A program made the translations under genes and the position numbers. Below, piece by piece: positions 1 through 64,000 of a DNA stretch of 64,000 bases (positions are counted from its first letter, which is position 1; each line of letters starts with the position of its first letter). Below the pieces are notes generated by a model that had not been told where the DNA came from, ran no database searches, and was given only the letters and a program-made list of their open reading frames with translations. Source of the DNA: Sulfurovum sp. UBA12169 (lineage in GTDB: Bacteria > Campylobacterota > Campylobacteria > Campylobacterales > Sulfurovaceae); assembly GCA_002742845.1 (NCBI GenBank), contig DLUH01000002.1, forward strand, positions 56,848 through 120,847, in the 5' to 3' direction.

Positions 1-404
1 TTTCCCTTTTTATAGATCCCGATCTCAATACTGTACAAAAAGCAAACACAGTCGGGGCAGAATGGATAGAATTTCATACAGGAAAATATGCCAATCTTTA
101 TGCGATGCTCTATGGCAATCTGGCCAAGACACACCATAGCATTCTCGAACTTGAACTTCCAAGAAGCACCTTAAAGCAGATGCTTGAAAATGAATTGAAA
201 AATATCAAATGGTTAAGCGGTGAAGCTGTCAAAACGGGACTTAAGGTTGCAGCAGGGCATGGACTGAATTATCAAAATGTCAAAGAAATCGTTGCCATAG
301 AGACCATCGAGGAGCTTAATATCGGCCAAAGCATCATTGCACGCTCTGTGTTTACCGGACTCGAACAAGCCATACTTGATATGAAAGCCTTGCTTTTACG
401 ATGA
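1..404 (+). CDS. pdxJ: Pyridoxine 5'-phosphate synthase (5' truncated by the window edge)
   Basis: Frame from nt 3 reads SLFIDPD...IEFHTGKYA, then VAAGHGLNY and ELNIGQSIIARS. Lies directly before pdxA. Confidence 0.95.
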   Translation, partial: SLFIDPDLNTVQKANTVGAEWIEFHTGKYANLYAMLYGNLAKTHHSILELELPRSTLKQMLENELKNIKWLSGEAVKTGLKVAAGHGLNYQNVKEIVAIETIEELNIGQSIIARSVFTGLEQAILDMKALLLR

Positions 405-1321
405 TGCAAAAAAAAGTAGCTATCAGTATCGGCGATCTAAACGGTATAGGCATAGAACTTGCTTTACGCAATCATGCTGTCATTTCCAAAAAAGTTTCTC
501 CGTTGTATTGTATCGATCCTGTCATGTTAAAGCAGGCGGCAAATAAACTGCAGCTTGAAATACCTTTGGATTTTCGAACCGTTGATGCCATTGCGCCTTC
601 TTTTGATATACAGCCCGGAGTAGTCTCTAAAAAGAGCGGTGCTTATGCCTATGCTTCTTTTGTTAAAGCAGTTCAGCTTGCAAAAACAAACAACGTAGAG
701 GCTATCACCACTCTTCCTATCCATAAAAAAGCATGGGAGCTTGCGGGCGTAAAATATAAAGGGCACACTGATGCTCTTAGGGATTTTTTTGGGCGTGACG
801 CCATCATGATGCTTGGTTGTCCGCAAATGTACGTAGCACTTTTTACTGAGCATATTCCTCTCAAAGAAGTGGCTGGCTGCATCAATGAAAAAGATTTGAC
901 ACGCTTTTTGATTGACTTTTATCTTGCGATAAAACCCACTAAGAATGTAGCCGTTCTGGGGCTCAATCCTCATGCAGGAGATGACGGCGTTTTGGGGAAT
1001 GAAGAATCTATCATTCAACAGGCTATTAAAAATGCACACCGGCATATCGGACATAAAATATTTACTTCCCCGCTTGTACCGGATGTTGCCTTTACTCCCA
1101 AAGTCAGAAAAAATTATACGCACTATATTGCTATGTACCACGACCAGGGGCTGGCTCCTCTTAAGGCGCTCTATTTTGACGAAGGGATCAATATTTCTTT
1201 AAACCTGCCTATCCTTAGAACATCGGTTGATCACGGCACTGCGTTTGATATTGCCTACAAAAACGAAAGCCTTAACAGCCTAAGCTATATCAATGCTGTT
1301 AATTATATTTTTGAGAGCTAA
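401..1321 (+). CDS. pdxA: 4-hydroxythreonine-4-phosphate dehydrogenase
   Basis: GDLNGIG, GHTD, GLNPHAG, MYHDQG and RTSVDHGTAFDIA motifs. Confidence 0.96.
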   Translation: MMQKKVAISIGDLNGIGIELALRNHAVISKKVSPLYCIDPVMLKQAANKLQLEIPLDFRTVDAIAPSFDIQPGVVSKKSGAYAYASFVKAVQLAKTNNVEAITTLPIHKKAWELAGVKYKGHTDALRDFFGRDAIMMLGCPQMYVALFTEHIPLKEVAGCINEKDLTRFLIDFYLAIKPTKNVAVLGLNPHAGDDGVLGNEESIIQQAIKNAHRHIGHKIFTSPLVPDVAFTPKVRKNYTHYIAMYHDQGLAPLKALYFDEGINISLNLPILRTSVDHGTAFDIAYKNESLNSLSYINAVNYIFES

Positions 1322-1545
1322 AAAAGCACCTTGTTTTCTTCTTCGATGGTTTCGCATTGATCATTCATGCGTTCACTAAGTACTTTCTGGCACTTTTGGC
1401 AAACATAACGATAATTTTGCATATCATAGTAGATTTCATCTCCTGTATGCAAATCTTCATAACACTCACCGCACACGTTCGTTACCCGCAAAAGGGTCCC
1501 TTCTGTTGCGTCTTCTCTTATGAAGCACGGACTACTGCTGCTCAT
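1318..1545 (-). CDS. Small hypothetical protein with two CxxC motifs (putative Zn ribbon)
   Basis: CGEC...CQKC. SD AGGAG precedes the ATG. Overlaps the stop of the upstream TPR gene. Confidence 0.65.
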   Translation of the reverse strand: MSSSSPCFIREDATEGTLLRVTNVCGECYEDLHTGDEIYYDMQNYRYVCQKCQKVLSERMNDQCETIEEENKVLF

Positions 1546-2191
1546 TTGCTTCTCCTGAAAGCTGATCCATCATCTTTTTAGCTTCATTCAATGCATTATC
1601 AAGCTCGTAGGCCTTTTGGTATGCATCCAATGCCAACTTTTTACGGCCCAGACCGTAGAGCGTATTGGCATAATTAAAATAATGGGGAGCATATTCAGAA
1701 TCTAGTGCAATAGCGCGCTCATGATGCACAAGCGCTTCTTCTTCTTTTCCCAACTTATAGAGTGCATTGGCAAGACTTGCATGCGCTAAATCATCTTCTT
1801 CATCCCAAAAAAGTATCTTTTCATAAGCCTCTTTTGCCTTATCATATTCTTTGATTTGAAGATAAACATAACCGATTCGCTTCAACGTCTCAATACTTTT
1901 TTCATCAACAATCAGTGCACTTTGCAGTGCCTTCAGTGCTTCGAGCATATCTCCTTTTGCTACAGCGTCATCTGCCATCTGCAGCAGAGTTTCCATCCGT
2001 GCAGGCTGCTCTTCTTTGGGAGTAGAAAATATTTTATCAGGCCGTGAAATGCCCCCAATCTGTTCGTTGGCCGTTTTTGCTTCAAAATCTACGCCTCTTT
2101 TGGGGTGATTTCCCGACAAGAGCTGCTTAAAAAAAAGATAAAAAACTGTCCCCGCAACGACGAGAAGCAAAAGTTGAAAAATAGTCATCAA
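1532..2191 (-). CDS. Membrane-anchored TPR protein
   Basis: N-terminal hydrophobic helix followed by about 4 TPR repeats (e.g. HYFNYANTLYGLGRKKLALDAYQKAYELD). SD AGGGAG. Confidence 0.88.
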   Translation of the reverse strand: MMTIFQLLLLVVAGTVFYLFFKQLLSGNHPKRGVDFEAKTANEQIGGISRPDKIFSTPKEEQPARMETLLQMADDAVAKGDMLEALKALQSALIVDEKSIETLKRIGYVYLQIKEYDKAKEAYEKILFWDEEDDLAHASLANALYKLGKEEEALVHHERAIALDSEYAPHYFNYANTLYGLGRKKLALDAYQKAYELDNALNEAKKMMDQLSGEANEQQ

Positions 2192-2249
2192 AACTCCCTC
2201 TTTAAATAACGAATGATAGGGTAATCTAACTTAAATCCAAAGAAATTAT

Positions 2250-2516
2250 TTATTTTTGGAGTTGTAAAGCAATGCATTTTATGGTTTCATCCATCTCTTC
2301 TTTGGTTTTAAATACAAAAGAGTGTTTTTCCTCTTCTCCTAAATACACAAAAATACCAAATCCCACCACTTCTACTTTACCTTTGGCTTCCATGCTCAAC
2401 CACTCAAGGCTTACTTGTGTGGTCTCCTCCTCATAGCCTGTTTTTATAACCGCTGCCGGATAGAGCTGTGTAATCTTTGCCGTATCAAATTGTTTATCTT
2501 CTATTGTAATTATCAT
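2250..2516 (-). CDS. Hypothetical protein (88 aa), probably leaderless
   Basis: ORF fills the gap between neighbours. TATAAT lies 6 nt before the ATG and there is no SD. Confidence 0.7.
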   Translation of the reverse strand: MIITIEDKQFDTAKITQLYPAAVIKTGYEEETTQVSLEWLSMEAKGKVEVVGFGIFVYLGEEEKHSFVFKTKEEMDETIKCIALQLQK

Positions 2517-2522
2517 AGGGTG

Positions 2523-2535
2523 ATTATAGTATAAT
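2523..2535. promoter_or_regulatory. Back-to-back sigma70 -10 boxes (ATTATA-G-TATAAT), a bidirectional promoter
   Basis: Perfect TATAAT on each strand between divergent genes. Confidence 0.65.
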
Positions 2536-2651
2536 CTTCCTATTCATTTGGTGGACGCTTTTCGAGCAAAACCAAAAAAACAGTTCGCTGTCGCCGCAAT
2601 AACGTAGGCAGCTAACAGGATGCAGCCGGCTTCATCAAACAAAAACAAGGA

Positions 2652-3101
2652 GTGACCATGAGTCTAAAAGAACAAATCAAGAACGATATGAAAGAGGCGA
2701 TGAGAGCCAAAGAGAATGCAAAAAGAGACACACTCAGAAATATTCAAGCAGCCATCAAACAGATTGAAGTGGATGAACGCAAAGAACTGACCGATGCAGA
2801 GGTGGAAAAAATTCTTTTAAAATACGCCAAACAGAGAGAAGATGCCTTGGTACAGTTCAAGGAAGCCGAACGTCATGATCTTGTTGCCAAAGAAGAAGCA
2901 GAGCTTGCCCTTGTAAAAAGCTACTTGCCAGAACCGTTAGGAGATGCTGAGCTGGAAAATATACTCAAAGAAATTATCGTCTCAGCAGGTGCTTCGAGTA
3001 TGGCTGACATAGGCAAAGTGATGGGTGCGGCAAAAGCAGCCGTAGGAAGCCGTGCAGATGGCGGCCGCATCAACCAGGCAGTAAAAAAATTACTTTCTTA
3101 A
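2652..3101 (+). CDS. yqeY: GatB/YqeY domain protein
   Basis: SLKEQIKNDMKEAMRAK, KQREDA, DIGKVMGAAK and GRADGGRI. SD AAGGAG. Confidence 0.93.
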   Translation: MTMSLKEQIKNDMKEAMRAKENAKRDTLRNIQAAIKQIEVDERKELTDAEVEKILLKYAKQREDALVQFKEAERHDLVAKEEAELALVKSYLPEPLGDAELENILKEIIVSAGASSMADIGKVMGAAKAAVGSRADGGRINQAVKKLLS

Positions 3102-3107
3102 AAAGAA

Positions 3108-3144
3108 AAAACCGAGGGCCGAACTAGTTTCGGCCGTCGGTTTT
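3108..3144. terminator. Bidirectional intrinsic terminator between convergent yqeY and trpC
   Basis: AAAACCGA-g-GGCCGAA-ctagt-TTCGGCC-g-TCGGTTTT hairpin flanked by A and T runs. Confidence 0.8.
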
Positions 3145-3185
3145 ATGGTCAATACGCCGGGTTGGCCCTTGTTGTTGAAATAAAA

Positions 3186-3980
3186 CTACTTTCCGTACTT
3201 TACTTCTCTAATTGCCTTGGTAACATCCTCTTGTTTCATAAAATGTTCGCCCACCAAGAAAGCATCGGCTCCTATTTTGGCAAGTTCAACTACAGTCTCA
3301 TGATCATTGATACCGCTTTCAGCTACGATAATCTTACCATTTGGGATAAGCGGGATAAGTTTTTCGCTAAGACTCATATCCATTTCAAAAGTCTCCAAAT
3401 TTCTATGGTTGATGCCGATAATAGTGGCTCCGGCAAATATCGCTTTTATCAGATCGGTTTTGTCGTGAACCTCAACAAGCACTTCTAGCCCCATATGCAA
3501 CGCATATTCATAAAGTTCTTTGAGTTCTTTGCGAGAGAGTGCTTTTGCGATAAGTAAGATAAAATCCGCTCCATAGACCAATGCTTCAACAATCTGATAT
3601 TTGTCCACAATGAAATCTTTTCTGAGTAAGGGAAGATTCACATACCGGCGAACCATGCCCAAATATTCGATATTTCCTTTAAAAAAGTGCGGTTCCGTCA
3701 GTATCGAAAGAGCATCCGCTCCGCCCTTTTCATACTGTTGCGCGATACGTACCGGATCAAAATCTTTGCGAATCACGCCTTTGCTTGGGCTTGCTTTTTT
3801 TATTTCAGCAATAATACGATAAGGATTTTCTTCTGTAGAGCGTAAAGCAGACTGCACATCTTTGGGCACAAAAGGATTGAAAGAGAGAGAACGCCCCAGC
3901 CATTCCAATGGATATTCTGCTTTTCTTTTTTTTAAATCTTCTTTGGTCTGCTTTATAATCTCATCCAATATTCGAGCCAT
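3186..3980 (-). CDS. trpC: Indole-3-glycerol phosphate synthase
   Basis: [35 protein letters not shown] and VAESGI motifs. Confidence 0.97.
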
Positions 3981-4026
3981 ACCTCTGCCTTAGAGTAGTT
4001 TTTTGCGTATTATATCCAAAAGCAAT

Positions 4027-5283
4027 CTATTTACACTTTTGGATCTTTTCCCAATGGTCTGCAATCTCAGGCTCTTCAATCCCCTCTTGGTCTACAACCT
4101 TTTTCATCATCTCATAAGCTTTTTCGCATTGATGCTCTTTGTAATATCCCCAAGCCAACGAATCAAGATAATAGGAATTATTGGGCTGCTGCACCAATGC
4201 ATCTTCGATAATCTTCATACCTTTTTTGATATCAATCTCTTTGTCAATCAGTGTGTATCCATAATAGTTAAGGTAAACACTGTCGTCTACGCCCATTTCA
4301 ATCGCTTTTTCAAAAAAGGCGATGACTTCTTGTATCATTTTTTTATCGTCTTTATTTTGGGCTCCCTCAAAAGTAAGTATCGCTTTTTCAGCAAGCCACC
4401 TTGGATCTTTTTCATTTTCATAAAATTGATCTGCAAGTACTATGGCTTTTTTAAAATCTTTTTTTTCTTTATAGAGCGCATAAAGTATATCTTTCCCCTC
4501 ATGATTAGTTTCCAAAAATACGATCGCCCCTTCAATATCTTTTTTATAGGCATACGCATCAATAATTTTGCTTAAAAATTCTTTTTGAGGATCTTTTGCA
4601 TAAAGCGCCTTATAGGTTTCCAAGACGCCATCAATGTCATTTTGCTTCACATACAGCGATAACAGCTGAAGATAAACCTCATTGCTGGAATTATGATGCA
4701 TGCGCCGATGCATTTCTAAAAGCTGTATAGCTCTTTTTTGTTCATTGGTATACTCATTCATAATGACAGACATTCGCAAAAGTACATCTTCATTGGCTGT
4801 TTTTTCATATACTTTGGTCAAAATTTCCAGCGCTCTTTTAAATTCTCCCGTATACAAAAATGGATTGGAAGCCAGTTCAAGATCGATTGCCGTGTCTGAT
4901 CTCTCCAAAAGATATTCTGCCTCTTTTTTTGCTTCCTTGACATCATCATTGACAAGATACAAAGGGATTAAAAGCCGCTTCACCTCTAAAGTTTCCGGAT
5001 GCTTTTTATCCCACAGTTTCAATCTGGTGATACTTTGTGATATATTGGTTTTGCCCAACAAAGAAGAGGTAATCTCCTTAAAAAGATACACTTTGTCTCC
5101 TGTAGTATCAAAAAGCTTTCCATACAATTCCCTGCTTTGCTCAAACGCACCGATCTCTTCATAAAAAAGTCCCCTGATGATAAGCTCATCTTCACTTAAA
5201 ACCATTAATTCTTTAGCTTGAATACTGCCAAAGCATAGGACAAAAATAGTGACAAATATAGATATTATACGATTCCGGGACAC
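4027..5283 (-). CDS. Exported TPR-repeat protein
   Basis: Signal-peptide-like N-terminus. C-terminal YLNYYGYTLID and YLDSLAWGYYK TPRs. Confidence 0.88.
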   Translation of the reverse strand: MSRNRIISIFVTIFVLCFGSIQAKELMVLSEDELIIRGLFYEEIGAFEQSRELYGKLFDTTGDKVYLFKEITSSLLGKTNISQSITRLKLWDKKHPETLEVKRLLIPLYLVNDDVKEAKKEAEYLLERSDTAIDLELASNPFLYTGEFKRALEILTKVYEKTANEDVLLRMSVIMNEYTNEQKRAIQLLEMHRRMHHNSSNEVYLQLLSLYVKQNDIDGVLETYKALYAKDPQKEFLSKIIDAYAYKKDIEGAIVFLETNHEGKDILYALYKEKKDFKKAIVLADQFYENEKDPRWLAEKAILTFEGAQNKDDKKMIQEVIAFFEKAIEMGVDDSVYLNYYGYTLIDKEIDIKKGMKIIEDALVQQPNNSYYLDSLAWGYYKEHQCEKAYEMMKKVVDQEGIEEPEIADHWEKIQKCK

Positions 5284-5639
5284 TCTCTTCTTACCTCATC
5301 TTCATTATTTTTAAATTGTTGCCAAAATGGAAAAGTGCGGCATTGCAGAGGCCGTACAGGATACACAGAACAGCGGTTTTTAGATTCATCAAAAAAAATA
5401 CAGGCAAAATTGTCTTTCGCAAGAGGTTTTTCTGTAAGGGAATAACGATGTTTTACTTTGCGCAGATATAGTGCAGCAAACCCTTCGACGCTAAACCCTA
5501 AAAATGCTGCCATTTTTTCTATTTCGTCATAGTTTATCCAGATATATCCGCTCTCGCCCGTACAACAGCGTCCGCCGCATGCTTCGCAGGCGTTAGGTGC
5601 AAACTTATAGCTGTAGCCTTCCTCTGTTATTAAGTCCAA
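5265..5639 (-). CDS. YkgJ-family cysteine-cluster (Fe-S/Zn) protein
   Basis: CEACGGRCC, CIFF, CSVYPVRPLQCRTFPF. Confidence 0.9.
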   Translation of the reverse strand: MDLITEEGYSYKFAPNACEACGGRCCTGESGYIWINYDEIEKMAAFLGFSVEGFAALYLRKVKHRYSLTEKPLAKDNFACIFFDESKNRCSVYPVRPLQCRTFPFWQQFKNNEDEVRRECPGIV

Positions 5640-5651
5640 TATTGCTATCCT

Positions 5652-6365
5652 TTATACCAGTTGTTTTTCTTCAAAATCACCCTTAATACTGTGTGTATCT
5701 GCCCGCTCGAATACTCCGGCTGCCTCTAAAGTATAGTTACCCTCCGCATCAAAAACAACCAAAGGCGGCATTACTTGCGTCATTGCTTTTGAATTCATAC
5801 GCGCAGCAATCATGACCAATTTAGACTCTCGGTCTATTTTCGAGTGGATAAAACGTATTTTCTCTGGGTTTATACCATTTATTTTTAAATGATGCAAGAG
5901 CAAATCAATCTGTTTTGCATCATAACAGAAAATAAACCATCCTCTTGGCTTGAGTTGTCTTTTTGCTTTTGCTACAAAAGTATCTATCGGGAGATGGTGG
6001 GCATAGCGCGCTATGTTAAGATGCACATTCTCGCTTTGTGTGACTTTGCTATCATAAAAGGGAGGATTGGAAACAATAAAATCAAATTTTTCATCCAAAG
6101 ACAACATTACAAAATCTCCCAAATAGGCATTTACGTTTATGCTATTCACAAAATAATTATGCCTAGCATAAACAAGCATCTTTTCTTGCTTGTCAATAAC
6201 GCTTGTTTTTATTGGAAAATCTCTGCTCAAAAGCAAGGAGATAATTCCCGCTCCGCATCCTACATCCAAAAGCGCTCCCCTCGGAGAGAATGAAGAGATA
6301 AAATCGTATAAAAATATTGAATCACTATTGTAGCAGTAACCGCTGCTTGGCTGGTAGAGTAACAA
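5652..6365 (-). CDS. tRNA1(Val) adenine(37)-N6 methyltransferase-like SAM methyltransferase
   Basis: YQPSSGYCYNSDS, LDVGCGAG and VSNPPF motifs. Start placed at TTG 6365 (MLLYQP); the ORF track extends to 6434. Confidence 0.85.
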   Translation of the reverse strand: MLLYQPSSGYCYNSDSIFLYDFISSFSPRGALLDVGCGAGIISLLLSRDFPIKTSVIDKQEKMLVYARHNYFVNSINVNAYLGDFVMLSLDEKFDFIVSNPPFYDSKVTQSENVHLNIARYAHHLPIDTFVAKAKRQLKPRGWFIFCYDAKQIDLLLHHLKINGINPEKIRFIHSKIDRESKLVMIAARMNSKAMTQVMPPLVVFDAEGNYTLEAAGVFERADTHSIKGDFEEKQLV

Positions 6366-6517
6366 ATAAAAAACCTTTTTAACATAATTAAACTTACCTA
6401 TTTTTGTCCCAAACCCGTTCTCAAACCAAATCAAACAACGATGCGGCCAGGAGAATCATGTCTATTGAGTATTTAAACAGTAGCAGATTTTACACTAATT
6501 TCAGTATAATCGCGGTT

Positions 6518-7282
6518 ATGAATGAAAAGTTAGACTTACTCTATCCTCCGTCAACGGATTTTTCGATGCTGGATTATGATTGCGCCTATATTCCGGGAAA
6601 TTCTGTGCGTATGAACTATAAGTATGTTCCCCATGCAAGCAAAGCGTTTGCGACTGCCGTTATTGAAAGGGGATGGAGGCGTTTTGGAAAATACTATTTT
6701 CACCCCATATGCAATGGGTGCAACGAATGCAAAAGCATACGTATCAATGTGCATGATTTCCACTATAGCAAATCACAAAAAAAAGTAATCAAACGCAATA
6801 AAGAAACAGAGATACTCGTCCAAAAACCCACCCTGACATCATCGCATATTGCCCTTTACAATAAATATCATTCCCATAAACACCATAAAGACGGTTGGCA
6901 GCACCGCAATATCTCTCAGCGGGAATATTATGAAAATTTTGTTGAAGGTGCGCATGATTTTGGAAAAGAGGTTCTCTATGTGAGAGAGGGCAAACTTATC
7001 GGAGTGGATCTGATCGATATCCTTGATGACGGGATCAGCGCAATCTATTTCTATTATGATCCTGACTATGCCGATCTTTCTTTGGGAACATACTCGTTGC
7101 TGTATCAGATCAAACTCGCCAAGATTCTTGATCTTCCATGGATCTATCTGGGATACTGGGTTGATGGATGCAAAGCGTTTGCTTATAAACCAAAATTCAA
7201 ACCCCAAGAGATACTTGACGGATTTCCTGATGTAACCGTAAATCCTCATTGGAAACACTGGAATATCAATAATACGCAATAA
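6518..7282 (+). CDS. Arginyl-tRNA--protein transferase family (ATE1-like/Bpt aminoacyl transferase)
   Basis: CAYIPG, GWRRFGKYYFHPICNGCNECKSIR, SAIYFYYDPD, SLGTYSLL and YLGYWV. Start placed at ATG 6518, 7 nt after TATAAT. Confidence 0.92.
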   Translation: MNEKLDLLYPPSTDFSMLDYDCAYIPGNSVRMNYKYVPHASKAFATAVIERGWRRFGKYYFHPICNGCNECKSIRINVHDFHYSKSQKKVIKRNKETEILVQKPTLTSSHIALYNKYHSHKHHKDGWQHRNISQREYYENFVEGAHDFGKEVLYVREGKLIGVDLIDILDDGISAIYFYYDPDYADLSLGTYSLLYQIKLAKILDLPWIYLGYWVDGCKAFAYKPKFKPQEILDGFPDVTVNPHWKHWNINNTQ

Positions 7283-7290
7283 ATTAGTGG

Positions 7291-8400
7291 CTATTTATAC
7301 TGTTTTCTACACCATTTGAAAAATAATCTGTCCGGGTCGATACGCTTGTCAATCTCTTTTGCATCAAGGATATAATCAGCCAACCATTTTCCCATCAAAG
7401 GTCCAAAAACGAATCCCCTGCCGCCAAAACCACTGCAGATATACAGATTTTCCAAATATCTGAGTTTAGGTGTGGCACCCCGAATGATATCCGGATAAGC
7501 TTCAAGCATAAAAGGCACATCGATAACCCTGCCTACCAATGGAAAATAATCTCTGCTTCCTGCTCTCATTCCGCATACTGTTTTAACAAGATCCATATCC
7601 GAAGTATCGACTAGGGCAGAAGCTTTCTCTTTTAGCCCCAATGCCTGCTCGTCCTCGCAAACAATCGGTTTCTTGATATTTTTTTCATGGGTGGCACCCA
7701 GTCTGATGATTCCGTTCATGTTTGCCGAAACCGACATAGACTGGTGCATGCTGACTTTAAGTGAAAGGTTTGAACTAAAATCCCCCCTTGTCCCCCAGGT
7801 TCCTTTCGTCCCCATATAACGCATATCAAAAAGCCTATTTTCATAGCCTGTGGCCAAAACTGCATTTTTAGCCCGATGTTCCCCCGCCTGCCACACGCCA
7901 TGTTCAAAAACAAGCTCTTCGGCTTCATCTTGAATGTACGCTATGCCTTTCAAAAGTGCATGGCACATATCAGGCGCATCACACACACCCGCATCAGGGA
8001 AAAAGAAACTCTCCAATGGAGTTTTGATACCCAGTGCCCTCAATTTTTCTCCACGAAAATGTGTATAACGGTTTTCATTGGATGGCTCATAAAGGGGAAA
8101 CTTTGCTGCATCTTCTTCATCCTTAGGAATGCGCACAACACCGCTTTGATGATAAAAAGCAGGAAAATACTCAAGATAAAAGTTTGTGGCAAACTCAAAG
8201 GCTTCATTGGTTAGAGATTGAAGCGGTCCGCCTTTGCCTATCTTGGGAGAGACAAAAGCCCCTGCCGCTCCCGAACCTCCTGATGCAATGCCATTTTTAT
8301 CCATAACCAATACCTTCTGCCCTTTTTGTGAAAGGAAATAGGCAGCAGAAGAACCTGCGATACCACCTCCAATGACAATGGTATCATACGTTATTGGCAT
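7291..8400 (-). CDS. FAD-dependent oxidoreductase resembling the MnmC C-terminal oxidase domain
   Basis: IGGGIAG dinucleotide fold, ASGGSGAAG, G(M)RAGSRDYFPLVG and GFGGRG. No methyltransferase domain. Confidence 0.82.
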   Translation of the reverse strand: MPITYDTIVIGGGIAGSSAAYFLSQKGQKVLVMDKNGIASGGSGAAGAFVSPKIGKGGPLQSLTNEAFEFATNFYLEYFPAFYHQSGVVRIPKDEEDAAKFPLYEPSNENRYTHFRGEKLRALGIKTPLESFFFPDAGVCDAPDMCHALLKGIAYIQDEAEELVFEHGVWQAGEHRAKNAVLATGYENRLFDMRYMGTKGTWGTRGDFSSNLSLKVSMHQSMSVSANMNGIIRLGATHEKNIKKPIVCEDEQALGLKEKASALVDTSDMDLVKTVCGMRAGSRDYFPLVGRVIDVPFMLEAYPDIIRGATPKLRYLENLYICSGFGGRGFVFGPLMGKWLADYILDAKEIDKRIDPDRLFFKWCRKQYK

Positions 8401-10457
8401 TAAATAGTGATCTCTTTAATATCTGCAATATCTTTGAATGTTTTATAAACAGAACCTATCATGTGCTGTCTATTGATTCTAAGAGCAGTCTCTTCGGTAT
8501 TAACCATTACATCATCAAAGTAAGCATCAAGCTCTCTCTTGAGGCTAAAAAGCGCGTCAAGACGCTGTGAGTAGTCGCTAAATGTACCGTTGAGCACTTT
8601 CTCGTACGCATTGTAGAGTGACACTTCCGCTTCTTCTTTAAAAAGTGCAACATCCACACTCAAGTCATCTTCCAGGTTTAATTCTTTAGAAATATTTGCC
8701 ACACGCTTAAAGGTGCTAAACTGCTCTTTAAAAAATTCGCTTGAGACAACCCTGTTAAGCGCAGCTATTTTTTTGGCTATTTCATTGATATCTCTTTCTC
8801 CGGATGCCAATACCGCTGCGATCACTGAAGGATTGGCATCGAATGATTTGTTGATACGTTCGATGATAAAATCGCTTAGCATTTTCGTATCAAAATCTGC
8901 GTATTCATTTTTAAGCAACGTAATGATATCTTCGATATGAAAACTTAAATCATAAGCCGTAACAATTCTTATTATACCGTTAACTGCACGACGCAACGCA
9001 AAAGGATCTTTGGATCCCGTAGGGATTTTTCCGATGCTAAAGAGTCCAAAAAGCGTATCAAGTTTAATAGACATCGCTACAATGGCAGAAAAGATGGAGC
9101 CGGGAAGCTCTGCGCCTTCGCCTACAGGCATGTACTGCTCCTTGATTGCCGTATAGACCAGTTCCTTTTCTCCGAGCGCTTTTGCATAGTAATATCCCAT
9201 CAGTCCCTGAAGCTCGGTAAATTCATATACCATTTCACTCATAAGATCTGCTTTGGCCAGACTAATGGCTTTATCCATCTCTTTTTCAAGTACAATATTG
9301 TTTTTTCCTGTCTGTGCCTCTACTTTTTCCATATAAAGGCCCAGCAAACGCATCGCAATATGTTTTTCTCTTACGATCTTGTCCTTCAATGTCCCCAATC
9401 CGTCTATAAACTGCACCTTTTCCAATCCGGCCGTACTGAGACCTTTTTTAAGATCATTTCCATAAAAGAAAAGCCCATCAGAGAGCCTTGGCTTAAGAAC
9501 ACGTTCATTTCCTGCTATCACTTTGCTGTAATCATCAGTATACGCGTTGCTTACCACAACGAACTTGTTGGCGATTCTTCCGTTTTCAAAAACCGGAAAA
9601 TACCGCTGATGCTCTTTCATGGATGTGATGATAACTTCGGGAGGAAGTTCTAAAAAAAGCTTATCAAACGTACCCAGTAAGGCTTTAGGATTTTCTGTGA
9701 TAGCAACTACTTCATCCAGCAATGCTTCATCCCGCTCTATAAAAACATGATACTCTGATTCTAATGCATCAAACTGATTAAGTATTCTCTCTTTTCTGCT
9801 CTGAGGATAAAGTACAACTCCGCTACGTGCAAGAATCTCTTCGTATTCGTTTATATTGGGCACCTCGACAGCCTCTTGGTTGACCATCCGGTGCACAAAC
9901 GTTTTGGTATCTGATCTGACACCAAACAGTTCAACAGGTACGGATTTTTCTCCCAGTCTCGCCTGAATCCATCTGATGGGGCGGATAAATTCATCACTTC
10001 TGCTCCCCCATCGCATCATTTTTCCAAATGCCATCGAAAAGATCCATTTTTTTATCATCTCTTCAAGAAGCAAAGCAGTCGGGACACCCTTCTCTTCTTT
10101 TTTAAAATACAATACGCCCCTGCCATTGCTTTCTATCTGTTTCAGCTCAGATATACTCACACCGCATTTGCGTGCAAATCCCTCGGCTGCACCTGTAGGC
10201 TTGCCCTCTTTAAAAGCAGCCGCGAGAGGAGGACCCATGAGTTCGATTAGGCTGTCTTCTTGCTTGAGGGCTATTGCTTTATGGTTTAATACCAATCTTC
10301 TGGGGGTATAGATAAATTCAAAATCACAGTCTAATCTATACTCTTCAAGTATCGTTTTCCAAGAATTTTCAATAGTTGAAACAATCTTAAGCAGTGGTAT
10401 AGCGGGTAATTCTTCTACACCGATTTCTATGAGTAGCGGTTGTGTCATTTTGGACAA
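8400..10457 (-). CDS. glyS: Glycine--tRNA ligase beta subunit
   Basis: LLIEIGVEELP, TPRRL, FIRPIRW, EFTELQG and GSKDPFALRR. Confidence 0.97.
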   Translation of the reverse strand: MSKMTQPLLIEIGVEELPAIPLLKIVSTIENSWKTILEEYRLDCDFEFIYTPRRLVLNHKAIALKQEDSLIELMGPPLAAAFKEGKPTGAAEGFARKCGVSISELKQIESNGRGVLYFKKEEKGVPTALLLEEMIKKWIFSMAFGKMMRWGSRSDEFIRPIRWIQARLGEKSVPVELFGVRSDTKTFVHRMVNQEAVEVPNINEYEEILARSGVVLYPQSRKERILNQFDALESEYHVFIERDEALLDEVVAITENPKALLGTFDKLFLELPPEVIITSMKEHQRYFPVFENGRIANKFVVVSNAYTDDYSKVIAGNERVLKPRLSDGLFFYGNDLKKGLSTAGLEKVQFIDGLGTLKDKIVREKHIAMRLLGLYMEKVEAQTGKNNIVLEKEMDKAISLAKADLMSEMVYEFTELQGLMGYYYAKALGEKELVYTAIKEQYMPVGEGAELPGSIFSAIVAMSIKLDTLFGLFSIGKIPTGSKDPFALRRAVNGIIRIVTAYDLSFHIEDIITLLKNEYADFDTKMLSDFIIERINKSFDANPSVIAAVLASGERDINEIAKKIAALNRVVSSEFFKEQFSTFKRVANISKELNLEDDLSVDVALFKEEAEVSLYNAYEKVLNGTFSDYSQRLDALFSLKRELDAYFDDVMVNTEETALRINRQHMIGSVYKTFKDIADIKEITI

Positions 10458-10511
10458 TCCTATGAAAGTTTAAATAGGCATTATTTTATCCAAGAGTTAG
10501 TAAAGAGGGGG

Positions 10512-10661
10512 TTAATCTTTCTCGCCAGGGTCATCTAGCATGTCTATTCTTCTTCCCTCGTCATCAAATTTGCTTTTATAGTAGTTTTTCACGATACCAA
10601 AGGTAATAAAAACAAAAATTATTACTGCAGCAACATACACTATATCTCCGAACGACATCAT
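10512..10661 (-). CDS. 49-aa single-pass membrane protein, not in the ORF track
   Basis: MMSFGDIVYVAAVIIFVFITFGIVKNYYKSKFDDEGRRIDMLDDPGEKD*. SD AAGGAGA. ATGA overlap with the trmL stop. Confidence 0.8.
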   Translation of the reverse strand: MMSFGDIVYVAAVIIFVFITFGIVKNYYKSKFDDEGRRIDMLDDPGEKD

Positions 10662-11152
10662 TTCTCCTTTAAGCTGTTAGCAATGGTAATCTTTTTAAAT
10701 CCCTCATAATTTTGACGCAAGGCTTCATAAGTGATGATCCCTACACTGATGCCAAGATTCAAACTTCTTCCTTCGCCGCCCATCGGGACTGTGATGCACT
10801 GCTTTGGATTTTTAAGCAATACTTTTTCGTCGATTCCTTTGGTTTCTGACCCAAAAAGAATAAAATCCCCTTTTTTGAATGTTGCATTAAAATAAAGATT
10901 GTCTGTTTTTGTTGTAGCCAAATGCATATGCTCATCCACCGGATGCGCTGCAAGAAAATCAGAGAAACACTCCCACACCACCAGATCCAATTTGTCCCAA
11001 TAATCCAGCCCTGCTCTTTTGACGGCCTTGTCATCAATATCAAAACCAAGAGGCTTAACCAGATGCAGCGTCGCACCAAGATTGACGCAAAGTCTGCCTA
11101 TGGTGCCTGTATTGGGCGGGATTTGTGGCTCTACAAGTACAATATTGAACAT
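10658..11152 (-). CDS. trmL: tRNA (cytidine/uridine-34-2'-O)-methyltransferase
   Basis: PQIPPNTGTIGRLC, RAGLDYW, FGSETKG and RSLNL (SPOUT fold). Confidence 0.95.
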   Translation of the reverse strand: MFNIVLVEPQIPPNTGTIGRLCVNLGATLHLVKPLGFDIDDKAVKRAGLDYWDKLDLVVWECFSDFLAAHPVDEHMHLATTKTDNLYFNATFKKGDFILFGSETKGIDEKVLLKNPKQCITVPMGGEGRSLNLGISVGIITYEALRQNYEGFKKITIANSLKEK

Positions 11153-11989
11153 TTAAAAAACTACCGTTTTATTGCCGTTTACAAAGACTCTGTCGCTCAA
11201 CACCAAAGAGAGCGCACGCGAAAGAACGATTTTCTCCACATCGCGCCCTGCACGCTGCATATCCCTCCATTCAAACCGGTGACTTACAGCAATCACGTCT
11301 TGGGCGATAATGGGGCCTTCATCCAGATCATTTGTCACATAATGCGCTGTCGCGCCAATAATCTTCACACCTCTTTCAAATGCTTGTTTATAGGGATTGG
11401 CGCCGATAAATGCGGGCAAAAAAGAGTGGTGAATATTAATGATTTTTTGCCCATATGCCTCCACAAATAAAGGGGTTAGGATTCTCATATATTTTGCAAG
11501 AACGATATAGTCAAATTCAAATTCATTCACCAGCTTCATCACATGTCTTTCATGCTCTTCTCTTTCAAGTCCCTCTGCAGGCACATGGAAAAAAGGAATA
11601 TCAAATCTTCTCACCAGCTCTTCGAGGATATCGTGGTTTGAAATCACACACTCTATTTCCGCATCCAGCTCCCCGTCGGCATACTTAATGAGAATATCCC
11701 CAAGCGCATGAGATTCTTTGGTAACCATCAGTATAATTTTTTTTGGTTTGGGCTCTATCACCCTTACATTCGCATCATTAGGAATAGCCTCTTTTAACGC
11801 GGCACTCAACTCTTGCACATCAAACATTCCGCTCACAACCGAACGCATAAAAAATTTTTCTATCTCTTTGTCAACAAACTCTTGGTTGTTGTCTATATTG
11901 AGATTTCGATCATAAAAAACTTTGCTTATCTTGTAAACAAGTCCTTTTTCATCGCGGCAATCGATCAAAACCCTGGCTTTTTTTTCCAT
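11153..11989 (-). CDS. purU: Formyltetrahydrofolate deformylase
   Basis: ACT-like N-terminus, VLAKYMRIL, INIHHSFLPAFIGANPY and DEGPII. Confidence 0.96.
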   Translation of the reverse strand: MEKKARVLIDCRDEKGLVYKISKVFYDRNLNIDNNQEFVDKEIEKFFMRSVVSGMFDVQELSAALKEAIPNDANVRVIEPKPKKIILMVTKESHALGDILIKYADGELDAEIECVISNHDILEELVRRFDIPFFHVPAEGLEREEHERHVMKLVNEFEFDYIVLAKYMRILTPLFVEAYGQKIINIHHSFLPAFIGANPYKQAFERGVKIIGATAHYVTNDLDEGPIIAQDVIAVSHRFEWRDMQRAGRDVEKIVLSRALSLVLSDRVFVNGNKTVVF

Positions 11990-12126
11990 TCTGCACTCTT
12001 GTATTTAAAATTGCGCCATTATACCAACTTTTCTCTAAGGTCATCTCGTTTAGAGTTTATCTTGCGGCGTCCTCGCTTTGTAGCCAATATCAATCTCCAT
12101 CAAATTAAATATATATCCGCTTGCCC

Positions 12127-12684
12127 TTAAAGATCTCTTGTTATTTTTTCTGCCTGATATCGGTAAATAACGGGATGTGCATCAAGACAATTCCCCGACA
12201 AACCTGCTTTTTGGCAAAGAGAACCAAAAAAATCATCAAAATGAGGCAACTGCTCCCATACAGACGGCAAATAGGTCGCCTGATAATTTCCTTGCTTTAA
12301 AATAACTCCGTCTGTTTTGGGGCGGATAATTTGGCGCAAAGATTTTTTGTCGGCGTAAGAAACTTCTTTGGGAGAAGTAAGAAGAGAGATTTCCAATTCT
12401 ATTTTATCAAACTCCTCTACACCCAGAGGCAAAAATCTCGGATCACTGAATGCTGCGGCTTTGGCATTATAAATGACGTCCTCTATCAAAGGCCGATGAG
12501 CTATGATCGAGCCAATGCATCCTCTAAGCCTATGATTTTCATTAAGTGTGACAAAAACCGCTCCATATTCTTGAAGCCAAGGATACTGTGCAATCCATTT
12601 GTTTTTGTCTATTTGTTGTTGTCTGCCTGCAAATTCTTCTTCGATAGCCTCTAGGGCAATATCCAATAATATTCTTTTATCCAT
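12127..12684 (-). CDS. amrA: AMMECR1-domain protein (AmmeMemoRadiSam system protein A)
   Basis: GAVFVTL, RLRGCIG, AAFSDPRF, ATYLPSVW and LCQKAG. Confidence 0.9.
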   Translation of the reverse strand: MDKRILLDIALEAIEEEFAGRQQQIDKNKWIAQYPWLQEYGAVFVTLNENHRLRGCIGSIIAHRPLIEDVIYNAKAAAFSDPRFLPLGVEEFDKIELEISLLTSPKEVSYADKKSLRQIIRPKTDGVILKQGNYQATYLPSVWEQLPHFDDFFGSLCQKAGLSGNCLDAHPVIYRYQAEKITRDL

Positions 12685-12732
12685 ATTCCTATCCTGCTTT
12701 TTATTTTTGAAATCTTAAAATACTCTTAAAAA

Positions 12733-13890
12733 TTATACTCCCTTTTTGGTGTAAAAAGCAATCTCTTTTTCTATTCTTTTGGCTAACTCCTCTCCCAACT
12801 CCTTACCCAGAAAACCCTCATCTAGCAATAGTTTTGCTGTTGTCGCAGGCTTAAATGGTTTTTCCCAAACGCCAAGTGCCCGAGCCAAAGAAACCACGCG
12901 AGGATCATAATTTCCCAAATACTGGATAATTCCTTCTTTTAGGGCCATACGCAATACAAATCCAACATCTACCGCAGAAGGCAAAAGTGGAAGCCGGCTT
13001 ACTTTTTTGTAATAACATTTAGGAACGCCCAATAGTTTTAATACGTGCTCTATGTCAGTTTTGAGATATTTTCTAGCAATAAAAAGAAAATAATAGGGTC
13101 GCAGCGCCTCTTGAAAATACTTTTGCCCATTTTGCAGTTCTTTGCTCCACGATATAAACGTTTTTTGATCTATCTTTTCGTTAAAAAGTTTTTTCGCAAT
13201 CCCCAGCGCAAACAAGTAGTAAAGCCCGTAATGCAGATAGGTGCCTTTAAACATTTTTTCAAATTCCAAAAAGATACGCTCTTTGGGAAGATCCTCCAGC
13301 GAAATATTTTGGCACAAATTGCAACTTTTTTTTTCTACCTTAAAGCCAAGACGTGCCGCAAACTGCATTGCACGCAGCACCCTCAAGCTGTCTTCAGCAA
13401 AGCTTTTTTCATCAACCACTTTAAGATGTTTTTGCCGCAAGTCTTCCAGTCCGTTCCAAAAATCAAGGATCTGCTCCTTTTCAATATCATACATCAATGC
13501 ATTAATGGTAAAATCTCTTCGTCTCGATGCTTCTCTCTCGCCGCTGGCCAACACAACACGAAAGCCTTTATGTCCTTTGCCCGATTTCGTCTCTTTTCGA
13601 GGCAAAGAGATATCCAGATTGTGAAATTTATAAACAAAAAAGTTTTTGCCTACGCCTTCTGCCCCCAAATTTATCATTGCTTTTTCAAACTCTTCTATGG
13701 AGATATTAAAACATTCAATATCATAATCTTGACAATCACGCCCAAGCAGTCTGTCGCGTACAGCACCGCCGACAATATAGCATTTAGCATGACAGTTGTG
13801 CATTAAATATTGAGTGGCCGTTTGTATATGCCGGAGTGTATCAGAAGAGGTTTGAGAGAAGAAATTTGAAAAAGATGTGGTAGTGGGCAT
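12733..13890 (-). CDS. cca: CCA tRNA nucleotidyltransferase
   Basis: YIVGGAVRD, DYDIE, RRDFTINAL and EDSLRVLRAMQFAAR. Start placed at MPTTT behind SD AAGGGG. Confidence 0.92.
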   Translation of the reverse strand: MPTTTSFSNFFSQTSSDTLRHIQTATQYLMHNCHAKCYIVGGAVRDRLLGRDCQDYDIECFNISIEEFEKAMINLGAEGVGKNFFVYKFHNLDISLPRKETKSGKGHKGFRVVLASGEREASRRRDFTINALMYDIEKEQILDFWNGLEDLRQKHLKVVDEKSFAEDSLRVLRAMQFAARLGFKVEKKSCNLCQNISLEDLPKERIFLEFEKMFKGTYLHYGLYYLFALGIAKKLFNEKIDQKTFISWSKELQNGQKYFQEALRPYYFLFIARKYLKTDIEHVLKLLGVPKCYYKKVSRLPLLPSAVDVGFVLRMALKEGIIQYLGNYDPRVVSLARALGVWEKPFKPATTAKLLLDEGFLGKELGEELAKRIEKEIAFYTKKGV

Positions 13891-13941
13891 AGATGACCCC
13901 TTTATCATTCTCTAGCCATGGTCATAAATGATAACCGGCCG

Positions 13942-13969
13942 GCCGGGCTTCTTGACAAAGAACCCCGGC
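13942..13969. other. GC-rich stem-loop between leuB and cca
   Basis: GCCGGG-c-TTCTT-gaca-AAGAA-c-CCCGGC. No U-tract on the coding (minus) strand, so it may be a stability element rather than a terminator. Confidence 0.55.
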
Positions 13970-14018
13970 ATTGGACCCTTTTAGCGGGCCGTTACAGAAC
14001 GCACCTTAGCAAGAAATG

Positions 14019-15086
14019 CTATCTTGAGGCATAATCAGCTATGATGTCGCCCATTTCACTGCAAGTGCAGATCTCTTTGGCATCATAATCTCCGATGTCA
14101 GCCGTTCTGTATCCTTCGCTCAATGCTTTCTTGATCGCTTCATCGATCTTATCGGCCGCCTTGCTTTCATTGAGCGCATAACGAAGCATCATGCTTGCAC
14201 TGGAGATGGTCGCAAGCGGATTGGCAATCCCCTGTCCGGCGATATCCGGCGCAGAACCATGAATCGGTTCAAAAAGCCCTACTCCTTTGCCTATACTTGC
14301 GCTAGGCAAAAGACCGATGGAACCGCTTAGCATACTCGCTGCATCCGAAAGAATGTCACCAAAAATATTTCCTGTCAAGATAACGTCAAACTGTTTTGGG
14401 TCACGAATAAGCTGCATAGCCGCATTATCTACATACATATGAGAAAGCTCCACTTCAGGATAATCTTTAGCTACCTCTTCAACGATCTCTCTCCAAAACT
14501 GGCTCACTTCAAGCACGTTGGCTTTATCTACCGAACAAATACGTTTATTGCGTTTCATAGCTATGTCAAATGCTACAATTGCGATGCGCTTTACCTCTTC
14601 TCTCGTATACCGCATCGTATTGAAAGCTTCATTTTCATGAAGCTCTCTTGGCTGGCCAAAGTAGATACCGCCGGTAAGTTCACGCACAACCATAATATCC
14701 ACCCCTTTGATCACAGAGGGTTTCAAACTTGAAGCATTGACCAATTCATCATAAACAATTGCCGGACGAAGATTTGCAAAGGTTCCCATCTCTTTACGAA
14801 GCCCCAAAAGACCTGTTTCCGGACGAAGATGTCTTTCAAGTTTGTCCCATTTAGGTCCGCCGATTGCACCAAAAAGCACAGCATCACACTTCTTGACCCC
14901 CTGAATCGTCTCATCAGGAAGAGGTACGCCTGCCTCATCTATCGCCGCACCGCCGAGCAACATCTCTTCATACTTAAGATTAAACCCTTGTGCAACCGAC
15001 ACAGCATCAAGCACTTTGATCGCTTCGTCCACAATTTCAGGGCCTATTCCATCGCCTTTAATGATACCTATTTTATAACTTTTCAT
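14019..15086 (-). CDS. leuB: 3-isopropylmalate dehydrogenase
   Basis: [35 protein letters not shown] and [12 protein letters not shown]. Confidence 0.98.
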
Positions 15087-15089
15087 TTA

Positions 15090-15584
15090 TTACGCCTTTG
15101 CTTTTCTAATCTCTTCTTTGGCAAATTCTATCAATCCGCCTGCATTGACAAGTTCTTGCATAAAATCAGGAATGGAAGAAAATTTATATGTTTTTGCCTG
15201 TGTAACATTGATGACTTCCCCCGCATTCATATCGATTCTCACCACATCTCCTTCATTGATCTCTTCGGCTTCTTTAAGCTCAAAGATAGGAAGCCCCATA
15301 TTGAACGCATTTCTATAAAAAATACGTGCAAATGTAGGCGCAATGACGGCATTAACTCCTGCTGCCTTCAGCGCAATAGGCGCATGTTCTCGGCTTGAGC
15401 CGCAACCAAAATTTTCTCCCGCAACAATGATATCTCCCTCTTTCATCTTGGAAACAAACTCAGGATCTGCATCTTCCATAACATGTTTTGCCAATTCGCT
15501 TGGCTCGCTTGTGTTGAGATATCTTGCCGCGATAATAAGATCTGTATCGATATTATCACCAAATTTCCAAACTTTACCTTGCAA
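15090..15584 (-). CDS. leuD: 3-isopropylmalate dehydratase small subunit (short type)
   Basis: GKVWKFGDNIDTD, NFGCGSSREHA and FARIFYRNAFNMGLP. TTG start at 15584 behind SD AAGGA. Confidence 0.93.
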   Translation of the reverse strand: MQGKVWKFGDNIDTDLIIAARYLNTSEPSELAKHVMEDADPEFVSKMKEGDIIVAGENFGCGSSREHAPIALKAAGVNAVIAPTFARIFYRNAFNMGLPIFELKEAEEINEGDVVRIDMNAGEVINVTQAKTYKFSSIPDFMQELVNAGGLIEFAKEEIRKAKA

Positions 15585-15746
15585 AACTATTCCTTTTTTT
15601 CTAATTTTATTCAGGAGCATTTCGTTTTCTCTTTCAACAAGAACAGACAAAATTGCTTAATTGTTTATTGTCTGCCAAAGCTTTGCTTTCACGCCGAAAC
15701 ACAAAACAACTCTGTTTCCCCGGAAGAAAGAGTAAAAATTTTTGCG

Positions 15747-15810
15747 ATTATAGCCGAAAAAATAAAATTTATCAAATTTAACTCACTTTTTAATTAAATT
15801 TGGGTATAAT
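15747..15810. promoter_or_regulatory. Divergent -10 boxes for leuD (minus, 15747-15752) and rpoD (plus, 15805-15810)
   Basis: Perfect TATAAT on each strand in an AT-rich intergenic region. Confidence 0.6.
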
Positions 15811-15863
15811 CCACCTTAAATTATTCTTAACTTAAATATAACCTCACCCAATCAAGGATCTCC

Positions 15864-17729
15864 ATGTCAGTAAAAGACGGTATAAAAAACGTAGAAACAC
15901 TATTTAGTTCCAAGAAAAAAGGCGATGTCATCACTCTTGAAAACATTGCAAAAGAATTCGGCAAACAAATCACACTCGCTCAGGCAAAAAAAATTCAAAA
16001 ACTTGCAGCCGATACAAAAGTAGAAATTATTTCTGCCTCAGAACATGCCAAATATATTACCTCCAAAGAGGCGCAAAAAAAAATAGACGACAGAAAAAAG
16101 CTTTCACAGTCTGATGCCGAAGATGAATTTGATCTCCATAAAGAAAAAGAACTTCTCGAATGGAGCCGTTCAGACAGCCCTGTAAGAATGTACTTGCGCG
16201 AAATGGGCAAAATCCCTCTGCTTACAAAAGATGAAGAGATCGATTTAAGTATACGTATTGAAGAAGGAGAAGAAATCATTATCGATGCAATCTGTTCGGT
16301 TCCCTATCTCATCCAATATATTTTAAACTATAAAGAACCACTTTTAAATCGTGAAAGACGGGTAAAAGAGCTTTTTAAGAGTTTTGAAGATGAAAAAGGC
16401 GATTCGGATAATGATGAAGACGACAGCGACGATGAAGATACGGAAGCAGAAGAAAGAGAAGAAGGCGTACCCAAAAACGACAAAAGAGTCATGCAGGTCG
16501 TAGACAGCTTTAAACAACTCGAAAAAGCCAAAAAAGAGTGGATGAAATCGCGTGATGAACTTTTTAAAGTACTGCAATCCCAAACGGATGAAGACATCAT
16601 TCTGCATGAACGTCTTAAGGTGGCATTCAAAAAAGAACAACTCAAGTCAGCGCTGCTTAACCTTGGGCCTACAAGCAAACTTATCAATGAGCTTGTCAAG
16701 GCGATGGAAACAGCACTCAAATCTGATGACAGTTTCGATAAAGAGCTTAAACGATTGGAATACAAACTTCCGCTTTTTAATGATACACTTAAAAAAAACC
16801 ATCAAAAAATCTTAAACAATATCATCAATATGGACAAAGACGACATTATCAATGCTGTGCCTGAAACTACTATGGTGAGTACGTATGTCGAAATCAAAAA
16901 ACTGTTCGAAACCAGAGAAGCAAGCAAGGGCGGATTTGATTTGAGCGAAGAAAAGCTTCAGGAGATTCTCAATCAAATCCGCCAAGGCAAAGCCATCAGC
17001 GAAAAAGCCAAAACGCGTATGGCAAAATCAAATCTTCGATTGGTTGTTTCTATCGCCAAACGCTATACCAACCGCGGACTTCCGTTTCTTGATCTTATTC
17101 AAGAAGGCAATATCGGATTGATGAAAGCCGTAGATAAATTTGAATATGAAAAAGGTTACAAATTTTCAACCTATGCCACATGGTGGATCCGTCAAGCAAT
17201 CAGCCGTGCCATTGCAGATCAAGCGCGAACGATCCGTATCCCTATCCATATGATAGAAACTATCAACCGCATCAATAAAATCATCCGTAAATACCTTCAA
17301 GAAACAGGAAAAGAGCCTGATCTTGATACGATCGCTAAAGAGGTGGGGCTCTCCGTAGATAAAGTCAAAAATGTCATCAAGATCACCAAAGAACCTGTGA
17401 GCCTCGAAACGCCGGTGGGAGACGAAGATGATGGCAGATTTGGCGACTTTATCGAAGACAAAACAACACTCAGCCCAACCGATGTTGTACTCAAAGATGA
17501 CCTTAACTCCCAAATCGATGATGTGCTTGACCAACTCAACGAAAGAGAAAAAGCTGTCATACGCATGCGCTTTGGACTGCTTGAAGACGAGAGTGACAGA
17601 ACGCTTGAAGAGATCGGCAAAGAACTCAATGTTACACGCGAAAGAGTTCGTCAAATCGAATCTTCTGCGATCAAGAAACTCAAACACCCCAAAGTGGGCA
17701 GAAAACTGAAAAACTACATTGAAGAGTAA
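15864..17729 (+). CDS. rpoD: Primary sigma factor RpoD
   Basis: [51 protein letters not shown] and TRERVRQIE. Confidence 0.99.
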
Positions 17730-17732
17730 ACG

Positions 17733-18491
17733 GTGAACCGTCCTCGTTTTTTTGTTCTTATTATAGGCACAGAGATACTCAATCAAAGAAGAGCGGACAA
17801 ACATTTTGATTTTATGGCAAATGCGTTGGCCAAAAGGGGAGAAAAACTCTCCGGCTCTTTTGTTATCGAAGATGATCCTGTATTGATCACGCAAACCATT
17901 AAATTTATAGCATCTCAGCCCCATAGCGTTCTTTTTAGTTTTGGAGGCATCGGTTCAACTCCGGATGACCATACAAGAAAATGTGCCGCTGCCGCATTGA
18001 GAGACGGCTCGATTTTAGTCCATGAAGAAGCCAAGAAGATCATAGAGACCACATTGGGGGACAAAGCCTACCCCTATCCTATCCGTATGGCAGAACTTCC
18101 AAGGGGTGCAAAACTTCTTGATAATCCCATCAATAAAATGCCCGGCTTTTCATTGGATGACCGGTATTTCTTTATGCCTGGTTTTCCGCAAATGAGCCAT
18201 CCCATGGCAGAAGAAATACTCATAAAATTTCTTCCCAAGAAACAAACCTATTATCGCTACACACTCACTGCACTCTGCAGAGAAAACGAACTGATTGAGG
18301 TGATGGAAAAAATGCCAAAAGGCGTAGAGCTTTCTTCTTTGCCCAAACTTTACAGTGATGGTCCGCGTGTTTGCATCTCTATAGCATCCTACGACGATGC
18401 ATTAGCAAAAGAAGCATTTGAAATGTATATCCGCGCACTTGATAAAAAAAAGATTTCTTACGGTTTTCACGATGAACCCAATTTTTCCTAA
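17733..18491 (+). CDS. CinA-like molybdopterin-binding-domain protein
   Basis: IIGTEIL, FGGIGSTPDDHT and FMPGFP. Confidence 0.85.
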   Translation: MNRPRFFVLIIGTEILNQRRADKHFDFMANALAKRGEKLSGSFVIEDDPVLITQTIKFIASQPHSVLFSFGGIGSTPDDHTRKCAAAALRDGSILVHEEAKKIIETTLGDKAYPYPIRMAELPRGAKLLDNPINKMPGFSLDDRYFFMPGFPQMSHPMAEEILIKFLPKKQTYYRYTLTALCRENELIEVMEKMPKGVELSSLPKLYSDGPRVCISIASYDDALAKEAFEMYIRALDKKKISYGFHDEPNFS

Positions 18492-18494
18492 TAC

Positions 18495-19682
18495 ATGAAT
18501 TACTTAAAGACACTTAAGCATCCCGTTGTCGGGAGACTCTCTTTTATCCAGTTGATCTCCTATTTTGGTACCTGGTTTTCACAGGTTGCCATCTTTTCTA
18601 TGCTTGTCGGATTTGGTGCAGATGAGATCACTATTGCCATAACTGCAGCAGCGAGCATGCTTCCTGCAGTTATTTTGGCTCCACTTACCGGCATTATAAT
18701 TGACAGGATAGACTTTAAGAAACTCATGTTCCTGCTTTTGATTGTAGAGATAGTTATGACACTTTGTTTTATGGCCATTAACTCGCTGGAGTATGTCTGG
18801 ATTTTAATGCTGCTGATCTTTACACGTTCTGCCGCAGCCTCCATGCTTTTTTCTGCCGAGATGACTCTTTTTTCCAAAATTCTTGAAGGCAAAATGCTTA
18901 AAAATACCAATGAAATCCATTCTATCATCTGGTCTTTCTGTTATGCTTCGGGTATGGCTGTAGGGGGATTGACAACACACCTTATGGGGCACGACACAGC
19001 TTTTTTAATAGACGCCACACTCTATCTTTTTGCTATCTTTCTGCTTTCTGGACTCAAATTGTCTTTAATAAAAATCGTACACTTTGATTCAAATTGGACT
19101 ATGTTCAAAAAAGGGTTTTACTATCTGATCACCCAAAAAAAAATTCTTCATCTCATCTTTCTCCATGCCTCTTTAGGACTGACAAGCTTTGATGCGCTTG
19201 TAACACTGCTGGCCGATCTAAGATACAAAGAGATTATTGCAGTTCCTCTTGCTATAGGATGGATCAATGCCACAAGAGCCGCGGCACTTATCGTAGGGCC
19301 TTTTTTTATCGGAAAATGGATCAGCAAAGACACTCTACACTATTTTTTTATCTTGCAAAGTTTAGGCATTATGCTTTGGGCATTGTTTGAATTTCACTTT
19401 TATCTTAGTCTTGCAGGCATGTTTGTTACAGGTTTTTTTACAACTACACTTTGGTCTTATACCTATCTTCTCATTCAAGAAGAAACAGAAAAACCTTTTT
19501 TGGGGCGCATCATCTCTTATAATGATATGTTTTTCATGCTCTCGAACGTACTTACTGCGCTTTTTATAGGATACAGCGCTAAATGGGGACTCTCTCTTGA
19601 AATCATAACAGTGACTTTGGGATGCGGATTTGTACTGACTGCAGCGTATTATCTTTGGTTCAAAAAGCGGTATTTACAATAG
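18495..19682 (+). CDS. MFS transporter
   Basis: About 12 hydrophobic segments, with a motif-A-like GIIIDRIDFKK. Confidence 0.9.
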   Translation: MNYLKTLKHPVVGRLSFIQLISYFGTWFSQVAIFSMLVGFGADEITIAITAAASMLPAVILAPLTGIIIDRIDFKKLMFLLLIVEIVMTLCFMAINSLEYVWILMLLIFTRSAAASMLFSAEMTLFSKILEGKMLKNTNEIHSIIWSFCYASGMAVGGLTTHLMGHDTAFLIDATLYLFAIFLLSGLKLSLIKIVHFDSNWTMFKKGFYYLITQKKILHLIFLHASLGLTSFDALVTLLADLRYKEIIAVPLAIGWINATRAAALIVGPFFIGKWISKDTLHYFFILQSLGIMLWALFEFHFYLSLAGMFVTGFFTTTLWSYTYLLIQEETEKPFLGRIISYNDMFFMLSNVLTALFIGYSAKWGLSLEIITVTLGCGFVLTAAYYLWFKKRYLQ

Positions 19683-19872
19683 ATTTTTTTAAACAATCAG
19701 AGGTCAACGCCTAACAAATAATGGATTTTTTATTATTGCGAACCCAAACTTTACGATTTAATCAAAAGTTTTAATTATTTCTTTTACCTTTGGCAGTATT
19801 GTGCCATTTCTTGACGAGGTATTTATCATATTTATGTTAATATTCTAAAAATTTACTACGGAGAAACAAAAT

Positions 19873-20391
19873 ATGGATATTTCAAAAATCGGTCATGGCG
19901 AGAACCCCAATGCAGTCAAAGCAATCATCGAAGTGCCGCTTAACTCAAATATCAAATATGAAATCGACAAAGATTCCGGAGCCGTAGAGGTTGATAGAAT
20001 CCTTTACTCCGCAATGCACTATCCGGCAAATTACGGTTTCGTACCTAATACGCTTTCAGATGATGGTGATCCGGCAGACATATTGGTACTTTGTGATTAT
20101 CCGCTTCAAGCCGGCGCAGTCATCAAATGCAGACTTGTGGGCGTACTTATGACTGAAGACGAAAGCGGCGGTGATGAAAAATTGCTAGCCGTTCCTACAA
20201 CAAAGATCGATCCTACCTATGCCAACATTAATGATCTTGCAGATGTGCCAAAACATACACTTAACCGCATCAAAAATTTCTTTGAAACATATAAAATGCT
20301 TGAGCCAAACAAATGGGTAAAAGTAGCCGGCTTCAAAGACAAAGCAGAAGCAGAAGCTATTCTTGCAAAAGCGATCAAAAACTACAAATAA
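19873..20391 (+). CDS. ppa: Inorganic pyrophosphatase (family I)
   Basis: KYEIDK, YPANYGF, DGDPAD and DEKLLAVP. Confidence 0.98.
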   Translation: MDISKIGHGENPNAVKAIIEVPLNSNIKYEIDKDSGAVEVDRILYSAMHYPANYGFVPNTLSDDGDPADILVLCDYPLQAGAVIKCRLVGVLMTEDESGGDEKLLAVPTTKIDPTYANINDLADVPKHTLNRIKNFFETYKMLEPNKWVKVAGFKDKAEAEAILAKAIKNYK

Positions 20392-20396
20392 TTTTA

Positions 20397-20419
20397 AAGC
20401 GAAGGCTTAGCCTTCGCTT
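20397..20419. terminator. Terminator hairpin between ppa and the convergent protease gene
   Basis: AAGCGAAGGC-tta-GCCTTCGCTT perfect inverted repeat. Confidence 0.8.
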
Positions 20420-20512
20420 ATCTGCAAAACAATTTAATATCCAAGAAACAAAAAATTATTTATTTTAGGTACTCTTGCTTGTTTATTATTATGCCAATTT
20501 AACCGATATACC

Positions 20513-20947
20513 TTACACGATAAGTGAAAAATAACATAAATTATAAAACATATGCAAAAAAATACTGCATACTATATGGTTGTATCGATCCTTAAAATAA
20601 CCAAACAGCAAAGAGGGCACAAAGGTCAACAATGCAAAGAAAGGGGCATGATGTATCATATGCATCAACACAAAAAGCACAGAAGTTAAAATATTGGCAA
20701 TCGAAAAAATAAAAAAAGAGGGAAGCTGTTTTGTTTTTTCATGCAGATATTCTTGGGTGATGCCTCTAAAAACAAGCTCCTCTACGACGGGATAAAAAAA
20801 GACAAGGGAAAAAAGAGATTTCATATCAAAGAAAAGCCAAAATACATCAACAGGCTTTTCTTTCAAAACAAGTAGATAACCAAAACAAAACACAGGAGCA
20901 GCCATGAGTGCTGCTCCGTATTGTACGTGTAGTGATCGCATGAGCAT
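20513..20947 (-). CDS. mrtJ: CPBP (type II CAAX) glutamic-type intramembrane protease, MrtJ-like (JDVT-CTERM system)
   Basis: VVEELVFRG (EExxxR), LFVLMH (FxxxH) and LHMFYN (HxxxN). Lies directly downstream of a CTERM-tailed protein. Confidence 0.82.
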   Translation of the reverse strand: MLMRSLHVQYGAALMAAPVFCFGYLLVLKEKPVDVFWLFFDMKSLFSLVFFYPVVEELVFRGITQEYLHEKTKQLPSFFIFSIANILTSVLFVLMHMIHHAPFFALLTFVPSLLFGYFKDRYNHIVCSIFLHMFYNLCYFSLIV

Positions 20948-20948
20948 C

Positions 20949-22820
20949 TTATCTGATCAGTTTGCGTCTCCATGGATAGAGTACTGAAAGCGCCAATAAG
21001 ACAAAGAACATCATATCAAACTTGTCAACGTTTGGATTATAGGTACATCCACCGCCGCCGCCTGTGCTTACTTTCTCATCCATTTGGATCAGCTCCCAAC
21101 CGCCTTCGGGTTTATTGTCGGTTACATCCGTCATCAGGTTCATCGGGTTGGCCATACCCAGGTAAAAATGATCCGCATCGCTTACCATCGTTCGGATTCC
21201 ATAGCTTCCATAGTTTCCGACTCCGGTTACATCTTCTGCAACCGCCTTCTTTGTACTGCCGTCTATCCTCCACAAATCGGCACCGTTATTGACCTCATAC
21301 GACAGCAAAAAGCTCAGTTCTGATGATAAATTCATATCTCCAAGCATTTCAGTCATCAAGTAGCTCCAGTCCATCGTTCCGATATAGAGCCTCTCTTTGA
21401 AAACTTCCATTGTCCACGTATAGTTGTTAAACGTGTTGCCAAAGCCGGATTCTCCCCAGAGCGGTGCAGTTCCCATATTATTGGGTACATCAACAAATCC
21501 TTGGCCTGGAATATATCGGGGCAACATCGTTTCTCCGTACAGCAGTTCAACAGTTGCATTGCCGTCTTCGTCAATATTGCCGGCACGGAAGATAGATATC
21601 GCCCGGTGTGTTCCCAGCATCGTATCCGTCATAGCTTCTTCATCGCTTGTATTGATGTCATAGACGTTCACTGCGGCCATTGTTGCTACCATCGGTACAT
21701 GCATGGTCCCCCAGTAGAGCTGTCCATCAAATGACGCGATCGCCCCGCCTCCGTATGTTGCTGCCACTACGGGATCAGGTTCATAGTCTGAGGCTTTCCA
21801 TACTTCTGTCCACATCTCCTCTGATGCAGGCAAACCCTCACCGACAACCGGGCTCATATAGACTCCCGCTACCGAAGAACCCCCGGGCAGCTCGGAACCT
21901 GGCCAGCTTGTCACAAACAGTCTGCCTTCATGGTACGCCAGCTCCGCGCCCGAACCAGGCAGTCTCCCGACTTCTGCAAAATGAAAAGGATCCGTTGCAT
22001 CGCCTTCCCATTTCAGCACTCTTCCCGTATCGTTTTGATCACCCACGGCCGTATACAGCTCATCGCCTACTACGATCCACTTTCTGATATTGCTATACTC
22101 GGCAAATGAATGCGAACCCAAATAGGTATGGTTTGCATCATCCTTAAAGGCAAACATATTGACGCTCAAACCTCCGCCTCCAAATCCTGGCCCGGCAAAA
22201 AATACCACACCGTTATGTGTCCCGGCAGATCGTATTCCTAAGGTGGACAAGATTCTTCCGCTGGGATCTTGTTGGAGAGTAGGCGTAATATCTTCGTTGG
22301 CACCTGTTGCTTTGTTGTATCGATAGATCTTAGGCACACGCCAGTCACCCAGCCCCATTGCTCCCAACACTAAATAAGAACTTTGTCCTGTAATATTTGC
22401 CATATAGACAGGATATTGGCTTTCACTGAGTTCGCATACCCATGAGTCATTCAGCGTCGGCTCTGACTGCTGATGATAGGTGCCGTTTACCAAACACAGC
22501 GTATTGGGCGCGGTACCAAACCACACATACGCCTCGGTATTGGCAAGTCCCCACACATAGGCCTGATTGACTTTGGGCTGATAGCCACCATTTATACAGT
22601 TTTGGACATCCTGTTCATATGTCGGACCATTGGGGTTTAACGGTACATACGTTTCACCAACCCCGTTAAAACACTCATCGGGTGCTGCTTTCGCCAACAA
22701 TGCAGGCTTCAAAACCGCCGCCGAGGCAGTCGTCTGTGCCATCAGTGCCATACATCCGATCAACATACCCTTTCCTATGATCACCTTTAGCCATTTTGTT
22801 ACATTCGGATCTTTTTTCAT
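20949..22820 (-). CDS. Large secreted protein with a JDVT-CTERM-like C-terminal sorting signal
   Basis: Signal peptide ending ASA. C-terminus STGGGGGCTYNPNVDKFDMMFFVLLALSVLYPWRRKLIR. Start at 22820 behind SD AAGGGGG. Confidence 0.85.
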   Translation of the reverse strand: MKKDPNVTKWLKVIIGKGMLIGCMALMAQTTASAAVLKPALLAKAAPDECFNGVGETYVPLNPNGPTYEQDVQNCINGGYQPKVNQAYVWGLANTEAYVWFGTAPNTLCLVNGTYHQQSEPTLNDSWVCELSESQYPVYMANITGQSSYLVLGAMGLGDWRVPKIYRYNKATGANEDITPTLQQDPSGRILSTLGIRSAGTHNGVVFFAGPGFGGGGLSVNMFAFKDDANHTYLGSHSFAEYSNIRKWIVVGDELYTAVGDQNDTGRVLKWEGDATDPFHFAEVGRLPGSGAELAYHEGRLFVTSWPGSELPGGSSVAGVYMSPVVGEGLPASEEMWTEVWKASDYEPDPVVAATYGGGAIASFDGQLYWGTMHVPMVATMAAVNVYDINTSDEEAMTDTMLGTHRAISIFRAGNIDEDGNATVELLYGETMLPRYIPGQGFVDVPNNMGTAPLWGESGFGNTFNNYTWTMEVFKERLYIGTMDWSYLMTEMLGDMNLSSELSFLLSYEVNNGADLWRIDGSTKKAVAEDVTGVGNYGSYGIRTMVSDADHFYLGMANPMNLMTDVTDNKPEGGWELIQMDEKVSTGGGGGCTYNPNVDKFDMMFFVLLALSVLYPWRRKLIR

Positions 22821-22988
22821 TTTGTCCCCCTTTGGTGTTTTTACATTCTCACTATAGTACAAATAAAATTAAGCTAAGTTTATAGCAAATCTATAGTGAT
22901 ATGGGGCGACAGGCGGTGACAAATCTGAATATCCTAAAACTAAAAGAAAAAATGGGGAAAATGAGATTTCTACGGGTTTAGTTTAATG

Positions 22989-24221
22989 CTAAAGGTCGAT
23001 CTCTCTTTTGCGGTTATATAGATACCGGTCGATCCCTTCTGCGATACCTTTTGCGATAAGATCCTGATAGCGCGGTGTAAAGAGCTGTTTGCGCTCTGAG
23101 GGATGAGAGATATACCCGACCTCTACAAGTATCGAAGGCCTGCTTGCTCCCACAAGAACCCAAAACGGCGCACTTCTCACTCCCCCGTCTTTCACTCCCC
23201 CAAAACGGCTTCGGAGATTTTGGAGCATCTTGGCTTGGACATCTATGGCAAGTTTATGCGATTGAACGATTTTTGGTCCCGAAAGCACAGAATCAACAAT
23301 AACATTTTTACTTAGATTATCCGTACCTTTCAAAACGGCTTCATTTTCTCTTGCGGCAACACGCTGCGACCTTTCGTCTCTGGTATTTTGCAGAAAAAAG
23401 GTTTCAACCCCATGCAGTCTGTTTTTGGATTTCTCATTGGGCGCTGCATTGGCATGGATCGAAACAAACACTTTTGCATTTTTGATATCAGCTATTTTTG
23501 TTCGCTCCGGAAGCTTTAAGAATCGGTCGGTGGTCCGGGTCAGATAGACTGTATATCCGTGTTTTTGAAGTTCTTTGGCCAGTTTTTTGGATATCTGCAG
23601 TACCAAATCTTTCTCTTTTTTGCCTCCGCCCACAGCGCCAGAATCGTGTCCCCCGTGTCCGGCATCGATCACAACAACCTCATGACTGGAAGAACCGGAT
23701 GTGTTTTTCTTTTCAAATATAGAACCAAAAAAACCTTTTTCTTCTTTTTGAGAAGGCACACTATTTTGTTCGCGAACTATCCTCTGAGATGCCGCACCTG
23801 TTTTTTCGTGCATTGGCACGAAAGCTGCTTTTGGCAAAGGAATATGGTATGATTTTTTCGAAAGCATCGGCTGATAAGCGGTGCATGCATAAGGCTTGTT
23901 GCACTCTATAACAAGCCGCACAATATCTTTTTGATACTGTGAAATCCTCACGGTTGCACCTTGAGGGCCTTTGAGATTTTTTTGAAGATTCTTTGAAGAA
24001 AGACGTGCATTTCGAATATCAAAAACCTTTCTATAAGGTTTCTCCAGTGAGAAATAGTGTACATTGGTTTTATTGAACAAACCGCTAAAATGCAGACGAA
24101 GTTCGTCCTTTTGTATCTCCATATCCTCCAGTTTATTCACCGAACCGACAAGCAGATTTGTTCCCACAATAAAGAGAAGAAAGATTTTTAAAAACTTCAC
24201 TTTAGTCGTTTTCTCCCTCAA
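22989..24221 (-). CDS. amiA: N-acetylmuramoyl-L-alanine amidase (AMIN plus Amidase_3)
   Basis: VVIDAGHGGHDSGA, FVSIHANA, GVETF and ILVEVGYISH. Confidence 0.95.
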   Translation of the reverse strand: MREKTTKVKFLKIFLLFIVGTNLLVGSVNKLEDMEIQKDELRLHFSGLFNKTNVHYFSLEKPYRKVFDIRNARLSSKNLQKNLKGPQGATVRISQYQKDIVRLVIECNKPYACTAYQPMLSKKSYHIPLPKAAFVPMHEKTGAASQRIVREQNSVPSQKEEKGFFGSIFEKKNTSGSSSHEVVVIDAGHGGHDSGAVGGGKKEKDLVLQISKKLAKELQKHGYTVYLTRTTDRFLKLPERTKIADIKNAKVFVSIHANAAPNEKSKNRLHGVETFFLQNTRDERSQRVAARENEAVLKGTDNLSKNVIVDSVLSGPKIVQSHKLAIDVQAKMLQNLRSRFGGVKDGGVRSAPFWVLVGASRPSILVEVGYISHPSERKQLFTPRYQDLIAKGIAEGIDRYLYNRKREIDL

Positions 24222-25302
24222 CCAATTTATGCATCAGCTCTTTGACCGTGATGATCTCCTTGAGTTTATAGCCGTTTGTTCCGGTAAAAAAGAGTCCTTT
24301 TTCAATATCTCCATCATACGCATCGCTCAGTCTGTCTGCAATGCAGTATCCTACCACTTTGGCCTCCTCTCCATGATGACATGGGGCTACACAGTCGGAA
24401 ATACAGACTATTTTGGGAGCTGTTTTTTTTTCTATCATTTTGTGAAGATTGGTTTTTACCCCCCGCGCAGGATACCCCACCGGAGATTTAAACAATTGGA
24501 TATCCTCTTGTGATGCAGCGATGATAGTCTCTTTAAATTTTTGATGCGCATCACACTCTACCGTACCGATAAAACGCGTACCCATCTGCACACCGCTGGC
24601 ACCCAGCTTCATCATTTTGACAATATCGTCATGGTCCCAAATACCCCCAGCAGCAATCACAGGAAAATCACCCCAGTTTTTTGCCTCCTCTATAACAGGC
24701 GGCAAAATCGCTTCAAGCTGATTTTCCGGCAAAAAACACTCGTCATATTTAAACCCCTGATGGCCGCCGCTTAACGGTCCCTCAACGATAACAGCATCAG
24801 GCAAACGATTGTGTGTCTTTTGCCATCTTTTGCACAATATCTTCAGCGCTTTGGCCGTTGAAACAATAGGCACCAAGGCAACATCAGGAAAATCTTTGGT
24901 ACACTCCGGCAATGTCAAAGGCAGCCCTGCTCCTGTGATGATGATATTGGCACCTGCTTTACAAGAATCAATCACTACCTGTTTGTAATCATTGATTGCA
25001 TAAAGTACATTGGCTGCCAACGGTTTGTCGCCGCAAATTTTCCTTGCATTTTCAAAAATCGCATGCAATGCCTTGGAGGAATAAAAATTAGCCGTACCGA
25101 CGGGCCTGCCGTCTGCGGCTAATTTATCAGCATATATTCTATTTTTATAAACCCCTGTACCTATTGCGCTGACAACACCGAGTCCTCCTTCTTTTGAAAC
25201 AGAGCCGGCAAGCTGGTCCCAAGAAACGCCTACTCCCATGCCGCCTTGAATAATGGGGATATCAATCGTATATTTTCCTATTTTTAATGGTTTAAATGCC
25301 AT
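24202..25302 (-). CDS. fabX: Nitronate-monooxygenase-family flavoprotein, FabX-like dehydrogenase/isomerase
   Basis: IIQGGMGVG, SGGHQG, GVQMGTRF and the Cys cluster CISDCVAPC...YCI. Position between tyrS and amiA matches H. pylori FabX. Confidence 0.82.
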   Translation of the reverse strand: MAFKPLKIGKYTIDIPIIQGGMGVGVSWDQLAGSVSKEGGLGVVSAIGTGVYKNRIYADKLAADGRPVGTANFYSSKALHAIFENARKICGDKPLAANVLYAINDYKQVVIDSCKAGANIIITGAGLPLTLPECTKDFPDVALVPIVSTAKALKILCKRWQKTHNRLPDAVIVEGPLSGGHQGFKYDECFLPENQLEAILPPVIEEAKNWGDFPVIAAGGIWDHDDIVKMMKLGASGVQMGTRFIGTVECDAHQKFKETIIAASQEDIQLFKSPVGYPARGVKTNLHKMIEKKTAPKIVCISDCVAPCHHGEEAKVVGYCIADRLSDAYDGDIEKGLFFTGTNGYKLKEIITVKELMHKLVEGEND

Positions 25303-26501
25303 TAGTCTACCTTTACTTTTGCAAATTTTCTTTTCCCTACCTGCAGAATATACTCGCCGGTACTCAATATAAGCTGATCGTCGCTTATTTTTTCTTGGTT
25401 TATTCTAACAGCTCCTTGCTTAATATCTCTTCTTGCCTGTGACGTTGACGGTTCTATGCCGGCATCCACTAGTGCTTTGCATATCCAAATATTATTTTCT
25501 ACCCCCACTTCCGGGATATCTTCGGGCAACATGTTGGCCTTAAACACATTGTCAAATGCTTCTTTGGCTTCCCGGGCTGCGTCTGCGTTATAAAATCTTT
25601 CGGTCAGCTCCAAAGCCAATGCTTCTTTGACTGCTTTAGGATGAAGCGTACCTTTTTCGACATCCTCTTTCATCTGCACAATTTCTGCAAGGGATTTTGC
25701 GCTCAAAAGTTCATAGTAGCGCCACATTAGCTCATCCGATATAGAGAGTGTCTTGGCATAAATATCTTTAGGATCTTCGGCAATTCCAATGTAGTTGCCC
25801 AATGATTTGCTCATTTTGTGCACCCCGTCAAGCCCTTCAAGAATCGGCATCATAAGAACCGCTTGCTCTTTGCCTGTGTGATAGGCGCGCTGCAAATGTC
25901 TTCCCATTAGAAGATTGAATTTTTGATCCGTTCCTCCTATTTCGATATCGCTTTTAAGCTCTACGCTATCGTATCCCTGAAGAAGCGGGTATAAAAATTC
26001 GGAGATAGAGATACTTTGTCCTCCCCTATAACGCTTTTCAAAATCATCACGCTCCAGCATTCTCGCCACATTAAACAGTGTTGCCAGCCCCACGAGTCCG
26101 CCGGCTCCCAGAGTATCAAGCCATTTCGAGTTAAATACCACATCGGTTTTAGAAGGATCAAGCACATTAAATACCTGATCCTGATAGGTCTTTGCATTTG
26201 CCATAATCGTTTCTTTATCAAGTACTTTTCTCGTTTCGCTTTTGCCCGTGGGATCACCAATGGTTGCAGTAAAATCGCCTATGAGCAATTGAACTCTTGC
26301 TCCATGATTTTGAAATATTCTAAGTTTTTGAAGCAATACCGTATGTCCCAGATGCAAATCTGCTCCCGTAGGATCAAAACCCGCTTTAACCGTGTAGGTT
26401 GTGCCATCTTCATAATATTTTCGAACCAATACTTCAATACGCTCTATATCTATAATTTCTGCTGTTCCTCTGCGTATCTCTTCTAATGCTTTTGCTACCA
26501 T
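25302..26501 (-). CDS. tyrS: Tyrosine--tRNA ligase
   Basis: GFDPTGADLHLGH, GGTDQKFN, KMSKS and a C-terminal S4 domain. Confidence 0.98.
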   Translation of the reverse strand: MVAKALEEIRRGTAEIIDIERIEVLVRKYYEDGTTYTVKAGFDPTGADLHLGHTVLLQKLRIFQNHGARVQLLIGDFTATIGDPTGKSETRKVLDKETIMANAKTYQDQVFNVLDPSKTDVVFNSKWLDTLGAGGLVGLATLFNVARMLERDDFEKRYRGGQSISISEFLYPLLQGYDSVELKSDIEIGGTDQKFNLLMGRHLQRAYHTGKEQAVLMMPILEGLDGVHKMSKSLGNYIGIAEDPKDIYAKTLSISDELMWRYYELLSAKSLAEIVQMKEDVEKGTLHPKAVKEALALELTERFYNADAAREAKEAFDNVFKANMLPEDIPEVGVENNIWICKALVDAGIEPSTSQARRDIKQGAVRINQEKISDDQLILSTGEYILQVGKRKFAKVKVD

Positions 26502-26518
26502 TGCCCTTCCTGTTTATA

Positions 26519-28675
26519 TTATTTGTTGTTATATGCATCGTCTAAATTAATGATTTCTATAAGCTTGAAATTCTGTGAAATCTTTTCAGACAATATACTT
26601 TTTTTAGATTCGCTACTCTCAACTTCTATCTGACAATATTCTGCACTTTCGCTGCTTTGTATCCCCAATTCAATACTAATAACATTTAAATCCAGCTTTG
26701 TAAGTTTTCTCAGCAGATCCGCCAAGACGCCTTTTTGGTTTTGCAATCCAATCGTTAACCTATAGCGTGAAAGTTTTGATGTACGCCATTTTATAAAAAC
26801 CATAGGCTCTTGCGCGATAATTTTTTCATACGCTTTTTTGCATAATTTATGATGAACAATTGCTTTGCCGTCTTTATAGAATGCAACTATCTGATCGCCC
26901 ATTTTCGGGTGACAGCAATAGTCAAACTCTACACCGTCCAAAGTTTTATTTGTAAAAAAGATAAAATGCTCCATCTCTTTTTTGACAGGTTTTTTGTATC
27001 CTTTTTTAAGAAGTTCCCAAAAACGCACTTCACGGGCCCCCATGTAGTCTGCTGTTTTGCGTATAGCCTCTTTGAAATAATCAATTTGATTGGGCAATTT
27101 ATACAATGTATCTTTCATTCCCAGCGCTTCTATCATCTCGTTGACGGTTTTGTTCTCCTGATGAAACAATGTTGCTAAAATATTATAAGCGCTTAATGTA
27201 TCAGATTCTTTTATTCTGGCCCGACAATGGGTTCGTATCCCTTCTTGCGCTTTGGAAGTCTTAACAGTATCAACCCAGGAACAATGCAAATGGGGTCTGG
27301 TATCATCGATGATCTTAACGATATCCCCATTTTTCAACGTCGTCAAAAGAGAGGAGGGATGCTTATTGATCAATGCTTCTTTTGCATGAAGACCGATTTG
27401 AGAATGTATAGCATAGGCAAAATCCAAGGCCACCGATCCCTTGGGCAGCGTATAGTAGTCACCCTTGGGCGAAAAGACTGTTATGTCTTCTGAAAAAAGA
27501 TCGCTTTTAGCAAGTTCATAAAACTCTTCAATCGATTCACTTTGATAGTTTAGACTCTCAAGCCATTCCAAATTTACTCTATCAGCGCCCTCTTTATACT
27601 TCCAGTGAGCTGCCACGCCAAATTCGGCAAGTTTATGCATTTTGGCAGTACGAATCTGCGCTTCAACAATACCCTCCTCATCAAAAAGTGTGGTATGTAT
27701 CGTCTTATAGCCATTTTCTTTTGGCACAGCGATATAGTCTTTAAAGCGTGAAATAAGCGGTGTATAATTTAGATGCAGCAACCCCAGCACCCGGTAACAC
27801 TCGATAGGCTCTTTTACAATAATGCGGATCGCTAAAAGATCCAAGACCTCATCGATACTTACTCCTTTGCGATGCATCTTTAGATAGATAGAATAATAAT
27901 GCTTTACTCTGCCGATAACCTCAAATTCATCAGGCAAAAACCCATCTTTCTGGAGTACATTTTTAACTTTTTGAATAAAAGCATTCAGCTTAAAATGCAA
28001 ATTTTGTGCATTGGATTTGATGTAATCATCTATCAGTTTGTAATCTTCAGGATAGATATAATAAAAGCTCAAATCTTCCAAGTAATTTTTCATACGCGCA
28101 ATACCGAGTCTGTGTGCGATAGGTGCATATACAACTAACGTCTCTTCAGAAATACGCCTTTGCTTTTCCGGCCTCAGTGCATCAAGGGTAAGCATATTGT
28201 GCAATCTATCACAAAGTTTAATCACCAAGACACGGATATCTTTAATAGAAGCAATGAGCATTTTGCGGAAAGTAAGTGCGGAATTGATCAAGCGCTCATC
28301 TGAGCCTGAAGGAATAAGTTTTTCGTCTCTAATTTCAACAATTTTTGTCAAGCCTTCCACCATATGCACAACATCCAAACTGAATTCTTGCTGCAAGTCT
28401 TCAACACAATAATTGGTATCTTCAACCACATCATGCAACAAAGCTGCTTGCACCATTGTCTCATCATTGCTGACCATCGCAGTAATAGCTGCGACTAAAA
28501 TGGGATGCACAATATAAGGCTGACCGCTTTTACGATTTTGGCCTTCATGTGCATTCAGGGCAAGATCCAATGCTTTGATCGTGGTAGTCGAAGGGGAAGG
28601 AATTTGTTCAAATAAAAGGGCTTTCGCCTCCTCTATCGTCTCTATCTCTTTCGCGCGAGAAAGAAAAACGTCCAA
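26519..28675 (-). CDS. spoT: Bifunctional (p)ppGpp synthetase/hydrolase
   Basis: LLHDVVED hydrolase motif, KLCDRLHNM, GRVKHYYSIY, EAQIRT, and TGS and ACT domains. Confidence 0.96.
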   Translation of the reverse strand: MDVFLSRAKEIETIEEAKALLFEQIPSPSTTTIKALDLALNAHEGQNRKSGQPYIVHPILVAAITAMVSNDETMVQAALLHDVVEDTNYCVEDLQQEFSLDVVHMVEGLTKIVEIRDEKLIPSGSDERLINSALTFRKMLIASIKDIRVLVIKLCDRLHNMLTLDALRPEKQRRISEETLVVYAPIAHRLGIARMKNYLEDLSFYYIYPEDYKLIDDYIKSNAQNLHFKLNAFIQKVKNVLQKDGFLPDEFEVIGRVKHYYSIYLKMHRKGVSIDEVLDLLAIRIIVKEPIECYRVLGLLHLNYTPLISRFKDYIAVPKENGYKTIHTTLFDEEGIVEAQIRTAKMHKLAEFGVAAHWKYKEGADRVNLEWLESLNYQSESIEEFYELAKSDLFSEDITVFSPKGDYYTLPKGSVALDFAYAIHSQIGLHAKEALINKHPSSLLTTLKNGDIVKIIDDTRPHLHCSWVDTVKTSKAQEGIRTHCRARIKESDTLSAYNILATLFHQENKTVNEMIEALGMKDTLYKLPNQIDYFKEAIRKTADYMGAREVRFWELLKKGYKKPVKKEMEHFIFFTNKTLDGVEFDYCCHPKMGDQIVAFYKDGKAIVHHKLCKKAYEKIIAQEPMVFIKWRTSKLSRYRLTIGLQNQKGVLADLLRKLTKLDLNVISIELGIQSSESAEYCQIEVESSESKKSILSEKISQNFKLIEIINLDDAYNNK

Positions 28676-28680
28676 AATAA

Positions 28681-28884
28681 TTAACCCTCTAGAGTGACTG
28701 TGATTTTACCTTCTGCTATCTCTTGAAGTGCAATATCGGTAAATTTCATCACAGAAGTTACTTCTATGCAGGGCTTTGCGCCTTTTGAAATCTCTTCAGC
28801 TCTTTTGCCTACGGCTTTTGCCAACAGATATTTATCAAAATCTACTTTTTCCAGAGCTTTTGCTGTAAGTTGTTCTGTTCTCAT
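28681..28884 (-). CDS. rpoZ: RNA polymerase omega subunit
   Basis: DKYLLAKAVGKRA and ALQEIAEGKI. Sits between pyrH and spoT. Confidence 0.93.
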   Translation of the reverse strand: MRTEQLTAKALEKVDFDKYLLAKAVGKRAEEISKGAKPCIEVTSVMKFTDIALQEIAEGKITVTLEG

Positions 28885-28907
28885 TATGTGATCCTTTTTT
28901 TCTTAGA

Positions 28908-29657
<750 letters not shown>

Positions 29658-29673
29658 TTAGGGGGGGTTTAAA

Positions 29674-30984
29674 CTAAATTTGGATTAGCTTTAACGGATC
29701 AATATGTTTTGAATTTTTTGTCGCCTGAAAAACCAACTTGCTGTTTACTTTACCTAGCACATACCCCTTGATTACCTTGCGTCCCACTGTAATATTGGGA
29801 GCAATCTTTGAAAGACCGGCATAGACAGTATGCATTTTATCTCCATGCGCTACAACCACCACTTTTCCAAGCATGCTGCTTTCTCCGGCAAATACTACTT
29901 TTCCGTTAAGAACATTTTGCACTTTTGCATCCGAAGAAGGCGCCTGAAGCGTTACGGATTCGTTAAATATCTTTATCTTATAGATAGGATCCACATAGGT
30001 GCCAAACTTTTTGACAACCCGGGCACCCGAAAGCGGAGAGATTGTTTTTCCGCCGTTATACGCGTAGACCGAGGAGGCGCGATACGAAGCATTAAGATTT
30101 CTCACTTGGGTACTTTGTGTTTCTTCTGAAGATCTTATGTTGTCTGCTTTTTGTTTTGTTTGTTGTGCATCCGATCCTTTCAATGCCTGTTGTTCCCGCA
30201 ATCGTTTTTTTCGTAATGTCTCAAGACGAATAGCTTCTTTTCTTGCCGCAGCACGTTTGCGAGCAGCTTCTACTTCTTGAGTGTGCAAAATATTGAGTTT
30301 CGCCAATGTTGCCCGAAGCGAACTTTGTTTCTCTTCTATTTGTTCTAGTTGTTTGTTATAATTTTTTTCGTCTTTGGACAATTTTTCAAGCAATCGCTTT
30401 TTTGCTAACTTTTTTTGTTCAAACTCTTGTCGTTTTTGGACAATTTTTTCCAATTCTTTTTTTGTTTTATTCTGCTGGACAAGAATATTTTGTTTTTTGG
30501 TTTTAAGCGATGAAATATCTGCTCTAAGTTTTTCCAGCTCTTTTGCATTATACTTTTTATAAACCTCATATACTTCGTACGCAATAACCGAATGCTCCGT
30601 CGGAGTGTGAAATTGTCTCATTGCAAAGATAACCGAAAACTGCTCGGAAAGCAAAGCAATAAAAGCTTTATGTTTCGCTTCTAATTCACTATTTGTTTTT
30701 TTAAAGGATTGCTCAGAGGTGCTTAAAACATTTTTGAGAGATTGATACTCTTTATTTGTTGCTTCTTTCTCGCGCCCAAGCTCTTCTATTTTTTTTTCAA
30801 GATACAAACTTTCTTGTTCGGCTTTTTTGATATCCTGTGCTATTTTTTCAAGTTGCCTGCTTGCTTGTTTTTTAGCAGAAACCGCAGCATTTAAATTTTT
30901 TTCAGAATCTTTGATCTTTGTTGTAGTTGAAGCACCATACGCCAATACAAAAGCGGTTACAACATACACCATAAAACATTTCAC
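29674..30984 (-). CDS. envC: Murein hydrolase activator EnvC-like (coiled coil plus M23-like domain)
   Basis: Long coiled coil and a C-terminal M23-like domain. Follows ftsX. Confidence 0.85.
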   Translation of the reverse strand: MKCFMVYVVTAFVLAYGASTTTKIKDSEKNLNAAVSAKKQASRQLEKIAQDIKKAEQESLYLEKKIEELGREKEATNKEYQSLKNVLSTSEQSFKKTNSELEAKHKAFIALLSEQFSVIFAMRQFHTPTEHSVIAYEVYEVYKKYNAKELEKLRADISSLKTKKQNILVQQNKTKKELEKIVQKRQEFEQKKLAKKRLLEKLSKDEKNYNKQLEQIEEKQSSLRATLAKLNILHTQEVEAARKRAAARKEAIRLETLRKKRLREQQALKGSDAQQTKQKADNIRSSEETQSTQVRNLNASYRASSVYAYNGGKTISPLSGARVVKKFGTYVDPIYKIKIFNESVTLQAPSSDAKVQNVLNGKVVFAGESSMLGKVVVVAHGDKMHTVYAGLSKIAPNITVGRKVIKGYVLGKVNSKLVFQATKNSKHIDPLKLIQI

Positions 30985-31802
30985 TCTTGCGCTCCTGCCG
31001 AAGAAAACACAACCGTATAAACAGCAAAAATAACAATCGCCACCGCCGTAGCCAACAAAATGGCAATGTCAGTTATCCTGAAAAGTGCCTCTTGATTTTG
31101 TACCATAATATCTATCCCGCTCTGTCCTGCCCACTGAAACTTCAAATACAAAAAGAGTGCACCTGTCATTATGGTCGCGATCAGTGCATCCAAAAGGGCC
31201 ACCTTAAAAAGCACCCCGCTTCGAAGCATTAGAGGTGCCCCGAAAATTTCCATAATTTGCATACGTTCTTTGTGTGCATACTTCCAAATCTCCATCTGTT
31301 TGATAATTAAAAACAAACTGATAACACCCGTAAAAACAATAAATATTCTCAGTGTAAACTTGATGAAAGAAAAAAGTCTGTAACTGGAGCTATAACTGCT
31401 TCCAAAGGTTTCTACACTTTTAATTTTTTCATCTTTTTCAAGATCTTTTTTGATCTTTTCTAGATCCGAGGTGCTTACATAGCTATCTAACCTAACTGAA
31501 TAAAAATAAGGCAATGCCTGCAATATCTCTTCGGCACTGCTTTTATTGATGCCTTTGGCAATTTGGGAAACAATACTTTCTCTTTTTATATTTTCACTGC
31601 TGTCTATATGGGCATTGAGTTGCTTGAGCTCTTCGAGTGTTATTGTTTTTTTTGCAACCACCAGCATGGAATACCCCTCTTTGAGTCCCTTTTCATACGA
31701 ATCAGTCGTCCTGTCAAAGACAAGAAAAAACTCTATCCCTAAAAGAATTGCCATAAGCGGTAAAATAAACATAAGATGGTTTTTAATGAACTTCATATAC
31801 AC
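30981..31802 (-). CDS. ftsX: Cell division permease FtsX
   Basis: IMEIFGA motif and TM pattern. Follows ftsE. Confidence 0.88.
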   Translation of the reverse strand: MYMKFIKNHLMFILPLMAILLGIEFFLVFDRTTDSYEKGLKEGYSMLVVAKKTITLEELKQLNAHIDSSENIKRESIVSQIAKGINKSSAEEILQALPYFYSVRLDSYVSTSDLEKIKKDLEKDEKIKSVETFGSSYSSSYRLFSFIKFTLRIFIVFTGVISLFLIIKQMEIWKYAHKERMQIMEIFGAPLMLRSGVLFKVALLDALIATIMTGALFLYLKFQWAGQSGIDIMVQNQEALFRITDIAILLATAVAIVIFAVYTVVFSSAGAQE

Positions 31803-32457
31803 CCTTGCTTTCTATAATAAAATGTCTGTACGGTAAAGAAAAAATAGAAGGTATCTTATGGGTAACCACCAACACGGTTGTTTCAAGCTGCTGGCAGGCA
31901 TTCTCCATAAGATCCCAAATCACATTGGAAGAATAATCATCAAGGTTACCCGTAGGTTCATCCGCCAATATCACAACCGGATTTTTGGACAATGCTCTTG
32001 CCACTCCGACTCGCTGCTGTTCTCCTCCGCTAAGCTCCATAGGATATTTGTCCGCATGCTCGGAAAGCTTGACATGCTTAAGAAGTCTTTGGGCCTGCGT
32101 ATGCTGCACATCCATAGAATAACCTGCTATCATCAAAGGCAAAACCACATTTTTGGCTACAGTCCATTCGTTAATAAGCTTATAATCTTGAAAAATAATC
32201 CCCATATGGGTGCGCAAATCTTGCAATTTGCTTTGGCGTGCAGCTGCAAGATCAAGCCCTCCCACCACAAGGTTTCCTTCACTGGGCTTGATCTGTCCGT
32301 AAAGCGCCTTTAAAAGTGTTGATTTTCCTGAACCGCTTGGCCCGGTAATGAAAACAAAATCACCCTTTTTAATGTTGAAATTTGCATCTTTGATAATCTC
32401 TTTTTGGCCTTTATCGTAGGCCAAAGTAAGATGTGAGGCACTAATAACGTTAGACAT
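31783..32457 (-). CDS. ftsE: Cell division ATPase FtsE
   Basis: [27 protein letters not shown] and [10 protein letters not shown]. Confidence 0.93.
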
Positions 32458-33625
32458 AATTTAAATACTCCACTATTTTTTGATGTGCTTTAAGGTTGAC
32501 CGTTGTCTTCACGGGACAAGAGACAAAATAACGGCAACCTTTCCTATCCGCCAAGATATATTTGTGCTCCGGCCTATCAAAACTTCCAAAAGCACATCTC
32601 ATCAGAAGCCCCTCTTCTCCTATTTTGTAGATGCGTTCAAAATGTATAAAATAGTCTTCAAACACTATCGCATCTCCAATCAAACGCCTTTCCAAACCAT
32701 GCGTGTATACGGTTTTATGGAAATCAAAATCGATCTGATGGACTCTAGGTTCATCTTCTTGCATACATTTAACATAGACATCGTAAATATCTTTTTCCTG
32801 CTTTCTCCATCTGGCCTCATATTTGCTTGTCACCTCAAGACGTTCATTTTTTCTTATCTCTACTTCTATTTTAGAAGCTGTAAAAAAAGTTTCCAATGCA
32901 TACCAAAAATACTTATCGCTGTCTGTACGCAGCTCCAACCGTCCGCCTTTTCTAAGTACACGCATGGATTCATCCAAAAAACCTTTGCTGATCACCCTTC
33001 TGTGCGGTTTTTTGTCCCAAGGCACAGGAAAATGTACAAAAATTTGCTCACAAGCATTAGAGGGGAGCATCTCCAAAAAAAGTCTGGCATCATAATTGAC
33101 AACCCAAATATTATGCAATCCCTGCAACTCTATCTGCTTTAGCACTTGTTGTGCCGATGGCGTATGAATCTCTATACCGATAAAAAGTGTATCGGGATGC
33201 ATCTTAGCCTGATACAATAAATGACGGCCGCTTCCAAACCCTACCTCTACAGATATTTTTTCTTTAGGATAAACAATGCTTTCAAAATCTTCTATTTTTT
33301 TAAAATATTCTGATGAAAGCGGGGGTTTTGCATGATGCATAGCAATGTTTGAACTCAAAATCTCCAAATCTAGTCGCTTGGATACATAATCAAGCGCCTC
33401 TTTAAGAAGATTGACCTTCAATGGCCTTGTAACTTTATCGTATTTCAACAGATACGCTTTATCGTCAGGCTTAAGCTGGAGTAAAAATTCTTCATTCTTA
33501 TACTCCACACCTAAAATTTCTTCGTTTCCCTGCAACGCTGTTGCGTGAAAACGAAGGAGAGCATCCTTGCCAATTTTTTCTTCTATTAATGAGGTATCAA
33601 ATGGGGTTACTTTTAAATGTGGCAT
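32450..33625 (-). CDS. trmB: tRNA (guanine-N7)-methyltransferase, long Campylobacterota form
   Basis: VEVGFGSG, FPVPWDKKPHRR, ELRTD and SKYEARW. Start placed at MPHLKV. Confidence 0.92.
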   Translation of the reverse strand: MPHLKVTPFDTSLIEEKIGKDALLRFHATALQGNEEILGVEYKNEEFLLQLKPDDKAYLLKYDKVTRPLKVNLLKEALDYVSKRLDLEILSSNIAMHHAKPPLSSEYFKKIEDFESIVYPKEKISVEVGFGSGRHLLYQAKMHPDTLFIGIEIHTPSAQQVLKQIELQGLHNIWVVNYDARLFLEMLPSNACEQIFVHFPVPWDKKPHRRVISKGFLDESMRVLRKGGRLELRTDSDKYFWYALETFFTASKIEVEIRKNERLEVTSKYEARWRKQEKDIYDVYVKCMQEDEPRVHQIDFDFHKTVYTHGLERRLIGDAIVFEDYFIHFERIYKIGEEGLLMRCAFGSFDRPEHKYILADRKGCRYFVSCPVKTTVNLKAHQKIVEYLNYV

Positions 33626-33635
33626 GCTTTTCTTC

Positions 33636-34301
33636 TTATAGTGAAATACTGGTTGTTTGACTGGTTTGAGCTTCAATTCCATCATAGCTTTTGGCAATGA
33701 TACGGTATTGATAGGTGTGATTGCTTCTGACAAATATATCAATATACTCAGCCATCAATTGTCCTTTGGCCAGAGCGACATATTGCCATTCCCCTCCGTC
33801 CACCGATCTTTGGATAATGTATGCATTGATCCTTGGATCTGCATGAGGTTTCCATAGTACTTTTACGGCATCTGATGCAACCTTATACGCCTTAACGAAA
33901 GAAACCGGTCTAAAAGTCGGGCGTGTTTTTACATAAAGCACTTTACCGTGCCCAGATTCTTTACCTAAAGAAAAGGTCGTGAATGTATAGACATACTCTG
34001 TATTGGGAGATACCTGCGTATCTACAAAGTGTGTTGCATACCGATTGCTGATGCTCCCGATTTGCTTAAAACTTTGCTCTTTATTTTGAGGGGTGCCTCT
34101 ATAAATATTTATTCCGCGCACGCGAGAATCTTCTATTTTTTGCCATTCAAAACCGACAGTGTTCATCGCAGGGAGCGCTTTGATTTGCGTAATTGTATTC
34201 AAAGAGGCATCTTTTTCGTAAATCATCAATCCCTGAACACTGCCGCACCCGCTAAATATCAATAAACTGGGCAGCCAAAGCAAGAGGGTTGATTTTTTCA
34301 T
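33636..34301 (-). CDS. Fibronectin type III lipoprotein (FlpA-like, two Fn3 domains)
   Basis: Lipobox IFSG-C and two Fn3-like repeats with W...Y...Y cores. Occupies the flpA position between rluD and trmB. Confidence 0.85.
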   Translation of the reverse strand: MKKSTLLLWLPSLLIFSGCGSVQGLMIYEKDASLNTITQIKALPAMNTVGFEWQKIEDSRVRGINIYRGTPQNKEQSFKQIGSISNRYATHFVDTQVSPNTEYVYTFTTFSLGKESGHGKVLYVKTRPTFRPVSFVKAYKVASDAVKVLWKPHADPRINAYIIQRSVDGGEWQYVALAKGQLMAEYIDIFVRSNHTYQYRIIAKSYDGIEAQTSQTTSISL

Positions 34302-35214
34302 CTATATCACCTTGATCAAAATTTTTAGACAGAAAGAGTTGCATATCTTCAAACAAAGGAGCAATAAACTCCATTTTCTGTCCACTGATAGGATGTGTGA
34401 GATATAATAAATATGCATGTAAATTAACTCGTGTTATTTTATCTCTTTTGCTCTTAAAACCGTATAAATCATCTCCAAGTATGTGTCTTCCTAGGCTGTT
34501 CAAATGGACTCTTATCTGATGGGTTCTGCCGGTAAAAAGTTTGGCAGCGATAAGCTCTATATCATGAGGAGAAGTGATAAGTTTAATAAATGCTGTTTTG
34601 GCACTTTTCCCGCCTGAGACAACATCCATTTTTAATCTGTTTCTAGGATTGCGGCCGATGGGTTTATCTATGATAATATTTTCTTTCAAAGGATAGTCTA
34701 TCAATGCTAGATAATATCTTCCCATGCTTTTATCCTGGAGTTGAAGACTCAGTTTTTCATGAGCTTCGTTGGTCTTGGCTATCACAAGCGCCCCGGTGGT
34801 CTCCTTGTCAATGCGGTGGACAATGCCGTGACGCTCCTCTCCGCTGATAGTAGAGAGCGATATTCCTCTTTGTATAAGCCAGTCCACCAGCGTCGGCTCC
34901 TTGACCGAAGGAGCAGGATGCACGACAAGACCTGCGGGTTTATTGATGACCAGGAGGCAGTCGTCTTCATACAATACCTCCACGTCAAAATCCACCGTCA
35001 CGGCTTCCTTTTTTTCTGCTTCCCTGAATGCATATGCCACTTCATCGCCCGTTTCAACCTTGAAACTGGTCCTGGCAATCACCTTGCCGTTGACGCTGAC
35101 CAGCTCCTCTTTGATGAGTTTCTCCACCTGGTTGCGGCTGACATCCAACGCTTCAGCCAAAAACCTATCTAAGCGTTCGCTTTTTTTTACTGTTAAATTC
35201 CCGCGCTCCACCAC
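34252..35214 (-). CDS. rluD: RluA/RluD-family pseudouridine synthase
   Basis: S4 domain RLDRFLAE, INKPAGLVVH, HRIDKETTG and TGRTHQIRVH. Confidence 0.93.
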   Translation of the reverse strand: MVERGNLTVKKSERLDRFLAEALDVSRNQVEKLIKEELVSVNGKVIARTSFKVETGDEVAYAFREAEKKEAVTVDFDVEVLYEDDCLLVINKPAGLVVHPAPSVKEPTLVDWLIQRGISLSTISGEERHGIVHRIDKETTGALVIAKTNEAHEKLSLQLQDKSMGRYYLALIDYPLKENIIIDKPIGRNPRNRLKMDVVSGGKSAKTAFIKLITSPHDIELIAAKLFTGRTHQIRVHLNSLGRHILGDDLYGFKSKRDKITRVNLHAYLLYLTHPISGQKMEFIAPLFEDMQLFLSKNFDQGDIDEKINPLALAAQFIDI

Positions 35215-35985
35215 TTAACTACTCACCAAAATATCATCCCTATCCCAGCGCTCCGGATCAAGGAAGGTCTCATCGTGGATATGTTTAAAAGATGCTTGGA
35301 TGCGCTTAAAAAGCTCTTTATTTTCTTTTTCCATTCCTGAAAGCCACTCTTTGGTCTGGGCTCTGGCATAAGGCATTTTGACATTTTTCAGCATCGCAGG
35401 ACATGCCTCGTCACCTATCGTCTGCAAATCATTCTCATCGGCAAAAGCCCTAAGCTGCGACTCTCTAACCTGTATCAAAGGACGAACAAGATGAAATCCT
35501 CTGCCCGTTTTATAAATCGGTGCCAAAGCACGCATTGTGCCATTATAAAACATATTCATAAAAAAACTCTCTACGGTGTCATCAAAATGATGTCCCAGAG
35601 CCACTTTATTAAAACCATTCTGCTCAGCAAAAGTATATAACGCTCCTCGTCTCATACGTGAAAAATAACTGCAATAAGAACTGTTTTCGCGAATCGTATC
35701 TTTGGAAACCTCAAAAATATTTGTATCAAATACCGTATGTTTAATGCCATACTCTTTGCAATGTTCTTCCAGATAAGTATAGTGCTCATCAGGCATTCCG
35801 TACCTCACCGTACACGCTTCAAACTCAAAATCAAAAGGTGCATGATGCTGCATATGCTTAAGCGCATGCACCAAAGCTAATGAATCTTTCCCTCCACTCA
35901 ATCCCACCAACACCTTGTCCTCATGATTTATGAGTTTAAACTGGGCATTAGTTTTACCTATGAGTTTAAGAAGCTTTTTGCTCAC
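35215..35985 (-). CDS. ttcA: TtcA-family PP-loop tRNA thiolase-like protein
   Basis: SGGKDS, RMRRGALY, ALGHHFDD and RPLI. Likely GTG start at 35985. Confidence 0.8.
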   Translation of the reverse strand: MSKKLLKLIGKTNAQFKLINHEDKVLVGLSGGKDSLALVHALKHMQHHAPFDFEFEACTVRYGMPDEHYTYLEEHCKEYGIKHTVFDTNIFEVSKDTIRENSSYCSYFSRMRRGALYTFAEQNGFNKVALGHHFDDTVESFFMNMFYNGTMRALAPIYKTGRGFHLVRPLIQVRESQLRAFADENDLQTIGDEACPAMLKNVKMPYARAQTKEWLSGMEKENKELFKRIQASFKHIHDETFLDPERWDRDDILVSS

Positions 35986-36007
35986 TATAAGGCTTTTGCT
36001 CTTTTGA

Positions 36008-36703
36008 TTATATTTCAATCCGACCCACCATTTCTAAAATAAAATCGGCACTTATTTTTGCAGAACTCTCCAAAAAAGTATCAAAATCAAATCCTGCATC
36101 CATATCCGCACTGTCGCTAATTGCTCTTAGAATAAAAAAAGGTACGTTAAGTGCATTACAGACTACGGCAACACTTGCACCCTCCATCTCTAGAGCATCT
36201 GCCTTAAAAGTTTCTCCTACCCACTCTTTACGTTCAGGGTTTGCTACAAACTGATCTCCTGTTGCAATTACACCCTCTTTAAGGATCAGCCCTTTTTCTT
36301 TGGCAACCGCTTTGGCAATATTTCGCAACGTTATATCCGTAGCAATACACACATCCCCTTCAGGCACATAACCAAAAGGATGCCCAAATGCCGTGATATC
36401 CAGATCATGCTGACACAGTCCGTCTGCAATAATTAAATCTCCGATTTTCAAATCATCACTAATTGCCCCGGCAACACCTGAAAAAAGCAATTTTTCACAA
36501 TCAAATTTTTCTATCAGTATCGTTGCAGTTAAAGCAGCAAACACCTTTCCTATTTTTGAATAGGCCACCACCACTTCTTTATCGCCATAGAATCCTTCGT
36601 AATACGCATTTGCGGCATAAATACTCTCCTTGACATTACTGAGTTTAGTCAAAAGCGGCTCTATCTCTTCGGGCATTGCGCCCATAATGGCTATCTTTCC
36701 CAT
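36008..36703 (-). CDS. mtnN: MTA/SAH nucleosidase
   Basis: GAMPEE, IGKVFAA, GDQFV, EMEGASV and RAISD. Confidence 0.96.
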   Translation of the reverse strand: MGKIAIMGAMPEEIEPLLTKLSNVKESIYAANAYYEGFYGDKEVVVAYSKIGKVFAALTATILIEKFDCEKLLFSGVAGAISDDLKIGDLIIADGLCQHDLDITAFGHPFGYVPEGDVCIATDITLRNIAKAVAKEKGLILKEGVIATGDQFVANPERKEWVGETFKADALEMEGASVAVVCNALNVPFFILRAISDSADMDAGFDFDTFLESSAKISADFILEMVGRIEI

Positions 36704-37641
36704 TAAAGCTCTCTGATTGCTTCAATCGTTGCTTTTAATGAAGCCATGTCCGAAACGTTAAAATGAGGTTTATTGGTTGCTTTTTTATTTAGACCTTTTA
36801 AAACGGCTCCGTGTCCAAACTCTATATAGCAGTCTACTTCATCATCTATGCTGGCAATAGATTGTTTGTATTTCACAGGTTCGACCAGTTGCTTAGGAAG
36901 AAGAGCCAGTGCCTCTGCTTTACTTGCATATTTTTGTGCGGTTACATTTGAAACCACAGGAGCAGTAAAAGTCTCTTTTAGCATCTCTTTGAGTTTCGCT
37001 CCAAGGGGTGCCGATGCGCTTTCAAGCAAAGGACAATGTGATGCCACAGACATATCCAAAAGCATCGCCCTTTTGGCATTGGCTTCCTTCAGGATAGGCA
37101 CCAATGCTTCTAGATCTTTTTTGATTCCGGCAATCACGATTTGACCGTCTGCATTATAGTTCACCGGCCACACCTGAAACCCTGCATCTCTTTGTTCTTG
37201 ACAAATTTTCTCTACAGTTTCATCATCCAGTCCCAAAGAAACCAACATGCCAACTTCTTGTTTGGCACATGCCTCAGCCATAAGTTTTCCTCTGAGATTC
37301 ACCAACTCCACTGCATCTATTGCATCCAATGCGCCTACGGCTACCAACGCAGAAAATTCACCCAACGAGTGCCCTAATGCCAATACAGGCTTACTGTCTA
37401 CCGCATCGGTAAAAAGTTTATGAGCAATTGCACTCACAAGCAAAATAGCAGGCTGCGTAAACTCTGTTTGGCCCAATTTGTCATTTTCTTTAAAAAGTAG
37501 TGTTTCAAAATCGATTCCGGTTCGCTCACTTGCTTTTGCAACCATCTCTTTGGCCACATCAGAATTGTTGAAAAAATCCTCTCCCATTCCAATAGCTTGA
37601 GACCCTTGTCCCGGAAATAAAAATGCACATTTAACTGCCAT
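36703..37641 (-). CDS. fabD: Malonyl-CoA:ACP transacylase
   Basis: FPGQGSQ, GHSLGE and SVASHC. Confidence 0.97.
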   Translation of the reverse strand: MAVKCAFLFPGQGSQAIGMGEDFFNNSDVAKEMVAKASERTGIDFETLLFKENDKLGQTEFTQPAILLVSAIAHKLFTDAVDSKPVLALGHSLGEFSALVAVGALDAIDAVELVNLRGKLMAEACAKQEVGMLVSLGLDDETVEKICQEQRDAGFQVWPVNYNADGQIVIAGIKKDLEALVPILKEANAKRAMLLDMSVASHCPLLESASAPLGAKLKEMLKETFTAPVVSNVTAQKYASKAEALALLPKQLVEPVKYKQSIASIDDEVDCYIEFGHGAVLKGLNKKATNKPHFNVSDMASLKATIEAIREL

Positions 37642-37882
37642 GAATATCCTTCAATATAATATAAATGTATTTTACCATGTTAAATTTATCCTTAGGATGA
37701 AATGAGCTTTTTGGCATAAAGAATAGCCATACACTAAAATATCTATAAGACTATTTTGAGAGCCCGGCCTGATTTTTTACTGCCTTTTGCCGATTTTAGC
37801 TTATCTTCAAGATTTTTATCTGCTTTTTAGTATCATTATGTGTTATAATTTTTATAAATAAAACAAAAAAAGGATGTTCCGA

Positions 37883-38266
37883 ATGAGAATGAAAAATATC
37901 ACACTTTATACATTGTTGACTACATCTGTGCTGTTTTCTCAATCAGAAGCAGTACTCTTTGACACACATTGCGCAGATTGTCATGCTACCATACTGGGTG
38001 TAAATGAAGCCGGCGGCAAAGTTACAAATGTATATGGTGCGCCGTATGCCAAGGATGTGATTGATAAGTTAAAAGCCGAAACCAAAACAAAAGAGGCGTT
38101 TGTCGAATTTATCAAAGATTACATCAACGAACCCGATAAAAGAAAATCACTCTACGGAGAAAAAGCCATTAAAAAGTTTGGCCTTATGCCATCACTCAAG
38201 GGTGTCATGACAGAGAGCGAGGTAAACGAATTAGCCGAGTATCTTTACCATAAGTATGACCAATAA
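37883..38266 (+). CDS. Periplasmic monohaem class I cytochrome c
   Basis: Signal peptide, CADCH haem motif and distal Met in GLMP. Extended -10 TGTTATAAT upstream. Start could be 37874, 37883 or 37889. Confidence 0.88.
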   Translation: MRMKNITLYTLLTTSVLFSQSEAVLFDTHCADCHATILGVNEAGGKVTNVYGAPYAKDVIDKLKAETKTKEAFVEFIKDYINEPDKRKSLYGEKAIKKFGLMPSLKGVMTESEVNELAEYLYHKYDQ

Positions 38267-38509
38267 ATTTATGTTTATTTATTCCCTTTTAAACATACTT
38301 ATCGTCTAACAGCAGGCATACTTTCTACTTATGTACCTACTTTTCAAAGGGAAGTTGTTATATTTATTATGATTTAACATTGTTTGCATTGAGAAGAGAG
38401 GTGCGCAGTGCTTGAGGTAGCAAATATTTTTTAGGCGGTGAAAATGGTATTAAAAATTTTTGGTATCTTACGTATTGGACTTTGTGAGATTTTTTGAAGT
38501 TTTAAGTTA

Positions 38510-38587
38510 TGGTCGGAGTGACAGGACTTGAACCTGCGACCTCTATCACCCCAAGATAGCACGCTAGCCAGACTGCGCCACACCCCG
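38510..38587 (-). tRNA. tRNA-Pro(GGG) with encoded CCA
   Basis: Acceptor stem CGGGGTG/CACTCCG, anticodon arm CTATC-TTGGGGT-GATAG, T arm GCAGG-TTCAAGT-CCTGT, 3' ACCA. Confidence 0.97.
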
Positions 38588-38684
38588 ATTTTGAAATGTA
38601 ATTTTAAACAACAATTGCTAAAAAACAGATAAATATCACAGAGATGTACTTAAAATTTACCATTTTAAGTACATCTGAAAATAT

Positions 38685-39200
38685 TTAATTGCAGCCGCAT
38701 CCGCCATGGGTACTGCAACAGCCGCTTTCAGCACCCCCAACTTGACCGGAAGCCGCCTCTTCAGTAGTTGCCTCTCTCTCATCAAGAACAGTCACAGCAA
38801 ACATAAGATCTTTTCCGGCCAACGGATGATTGAAATCAATACTGACCTCATTGTCATCAAAAGCAGTTACTGTTACCTGTATAGTCTGTCCGTGCTCTCC
38901 CTGACCATAAAGCGTCATACCCACTCTAAGATCTACGCCTTCAAATTGTTCAACAGGAAGCGTCTGTTTTGCTTCCGGATCAATTTCTCCATAAGCATCG
39001 GCTGCTTTTACCAACATGTCTCCACTCTGACCTTTTTCCATCCCCACAAGAGCATTCTCAAGTCCAGGGATAATGTGACCTTTACCTGTAATAAACTCCA
39101 AAGGATGACCACCTTTATTGCTGTCTACAATTTCAGAAGAACCTGCTTCTTTTACTTCATACTCGATAGCTACAACACTATTTTCGTTTTGAATTGCCAT
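38685..39200 (-). CDS. slyD: FKBP-type peptidyl-prolyl isomerase
   Basis: PLEFITGKGHIIPGLE, DAYGE, DFNHPLAGKDL and a Cys/His tail. Confidence 0.95.
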   Translation of the reverse strand: MAIQNENSVVAIEYEVKEAGSSEIVDSNKGGHPLEFITGKGHIIPGLENALVGMEKGQSGDMLVKAADAYGEIDPEAKQTLPVEQFEGVDLRVGMTLYGQGEHGQTIQVTVTAFDDNEVSIDFNHPLAGKDLMFAVTVLDEREATTEEAASGQVGGAESGCCSTHGGCGCN

Positions 39201-39262
39201 GCTGACTCCATATTTTTGAATTTCTGCTATTGTAGCTAAGGAAACTTTAGTCAGCCTTAGCT

Positions 39263-40495
39263 TTATCTAATTTGTCCCGATCCGTATATTTTATATTTAT
39301 AGGTGGTAAGCCCTTCAATCCCCATAGGCCCTCTTGCATGAAGCTTATTGGTGCTAATCCCTACTTCCGCACCAAAACCGAATGCACCTCCGTCAGTAAA
39401 TCTTGTAGAAGCATTTACATAAACAGCGGCTGCGTCAACGCTGTTAAGGAAAGTTTCTGCCGTAGTAATATTTTCTGTGATGATTGCCTCGGAGTGCCCA
39501 GAACCAAAACGCACGATATGTTCTATGGCACCTTCTACACCCTCTACTACCCTAATGTTTAATATATTAGCCAAATATTCTGTATCAAAATCTTCTTCGC
39601 TTGCAGGAGCAACAGTAATTAATTTTTGCGTCTCTTTGCATCCTTTAAGTACGGTATGCGCATTATCAAAAGCGATTTTCAAAAGAGGCAAAGCCTCTTT
39701 TGCAATACTCTTGTCTACCAAAAGTGTTTCCATTGCATTGCATACCCCGGGTCTTTGCACTTTGGCATTAAGCGCTATTGCAATTGCATTAGAAAGGTTT
39801 GCACTTTTGTCAATGTATGTATGGCATTGTCCCTTATCGTGTTTCACTACGGGGACAGAAGCATTTTCACTCACATACTTTATAAGTCCTGCTCCTCCGC
39901 GGGGAATAATCAAGTCAACATATTGATCCATTTTGATAAGCTTTGCCACGCTCTCCCTTGAAGAGTCCGGCACCAAGGATATCAAAGAGGAAGGGAGGTT
40001 GTTTTGAATCAAAACATTTTTAAGTATGTCAGCTATAGCTTTATTTGAATTTTCAGCCTCCTTGCCGCCTTTTAGCACGCAGGCGTTAGCGCTCTTAAAA
40101 CATAATGCTGCTGTATCGCTTGTTACATTTGGACGGGACTCGTAGATGATGCCTATCACGCCGATGGGAATGGACACTTTTTCTATTTTTAATCCATCTT
40201 CAGTCACCCAGCCGTCCAATACCCTTCCGACAGGCTCTTTAAGTGCCGCTATTTCCTCTATCGCCACTGCCATTCCTTCGATTCGTTTTTCATCCAGATA
40301 AAGCCGGTCCATCAAAGCCGATGACAGATTGTTCTTTTCTCCATTTAGTATATCCAATGCATTTGCTTCCAGCAGTGTTTTACTGTTTACTCTCAATGCT
40401 TCTGCCATCTCTTTGAGAATACGATTTTTTTGAGACCCTCTTAAAGCAGCCAATACCCTGCTTCCCTCTTTTGCTTTTGCCAAAAATGCTTCCAT
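39263..40495 (-). CDS. proA: Gamma-glutamyl phosphate reductase
   Basis: GIIYESRPNVT, LKGGKEA, CNAMETLL, NASTRFTDG and LHARGPMG. Confidence 0.97.
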   Translation of the reverse strand: MEAFLAKAKEGSRVLAALRGSQKNRILKEMAEALRVNSKTLLEANALDILNGEKNNLSSALMDRLYLDEKRIEGMAVAIEEIAALKEPVGRVLDGWVTEDGLKIEKVSIPIGVIGIIYESRPNVTSDTAALCFKSANACVLKGGKEAENSNKAIADILKNVLIQNNLPSSLISLVPDSSRESVAKLIKMDQYVDLIIPRGGAGLIKYVSENASVPVVKHDKGQCHTYIDKSANLSNAIAIALNAKVQRPGVCNAMETLLVDKSIAKEALPLLKIAFDNAHTVLKGCKETQKLITVAPASEEDFDTEYLANILNIRVVEGVEGAIEHIVRFGSGHSEAIITENITTAETFLNSVDAAAVYVNASTRFTDGGAFGFGAEVGISTNKLHARGPMGIEGLTTYKYKIYGSGQIR

Positions 40496-40666
40496 TTGAT
40501 ACCTCTGTTTGTTAACTGTTGTTTTTATTTTAACAAACTAATGGTTAATCAATGATATTTGAACCATATTTGTTGTCCATGATGCAATGGACACTGTGTT
40601 AGGATCCATTTTTTATTTCCAGGCAATCATGATATAATCATACCATTAAGAAAAAACAGGAAAGAA

Positions 40667-41428
40667 ATGAAGCAGACAATTACATTTATCGGCAATGGCG
40701 AGATGGGATTAAGTATCGCAAAAGGTCTTAAAGAAAAATACCATATAGAGGTTGCAGGAAGAAATATGCACAAACTTGATGCGTTTGAATCAGCCCTTGG
40801 TGTCAAAATAGATAAATATCTTATAGACGATTTCAATATTTCGGGGAAAACAGTTCTTCTATGCATAAAGCCTGCAAACGTAGAAGAGGTTTCTGCTAAA
40901 CTCAAAGGAAAATCAAGGGTCCTTTATTCTGTATTGGCCGGTACATCCATAGAAAAACTTAAAACACACTTTGAAACCGATGCTATTGTAAGATGTATGC
41001 CAAATCTTGCAGCCAGTATTGGCTATTCAATGACCACACTTACGGGCACGATCTCCTTTCAAGAAGAAGCTAAAATTCTACTTGGAAGCATTGGTTTCAC
41101 ATTGTGGCTTGAGAGTGAAAAAGAATTAGATATCGCGACTGCCTTGGCAGGCTCAGGGCCTGCATATCTTGCTCTTATTGCAGAAGCTCTGAGTGACGGA
41201 GCAGTCAAGCAAGGAATGAAACGAACCGATGCAATGGAAGTGATGAGAGGGCTGTTTGGGGGGTTTGGAAAACTCATACAAGACATTCATCCCGCATTGC
41301 TTAAAGATGGAGTTATGAGTCCCGGCGGGACCACTGCAGCTGGCTACAGTGCCTTAGAAGAAGGAAATGTCAGGTCTTCATGCATCAATGCCATAGAAAA
41401 AGCCTACAACAAAGCAAAGGAATTATGA
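40667..41428 (+). CDS. proC: Pyrroline-5-carboxylate reductase
   Basis: FIGNGEMG, VRCMPN, ALAGSGPAY and VMSPGGTT. Extended -10 TGATATAAT upstream. Confidence 0.96.
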   Translation: MKQTITFIGNGEMGLSIAKGLKEKYHIEVAGRNMHKLDAFESALGVKIDKYLIDDFNISGKTVLLCIKPANVEEVSAKLKGKSRVLYSVLAGTSIEKLKTHFETDAIVRCMPNLAASIGYSMTTLTGTISFQEEAKILLGSIGFTLWLESEKELDIATALAGSGPAYLALIAEALSDGAVKQGMKRTDAMEVMRGLFGGFGKLIQDIHPALLKDGVMSPGGTTAAGYSALEEGNVRSSCINAIEKAYNKAKEL

Positions 41429-41440
41429 AAATTTCATTCA

Positions 41441-42010
41441 TCACTTCAGATAAATTTTACGCAAATCCTCTTGGGCATAAGGCATATAGGAATGTCTGGT
41501 AACGACTATTCTCATTCCTATGCGTGCCCATTTAAAAATGACAGGGATATCTTTTTTATCGACATGAATACACCCATGAGACATCCAATCCACGCTGCCT
41601 TGGTGCAGCGCATGACCTCTTTGGGTGAACTTAATCATATAATCCATATTGTTTATGCCGCTAGGATCAGGAAAAGCTGTAGACATGTGATAACGACGCT
41701 TTTGGATAACAGAAAAAACACCCGAAGGACTTGCAAACTCAGGCACACCGGAAGTCACAGGTCCGCTCCACCAAACCGTGCCGTCTCTGTCAACAGCATA
41801 AAATCTTCCGTCGCTTCCTTTTTCTCTCACAGAAACCAGAATAAAATCTTTTCCGGTTAGATCTATTTTTTCTCTTTTTTTGTGATGAATTATTAAAAAT
41901 TCCGTTTTAGAAAGAGGGATGGTCTCAGAACCTTTTACTTTAGGCTGATCTGGCCAAACGAAAGAAGGAGACAGCATGGCTAAAATAAAAAATGTTTTTA
42001 GCCAAAACAT
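41441..42010 (-). CDS. L,D-transpeptidase (YkuD) family protein
   Basis: Signal-like N-terminus, SPSGVFSV, and HQGSVDWMSHGCIH catalytic motif. Confidence 0.88.
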   Translation of the reverse strand: MFWLKTFFILAMLSPSFVWPDQPKVKGSETIPLSKTEFLIIHHKKREKIDLTGKDFILVSVREKGSDGRFYAVDRDGTVWWSGPVTSGVPEFASPSGVFSVIQKRRYHMSTAFPDPSGINNMDYMIKFTQRGHALHQGSVDWMSHGCIHVDKKDIPVIFKWARIGMRIVVTRHSYMPYAQEDLRKIYLK

Positions 42011-42846
42011 TATAGGCCTTTCAGCCTTTGTTTTGCAATCTCTGCAGTTTTTTTACCTGAATAATTTGCTATGATATTTTCATAAAATGCTTTTGCCTGT
42101 GCTTTATCGCCAATATTTTCCAATGATATGCCCGTATGCAGCAACAGTGTATCAATATAACCCGCCTGATCATAAAGACCGGCACTTTTTTTATAGTGGA
42201 AAATTGCATCCTCATACTGTTTTGTGTAATAAGCAATTTCCCCTAGATAATAGTTAGATGCGGCACTCTTGTATCCCTTTTTGTCGGTGATGGCAAATCT
42301 TTTTTTTGCTTCATCATAACGAGAGTTACCAAACAGTCTGACTCCCTCACTGTAAAGATTGGCAGCCGGCTGATTCTCTAAATTTTCCAAAGAAGATGAA
42401 GGTTCTACAGTCTGATTGGACTGAAAAGAAGAAGGTTGAATATTTTGGCCCTTTCCCAGTGCTTTTTGAAGTTCTTCTTTGCTGACATAAGTTGCGTTGA
42501 TCTTATCAATCATATTGGCAAGATCTTTGAGCAACCCTTCATTGTTAGCGGATGCTCCCATTGGCATTTGACCGCTCGCACCGCCTTCTCTTAGCTCGTT
42601 GAGTGAAGCACTTAAGCCTTCTATAATAGATATTAAACCATCAATTCTTTCATTCTGTCTTGCTACTTCTTGCTTTAGTTCCGCAATAGCTTTTCTATTT
42701 TCAAAGACGACTCTTTCACCTGATGTTAAGCTATCGTCCATTCCATTGCCGGAATCTCCAAAACCATATACTGACGGTTCAGCCGTCAGTATTGCTGAAC
42801 CAAGCAGCAAAACCATAACAAAATGCTTGAAAGTCACTTTTTTCAT
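42010..42846 (-). CDS. cpoB: Tol-Pal-associated TPR protein CpoB/YbgF
   Basis: Signal peptide, coiled coil and C-terminal TPRs. Follows pal. Confidence 0.85.
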   Translation of the reverse strand: MKKVTFKHFVMVLLLGSAILTAEPSVYGFGDSGNGMDDSLTSGERVVFENRKAIAELKQEVARQNERIDGLISIIEGLSASLNELREGGASGQMPMGASANNEGLLKDLANMIDKINATYVSKEELQKALGKGQNIQPSSFQSNQTVEPSSSLENLENQPAANLYSEGVRLFGNSRYDEAKKRFAITDKKGYKSAASNYYLGEIAYYTKQYEDAIFHYKKSAGLYDQAGYIDTLLLHTGISLENIGDKAQAKAFYENIIANYSGKKTAEIAKQRLKGL

Positions 42847-42853
42847 GTCTGTC

Positions 42854-43381
42854 CTAGTTTGCTAAACGAATATCAACTCTTCTGTTTCTTTCATAGCATT
42901 CATCTGTAGGCTCATTACACACAGGGTTGCTTTCACCGAAACTAACAATAACCATTTTGCTTGTGCTTACGCCTTGCGCAGCAATAGAATCTCTCACCGC
43001 ATTAGCTCTTTTTAGGCCTAGTGCATAATTGTACTCATCCGTACCAAATTCGTCACAGTTTCCTTCGATTTTAACCTGCGATCCTCTGGCATTATTTGCT
43101 ACATTTGCATTGGTGCTTATACGTTCTTGCATTGAAGAAGAAATACCATAGTCTCCAAATCCAAAATAAATACTTTGGAAACCATCGCTGCTGCTGTTGT
43201 AATTACTTCCGGCGCCAGCTTCATTTCCATACTTGTTTTCGTCGATTGATACAGTATCATCTCCAAATTGTGTAGCATCAGATACATTGTTTTTTCCAGC
43301 CAAATCAGGAGCCGTTTGGCTACATCCTGTAAAAACTAGCACAGAAATTGCTGCTGTTGTCATTATAAATTTTTGAATCAT
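42854..43381 (-). CDS. pal: Peptidoglycan-associated lipoprotein
   Basis: Lipobox VFTG-C, IEGNCDEFGTDEYNYALGLKRA and RNRRVD. Confidence 0.95.
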   Translation of the reverse strand: MIQKFIMTTAAISVLVFTGCSQTAPDLAGKNNVSDATQFGDDTVSIDENKYGNEAGAGSNYNSSSDGFQSIYFGFGDYGISSSMQERISTNANVANNARGSQVKIEGNCDEFGTDEYNYALGLKRANAVRDSIAAQGVSTSKMVIVSFGESNPVCNEPTDECYERNRRVDIRLAN

Positions 43382-43406
43382 TTTTTTATCCTTTTTTTTA
43401 AATTCA

Positions 43407-44660
43407 TTACCAATCTATCGATTGCATTTTACTTCCGGAAATTGGGAAAAGTAAACTTTGATGGCTTTCAAGATTGATATAACCAACTGAAGAGCCACGG
43501 CCGCTATGCTTAATAAATAAAATCACGCTTCCATCTGCAGAAAATCTCGGAAACTGATTGGCTCCCGTGGTAGTTAATGGACGAGTACCGGATCCTAAAG
43601 AAGAAGTTAAATAAAGATTGAAAGTGTTTTTTCCAAAAGTATTTTGACTTTCTCTGCTAGAATAGACGATTTGATTCCCATGGGCATCACATGCATTATT
43701 ATTGCGCCCATGATAAACTATTTGCGAAACAGCTGCACCATGCAACGATTGTTTAAAAATATTTGCATATCCTAATCTATTGGAAACAAAGACAATATTG
43801 CTTTCGTCGTCTACATATTTTCCATTTACATCAATCCCATTAAAATTTGTTATTTTTGATTTTGATTTTGATCCAACATTAAATTCAAAAATATCTGCCT
43901 GTCCCTCCGGAGCCATGGTCAACAAGAGCCTGCTGCCATCTCTGCTGACATCAGAACAAACCAACATTCCCTCAGATGAAACGATTTTCTGTCTTTCTCC
44001 GCTATAAATATTGATTTTATAAAGAGTTGGAATCAAACCGGCATATGAGGTATAATAAAAGCTCTTTTGCTCGACATCTGCCCATTTAGGAAAAAGATTG
44101 AGCCCCCCCCTGATAATGACTTTCTGATAGTTAAAGGTATAATCAGCCAACAATATTTCACTGCGTCCCGGTGTTGTATAGCGAGAAAAAACTACATAAC
44201 GATTTATCCAAGAGATATCGGGATAATTTAATGCACTATTGATATCACTGATAGCTTTATGTCCTAAAAAAGGTAATTTTTCAACAGCAGGTATGGCGTA
44301 ACTTTTTTTAAAGAGCTCTGAACCATCAGAAGCTTTCAACAGGCGCACCATAAGCTTCACTCCATTCTCTGAAGAGAGTGCATACTTCAATACATACTCT
44401 TTACTCTTTAGTGCAGGAGAGATAAAATTTGAAGCGAAGTCATCTTGGTTGTGGATTGTGTCTGCCAAAAAATGACCGGATATTTTAAGATCCGAAAGTA
44501 AAAGATTGAAAAATTTTTCATTGGGAACAGAAGAACCATCAACCAACGCAATACGAGAACGCTGCTCTACGTCTTTTTGTACTTTTAGGGTAGCATCAAC
44601 CCCAAATAGTGTTGTCGCAAAAACATGCAACACAAGCAATAAAGTTAAAAAATATTTCAA
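43407..44660 (-). CDS. tolB: Tol-Pal protein TolB
   Basis: Signal peptide and beta-propeller repeats (FPKW, FPRFSADG). Precedes pal. Confidence 0.92.
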   Translation of the reverse strand: MKYFLTLLLVLHVFATTLFGVDATLKVQKDVEQRSRIALVDGSSVPNEKFFNLLLSDLKISGHFLADTIHNQDDFASNFISPALKSKEYVLKYALSSENGVKLMVRLLKASDGSELFKKSYAIPAVEKLPFLGHKAISDINSALNYPDISWINRYVVFSRYTTPGRSEILLADYTFNYQKVIIRGGLNLFPKWADVEQKSFYYTSYAGLIPTLYKINIYSGERQKIVSSEGMLVCSDVSRDGSRLLLTMAPEGQADIFEFNVGSKSKSKITNFNGIDVNGKYVDDESNIVFVSNRLGYANIFKQSLHGAAVSQIVYHGRNNNACDAHGNQIVYSSRESQNTFGKNTFNLYLTSSLGSGTRPLTTTGANQFPRFSADGSVILFIKHSGRGSSVGYINLESHQSLLFPISGSKMQSIDW

Positions 44661-44738
44661 ACAAAATCCTTCTAATTTTCTATTGTATTGCGTATTGTAT
44701 CAGTCATGTGTTGAAATGTTCATTAATTCAAATTCTCT

Positions 44739-45614
44739 TTATTCGTTTGCTTCAAATTCAACATCTAATTCATAAGGCCTGCCGCCCTGATGCGGACCAA
44801 AACCTATCTTTTGCAATTGCGTCAAATACGCTTCTAGCCCTTCGTTAAAGCCGGGAGCCGAAGACCCTGTTATTATTCTAAATTGAAAGGACCCATCTAC
44901 TTGCACCTTAAACCAAACTTTAGCTTTCTCTCCGGCAAATTCACTTTGTGCAGGCCATCCTTGAAGTATTTTTTCGACTTTTGCAAAATAAGCATTTTCC
45001 ACTCCGCTGTCGCTGTTTTTTTGTATTTTTAACGAATTGGATACAAGATCGCTTGCACTTGGCTTATCTGAAACCTTAATCATATTATTGACAGGTTTAC
45101 TTTCAGCCGGTGTTTCGCTTGGCTTAACAATATCTTTCTTTTCAGGCGTATTGACTTTGGCAAAAAGATCGCTTGTCTTAACAACTTTTGGCGGCTGCTT
45201 CTTTTCTTCTGGCTTTTGCACCGGTTTTTCAACTGCCTTTGGAATAACTTTTTCCCTAGGAAGAGGTTTTTCAGCTGGCACAGGCTTTGGCGTTGGTTTT
45301 GGCGTTGGTTTTGGTATAGGCTTTGGCGCTGGTTTTACTGCAGGCTCGGGAATCGGTTTGGGTTCTGGCTTTTTGATAGGTTTGGGTTGCGGCTTGGGCG
45401 CTGGTTTTGAGTGAGGTGCAGCTTTTGACTCAGATTTTGTTTTTTGTATGGGAGAACTGATTGAAACCTGAATTCGATGTTCATTTTTTTCAACAAAATG
45501 GATGCTTTTTTTTGCATTATGCACATTGAAATAATACAATAGCACGCCAAGCAATGCAAAATAAATACCAAATGCCAGGGCACCTGAGACAAGTTTTGAA
45601 TTTTTTTCCATCAT
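44739..45614 (-). CDS. tolA: TolA/TonB-like protein
   Basis: N-terminal TM, Pro/Lys-rich linker and TonB_2-like C-terminus. tolA is assigned from operon context. Confidence 0.8.
   Translation of the reverse strand: MMEKNSKLVSGALAFGIYFALLGVLLYYFNVHNAKKSIHFVEKNEHRIQVSISSPIQKTKSESKAAPHSKPAPKPQPKPIKKPEPKPIPEPAVKPAPKPIPKPTPKPTPKPVPAEKPLPREKVIPKAVEKPVQKPEEKKQPPKVVKTSDLFAKVNTPEKKDIVKPSETPAESKPVNNMIKVSDKPSASDLVSNSLKIQKNSDSGVENAYFAKVEKILQGWPAQSEFAGEKAKVWFKVQVDGSFQFRIITGSSAPGFNEGLEAYLTQLQKIGFGPHQGGRPYELDVEFEANE
45283..45410 (-). repeat. Degenerate 12-bp tandem repeats encoding KPxP
   Basis: KPAPKPQPKPIKKPEPKPIPEP...KPAPKPIPKPTPKPTPKP. The DNA carries repeated GGCGTTGGTTTT units. Confidence 0.85.
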
Positions 45615-45997
45615 TGGGTAATAAGAGATGCCTTTTCAAAACCGGCAGCTTTAACACTTTTAAGAATATACATAACGCTTTTATACTGCAACTCTTCATC
45701 TGCACGTATATACACTTCACTGTTTTTATCGTATTTCACCGAAGCATTGACAAAATCGTCAGCGAAAGTCTCTACAGTATAAACATCATTATTGAGATAA
45801 ATTTTTTCATTTTTATCCATACGAATCGTTAGTGTTTTAGGTTTTTCAACCTGAACCGACTTGGAGCCCTGCGGCAAGGTAATTTGTTCCTGAAATGTGA
45901 CAGTTGGTGCCGTAACCATAAGAATAGCCATGAGTACCAGCATCACATCCACTAGCGGTGTGATGTTTAAGTCCGGATTATCATCCCAGGTAAACAT
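45611..45997 (-). CDS. tolR: ExbD/TolR family protein
   Basis: LNITPLVDVMLVL and YIRADE. Confidence 0.9.
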   Translation of the reverse strand: MFTWDDNPDLNITPLVDVMLVLMAILMVTAPTVTFQEQITLPQGSKSVQVEKPKTLTIRMDKNEKIYLNNDVYTVETFADDFVNASVKYDKNSEVYIRADEELQYKSVMYILKSVKAAGFEKASLITQ

Positions 45998-45999
45998 AC

Positions 46000-46593
46000 T
46001 TATGCCTCATTTATTTGAGAGAGTATAACTTCTGATTGAGAACTCAACAATGAACTCAATTCATAAGCCTTGCGTTTCAAAATCAAATGAAAAGTATAAG
46101 CAAAAGTAGCAACTGCTATACCTGCTGCAGTCGCGATTAGCGCTTCGGAAATTGCAGGAGCAACAACACTTAAAGAGGCGCTAGACTGTCCTCCAAGCTT
46201 CGTAAAAGTTTCAAGTATGCCTATGACAGTGCCAAAAAGACCAATAAACGGAGAAGTGGAAGCAATAATAGACAGCCACGTCAATCCTTTAGTGGAGACA
46301 CGAATTGCATCTGATGACGCAGCTTCAAGTATAGCTTTATTGGGTGCATTGACACGTGCGAGATAGGTATAAAGAAGCGACGTATGCTGTACATTTTTCG
46401 ATTGTCCCGTATAGAGCGCTTTAAGCGATTTTCCTTCTGACACAATACGTGTATTCAGAATATACAATCGATCAAAAAATATCCAAAATGTTGTAATAAA
46501 ATAGCCCGACAGCAACACCATCACAAAGATAGTTATTGCGCTGCTGCTTATGAAATAATCAAGAAAAGAGTTCAAATTAAAAAGACTTTCCAA
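46000..46593 (-). CDS. tolQ: ExbB/TolQ/MotA family proton channel
   Basis: SPFIGLFGTVIGI and AISEALIATAAG. Confidence 0.9.
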   Translation of the reverse strand: MESLFNLNSFLDYFISSSAITIFVMVLLSGYFITTFWIFFDRLYILNTRIVSEGKSLKALYTGQSKNVQHTSLLYTYLARVNAPNKAILEAASSDAIRVSTKGLTWLSIIASTSPFIGLFGTVIGILETFTKLGGQSSASLSVVAPAISEALIATAAGIAVATFAYTFHLILKRKAYELSSLLSSQSEVILSQINEA

Positions 46594-46963
46594 TACGTTC
46601 TATTCTGCTAACCGCAGATGCGATAGCAGTATTTGAGGCTTCTGTACTCTTCAGTAAGGCTTTTGCCTTCTCTAGTGCCAAAGCAAGATCACTATCCTCA
46701 CCCGAAATTGCAACTGCACCATCAACAATACAAGTCGTTTTTTCTTCATCGACTTTAACATACCCAGAATTAATAGCCACGGCCACTTCTGAATTGTCTG
46801 CTTGATCAATCACAATCACACCTGTATCAAGCAACGACACCAAGGTAGCATGCTCTGGCAATACGCCAAATTCACCTTCGCTACCGGGCAACGTTACCTG
46901 TTTTACTTCAGCGTCAAAAATTACACCATCGGGTGTAACTATTTCTAGCTTCAAAAGTTTCAT
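46577..46963 (-). CDS. atpC: ATP synthase epsilon subunit
   Basis: LEIVTPDG and GEFGVLPEH. Confidence 0.97.
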   Translation of the reverse strand: MKLLKLEIVTPDGVIFDAEVKQVTLPGSEGEFGVLPEHATLVSLLDTGVIVIDQADNSEVAVAINSGYVKVDEEKTTCIVDGAVAISGEDSDLALALEKAKALLKSTEASNTAIASAVSRIERIGKSF

Positions 46964-46978
46964 AGTTATCCTTTAAGA

Positions 46979-49284
<2,306 letters not shown>

Positions 49285-49297
49285 TTTTTAGCCCTTC

Positions 49298-50812
49298 TTA
49301 TCCAGCAAATGATGCTTTAAAGTCTTCGATAGCTTTACGTAATTCTGTATCTGTATCGTCATCAATTTTTTGAGAGCTTCTAATGCTATCAAGTATGTTT
49401 GCGTATTTTGCTTCCATGAACGGCATAAGTTCTGCTTCAAATTTTGTTACAGACCCTACAGGAACATCATCCAAGAACCCTTTTGAACCTGCAAATATAA
49501 TTACAACTTGCTTTTCGATAGCAATAGGAGAATATGGTCCCTGTTTAAGAACCTCTACCATTCTTTGCCCTCTCTCGAGTTGCTTTCTTGTATGCTCGTC
49601 AAGGTCAGATGCAAACTGTGCAAATGCCTGAAGCTCTCTAAATGATGCAAGATCAAGTCTAAGTGTTCCTGAAACCTGCTTAGTCGCTTTAATCTGAGCA
49701 GCGCCGCCCACACGTGAAACAGAAAGACCCACGTTAATTGCCGGCCTAATTCCTGAGTTAAACAAATCGGTCTCAAGGAAAATTTGACCATCGGTAATTG
49801 AAATAACGTTTGTTGGGATATATGCCGCAACATCACCCGCTTGTGTTTCAATAATAGGGAATGCCGTAATAGATCCTGCCCCAAGATTGTCGTTGAGTTT
49901 CGCTGCTCTTTCTAGCAGTCTTGAGTGAAGATAAAAAACATCACCGGGATAAGCTTCACGGCCCGGAGGTCTTCTAAGAATTAATGACATTTCTCTGTAT
50001 GCCACGGCATGTTTAGATAGGTCATCATAAAAAATTACCGCATGTCTTCCGTTGTCCCTGAAGTATTCAGCCATTGTTACACCTGCATACGGAGCAAGAA
50101 ATTGAAGTGCTGAAGAATCTGCTGCACCTGCATTTACCACGATAGTGTAATCCATTGCGCCGTGCTCTTCAAGCTTTTTAACCGTTGCGGCAACCGTAGA
50201 TTGTTTTTGACCGATTGCAACATAAATACATACAACATCTTGACCTTTTTGATTGATAATGGTATCAATTGCCAAGGTAGTTTTTCCTGTTTGTCTGTCG
50301 CCGATAATAAGCTCTCTTTGCCCTCTGCCTACCGGTACAAGTGCATCAATTGCTTTAATTCCTGTCTGAAGCGGCTCATGAACTGATTTTCTCGCCATAA
50401 TACCGGGTGCTTTTTCTTCTACGAATCTGTACTCGGCTGCCTCGAGTGCACCTTTTCCGTCCAATGATTCGCCAAGAGGATTTACAATTCTACCCATCAA
50501 TCCGTCGCCGACTGGCACCTTGAGAAGTTCACCAATTCTTTTGACACTCATGCCTTCTTTGATGCCTTCGCTTGAACCGAGTACAACAACCCCAACATTC
50601 GCCTCTTCAAGGTTTAATACCAACCCCTTTGCGCCGTTTTCAAACTCTACAACCTCACTTGCCATAACGTTGTTAAGACCATATACGGTTGAAATGCCGT
50701 CAGCAATACCTACTACTCTTCCTATTTCATTGATGTCAACATCAATCTCAAAGTTTTCAATTCTTTCCTTGATGATTGAGCTTATTTCATCTGCTTGCAA
50801 TTTAACTGCCAC
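49298..50812 (-). CDS. atpA: ATP synthase alpha subunit
   Basis: GDRQTGKT and [22 protein letters not shown] start at 50812 behind SD AAGGAG. Confidence 0.99.
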
Positions 50813-50834
50813 TGATACTCCTTTCTTTAGATTA

Positions 50835-51362
50835 CTATAGTGATTTCTTAATGAAATCAATTAATTGTTCTTTCACTCTCTGTTTAGAAAAGTTAACCTC
50901 AATACCTAAATCGTCAACTGAAACACGCATACCGTCAAGTTCACTTTTTTCCTGTGTTAATTTGACGCTTGAGCCTGTATATCTTTTGAGTGTCTCTTCA
51001 AGACTGCTCAGGGCTTCCGCACCAAGTGATTCTTTGCTTCTCAAAACACCTTGGTATATATTTGACTTTTTTTGTGCGTCGGCGTTCAATACTTTTGTAA
51101 TTGCCGGTATCAAATCCAATCTTTTATTTTCACCTAAAATTTTAATGAAATTAATAAGTATAGTATCATTTGTCCCATTTAATGCATCTACCAACATTTG
51201 AGTTTTCTGCTGACTTGAAACAATCGGTGAAGTCAAGACTTTTTGAATCTCACTGTCGCATATTGCTTTGCTCAATAGATTTAAAAGCTCCAAACTCTCT
51301 TTTAAATCTTTTTTGGCTGAACTTAATGCTTTGGCATATCTTTTAGCAATCAACTCTTCCAT
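50835..51362 (-). CDS. atpH: ATP synthase delta subunit
   Basis: IAKRYAKAL and [11 protein letters not shown]. Operon position fits. Confidence 0.95.
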
Positions 51363-51913
51363 TATGCCACCTTCTTGCTGATGATTTCTACTACTTTGCT
51401 TTCATTGATCATGATATCGTCATTGCTGATATTTTGACTCAAAACTTCATCAATCACTTCTCTGGCAGATTTTCGTTCTTCCATGGTCATTTTTTCTTCA
51501 AGCTGTTTTTCCATAAGAGACAACTCATTTTCATTTGCCTGACTGATTTTTTCAGCTAAAAGCTTTGCTTCTTTTTTTGCATCAGCAATAATTTGATCAG
51601 CTTTTTTTTGACTCTCTTCTAGGCGAACATGAGCTTCTCTTTCTTCGTGTTTTGCTGATTGAAGCTTTTCTTCTATCTCTTGGAGTTGTGCCGCAATACC
51701 TTCTTTTCTTTCTTTAAAAAAGTTTTTGATCGGATTGGCAGCCAAATAATAAAGCAATGATGCAAATATAATAAAGTTTACCACCCTCGGGATAAAGTCA
51801 TTTTCTCTGCCTGTTTGTGCAAAATAGCGCCCCTCTTCCGCATGTCCGCTACTTGCAAGAACAAGTGCAGGAATGAGCAAAAGAGCCAATGCTGTCCATT
51901 TTTTCATATTCAT
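51362..51913 (-). CDS. atpF: ATP synthase b subunit
   Basis: VNFIIFASLLYY TM plus coiled coil, with a signal-like N-terminal extension. Confidence 0.92.
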   Translation of the reverse strand: MNMKKWTALALLLIPALVLASSGHAEEGRYFAQTGRENDFIPRVVNFIIFASLLYYLAANPIKNFFKERKEGIAAQLQEIEEKLQSAKHEEREAHVRLEESQKKADQIIADAKKEAKLLAEKISQANENELSLMEKQLEEKMTMEERKSAREVIDEVLSQNISNDDIMINESKVVEIISKKVA

Positions 51914-51922
51914 CTCTCTCTC

Positions 51923-52345
51923 CTATAGTTTGCTAAACTTAGCTTTTAAGCTCTCTTTGAATAGAGGCATTTGAGAAAGAAGTTCATTTTTTAGGTTTTC
52001 TTTATCCATAGTTAGCTTTTCCAAGAAACCTTGATACTCTTTATTGAGTTCATTTTGTTTTATTTCGACTTTACTTGCAGCCAACAATTTTTGCTCATCG
52101 ATTGCTTTTTGTCGTATCGCGGCAGCTTCATTCTTAGCATTGCTAATATTTTCATCTGCTTTGGCATTAAGTTCATCACTATTGCCACTAAAACTTTTTG
52201 CTGCTTCTAAATTTTTTGCTATCGAGTTGTTTCTGTCATCCATAAATTTTATTAATGGCTGAAATAGCATTGAATTTAAAAGAACAAGAAGAATTAGAAA
52301 TAACACTAAGACGAACAACATCAATGGTAAGTGTATGTCAAGCAT
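51923..52345 (-). CDS. atpF': ATP synthase b' subunit
   Basis: TM, LFQPLIKFMDDR and coiled coil. First atp gene. Confidence 0.92.
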   Translation of the reverse strand: MLDIHLPLMLFVLVLFLILLVLLNSMLFQPLIKFMDDRNNSIAKNLEAAKSFSGNSDELNAKADENISNAKNEAAAIRQKAIDEQKLLAASKVEIKQNELNKEYQGFLEKLTMDKENLKNELLSQMPLFKESLKAKFSKL

Positions 52346-52379
52346 TAATACTCCTCATGTAATTTCGCATTATTTTACC

Positions 52380-52385
52380 ATTATA
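52380..52385 (-). promoter_or_regulatory. -10 box of the atp-tol operon promoter
   Basis: TATAAT on the minus strand about 35 nt upstream of the atpF' ATG. Confidence 0.6.
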
Positions 52386-52453
52386 GATATGAGGTTTTGA
52401 TTAAAATATTACGTTTTATAGAAAATATTGAGGAGTATTGGCTACAATTATCT

Positions 52454-53320
52454 TTATTTATAAAACAAAGACAAAAATGTTTTTATTTCATCTTCGTTTT
52501 TAAAATTTATTTCAATACTGTTTGCTTTAATTTTATGAGAAAAAGGAAGGGCGCTGCTCAATTGTATCCGATAAGGTTCAATTAAAAAATCTTCCTTTTT
52601 CTCAGCAGCAGGCAAAGCTTTTTTTTCCCTATAATTTTTAATCATTTTTTCCGTATCGCGAACACTTAATTTTTGCCCCAAAATACTTTGAATTAAGATT
52701 TTTTGCTTTTCTTCATCCAGTCCTATCAATACCTTAGCATGTCCCTGAGAAATTTTTCCATTGATAAGTTCTTTTTGCGCATAGCTACTGAGGGTTAAAA
52801 GGCGCATTGTATTGGTAATTTGGGAGCGGCTTTTATGAACTATACCAGAAAGTTCCTCGTGTGTGATTTTGTGAACTTCTATTAATTCAGCATAGGAATT
52901 GGCCAGCTCAATTGCATTGAGATCTTCTCTTTGAATATTTTCAATCAATGCAAGTTCCCGAAGCCTTATCTCTCCGATATCAACCTGTGCAATAATTGCC
53001 TTAATCTGCTGAAGTTTTGCAAGCTTATGCGCACGAAGACGACGCTCTCCGGCAATTAGAAGATATCCATCCCCTTTTTCAATCACAACAATGGGCTGCA
53101 ATAGTCCGTGCTCTTTAATGGAGTCGCTTAACTCTTGTAATGCTTTTTCGTCAAAATGTTTACGCGGTTGAAAAGGATTGGGGACAATGCTGTTTACATC
53201 CAGCTCTTCTACCCGCGCCCCTTGGGCTTCAAGCTCAAAACTATCAATATTGCTCAAATCTTTTTCGTATGCTTCTTCAACTTCGCTAAGGATTTCCCCC
53301 AGTCCTCTTCCTAATGCCAT
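52454..53320 (-). CDS. parB: Chromosome partitioning protein ParB
   Basis: LGRGLG, NPFQPRK, IAGERRLRA and ENIQREDL. Confidence 0.97.
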   Translation of the reverse strand: MALGRGLGEILSEVEEAYEKDLSNIDSFELEAQGARVEELDVNSIVPNPFQPRKHFDEKALQELSDSIKEHGLLQPIVVIEKGDGYLLIAGERRLRAHKLAKLQQIKAIIAQVDIGEIRLRELALIENIQREDLNAIELANSYAELIEVHKITHEELSGIVHKSRSQITNTMRLLTLSSYAQKELINGKISQGHAKVLIGLDEEKQKILIQSILGQKLSVRDTEKMIKNYREKKALPAAEKKEDFLIEPYRIQLSSALPFSHKIKANSIEINFKNEDEIKTFLSLFYK

Positions 53321-53322
53321 TT

Positions 53323-54108
53323 TTAATTTCCTATAATTACTGTCGCCAAATCGCGATAAGCAACAGATCCCTTAGATGTCGAAGCATATTCTGTCACCGG
53401 TTTTCCAAAACTAGGACTTTCGGCTATTTTTACATTACGGGGAACCACGATGCACTCTTTTGCTTTCTTAAGATGAAAAAGCTTATCTTTAAAATGATGA
53501 CTCAAATCCGCCAATACTTGCTTGGAAAGGTTGTTTTGAGAAGAGTACATTGTCGGCAAAAAACCTTTAATTTTCAGTTTTGGATTAATAGTTTTTTTTA
53601 AAAGACTCACAGTATTAAGCAGTTGAGCTAAACCTTCAAGTGCAAAAAATTCGCATTGTATCGGGATAATAACAGAATCTGATGCACTCAATGCATTAAT
53701 TGTAATAGGGCCAAGCGCAGGAGGAGAATCTATAATAACATAATCATACCTCAGAGAAATCTCATTGATCTTTTCTTTAAGTATCAGTTCTCTATTTTTT
53801 CTCTTGGGATTATAAAACTCTTTTTCTATGCCCACCAGACCTATATTCGATGGCACAAGATGCAAGCCTTTCACTTTGGTTTTAAGTGTTACTTCGGATA
53901 TACTTTTATTCCCTATCAATACATGATAAATATTAAATTCATAATCTGCTCTGCTAAACCCAAGACTTGTTGTGGCATTAGACTGCGGATCTATATCCAA
54001 GAGAAGTACTTTTTTTCCATTTTCAGCCAAAGAGGCTGCCAAATTTACCGCTGTTGTTGTTTTTCCTACGCCACCTTTTTGGTTGGCAATGCTTATCACT
54101 TCGCTCAT
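53323..54108 (-). CDS. parA: Chromosome partitioning ATPase ParA/Soj
   Basis: NQKGGVGKTTT, DIDPQSN, DSPP and PIQCEFFALEG. Confidence 0.97.
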   Translation of the reverse strand: MSEVISIANQKGGVGKTTTAVNLAASLAENGKKVLLLDIDPQSNATTSLGFSRADYEFNIYHVLIGNKSISEVTLKTKVKGLHLVPSNIGLVGIEKEFYNPKRKNRELILKEKINEISLRYDYVIIDSPPALGPITINALSASDSVIIPIQCEFFALEGLAQLLNTVSLLKKTINPKLKIKGFLPTMYSSQNNLSKQVLADLSHHFKDKLFHLKKAKECIVVPRNVKIAESPSFGKPVTEYASTSKGSVAYRDLATVIIGN

Positions 54109-54740
54109 CGTAAACTAAACACCCTCTTCCCTTCTAAGATTAAAGAGCCGTCCTCGCACAAAACAGCACCAGAAAGACTCTTTTTGCAGTTTTCAATATG
54201 TACCGAAAACTCTCTGCTTCGTTCAAATTCTACCTGATACTCACTAAAAATATGCTTCCATTGAGGGAATTTGTCAAGTGCTTCAAGATACAATTTAAGT
54301 AGTTTTTCTGCTGAAACATCGCACGTGAGTGCTCTAAAGCCGTATTGATTATTTTTAAGATTGATACCAATGCCGCAAATCAAAATATTATTGACTTTTT
54401 GTGTAATTGTTCCGCCCACTTTATCTTGATCTAGATAAAAATCGTTAGGCCACTTGAGCCACACTTTTTCTCCCAAGTCATTCAAAACTTTTTTCATAAT
54501 AAAAGAAAAATAAATTGAAGCGGACGATAAAGCCAAATCCTTAGGAAGCGCATCAATAGACAAAGCTATGGAAGCAAAAAAATTACCTTCTCCTCCGCTC
54601 CATGTATTTTCTCTACTGCCTACTCCGACATTTTGTTCTGAGGCAATAACCGCCGCAGGAGATTTAAGTGCACCTGATTTTATCTTTTCTAAAAGATATT
54701 TTTGCGTAGAAGGAAGACTCTTAAATGAGTATATTTCCAA
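54105..54740 (-). CDS. birA: Biotin--protein ligase
   Basis: QNVGVGSR, LKWPND, KVGG and GIGIN. Confidence 0.93.
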   Translation of the reverse strand: MEIYSFKSLPSTQKYLLEKIKSGALKSPAAVIASEQNVGVGSRENTWSGGEGNFFASIALSIDALPKDLALSSASIYFSFIMKKVLNDLGEKVWLKWPNDFYLDQDKVGGTITQKVNNILICGIGINLKNNQYGFRALTCDVSAEKLLKLYLEALDKFPQWKHIFSEYQVEFERSREFSVHIENCKKSLSGAVLCEDGSLILEGKRVFSLR

Positions 54741-55641
54741 CCTTTAACCCCCTCCCCGCACAATAAGATTTTGCATCCATCGGTTTCTTGGAAACAGGCT
54801 GCAAAGTGATAAGCTTCAAAGAACCCTTCAGGCAGCCTACCGTAACGCCGTCCTGTGCAACACACATTATTTCCCCCCTACGATGCTTTGAGTTGGTTTC
54901 AACGATTTCAATCTCCAAAAGCTTGGTACCCGATGTGGTAAAAACACCTGGCCACCCCTCAAACGCTCTATATTTGTTATACAGTTTTCTTGCATCATCA
55001 AATGTAACTTCCCCATCGCCCTTCTTTATCTTTTTACAATAGCTTGCATCTGTTTTTATCTGTTTTTGGGGTGCGATCTTTTCAAAATTTCTAAGGATAT
55101 CTAAAGTTAATCGGCATGCATCTTGACTCAGTTTAGCCATAAGTGCATGCAGTCTTATCTGCTCTGGAATTTTGAAATAATAGTATCCCAAAATCGGTCC
55201 GCTATCCAAACCCTCCTCCATTAACATTGCTGTAACACCTGTATAGGCATCCCCATGCAGCAGCGACTGCTGTACCGGACTTGCTCCCCTGTATTCAGGC
55301 AACAATGAGGCATGAAGATTGACACAGGGCGCAATGTCCAAAATGGCTTTTTGCAATAGCTGTCCGAATGCTGCCACAACAATCAAATCAGGAGTACTGG
55401 CCCTAATAGTCTCAACAATACCTTCGTCAGTTAATTTTTCTGGCTGCAATACTCTGATACCATGGGCTTGAGCCAATATCTTAACAGGCGGCGGCGTCAG
55501 AACCTTTTTGCGTCCTGCAGGCCTGTCTGGCTGAGTGATCACCAGATTAACATCCATATCTTCTGCATCTATAAGAACTTGGAGTATCTCTTTGGCATAC
55601 GAAGGGGTTCCCATATAGACAATCTTTTTCTTACCTAACAA
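54721..55641 (-). CDS. fmt: Methionyl-tRNA formyltransferase
   Basis: [29 protein letters not shown] and LDSGP. Confidence 0.97.
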
Positions 55642-56392
55642 AAAGAGTGCCTCCCTTGTGTTGATTTTTAATCAGAAAATCCCTCACATTACTTAGGTCA
55701 AAACCATTTGCTAAAAACATTTCTCTTTCATGCTTTAACAAAAAGTCTGCCGCCTGCAGTTTCGTAACAATACCTCCTGTGGCAAATGTATTGTTTGGCG
55801 TATGATCGGCATGCAATTCTTCTTCCCGTATTTCATGAACAACCAAACGCTGCTTCGCATCTTCGTACTTGTGAGGATCTTTGTCATAATAGGCATCAAT
55901 ATCTGAAAGTATGACCAAGAGTTTTGCATCAAAATAGTACGCCACATGTGCCGAGAGCCTGTCGTTATCACCAAAAACCAACTCTTCAATGCTGACCGTA
56001 TCGTTTTCGTTAATAATAGGAATTACTTTATTTTTCAAGAGTGTATCGATGGCAGCTTTTGCATGTGCAATATGTCCCGGGTTTTCAAACACATCTGCGC
56101 TTAACAGCACCTGAGAACAAAGCATTCCAAATTTTGCAAATTTCTCTTGATACATTTTAAGCAGCAAGGGTTGTCCAATTGCAGCTAGAGCCTGTCTGTT
56201 GGCAACAATACTTTTATCTAAAGGGAGTTGCGTATATCCCGCAGCAACAGCTCCGGAACTTACCAATATCGTCTCATACCCATTTTTTTCAAGATCGGCA
56301 ATCAAGCTTACCAAACCAAGCAGCCTCTCTTTTGCCATAGCCCCATTTTCAGTCAAAACATGAGAACCTACCTTAATAACAATACGCTTCAT
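55631..56392 (-). CDS. proB: Glutamate 5-kinase (no PUA domain)
   Basis: [24 protein letters not shown] and TGGIVTK. Confidence 0.96.
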
Positions 56393-57505
56393 TTATGCCT
56401 CTTTTTCCTCAACTACATTTTTTACAAAATCGCCCAAGGCATAGCGTAATGCCTCTGTATTTAAATGTGCAACCGATGATATTGGAAGCACAAAAAAAGG
56501 TTCTTTTTGCGGCAACAAAACCCCAAACTCTTTTTTAAATCCATAACTAAAAAAATCTGTGTCGGCTTTATATTGTTTCAAGGTATCATTTGCTTCAAGG
56601 CCTATATCTTGCAAAAAAGCCTCGATCAATCGATTGGCTTCCTCTTGGGGCAACGCATCTATCTTTGTGATGGCTATCGCATATTTTCGTTTTGATAATG
56701 TCTCAGAATAGCGCTCCAATTCAACCAAAAGTGTTTCATACTGGTACTTCATTTCTCTATAGTTGGAGACATCGATCATTATCAACAATGTTTTAGTTCT
56801 TTCTATATGCTTTAAAAACTCAAGCCCCAATCCTCTACCATCACTTGCGCCCTCAATAATACCTGGAATATCTGCCATCATAAAGGAATCATAATCACCA
56901 ATATGCACTACGCCCAGCTTGGGAGTCAGAGTGGTAAATTCATAGTTTGCTACTTCCGGCCTTGCATTGGATAGTGTAGAAATTAATGTTGATTTTCCCA
57001 CATTAGGATACCCCACAAGTCCTACGTCGGCAATAAGTTTCATCTCCAATCTGACATGCTTTATGATTCCAGGCAATCCCGGCTGTGCATAGGTAGGCCT
57101 CTGGTTGCTGGCGCTTTTAAAGTGCATATTCCCCAGTCCCCCTTTGCCTCCCTCAAGAAACAAAACCACCTCCCCCTCATTCACAAGGTCCAAAAGTTCT
57201 TCGCCTGTCTCCATATCTATCACCTGCGTTCCCGGCGGAACAACGATAGTTGTATCCTTTCCTTTTCGCCCGTAACATTTACGCCCTTCTCCGGGGCGGC
57301 CGTTTTCAGCCTTAATGACATTTCGTCCGCGGAGTGAAGAAAGCGTATCGGTATTGTTATCTACTTTAAAAAAAACAGAACCTCCTCGACCTCCGTCTCC
57401 TCCGTCAGGACCACCTTTGATCACAAATTTTTCTGTCCAAAATGAAACTGCTCCGGCTCCGCCTTTACCTGAACTTATTGTAAGTTCTACACTATCTACA
57501 AACAT
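56393..57505 (-). CDS. obgE: GTPase ObgE/CgtA
   Basis: [26 protein letters not shown] and DIPG. Confidence 0.98.
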
Positions 57506-57633
57506 AAATTAAACCTTTAAAGTTATAAGCATCTCCCTTTTAAGGGAGGCCTAAATGAATTGCAAAATTATATCCAAATTAGAAAAATTATCGCTATAAT
57601 TTTACATGAAAGACTGGGAAATGGGGTTTTTAG

Positions 57634-57906
57634 ATGAACACAAAATTAAACTTTTTACTGTTGTCAAGCTTTTTATCTGTATTGTTCATTGGTTGCACAC
57701 CCGCAAAAACACCTCAGAACCAAGGAGGATATTATCACAACGGTATTTATTTTGGTAAAAATTTGAGCAAAAGTTTTCAAGATGGTATTCAGGATGGATG
57801 CACTACTGCTCGAGGCGATTATCAAAAATCACATACTCTTTTCAACACCAACGAATATTATCGAGAGGGATGGTTTCTGGGTCGGAATAAATGCCGATTG
57901 AATTAA
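57634..57906 (+). CDS. Small hypothetical lipoprotein
   Basis: Lipobox LFIG-C. TATAAT at 57595-57600, and a terminator follows. Confidence 0.75.
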   Translation: MNTKLNFLLLSSFLSVLFIGCTPAKTPQNQGGYYHNGIYFGKNLSKSFQDGIQDGCTTARGDYQKSHTLFNTNEYYREGWFLGRNKCRLN

Positions 57907-57921
57907 ACAAATGAAGAAAAC

Positions 57922-57949
57922 AAAAAGTTCGGCTATAGCCGAACTTTTT
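57922..57949. terminator. Bidirectional intrinsic terminator (lipoprotein / rpmA)
   Basis: AAAAAGTTCGGC-tata-GCCGAACTTTTT perfect 12-bp inverted repeat. Confidence 0.88.
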
Positions 57950-57952
57950 AAA

Positions 57953-58207
57953 TTAAGCAGGAACTACCGAAACTTTTTTTCGTGTAGCTGTTTTGTTTTC
58001 AAATTTTACAACACCTTCAATAAGTGCAAAAAGAGTATGATCTTTTCCCATACCTACACCTGTACCCGGGTGCACTTTTGTTCCTCTTTGTCTGATGATG
58101 ATATTACCAGGAATCACTGCTTCCCCACCAAATTTTTTCACGCCTAAACGACGTCCAGCTGAATCACGGTTATTCTGGGTAGATCCCTGACCTTTCTTAT
58201 GTGCCAT
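57953..58207 (-). CDS. rpmA: 50S ribosomal protein L27
   Basis: [16 protein letters not shown] and IIIRQRG. Confidence 0.99.
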
Positions 58208-58216
58208 CTTTGCTCC

Positions 58217-58522
58217 TTATGCGATTTTAGTAATTCTTACTCTAGTGAAGTCTCTTCTGAAACCTCTTTTAAGTTTAGAATCTTTTCTTCTTCTCTTTTT
58301 GTAAATGATCACTTTTTTATCTCTACCTTCATTGATCACTTCACCTTTAACTACGGCACCTTCTACGAAAGGAGTACCTACAGTTAATTCACCATTGTCA
58401 AGTGCAAGAACTTCTTTGAATTCTACTGCACTTTTAGGCTCAAGATTCATATTGTCAAAACAGACGATATCGCCTTCTTTGACTTTGAATTGTTGGCCAC
58501 TTGCTTTAATGATTGCGTACAT
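58217..58522 (-). CDS. rplU: 50S ribosomal protein L21
   Basis: [14 protein letters not shown] and KRGFRRDFT. Confidence 0.98.
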
Positions 58523-58624
58523 TGCAAACCCTTTACTGTCTATAATTTTTTAAAAAGTTCGTGATTATACCTAAAGTTGTTTTAATGTTTTTTTAAACCA
58601 AAACCTATTTGTTCGCTTTTGTTG

Positions 58625-59014
58625 TCAATAGTTATAATCTTGGCTTGCAACCGCAATGCATTCTATTTCTATCAATGCATTTTTAGGCAGCATTTTGACC
58701 GCTACAGTACTTCTTGCAGGTCTATGGGTACCAAAATAATGGGCATAAATTTTATTAACTTTGTCAAAATCATTCATGTCAACCAAAAAAATAGTGGTTT
58801 TAACCACATCGCTAAAACGTACGCCTGCTTCCTCAAGAACATAAAAGAGGTTTTTCATTACTTGATGCGTCTGATTTTCTACATCATCGCCTGCCATCAC
58901 ACCTTTTTCTGTGAGTGCTATTTGTCCTGACGTATAGACAAAACCATTAACCTCTATAGCCTGTGAATATGGTCCTATCGCTTCTGGTGCTTCTTTGGTT
59001 GCAATAAATTTCAT
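58625..59014 (-). CDS. ridA: RidA/YjgF-family enamine deaminase
   Basis: APEAIGPYSQA, SGQI, RPARSTV and IEIE. Start at MKFIA behind SD AAGGAG. Confidence 0.93.
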   Translation of the reverse strand: MKFIATKEAPEAIGPYSQAIEVNGFVYTSGQIALTEKGVMAGDDVENQTHQVMKNLFYVLEEAGVRFSDVVKTTIFLVDMNDFDKVNKIYAHYFGTHRPARSTVAVKMLPKNALIEIECIAVASQDYNY

Positions 59015-59034
59015 TGTTTTCTCCTTTTTATTAA

Positions 59035-59376
59035 TCAATTGCTTTCATAAAAAATATAATTTGTAGAATAGTCAGAAAATTCAAAATAAACCTTTTTCTC
59101 ACCGTTGTCTACTGTGCCGTTAAAATTTTTATCATCATAGCCGTAACCGTAACGATAAGACCTTGTCTGACTGTCATTTGTGCCCTGCGCTGTTGAAAGT
59201 TTATCAATTTTAACAAACTTGTGAACCAGTTTATCTCCTGCGTATATATCAAGAACACCGTTGGTTCCCGTCCAATTTTGCAAAGACCGGCTCATCGAAT
59301 TCTGCGTTTCTTGGGTGCAGCCTGCAAAAAATAACATTACACATGAAAAAAATATTAATTTTAATTTCATAACCAC
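59035..59376 (-). CDS. Hypothetical lipoprotein with an EF-hand-like loop
   Basis: Lipobox FFAG-C and DKNFNGTVDNGE. Confidence 0.8.
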   Translation of the reverse strand: MVMKLKLIFFSCVMLFFAGCTQETQNSMSRSLQNWTGTNGVLDIYAGDKLVHKFVKIDKLSTAQGTNDSQTRSYRYGYGYDDKNFNGTVDNGEKKVYFEFSDYSTNYIFYESN

Positions 59377-59394
59377 TCCTCTTATATTATTATT

Positions 59395-60078
59395 TTAGCA
59401 CTTTTTGGCTTTTGGCATTCCAAATTTCTGAGTGATTAATTCACCCTCCTGATTAAAATAAAGATAATACAGTTTATCTTTAGCCACAGAAAGTCCGGCT
59501 AAATATCTTAGCGCCAAGTTGGCTTGAAGTGAGCCAATATGCATAACAATGGGCGCTGCTATACCTCCGGGCTTATGATTTGAAATATTAAAGACTTGGA
59601 AATTCGCTTCTTCAAAAAAGCAGACTTGCCCATTAAATTCTTCTACACTGGCGTAAATCCACGGTGTTTTTGTCTGCTTGGCATACTTGTCTATCTCGCC
59701 CCTTACAGGAAGATTATCTGTAGCATCAAGAATAAGGTCATATTTGTTTTGCAGTCTGCTAAATGCTTCAAAATCCATATCAAATCCTATTATTTTAACA
59801 AAAGGATTTTTGTTTTTAATGAGCTGCACAGCCGTTTTAGCTTTATTTTTGCCTTCGTCCGCCAGGGTAAATGCAATTTGTCTATGGATATTATGTAACG
59901 ATACGGTATCAAAATCTACTATGTGTATCTCACCAATCCCCGATGTACCCAATGCAAGAGCCAAAGTGCTTCCAAGGCCGCCGCTGCCTATGATGGCTAT
60001 CTTTTTTTTCTCTAAAGATTTCTGTGTGGCTTCACCCCACAACTGTATCTGTCTACTGAAGTATGCTTCAGGTATCAC
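59395..60078 (-). CDS. ThiF/MoeB/HesA-family adenylyltransferase
   Basis: YFSRQI, GSGGLG, NIHRQ and DATDN. Confidence 0.9.
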   Translation of the reverse strand: MIPEAYFSRQIQLWGEATQKSLEKKKIAIIGSGGLGSTLALALGTSGIGEIHIVDFDTVSLHNIHRQIAFTLADEGKNKAKTAVQLIKNKNPFVKIIGFDMDFEAFSRLQNKYDLILDATDNLPVRGEIDKYAKQTKTPWIYASVEEFNGQVCFFEEANFQVFNISNHKPGGIAAPIVMHIGSLQANLALRYLAGLSVAKDKLYYLYFNQEGELITQKFGMPKAKKC

Positions 60079-60079
60079 C

Positions 60080-60886
60080 TCAAAGCTCCTTTCTCAACTT
60101 AAGTTCCCGCTCAAACCCCCAGGATTTACGATGTTCTGTAATTTCAGTCTTATCGATCACTTCGATAAGCATTGATTCTTTATCTTCAAGCATCATCACT
60201 ACTTCGCCTTCTGGATTAACAAGCATTGTATCGCCATAAAACCTCCACTTAACCTCATCGTCACTATATTCGCCTAAGCGATTAGCACGCAAAATAAAAC
60301 ATCCGTGCAAAAAGGCCTTTGTTTTAATAATTTCACGCCAACGGTTATGCGATCCAAACGTTGAAGCCGTAGGTAAAAGCACAATATCAATCTTCTTTTG
60401 GGTAACTTTTTCCCAGAAAGGATCAAAATGCAATTCAAATCCTGCCATCACCATCACCCTAAAACCGTTGATCGTAAAAATCATAGGATCTTTGAGTGGC
60501 GCTATAGGGTTGGCAAAAAATTTCTTTTCATTCCAGTGCGCATACGGTAAAAGTATCTGCTGCTCATAATAGCTGATACTTTTGGGAGTAATTTTTATGA
60601 TCGTCTTATGGTAGCCGTCTTTTTGGGTTACAATGATAGGGGCAATAAAAACTATATCATACTTTTCAGAAAGCTGCTTGAGAAGTTCAATATGTTTTCG
60701 GCTCTGCTCTTTAACCATATTGATTGACATGCTCTCAATCTCTTTAAAAAAATGATTCAGCACATATTCGCCAAAAAGTATTACATTTGCTCCGCGCTCA
60801 CAGGCTTGCTTAAGATAAAAGTCCAACCGTGTGGCATTCATACCTAAAGTAGGCAGCTGAAGTGCCGCTACAACCAACTGCTTCAC
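60080..60886 (-). CDS. Carbon-nitrogen hydrolase (nitrilase-fold) family protein
   Basis: AALQL, LFGEY, LLPTAST, RANRLG and FYGDTMLVNPEG. Confidence 0.85.
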   Translation of the reverse strand: MKQLVVAALQLPTLGMNATRLDFYLKQACERGANVILFGEYVLNHFFKEIESMSINMVKEQSRKHIELLKQLSEKYDIVFIAPIIVTQKDGYHKTIIKITPKSISYYEQQILLPYAHWNEKKFFANPIAPLKDPMIFTINGFRVMVMAGFELHFDPFWEKVTQKKIDIVLLPTASTFGSHNRWREIIKTKAFLHGCFILRANRLGEYSDDEVKWRFYGDTMLVNPEGEVVMMLEDKESMLIEVIDKTEITEHRKSWGFERELKLRKEL

Positions 60887-61092
60887 GACTCTTCTCCGCT
60901 ATTTTGATTGGCCTGCTCAATAATAGTGATCTTTATTTTTGCTTCTTCTATAAGTTTTTGGGCTTCTTTGATATTTTGAAGTCCTTCTTCATATACTTTT
61001 ACGCTTTCTTCGAGTGTAATTTCAGGATTCATTAATTTTTCAAGTAATACTTTTGAGTGTTCCAATTTCTCTTCAAATGTTTCGTTTTTCAT
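60883..61092 (-). CDS. xseB: Exodeoxyribonuclease VII small subunit
   Basis: TFEEKL...LEESVKVYEEG...LIEEAK. Confidence 0.9.
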   Translation of the reverse strand: MKNETFEEKLEHSKVLLEKLMNPEITLEESVKVYEEGLQNIKEAQKLIEEAKIKITIIEQANQNSGEES

Positions 61093-61134
61093 TTATATTC
61101 CTTTTACATTCTCATCATTAAATAAAAATATGTA

Positions 61135-62229
61135 TTACCTTAATATCTCTTTTATAGATTCATCAAACTTTTCCAATTCTACCAAAAAAGCATCATGGCC
61201 ATACTCGCTTTTCACTTCCAGATAACTGCACATTTGTCTATTGCGTTCCATCATCCTATAGATATGCTCCATTTCCTCAGGAAAAAAAAGATAGTCCGTA
61301 GAAAAACTGATCAAATGCGTTCGCGCCTTAATCCTTGAGATTGCATCATAAAGAGAGTCGTATCCGCGACTTAGATTAAAGGTATTGATTGCTTTAACGA
61401 TATACAAATAACTTAATGGATCGAACATGCGGGCAAAATTTGCCGTATTGTACTCCAGATATCGCTCAACTTCATAACGTCCAAAAAGCTCAAATAAACC
61501 ATCGTTGCTCACATAGTTACGTCCAAATTTTTCATCCATCGAGGCAGGAGAAAGATAAGAAATATGGCCGGCGATACGTCCGATAGCCAGTCCATTCAAA
61601 CCTTCTTTTTTAAACGCATTTTTATCATAATTTCCGTTTTTAAAGCGAGGATCTTTACGAATAGCCTCTACGGCTACCTTATTAAAAGCAATTGTCCAAG
61701 GTCTTGTTGCATATGTTGCAGCCAGTGAAATAATGTCGTCAGCCAAGTTCGGATAATCTACGGCAAACTGAAGTGCCTGCATCCCCCCCATTGATCCGCC
61801 TATAATAGCGCGCAAATGATAAATGCCAAGAGAAGAGAGCAGTTGCATCTGCGCCCTAATCATATCTTTGATGGTTACAACGGGAAACTTTAAACGGTAA
61901 GGTTCTTCGCTCGGATACATTCCGCTCATCGGTCCGGTACTCCCAAAACATGACCCTATCACATTGGTACAAATAACAAAATATTTCTTTGTATCTATCG
62001 CTTTGTCGTCTCCAATAAGCCCATCCCACCAGCCAGCTTTCCTGTCACCTTCATGGAAACCTGCCGCATGGTGAGATCCGCTAAGGGCATGACACACCAA
62101 CACAACATTGCTTTTGTCTTCATTGGGTTCCCCATAGGTTTCATAGGCGATCTCATACGGCTCTAAAATACGTCCGCTCTCTAGATACAAAGGGCTGCTA
62201 AAACGCGCTGTTTTTGTTACGATTTTCAT
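61135..62229 (-). CDS. metX: Homoserine O-acetyltransferase
   Basis: CHALSG, GWWDGLIG, GGSMGG and YGHDAFL. Confidence 0.95.
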   Translation of the reverse strand: MKIVTKTARFSSPLYLESGRILEPYEIAYETYGEPNEDKSNVVLVCHALSGSHHAAGFHEGDRKAGWWDGLIGDDKAIDTKKYFVICTNVIGSCFGSTGPMSGMYPSEEPYRLKFPVVTIKDMIRAQMQLLSSLGIYHLRAIIGGSMGGMQALQFAVDYPNLADDIISLAATYATRPWTIAFNKVAVEAIRKDPRFKNGNYDKNAFKKEGLNGLAIGRIAGHISYLSPASMDEKFGRNYVSNDGLFELFGRYEVERYLEYNTANFARMFDPLSYLYIVKAINTFNLSRGYDSLYDAISRIKARTHLISFSTDYLFFPEEMEHIYRMMERNRQMCSYLEVKSEYGHDAFLVELEKFDESIKEILR

Positions 62230-62359
62230 TGACTGCTTTTTGCTTGGATTGTTTTTGGCTATTTTATCTAATTTGGGCTTTATAACCGTCGTTTTGAACT
62301 TATTTCAAAACCTGAAGTACTTTTAATAATCCCCGGATAAACCAAGGATCATAAATTGC

Positions 62360-63619
62360 CTACCCCAGCGCTTTAGCCAAGTCATTTATCAGGTCTTGGG
62401 TATCTTCAAGTCCTATACTTAGTCTAATAAGCCCTTCAGGAACTCCGGCATCCATAAGCTCTTGTTTGGAAAGCTGCTGATGGGTTGTGCTGGCAGGATG
62501 GGTAATAATAGATTTACTGTCGCCGATATTGACTACCAAAGAAAAAATCTCCATACTGTCTGCAATATGTTTTGCTGTGGCCAAATCTTCTACCTCAAAC
62601 GAAAGCAGCCCGCTGTGTCCTTTCTTGAAATATTTTTGTCCTACTTCATAATTGGAATCGGATTGAAGTCCGGGATAATTGACTTTTTTAACTTTTGGAT
62701 GTTTCTCTAAAAATTGGGCTATTGCAAGCGCCGATGCAGAGTGCTGTCTCATGCGAAGCGGTAATGTTTCAATGCCCTGGATATACAACCATGAATTAAA
62801 CGGACTGGGAGCTGCACCCAAATCACGAAGCAATGCCAATCTAACCCTCAGCGTAAAAAGCGGCAAAGGCAAATCACTATAGACAAGCCCATGATAACTT
62901 GCATCGGGTTCATTGAAATGTGCATATCTGGCATTTCCTTTAATTTTTTCTACCAAATTCTTGCGCTCTACGATGATTCCGCCTATCGCAAGCCCTTGTC
63001 CTGTCGTATATTTACTTGCACTGTGTACTGTCAGATCGCATCCGTACTCAAAAGGTTTGCACAAAATCGGCGTCGCCACAGTATTGTCGACACAAGTTAG
63101 AATAGTGTACTTATTGGCAATAGCAACTATTGCACCCAAATCTGCCACATCAATACTAGGATTTGTAATACTCTCAAAAAGAATGATTTTTGTTTTTTCA
63201 TCGATGAGCTTTTCTAGTTGAGCAGGATTTTTAACATCAAAATAACGTGCTTCTATGCCAAATCTCTTAAGGGTATGTCCTGTAAGTGTTGTCGTTCCCC
63301 CATAAACTTGCTTGGCCACAATAATGTTGTCTCCGGCCTCTGCCACATTAGCAATGGCATAAAAAATAGCTGCCATTCCACTGGCTGTACCTACTGCTGC
63401 GGCGCCGCCCTCAAGTGCTGCAAAACGTTTTTCAAAAACATCCGTAGTCGGGTTCATCAATCTTGTATAAATATTCCCCAACTCTTTAAGTGCAAATAAA
63501 TTTGCCGCCTGATCAGTATCTTTAAACTCATAAGCCGTACTCATGTAAATCGGCACCGCCATGGTTCCTTGTGAATCTTTTTCATATCCTGCGTGGATAG
63601 CCAGTGTTTGTTCGTGCAT
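62360..63619 (-). CDS. metY: O-acetylhomoserine aminocarboxypropyltransferase/sulfhydrylase
   Basis: YTRLMNPT, HSASKY (PLP lysine), NIGDSKS and RLSIGLE. Confidence 0.95.
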   Translation of the reverse strand: MHEQTLAIHAGYEKDSQGTMAVPIYMSTAYEFKDTDQAANLFALKELGNIYTRLMNPTTDVFEKRFAALEGGAAAVGTASGMAAIFYAIANVAEAGDNIIVAKQVYGGTTTLTGHTLKRFGIEARYFDVKNPAQLEKLIDEKTKIILFESITNPSIDVADLGAIVAIANKYTILTCVDNTVATPILCKPFEYGCDLTVHSASKYTTGQGLAIGGIIVERKNLVEKIKGNARYAHFNEPDASYHGLVYSDLPLPLFTLRVRLALLRDLGAAPSPFNSWLYIQGIETLPLRMRQHSASALAIAQFLEKHPKVKKVNYPGLQSDSNYEVGQKYFKKGHSGLLSFEVEDLATAKHIADSMEIFSLVVNIGDSKSIITHPASTTHQQLSKQELMDAGVPEGLIRLSIGLEDTQDLINDLAKALG

Positions 63620-63832
63620 TATTTTTCCTTATTTTGCATTATTATTTATTATACCATAAAAAGCGGGGACGGATAAGTATTATTATGACGTAACGGGTGT
63701 TTTTGGAAGCTTAATTCCTGATAGGGCCTAAGACCTATAAGGTCTTTTTTGAAAGATTGCATTTGAAGACAATAGTATGAACTCACATCTTGGTTTCAAA
63801 AGATGTGAAGCTCAACCAAGAAAATGAAAAAA

Positions 63833-64000
63833 TCAGCCGTGATAATTTGGAGATTCTTTTGTGATTGTTACATCGTGAACATGAGATTCTCTGAGTCCTG
63901 CTGAAGTAATCTCTACAAATTCTGCCTTTTCCCAAAATGCCCTAATCGACTCCGAACCACAATATCCCATGGAACTTCTAAGTCCTCCCATCATTTGGTG
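63833..64000 (-). CDS. guaB: IMP dehydrogenase, 3' end only
   Basis: Reads [15 protein letters not shown]...[25 protein letters not shown]. Confidence 0.95.

Follow-up and report, generated by a model that had tools for sequence, protein, structure and literature searches.

A probable JDVT-CTERM/MrtJ protein-sorting pair in Sulfurovum sp. UBA12169, with a beta-propeller cargo and a conserved RNA hairpin at the start of mrtJ

Background

Do two adjacent genes of Sulfurovum sp. UBA12169, one encoding a secreted protein with a cysteine-containing C-terminal tail and the other a small intramembrane protease, constitute a dedicated protein-sorting pair, and is the system that they represent a new one? 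The question was raised by an earlier note on a 64,000-nucleotide stretch of contig DLUH01000002.1 (the window), which ranked this pair as the best candidate there for an uncharacterised system.

JDVT-CTERM tails and their partner protease MrtJ were described in beta- and gamma-proteobacteria (Haft 2023, bioRxiv 10.1101/2023.06.07.544157). A true MrtJ should be confined to genomes that have a JDVT-CTERM protein as well, as a rule with the two genes side by side. An Asp-Pro (DP) pair about 10 residues past the tail cysteine is called "nearly invariant" (Haft 2023). The cysteine itself is invariant across all four Cys-type sorting signals (Haft 2023; PMC11980579). MrtX, the sister enzyme of MrtJ, has been shown experimentally to cleave MYXO-CTERM in a Cys-dependent manner, needs a type II secretion system (T2SS) and is active in E. 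coli; lipidation of the MYXO-CTERM cysteine is proposed (PMC11980579).

Results

Gene layout and flanks

Two minus-strand open reading frames were found (Table 1), bearing out the layout and positions first read from the letters: a cargo of about 620 residues (623), a Cys tail, a one-base gap and a 144-residue CPBP protease with its motifs. The cargo start, an ATG at 22820, agrees with that of its homologue P0003. One base separates the cargo stop codon (20949-20951) from the mrtJ ATG at 20947; an alternative mrtJ ATG at 20941 fits the 142-residue length of homologues. By inspection, the cargo begins with a basic segment, followed by a hydrophobic core (GMLIGCMALMAQ) and then an ASA/A site, as expected of the signal peptide that had been claimed for it, and residues 7-28 are modelled as a helix by AlphaFold. 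The AXA site is kept among homologues and Cys23 is not. A reading of 'LIGC' within this signal peptide as the mark of an N-terminal lipoprotein was rejected because homologues P0008 and P0010 lack the Cys but retain the AXA site.

Upstream of the module lies an AmiA/B/C-type amidase gene, and downstream the module converges on the inorganic diphosphatase gene ppa (240.5 bits; cut-off 200), both as originally reported. The GC-rich inverted repeat between mrtJ and ppa was not called by the consensus terminator scan because its T-run is short. An Rfam L20_leader match at 20336-20429 was weak (E=0.17) and was dismissed as a chance match.

Table 1. Features of the cargo-mrtJ module, in positions of the window
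Feature	Position	Strand	Basis
Cargo ribosome-binding site (RBS) AAGGGGGA	22825..22832	minus	read from sequence; 4 nt upstream of ATG 22820
Cargo gene, secreted JDVT-CTERM protein, 623 aa	20949..22820 incl. stop codon	minus	ORF; start via RBS and homologues; NF033191
Sec-type signal peptide, residues 1-34, predicted cleavage ASA/A	22719..22820	minus	inspection and homologue comparison
Seven-bladed beta-propeller body (modelled), residues ~35-583	21072..22718	minus	AlphaFold, Foldseek, family search
JDVT-CTERM sorting tail, residues 587-623 (Gly run, Cys592, NPN, Asp602, membrane helix, RRK)	20952..21062	minus	NF033191; comparison with sister and canonical tails
Cys592 codon, predicted modification/cleavage site	21045..21047	minus	sequence; role inferred from Haft 2023 and PMC11980579
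mrtJ, 144-aa glutamic-type CPBP intramembrane protease	20513..20947	minus	NF033192 and PF02517 matches
RNA hairpin GGAGCAGC-ACUCAUG-GCUGCUCC, mrtJ codons 11-18, then U-rich run; candidate attenuator	20895..20917	minus	terminator scan, covariation, codon bias
Catalytic motif 1, E56-E57-x3-R61	20765..20782	minus	invariant in alignment A3
Catalytic motif 2, F92-x3-H96	20660..20674	minus	invariant in alignment A3
Catalytic motif 3, H132-x3-N136	20540..20554	minus	invariant in alignment A3
GC-rich inverted repeat GCGAAGGCTAAGCCTTCGC, possible bidirectional terminator	20399..20417	.	sequence; between convergent mrtJ and ppa

Tail and protease

The cargo C-terminus reads GGGGG-C592-TYNPNVDKF-D602-M-MFFVLLALSVLYPW-RRK-LIR, a tripartite design at the extreme end of the protein in which a single-Cys signature is followed by a hydrophobic helix (FFVLLALSVLYPW) and an RRK-LIR basic cluster. 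Against a curated cut-off of 27 bits, the JDVT-CTERM model NF033191 scored 39.9 bits with the whole protein, 44.7 in a six-frame search of the genome and 46 with the tail alone. The product of mrtJ matched the MrtJ model NF033192 (104.7 bits; cut-off 75), the Rce1-like family PF02517 (61.4 bits; cut-off 22.4) and Mrt_core (54.9 bits), and its three catalytic motifs were invariant in alignment A3, which comprises 17 diverse MrtJ family sequences. With both NCBIfam models above their curated cut-offs, the suggested identity of tail and partner as JDVT-CTERM and MrtJ holds. It does so with one departure from the published tail: the Asp of the DP motif is kept as D602 (Cys+10), but its Pro is replaced by Met. 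Across the Sulfurovum clade this position is Met, Ala, Leu or Phe; DP is present in canonical tails from Magnetococcales and metagenomes.

A search of the whole genome (six-frame and profile), which the earlier note had recommended, found exactly one JDVT tail and one MrtJ, and a regular-expression sweep of the genome found no further Cys tails.

Distribution of the pair

Among 116 genomes of the genus, tail and MrtJ occur together in 26, MrtJ without the tail in 2, the tail without MrtJ in 3 and neither in 85 (Fisher p=2e-20); one of the two MrtJ-only cases lies at a contig edge and the other is partial. Twenty-six of the 27 mrtJ genes in the genus directly adjoin a tail, about 145 nt away, so that the expected co-occurrence and adjacency are both observed. 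At least five unrelated cargos within the genus use the same tail and protease, and some sister genomes carry 2-4 tailed proteins per protease. The comparison of cargo and protease phylogenies that had been called for gave a MrtJ tree grouped by cargo type. Three other Sulfurovum/Campylobacterota genomes have the same cargo-mrtJ pair in identical synteny, and the pair is also present in a 'Desulfobacterium' MAG (cargo 68% and MrtJ 70% identical).

The cargo propeller family occurs in only 2 of 401 genomes of the order, and this phyletic pattern is the real evidence for horizontal transfer. It replaces an argument from base composition. The contrast in GC that had been sampled by hand is real, with 48.7% for the cargo gene (z=+2.0, rank 17 of 780 long ORFs) and 34.7% for mrtJ (z=-2.0). 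It is nevertheless modest and weak as evidence of transfer, because at third codon positions (cargo 0.50, mrtJ 0.34, genome mean 0.40 +/- 0.06) the cargo reaches z=1.65 only (rank 45 of 780) and the contrast is largely an effect of amino-acid composition.

Cargo body

The cargo had been suspected of being a beta-propeller unlike any recognised enzyme, and the AlphaFold model (pLDDT 88.5, pTM 0.86) agrees, confidently predicting a seven-bladed beta-propeller without a recognisable enzyme relative. The pattern [IY][RG]...L[YF]xGT recurs seven times along the body. Foldseek returned only generic propellers (TM 0.3-0.37, 7-12% identity), and a sequence search of the PDB gave no match. Among 49 family members, the body matched no Pfam or NCBIfam model save for weak Reg_prop hits in seven, and the family therefore falls outside every named one. 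FimH, MadL and Reg_prop were discarded as clues to function, being sub-threshold noise or generic, and a survey of neighbouring genes turned up generic ABC/HlyD genes and lineage synteny but no neighbour common to the phyla.

The family is large, with 1,636 clusters in more than 15 phyla, and was seen in 236 species genomes; its members, 40-50% identical across phyla, occur in cultured Micromonosporaceae and in many uncultured phyla. Four Cys residues are conserved in the body, and D48, E130, D159, R161, R197, R246, H374, R406, D484, D515 and R543 are invariant. Relatives end in differing sorting tails, of which MYXO-CTERM and IPTL-CTERM were confirmed by HMM; a T9SS tail, SLH, dockerin and LysM were recognised from Pfam precomputation or C-terminal sequence. 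The conserved Cys residues and the sorting tails of relatives suggest that the cargo is an extracytoplasmic protein. In another Sulfurovum (locus L028), a 55%-identical propeller cargo with a Gly-rich tail lies directly after a rhombosortase (TIGR03902, 105 bits; cut-off 84). Since the curated GlyGly-CTERM HMM did not match the L028 tail, nor that of P0015, only the rhombosortase half of the L028 pair is verified.

A hairpin inside mrtJ

Thirty nucleotides into mrtJ, the terminator scan picked out an 8-bp stem with six G-C pairs, directly followed by UGUGUUUUGU. The scan as a whole showed no enrichment (one found, 2.6 expected from shuffles), and no Rfam family covers the hairpin. In a set of 40 distinct sequences, the stem is paired in 98.1% of cells and none of 500 shuffles reached the observed covariation, the rows being related and the shuffle control keeping that relatedness. 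A position-specific dip in stability was seen at the hairpin in 38 metagenomic loci, and MrtJ modules from several classes of bacteria share the hairpin within the coding sequence.

We consider the hairpin a candidate attenuator, and probably one in function. Could it instead be a by-product, devoid of any role at the RNA level, of shared ancestry and of the conserved first membrane-helix peptide G-A-A-x-x-A-A-P? The codons of that peptide are self-complementary at positions 1 and 2, and the amino-acid sequence dictates six of the eight stem pairs. Moreover, the rows are related, the local fold reaches only z=-1.68, and covariation in the genus-only set is weak, with 13 of 500 shuffles attaining the observed score. 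Several observations are nevertheless hard to reconcile with such an origin. The two pairs that are free to vary synonymously are paired in 39/40 and 37/40 rows, in the states A-U, G-U, G-C and U-A. The Ala codons of the 3' arm are GCT in 19/22 and 21/22 rows, although GCT makes up only 20% of Ala codons genome-wide, and saturation is seen in the unpaired Ala and Pro codons next to them; the synonymous-codon bias thus supports RNA-level selection on the hairpin. In a Magnetococcales mrtJ whose peptide is shorter, a 7-bp stem is kept at the same place through bases borrowed from neighbouring codons. Finally, the hairpin tracks the adjacent cargo, being seen in 18/21 loci that have one and in 6/37 others (p=2.5e-7). 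We therefore regard a by-product as rather unlikely, while giving it appreciable weight.

Candidate sorting machinery in the genome

The genome encodes Lgt (152 bits; cut-off 119) and the T2SS proteins GspD (369.7 bits; cut-off 351) and GspG (132.6 bits; cut-off 88.9). Around GspD lies a cluster with GspG, GspE, GspF, GspC and pseudopilins, GspE, GspF and GspC being assigned as best matches. Transcription of T2SS genes is known from Sulfurovum indicum. Within the genus GspD is a core protein (103/116 genomes), so its co-distribution with the module says nothing on dependence; in G026, a complete sister genome with two MrtJ modules, no match to GspD was found.

Discussion

The module is a genuine member of a kind of surface-sorting system that is already catalogued, its protease being predicted to remove the tail. 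The claim that it was the best candidate for an uncharacterised system has to be toned down, given that Haft (2023) describes the system, NCBI has already annotated and named the Sulfurovum MrtJ homologues, and the sister enzyme MrtX has been tested (PMC11980579). Two things are new here: the cargo is a member of a large beta-propeller family that has no name, and mrtJ carries a conserved RNA hairpin at its start.

Taken as a whole, the explanation that we favour, and consider likely, is that the two genes are a JDVT-CTERM/MrtJ protein-sorting pair. Within it, the propeller body came from beyond the order and is joined to a cassette of tail plus protease, which in sister species works with other cargos unrelated to this one. 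By analogy with MrtX and MYXO-CTERM, the precursor would be exported by Sec and then held in the inner membrane through its C-terminal helix. Cys592 would be modified, probably by lipidation, with Lgt as the leading candidate enzyme, and MrtJ would cut just past the Cys, removing the helix and RRK. Export to the surface would follow through the T2SS, as proposed for the MrtX pathway, and the cargo would stay attached by its new C-terminus. These steps of cleavage, lipidation and display agree with what the earlier note had pictured. To them we add, with about an even chance of being right, that the hairpin in mrtJ causes most transcripts to stop, or to be stabilised, once the cargo gene has been read; more substrate than enzyme would then be made.

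The same parts could be put to other uses. If MrtJ cleaved the tail without any lipid modification, the tail would be a temporary membrane tether before secretion and the propeller would be released in soluble form, periplasmic or secreted. Most family members, for example those of Micromonosporaceae, are without any anchor and plainly soluble secreted proteins, and lipidation is only proposed even for MYXO-CTERM (PMC11980579). Such a release is nonetheless improbable in our judgement, with the Cys invariant in four Cys-type signals and MrtX cleavage dependent on it (PMC11980579), and with cargo relatives elsewhere bearing anchoring modules (MYXO-CTERM, IPTL-CTERM, SLH, T9SS) in place of plain secretion signals. 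The helix might also serve as a permanent inner-membrane anchor, MrtJ then being a conditional sheddase or quality-control protease and not an obligatory maturation enzyme. Some uncleaved TraA does reach the surface in an mrtX mutant (PMC11980579), and the hairpin suggests that mrtJ expression is low relative to the cargo. Strict one-to-one adjacency, co-occurrence and the co-divergence of protease and cargo type, however, fit a dedicated maturation enzyme, and the tail helix has conserved polar residues (NPN and the Asp at Cys+10), which argue for specific recognition. A permanent anchor is accordingly very improbable.

Compared with the JDVT-CTERM/MrtJ system as published, the module shares matches to both HMMs, a lone Cys that follows a run of Gly, a membrane helix, a basic cluster, one cargo per genome, adjacent genes and a minimal CPBP protease with all motifs. 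It differs in its host, a member of Campylobacterota where the paper treats beta- and gamma-proteobacteria, in its DP motif, and in having a cargo propeller family and an mrtJ hairpin that are absent from that paper; some sister Sulfurovum genomes differ further in their number of tailed proteins. MrtX of Myxococcus xanthus (PMC11980579) has a homologous protease core and a Cys-containing tripartite tail as its target, and its proposed pathway leads likewise from Sec through Cys lipidation and intramembrane cleavage to the T2SS, with Lgt and a T2SS present here as well. Unlike MrtJ, MrtX acts as a housekeeping protease on about 35 clients, which are not encoded beside it, and has an extra N-terminal domain; it is also the one of the two that has been tested experimentally. 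Rhombosortase, too, is an intramembrane protease dedicated to a tripartite tail at the C-terminus (GlyGly-CTERM), but it is a serine rhomboid protease where MrtJ is glutamic, and its tail is without a Cys. The NCBIfam 'choice-of-anchor' families resemble the cargo family in joining one conserved extracytoplasmic body to many alternative anchors; what sets the cargo family apart is that no model of NCBIfam or Pfam matches its propeller body.

Intercistronic hairpins set unequal expression within operons such as the Rhodobacter puf operon and, as REP elements, malEFG. The mrtJ hairpin is like these in being a stable hairpin placed where a plentiful upstream product would give way to a scarcer downstream one. 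It differs in lying inside the coding sequence of the downstream gene, before a U-rich run.

A wider reading may be offered, which we put forward tentatively as somewhat short of an even bet. The JDVT tail, mrtJ and the embedded hairpin might together form a portable surface-display cassette that recombination puts behind any secreted protein, with the hairpin built in as an attenuator or a determinant of mRNA stability, so that the protease stays sub-stoichiometric to the one substrate it has. On this reading the two sorting routes would be interchangeable in function, the same propeller being served by a rhombosortase in a sister species.

Conclusions

This locus is a clean, minimal case of the JDVT/MrtJ system, with one cargo and one protease, a compact cargo that folds well in prediction, and Lgt and T2SS in the same genome; a sister species that pairs the same cargo with a rhombosortase provides a natural control. 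As the cargo family is large, highly conserved and unannotated, it is a reasonable target for work on structure and function. The hairpin could mark cargo-linked MrtJ genes and, if functional, would show how a two-gene enzyme-substrate operon fixes its stoichiometry.

Structure of the locus

The module comprises two ORFs on the minus strand. The cargo starts at the ATG at 22820, the Met at which its homologue P0003 also begins, which gives a protein of 623 aa. The elements of a Sec signal peptide are present at its N-terminus, MKKDPNVTKWLKVIIGKGMLIGCMALMAQTTASA/AV. Cys23 of this peptide (22752-22754) lies in a lipobox-like L-I-G-C, but is probably incidental since it is not kept in homologues. 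The C-terminus reads GGGGG-C592-TYNPNVDKF-D602-M-MFFVLLALSVLYPW-RRK-LIR. One base separates the cargo stop from the mrtJ ATG (20947), and a second ATG at 20941 gives the 142-aa length of most homologues. An AmiA/B/C-type amidase gene lies upstream of the cargo, and a convergent inorganic diphosphatase gene (ppa) lies downstream of mrtJ, with a GC-rich inverted repeat separating mrtJ and ppa. The host genome is 1.86 Mb in 5 contigs (40.7% GC).

Features of the cargo-mrtJ module
Feature	Position	Strand	Location or basis
Two ORFs	20513-22862	minus	ORF reading
Cargo ribosome-binding site, AAGGGGGA	4 nt upstream of ATG 22820	minus	sequence reading
Hairpin, GGAGCAGC-ACTCATG-GCTGCTCC + T-rich run	20917-20895	minus	mrtJ codons 11-18; consensus terminator scan

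Family membership and co-occurrence

The module is a JDVT-CTERM/MrtJ pair. This system was defined bioinformatically by Haft in beta- and gamma-proteobacterial hosts, where each genome has a single client, encoded next to the protease, and the tail helix contains a nearly invariant DP motif (bioRxiv 10.1101/2023.06.07.544157). NCBI already applies the MrtJ name to homologues from Sulfurovum and from other Campylobacterota, and the module therefore belongs to a known kind, annotated already in the genus. The cargo matched NCBIfam JDVT-CTERM (NF033191) at 39.9 bits (cut-off 27; tail alone, 46 bits), and the protease matched MrtJ (NF033192) at 104.7 bits (cut-off 75) and the Pfam Rce1-like family at 61.4 bits (cut-off 22.4). 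The three CPBP motifs of MrtJ (E56-E57-x3-R61, F92-x3-H96 and H132-x3-N136) and its ANILTS and PSLLFG blocks were invariant in an alignment of 17/17 diverse MrtJ sequences. ORFs, HMMs and alignment thus bear out the earlier note, which had described a CTERM-tailed secreted protein beside a CPBP protease with all three catalytic motifs and had proposed these two HMMs as a check. The whole-genome search for tails that it had also suggested returned exactly one JDVT tail, the genome likewise has exactly one MrtJ, and a regex sweep of the host genome for additional Cys-helix-basic tails came back empty. A 1,035-aa ORF lying outside the window (G000:C4:571397-574504) ends in another C-terminal helix-plus-basic tail, ...SPALNHISAGLMILITLMLGLFFVRREELNQR, which the JDVT model does not recognise and which is possibly another sorting signal.

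The canonical Magnetococcales tail is GC-TLNPNAPGN-DP-M...RRR. Sulfurovum-clade tails, including that of the window, retain the Cys, NPN and the Asp at Cys+10 and close the helix with a YP[FW]RR motif; in contrast to Haft's description, the DP-motif Pro is replaced by Met in the window and by Met, Ala, Leu or Phe across the clade.

Among 116 Sulfurovum genomes, 26 had both MrtJ and a JDVT tail, 2 MrtJ alone (one hit at a contig edge, one partial), 3 the tail alone and 85 neither (Fisher p=2e-20). The tail match lay ~145 nt from mrtJ in 26/27 mrtJ genes of the genus, and MrtJ was above cut-off in 0/24 genomes representing the order's other families. Tail and protease thus co-occur and adjoin, and the pairing, which the earlier note had staked on HMM matches and co-occurrence, therefore stands. 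In the MrtJ tree, run as the phylogenetic check, proteases clustered by cargo type, that of the window with those of L022-L025, all with the same propeller cargo. Three of these loci (L022-L024, from two Sulfurovum MAGs and one Campylobacterota MAG) encode cargos 86-88% identical to the window's in the same order of amidase, cargo, mrtJ and convergent ppa. The pair recurs in a MAG carrying the label Desulfobacterium, where identity is 68% for the cargo and 70% for MrtJ and both proteins score above their HMM cut-offs. In L022 (Sulfurovum sp. UBA4779; 9141-11848), two additional secreted-protein genes, absent from the window, lie between mrtJ and ppa, one encoding 420 aa with Ig-like domains (Big_5 and Big_2), the other 480 aa without a family. 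A metagenomic MrtJ-like subgroup with the N-terminal peptide KDPIF..LLVAPLPFW (L160, L166, L168, L188, L195, L202-L211) is without an adjacent Cys-tailed gene or the hairpin described below, and may represent housekeeping or orphan relatives.

The cargo and its exchange

The cargo was modelled by AlphaFold (49 homologues; pLDDT 88.5, pTM 0.86) as nearly all beta-strand, and its sequence has seven repeats of [IY][RG]...L[YF]xGT. Against the PDB, Foldseek gave generic 6-8-bladed propellers only (TM 0.3-0.37, 7-12% identity), and across the 49 members sequence searches of Pfam, NCBIfam and the PDB produced no match over the body. The fold is thus predicted to be a 7-bladed propeller without a specific relative, in line with the earlier suggestions that it resembles no recognised enzyme and may be a beta-propeller. 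The family comprises 1,636 clusters (50% identity) at E<=1e-3, or 675 at E<=1e-30, with four Cys and many Asp, Arg, His, Asn and Trp invariant. It occurs in 236 species genomes, always at 40-48% identity, including Micromonosporaceae, Anaerolineae, Bacteroidota, Planctomycetota, Gemmatimonadota, Verrucomicrobiota, Gammaproteobacteria and a Peregrinibacteria genome. JDVT-CTERM is one of several alternative endings, others being MYXO-CTERM (24.5 bits, cut-off 20), IPTL-CTERM (32.8 and 39.3 bits, cut-off 20.5), T9SS tails, SLH, dockerin, LysM or no terminal module. Because members end in such different tails, the body is an extracytoplasmic module of the choice-of-anchor type; neighbouring genes of the family gave no functional clue.

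The GC contrast that the earlier note had seen is real (cargo 48.7%, z=+2.0; mrtJ 34.7%, z=-2.0) but mild at third positions. Distribution is stronger evidence of origin: in a sample of 401 genomes covering 96 genera of the order, the body turned up in 2, both of them Sulfurovum, and it is widespread in other phyla. The simplest reading would be that the cargo was acquired from outside and fused to a resident tail-plus-protease cassette. In sister genomes the tail is conserved and MrtJ is 55-61% identical, whereas the bodies before the tail differ, falling into at least four further unrelated families (~600, 870, 464 and 728 aa) that share with the window cargo only the last ~40 residues. In five sister genomes (L015-L019, cargo type A) a conserved 430-450-aa gene precedes the ~600-aa cargo, and the modules adjoin crcB-purQ-purC instead of amiA/ppa; the chromosomal site of a module thus differs with its cargo. 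Several sister genomes (G006, G070, G014 and G127) depart from the one-client pattern, with 3-4 JDVT-tailed proteins per MrtJ, some distant from the protease.

A 55%-identical copy of the propeller in the Sulfurovum sp. STE_24 MAG (L028:5162-7836) lies immediately after a gene for a rhombosortase (TIGR03902, 105 bits, cut-off 84). Its tail, KKGGGAIDLLDLSFLMLLFGLFGFRK, is Gly-rich and Cys-less and gave no hit to the curated GlyGly-CTERM model. This amounts to a natural exchange of sorting systems on one cargo inside the genus.

A hairpin within mrtJ

By scan and fold alone, the hairpin was unremarkable: the terminator scan showed no enrichment (1 site found, 2.6 expected) and the fold z-score was -1.68. 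No Rfam family matched. Positions 1 and 2 of the codons for the MrtJ peptide G-A-A-x-x-A-A-P are self-complementary in themselves. The stem was present in 22/22 genus junctions. Ala codons of the 3' arm were GCT in 19/22 and 21/22 rows, compared with 20% of Ala codons in the genome, while adjacent unpaired Ala/Pro codons used all four bases (third-position entropy 1.9 bits versus 0.27-0.57). In a set of 40 distinct sequences, some of them metagenomic, 98.1% of stem cells paired, against 32-71% in slid registers, and double-sided changes occurred in 14 cells, against 4.1 +/- 1.5 in shuffles (0/500 reached 14); the rows are related to one another, a caveat on all of these hairpin statistics. Both synonymous stem pairs covaried in this set (A-U 31, G-C 5, G-U 2 and U-A 1 at the first; A-U 21, G-C 8 and G-U 8 at the second). 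In 38 metagenomic loci anchored on the catalytic EE codons, 34-nt windows starting 147-132 nt upstream averaged ~-9.4 kcal/mol at the core of the dip, versus -3 to -5 elsewhere. The hairpin window ranked first in stability among nine local ranges in 18/21 loci with an adjacent tail versus 6/37 without (p=2.5e-7). The hairpin also accompanies tails of the canonical DP type, with stems of 12 bp in L174 and L189, and in one Magnetococcales mrtJ, where the peptide is shorter, the stem takes bases from adjoining codons. Its most likely role would be that of an attenuator or 3'-stabiliser, keeping cargo transcripts above mrtJ.

Proposed sorting pathway

The sister enzyme MrtX has been shown by experiment to cleave MYXO-CTERM in a Cys-dependent manner; surface anchoring needs MrtX, which is active in E. 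coli, Lgt is the suspected lipid transferase, and T2SS is required for transfer onto the cell surface (PMC11980579). The host genome encodes Lgt (152 bits, cut-off 119) and a T2SS cluster (GspD 369.7 bits, cut-off 351; GspG 132.6, cut-off 88.9; GspE, GspF and GspC as best hits, with pseudopilins). Cultured Sulfurovum indicum transcribes T2SS genes. The JDVT-CTERM/MrtJ identity supports the earlier interpretation of the pair as a sorting module; by analogy with MrtX, the cargo would be cleaved after Cys592, lipidated and displayed on the surface in a T2SS-dependent manner. GspD is core to the genus (103/116 genomes), so its co-distribution is uninformative on T2SS dependence. One 100% complete genome, G026, has two MrtJ modules (locus L021, C46:25500-45400; cargos 464 and 867 aa) and no GspD hit at E<=1e-60, the sole such case among high-quality genomes of the genus; its secretin may be divergent, or the genome may speak against T2SS dependence.

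Three features extend beyond the known description of the system: an unnamed, widespread propeller as cargo; cargo swapping, with a rhombosortase as alternative partner for this propeller; and a conserved, coding-embedded RNA hairpin.
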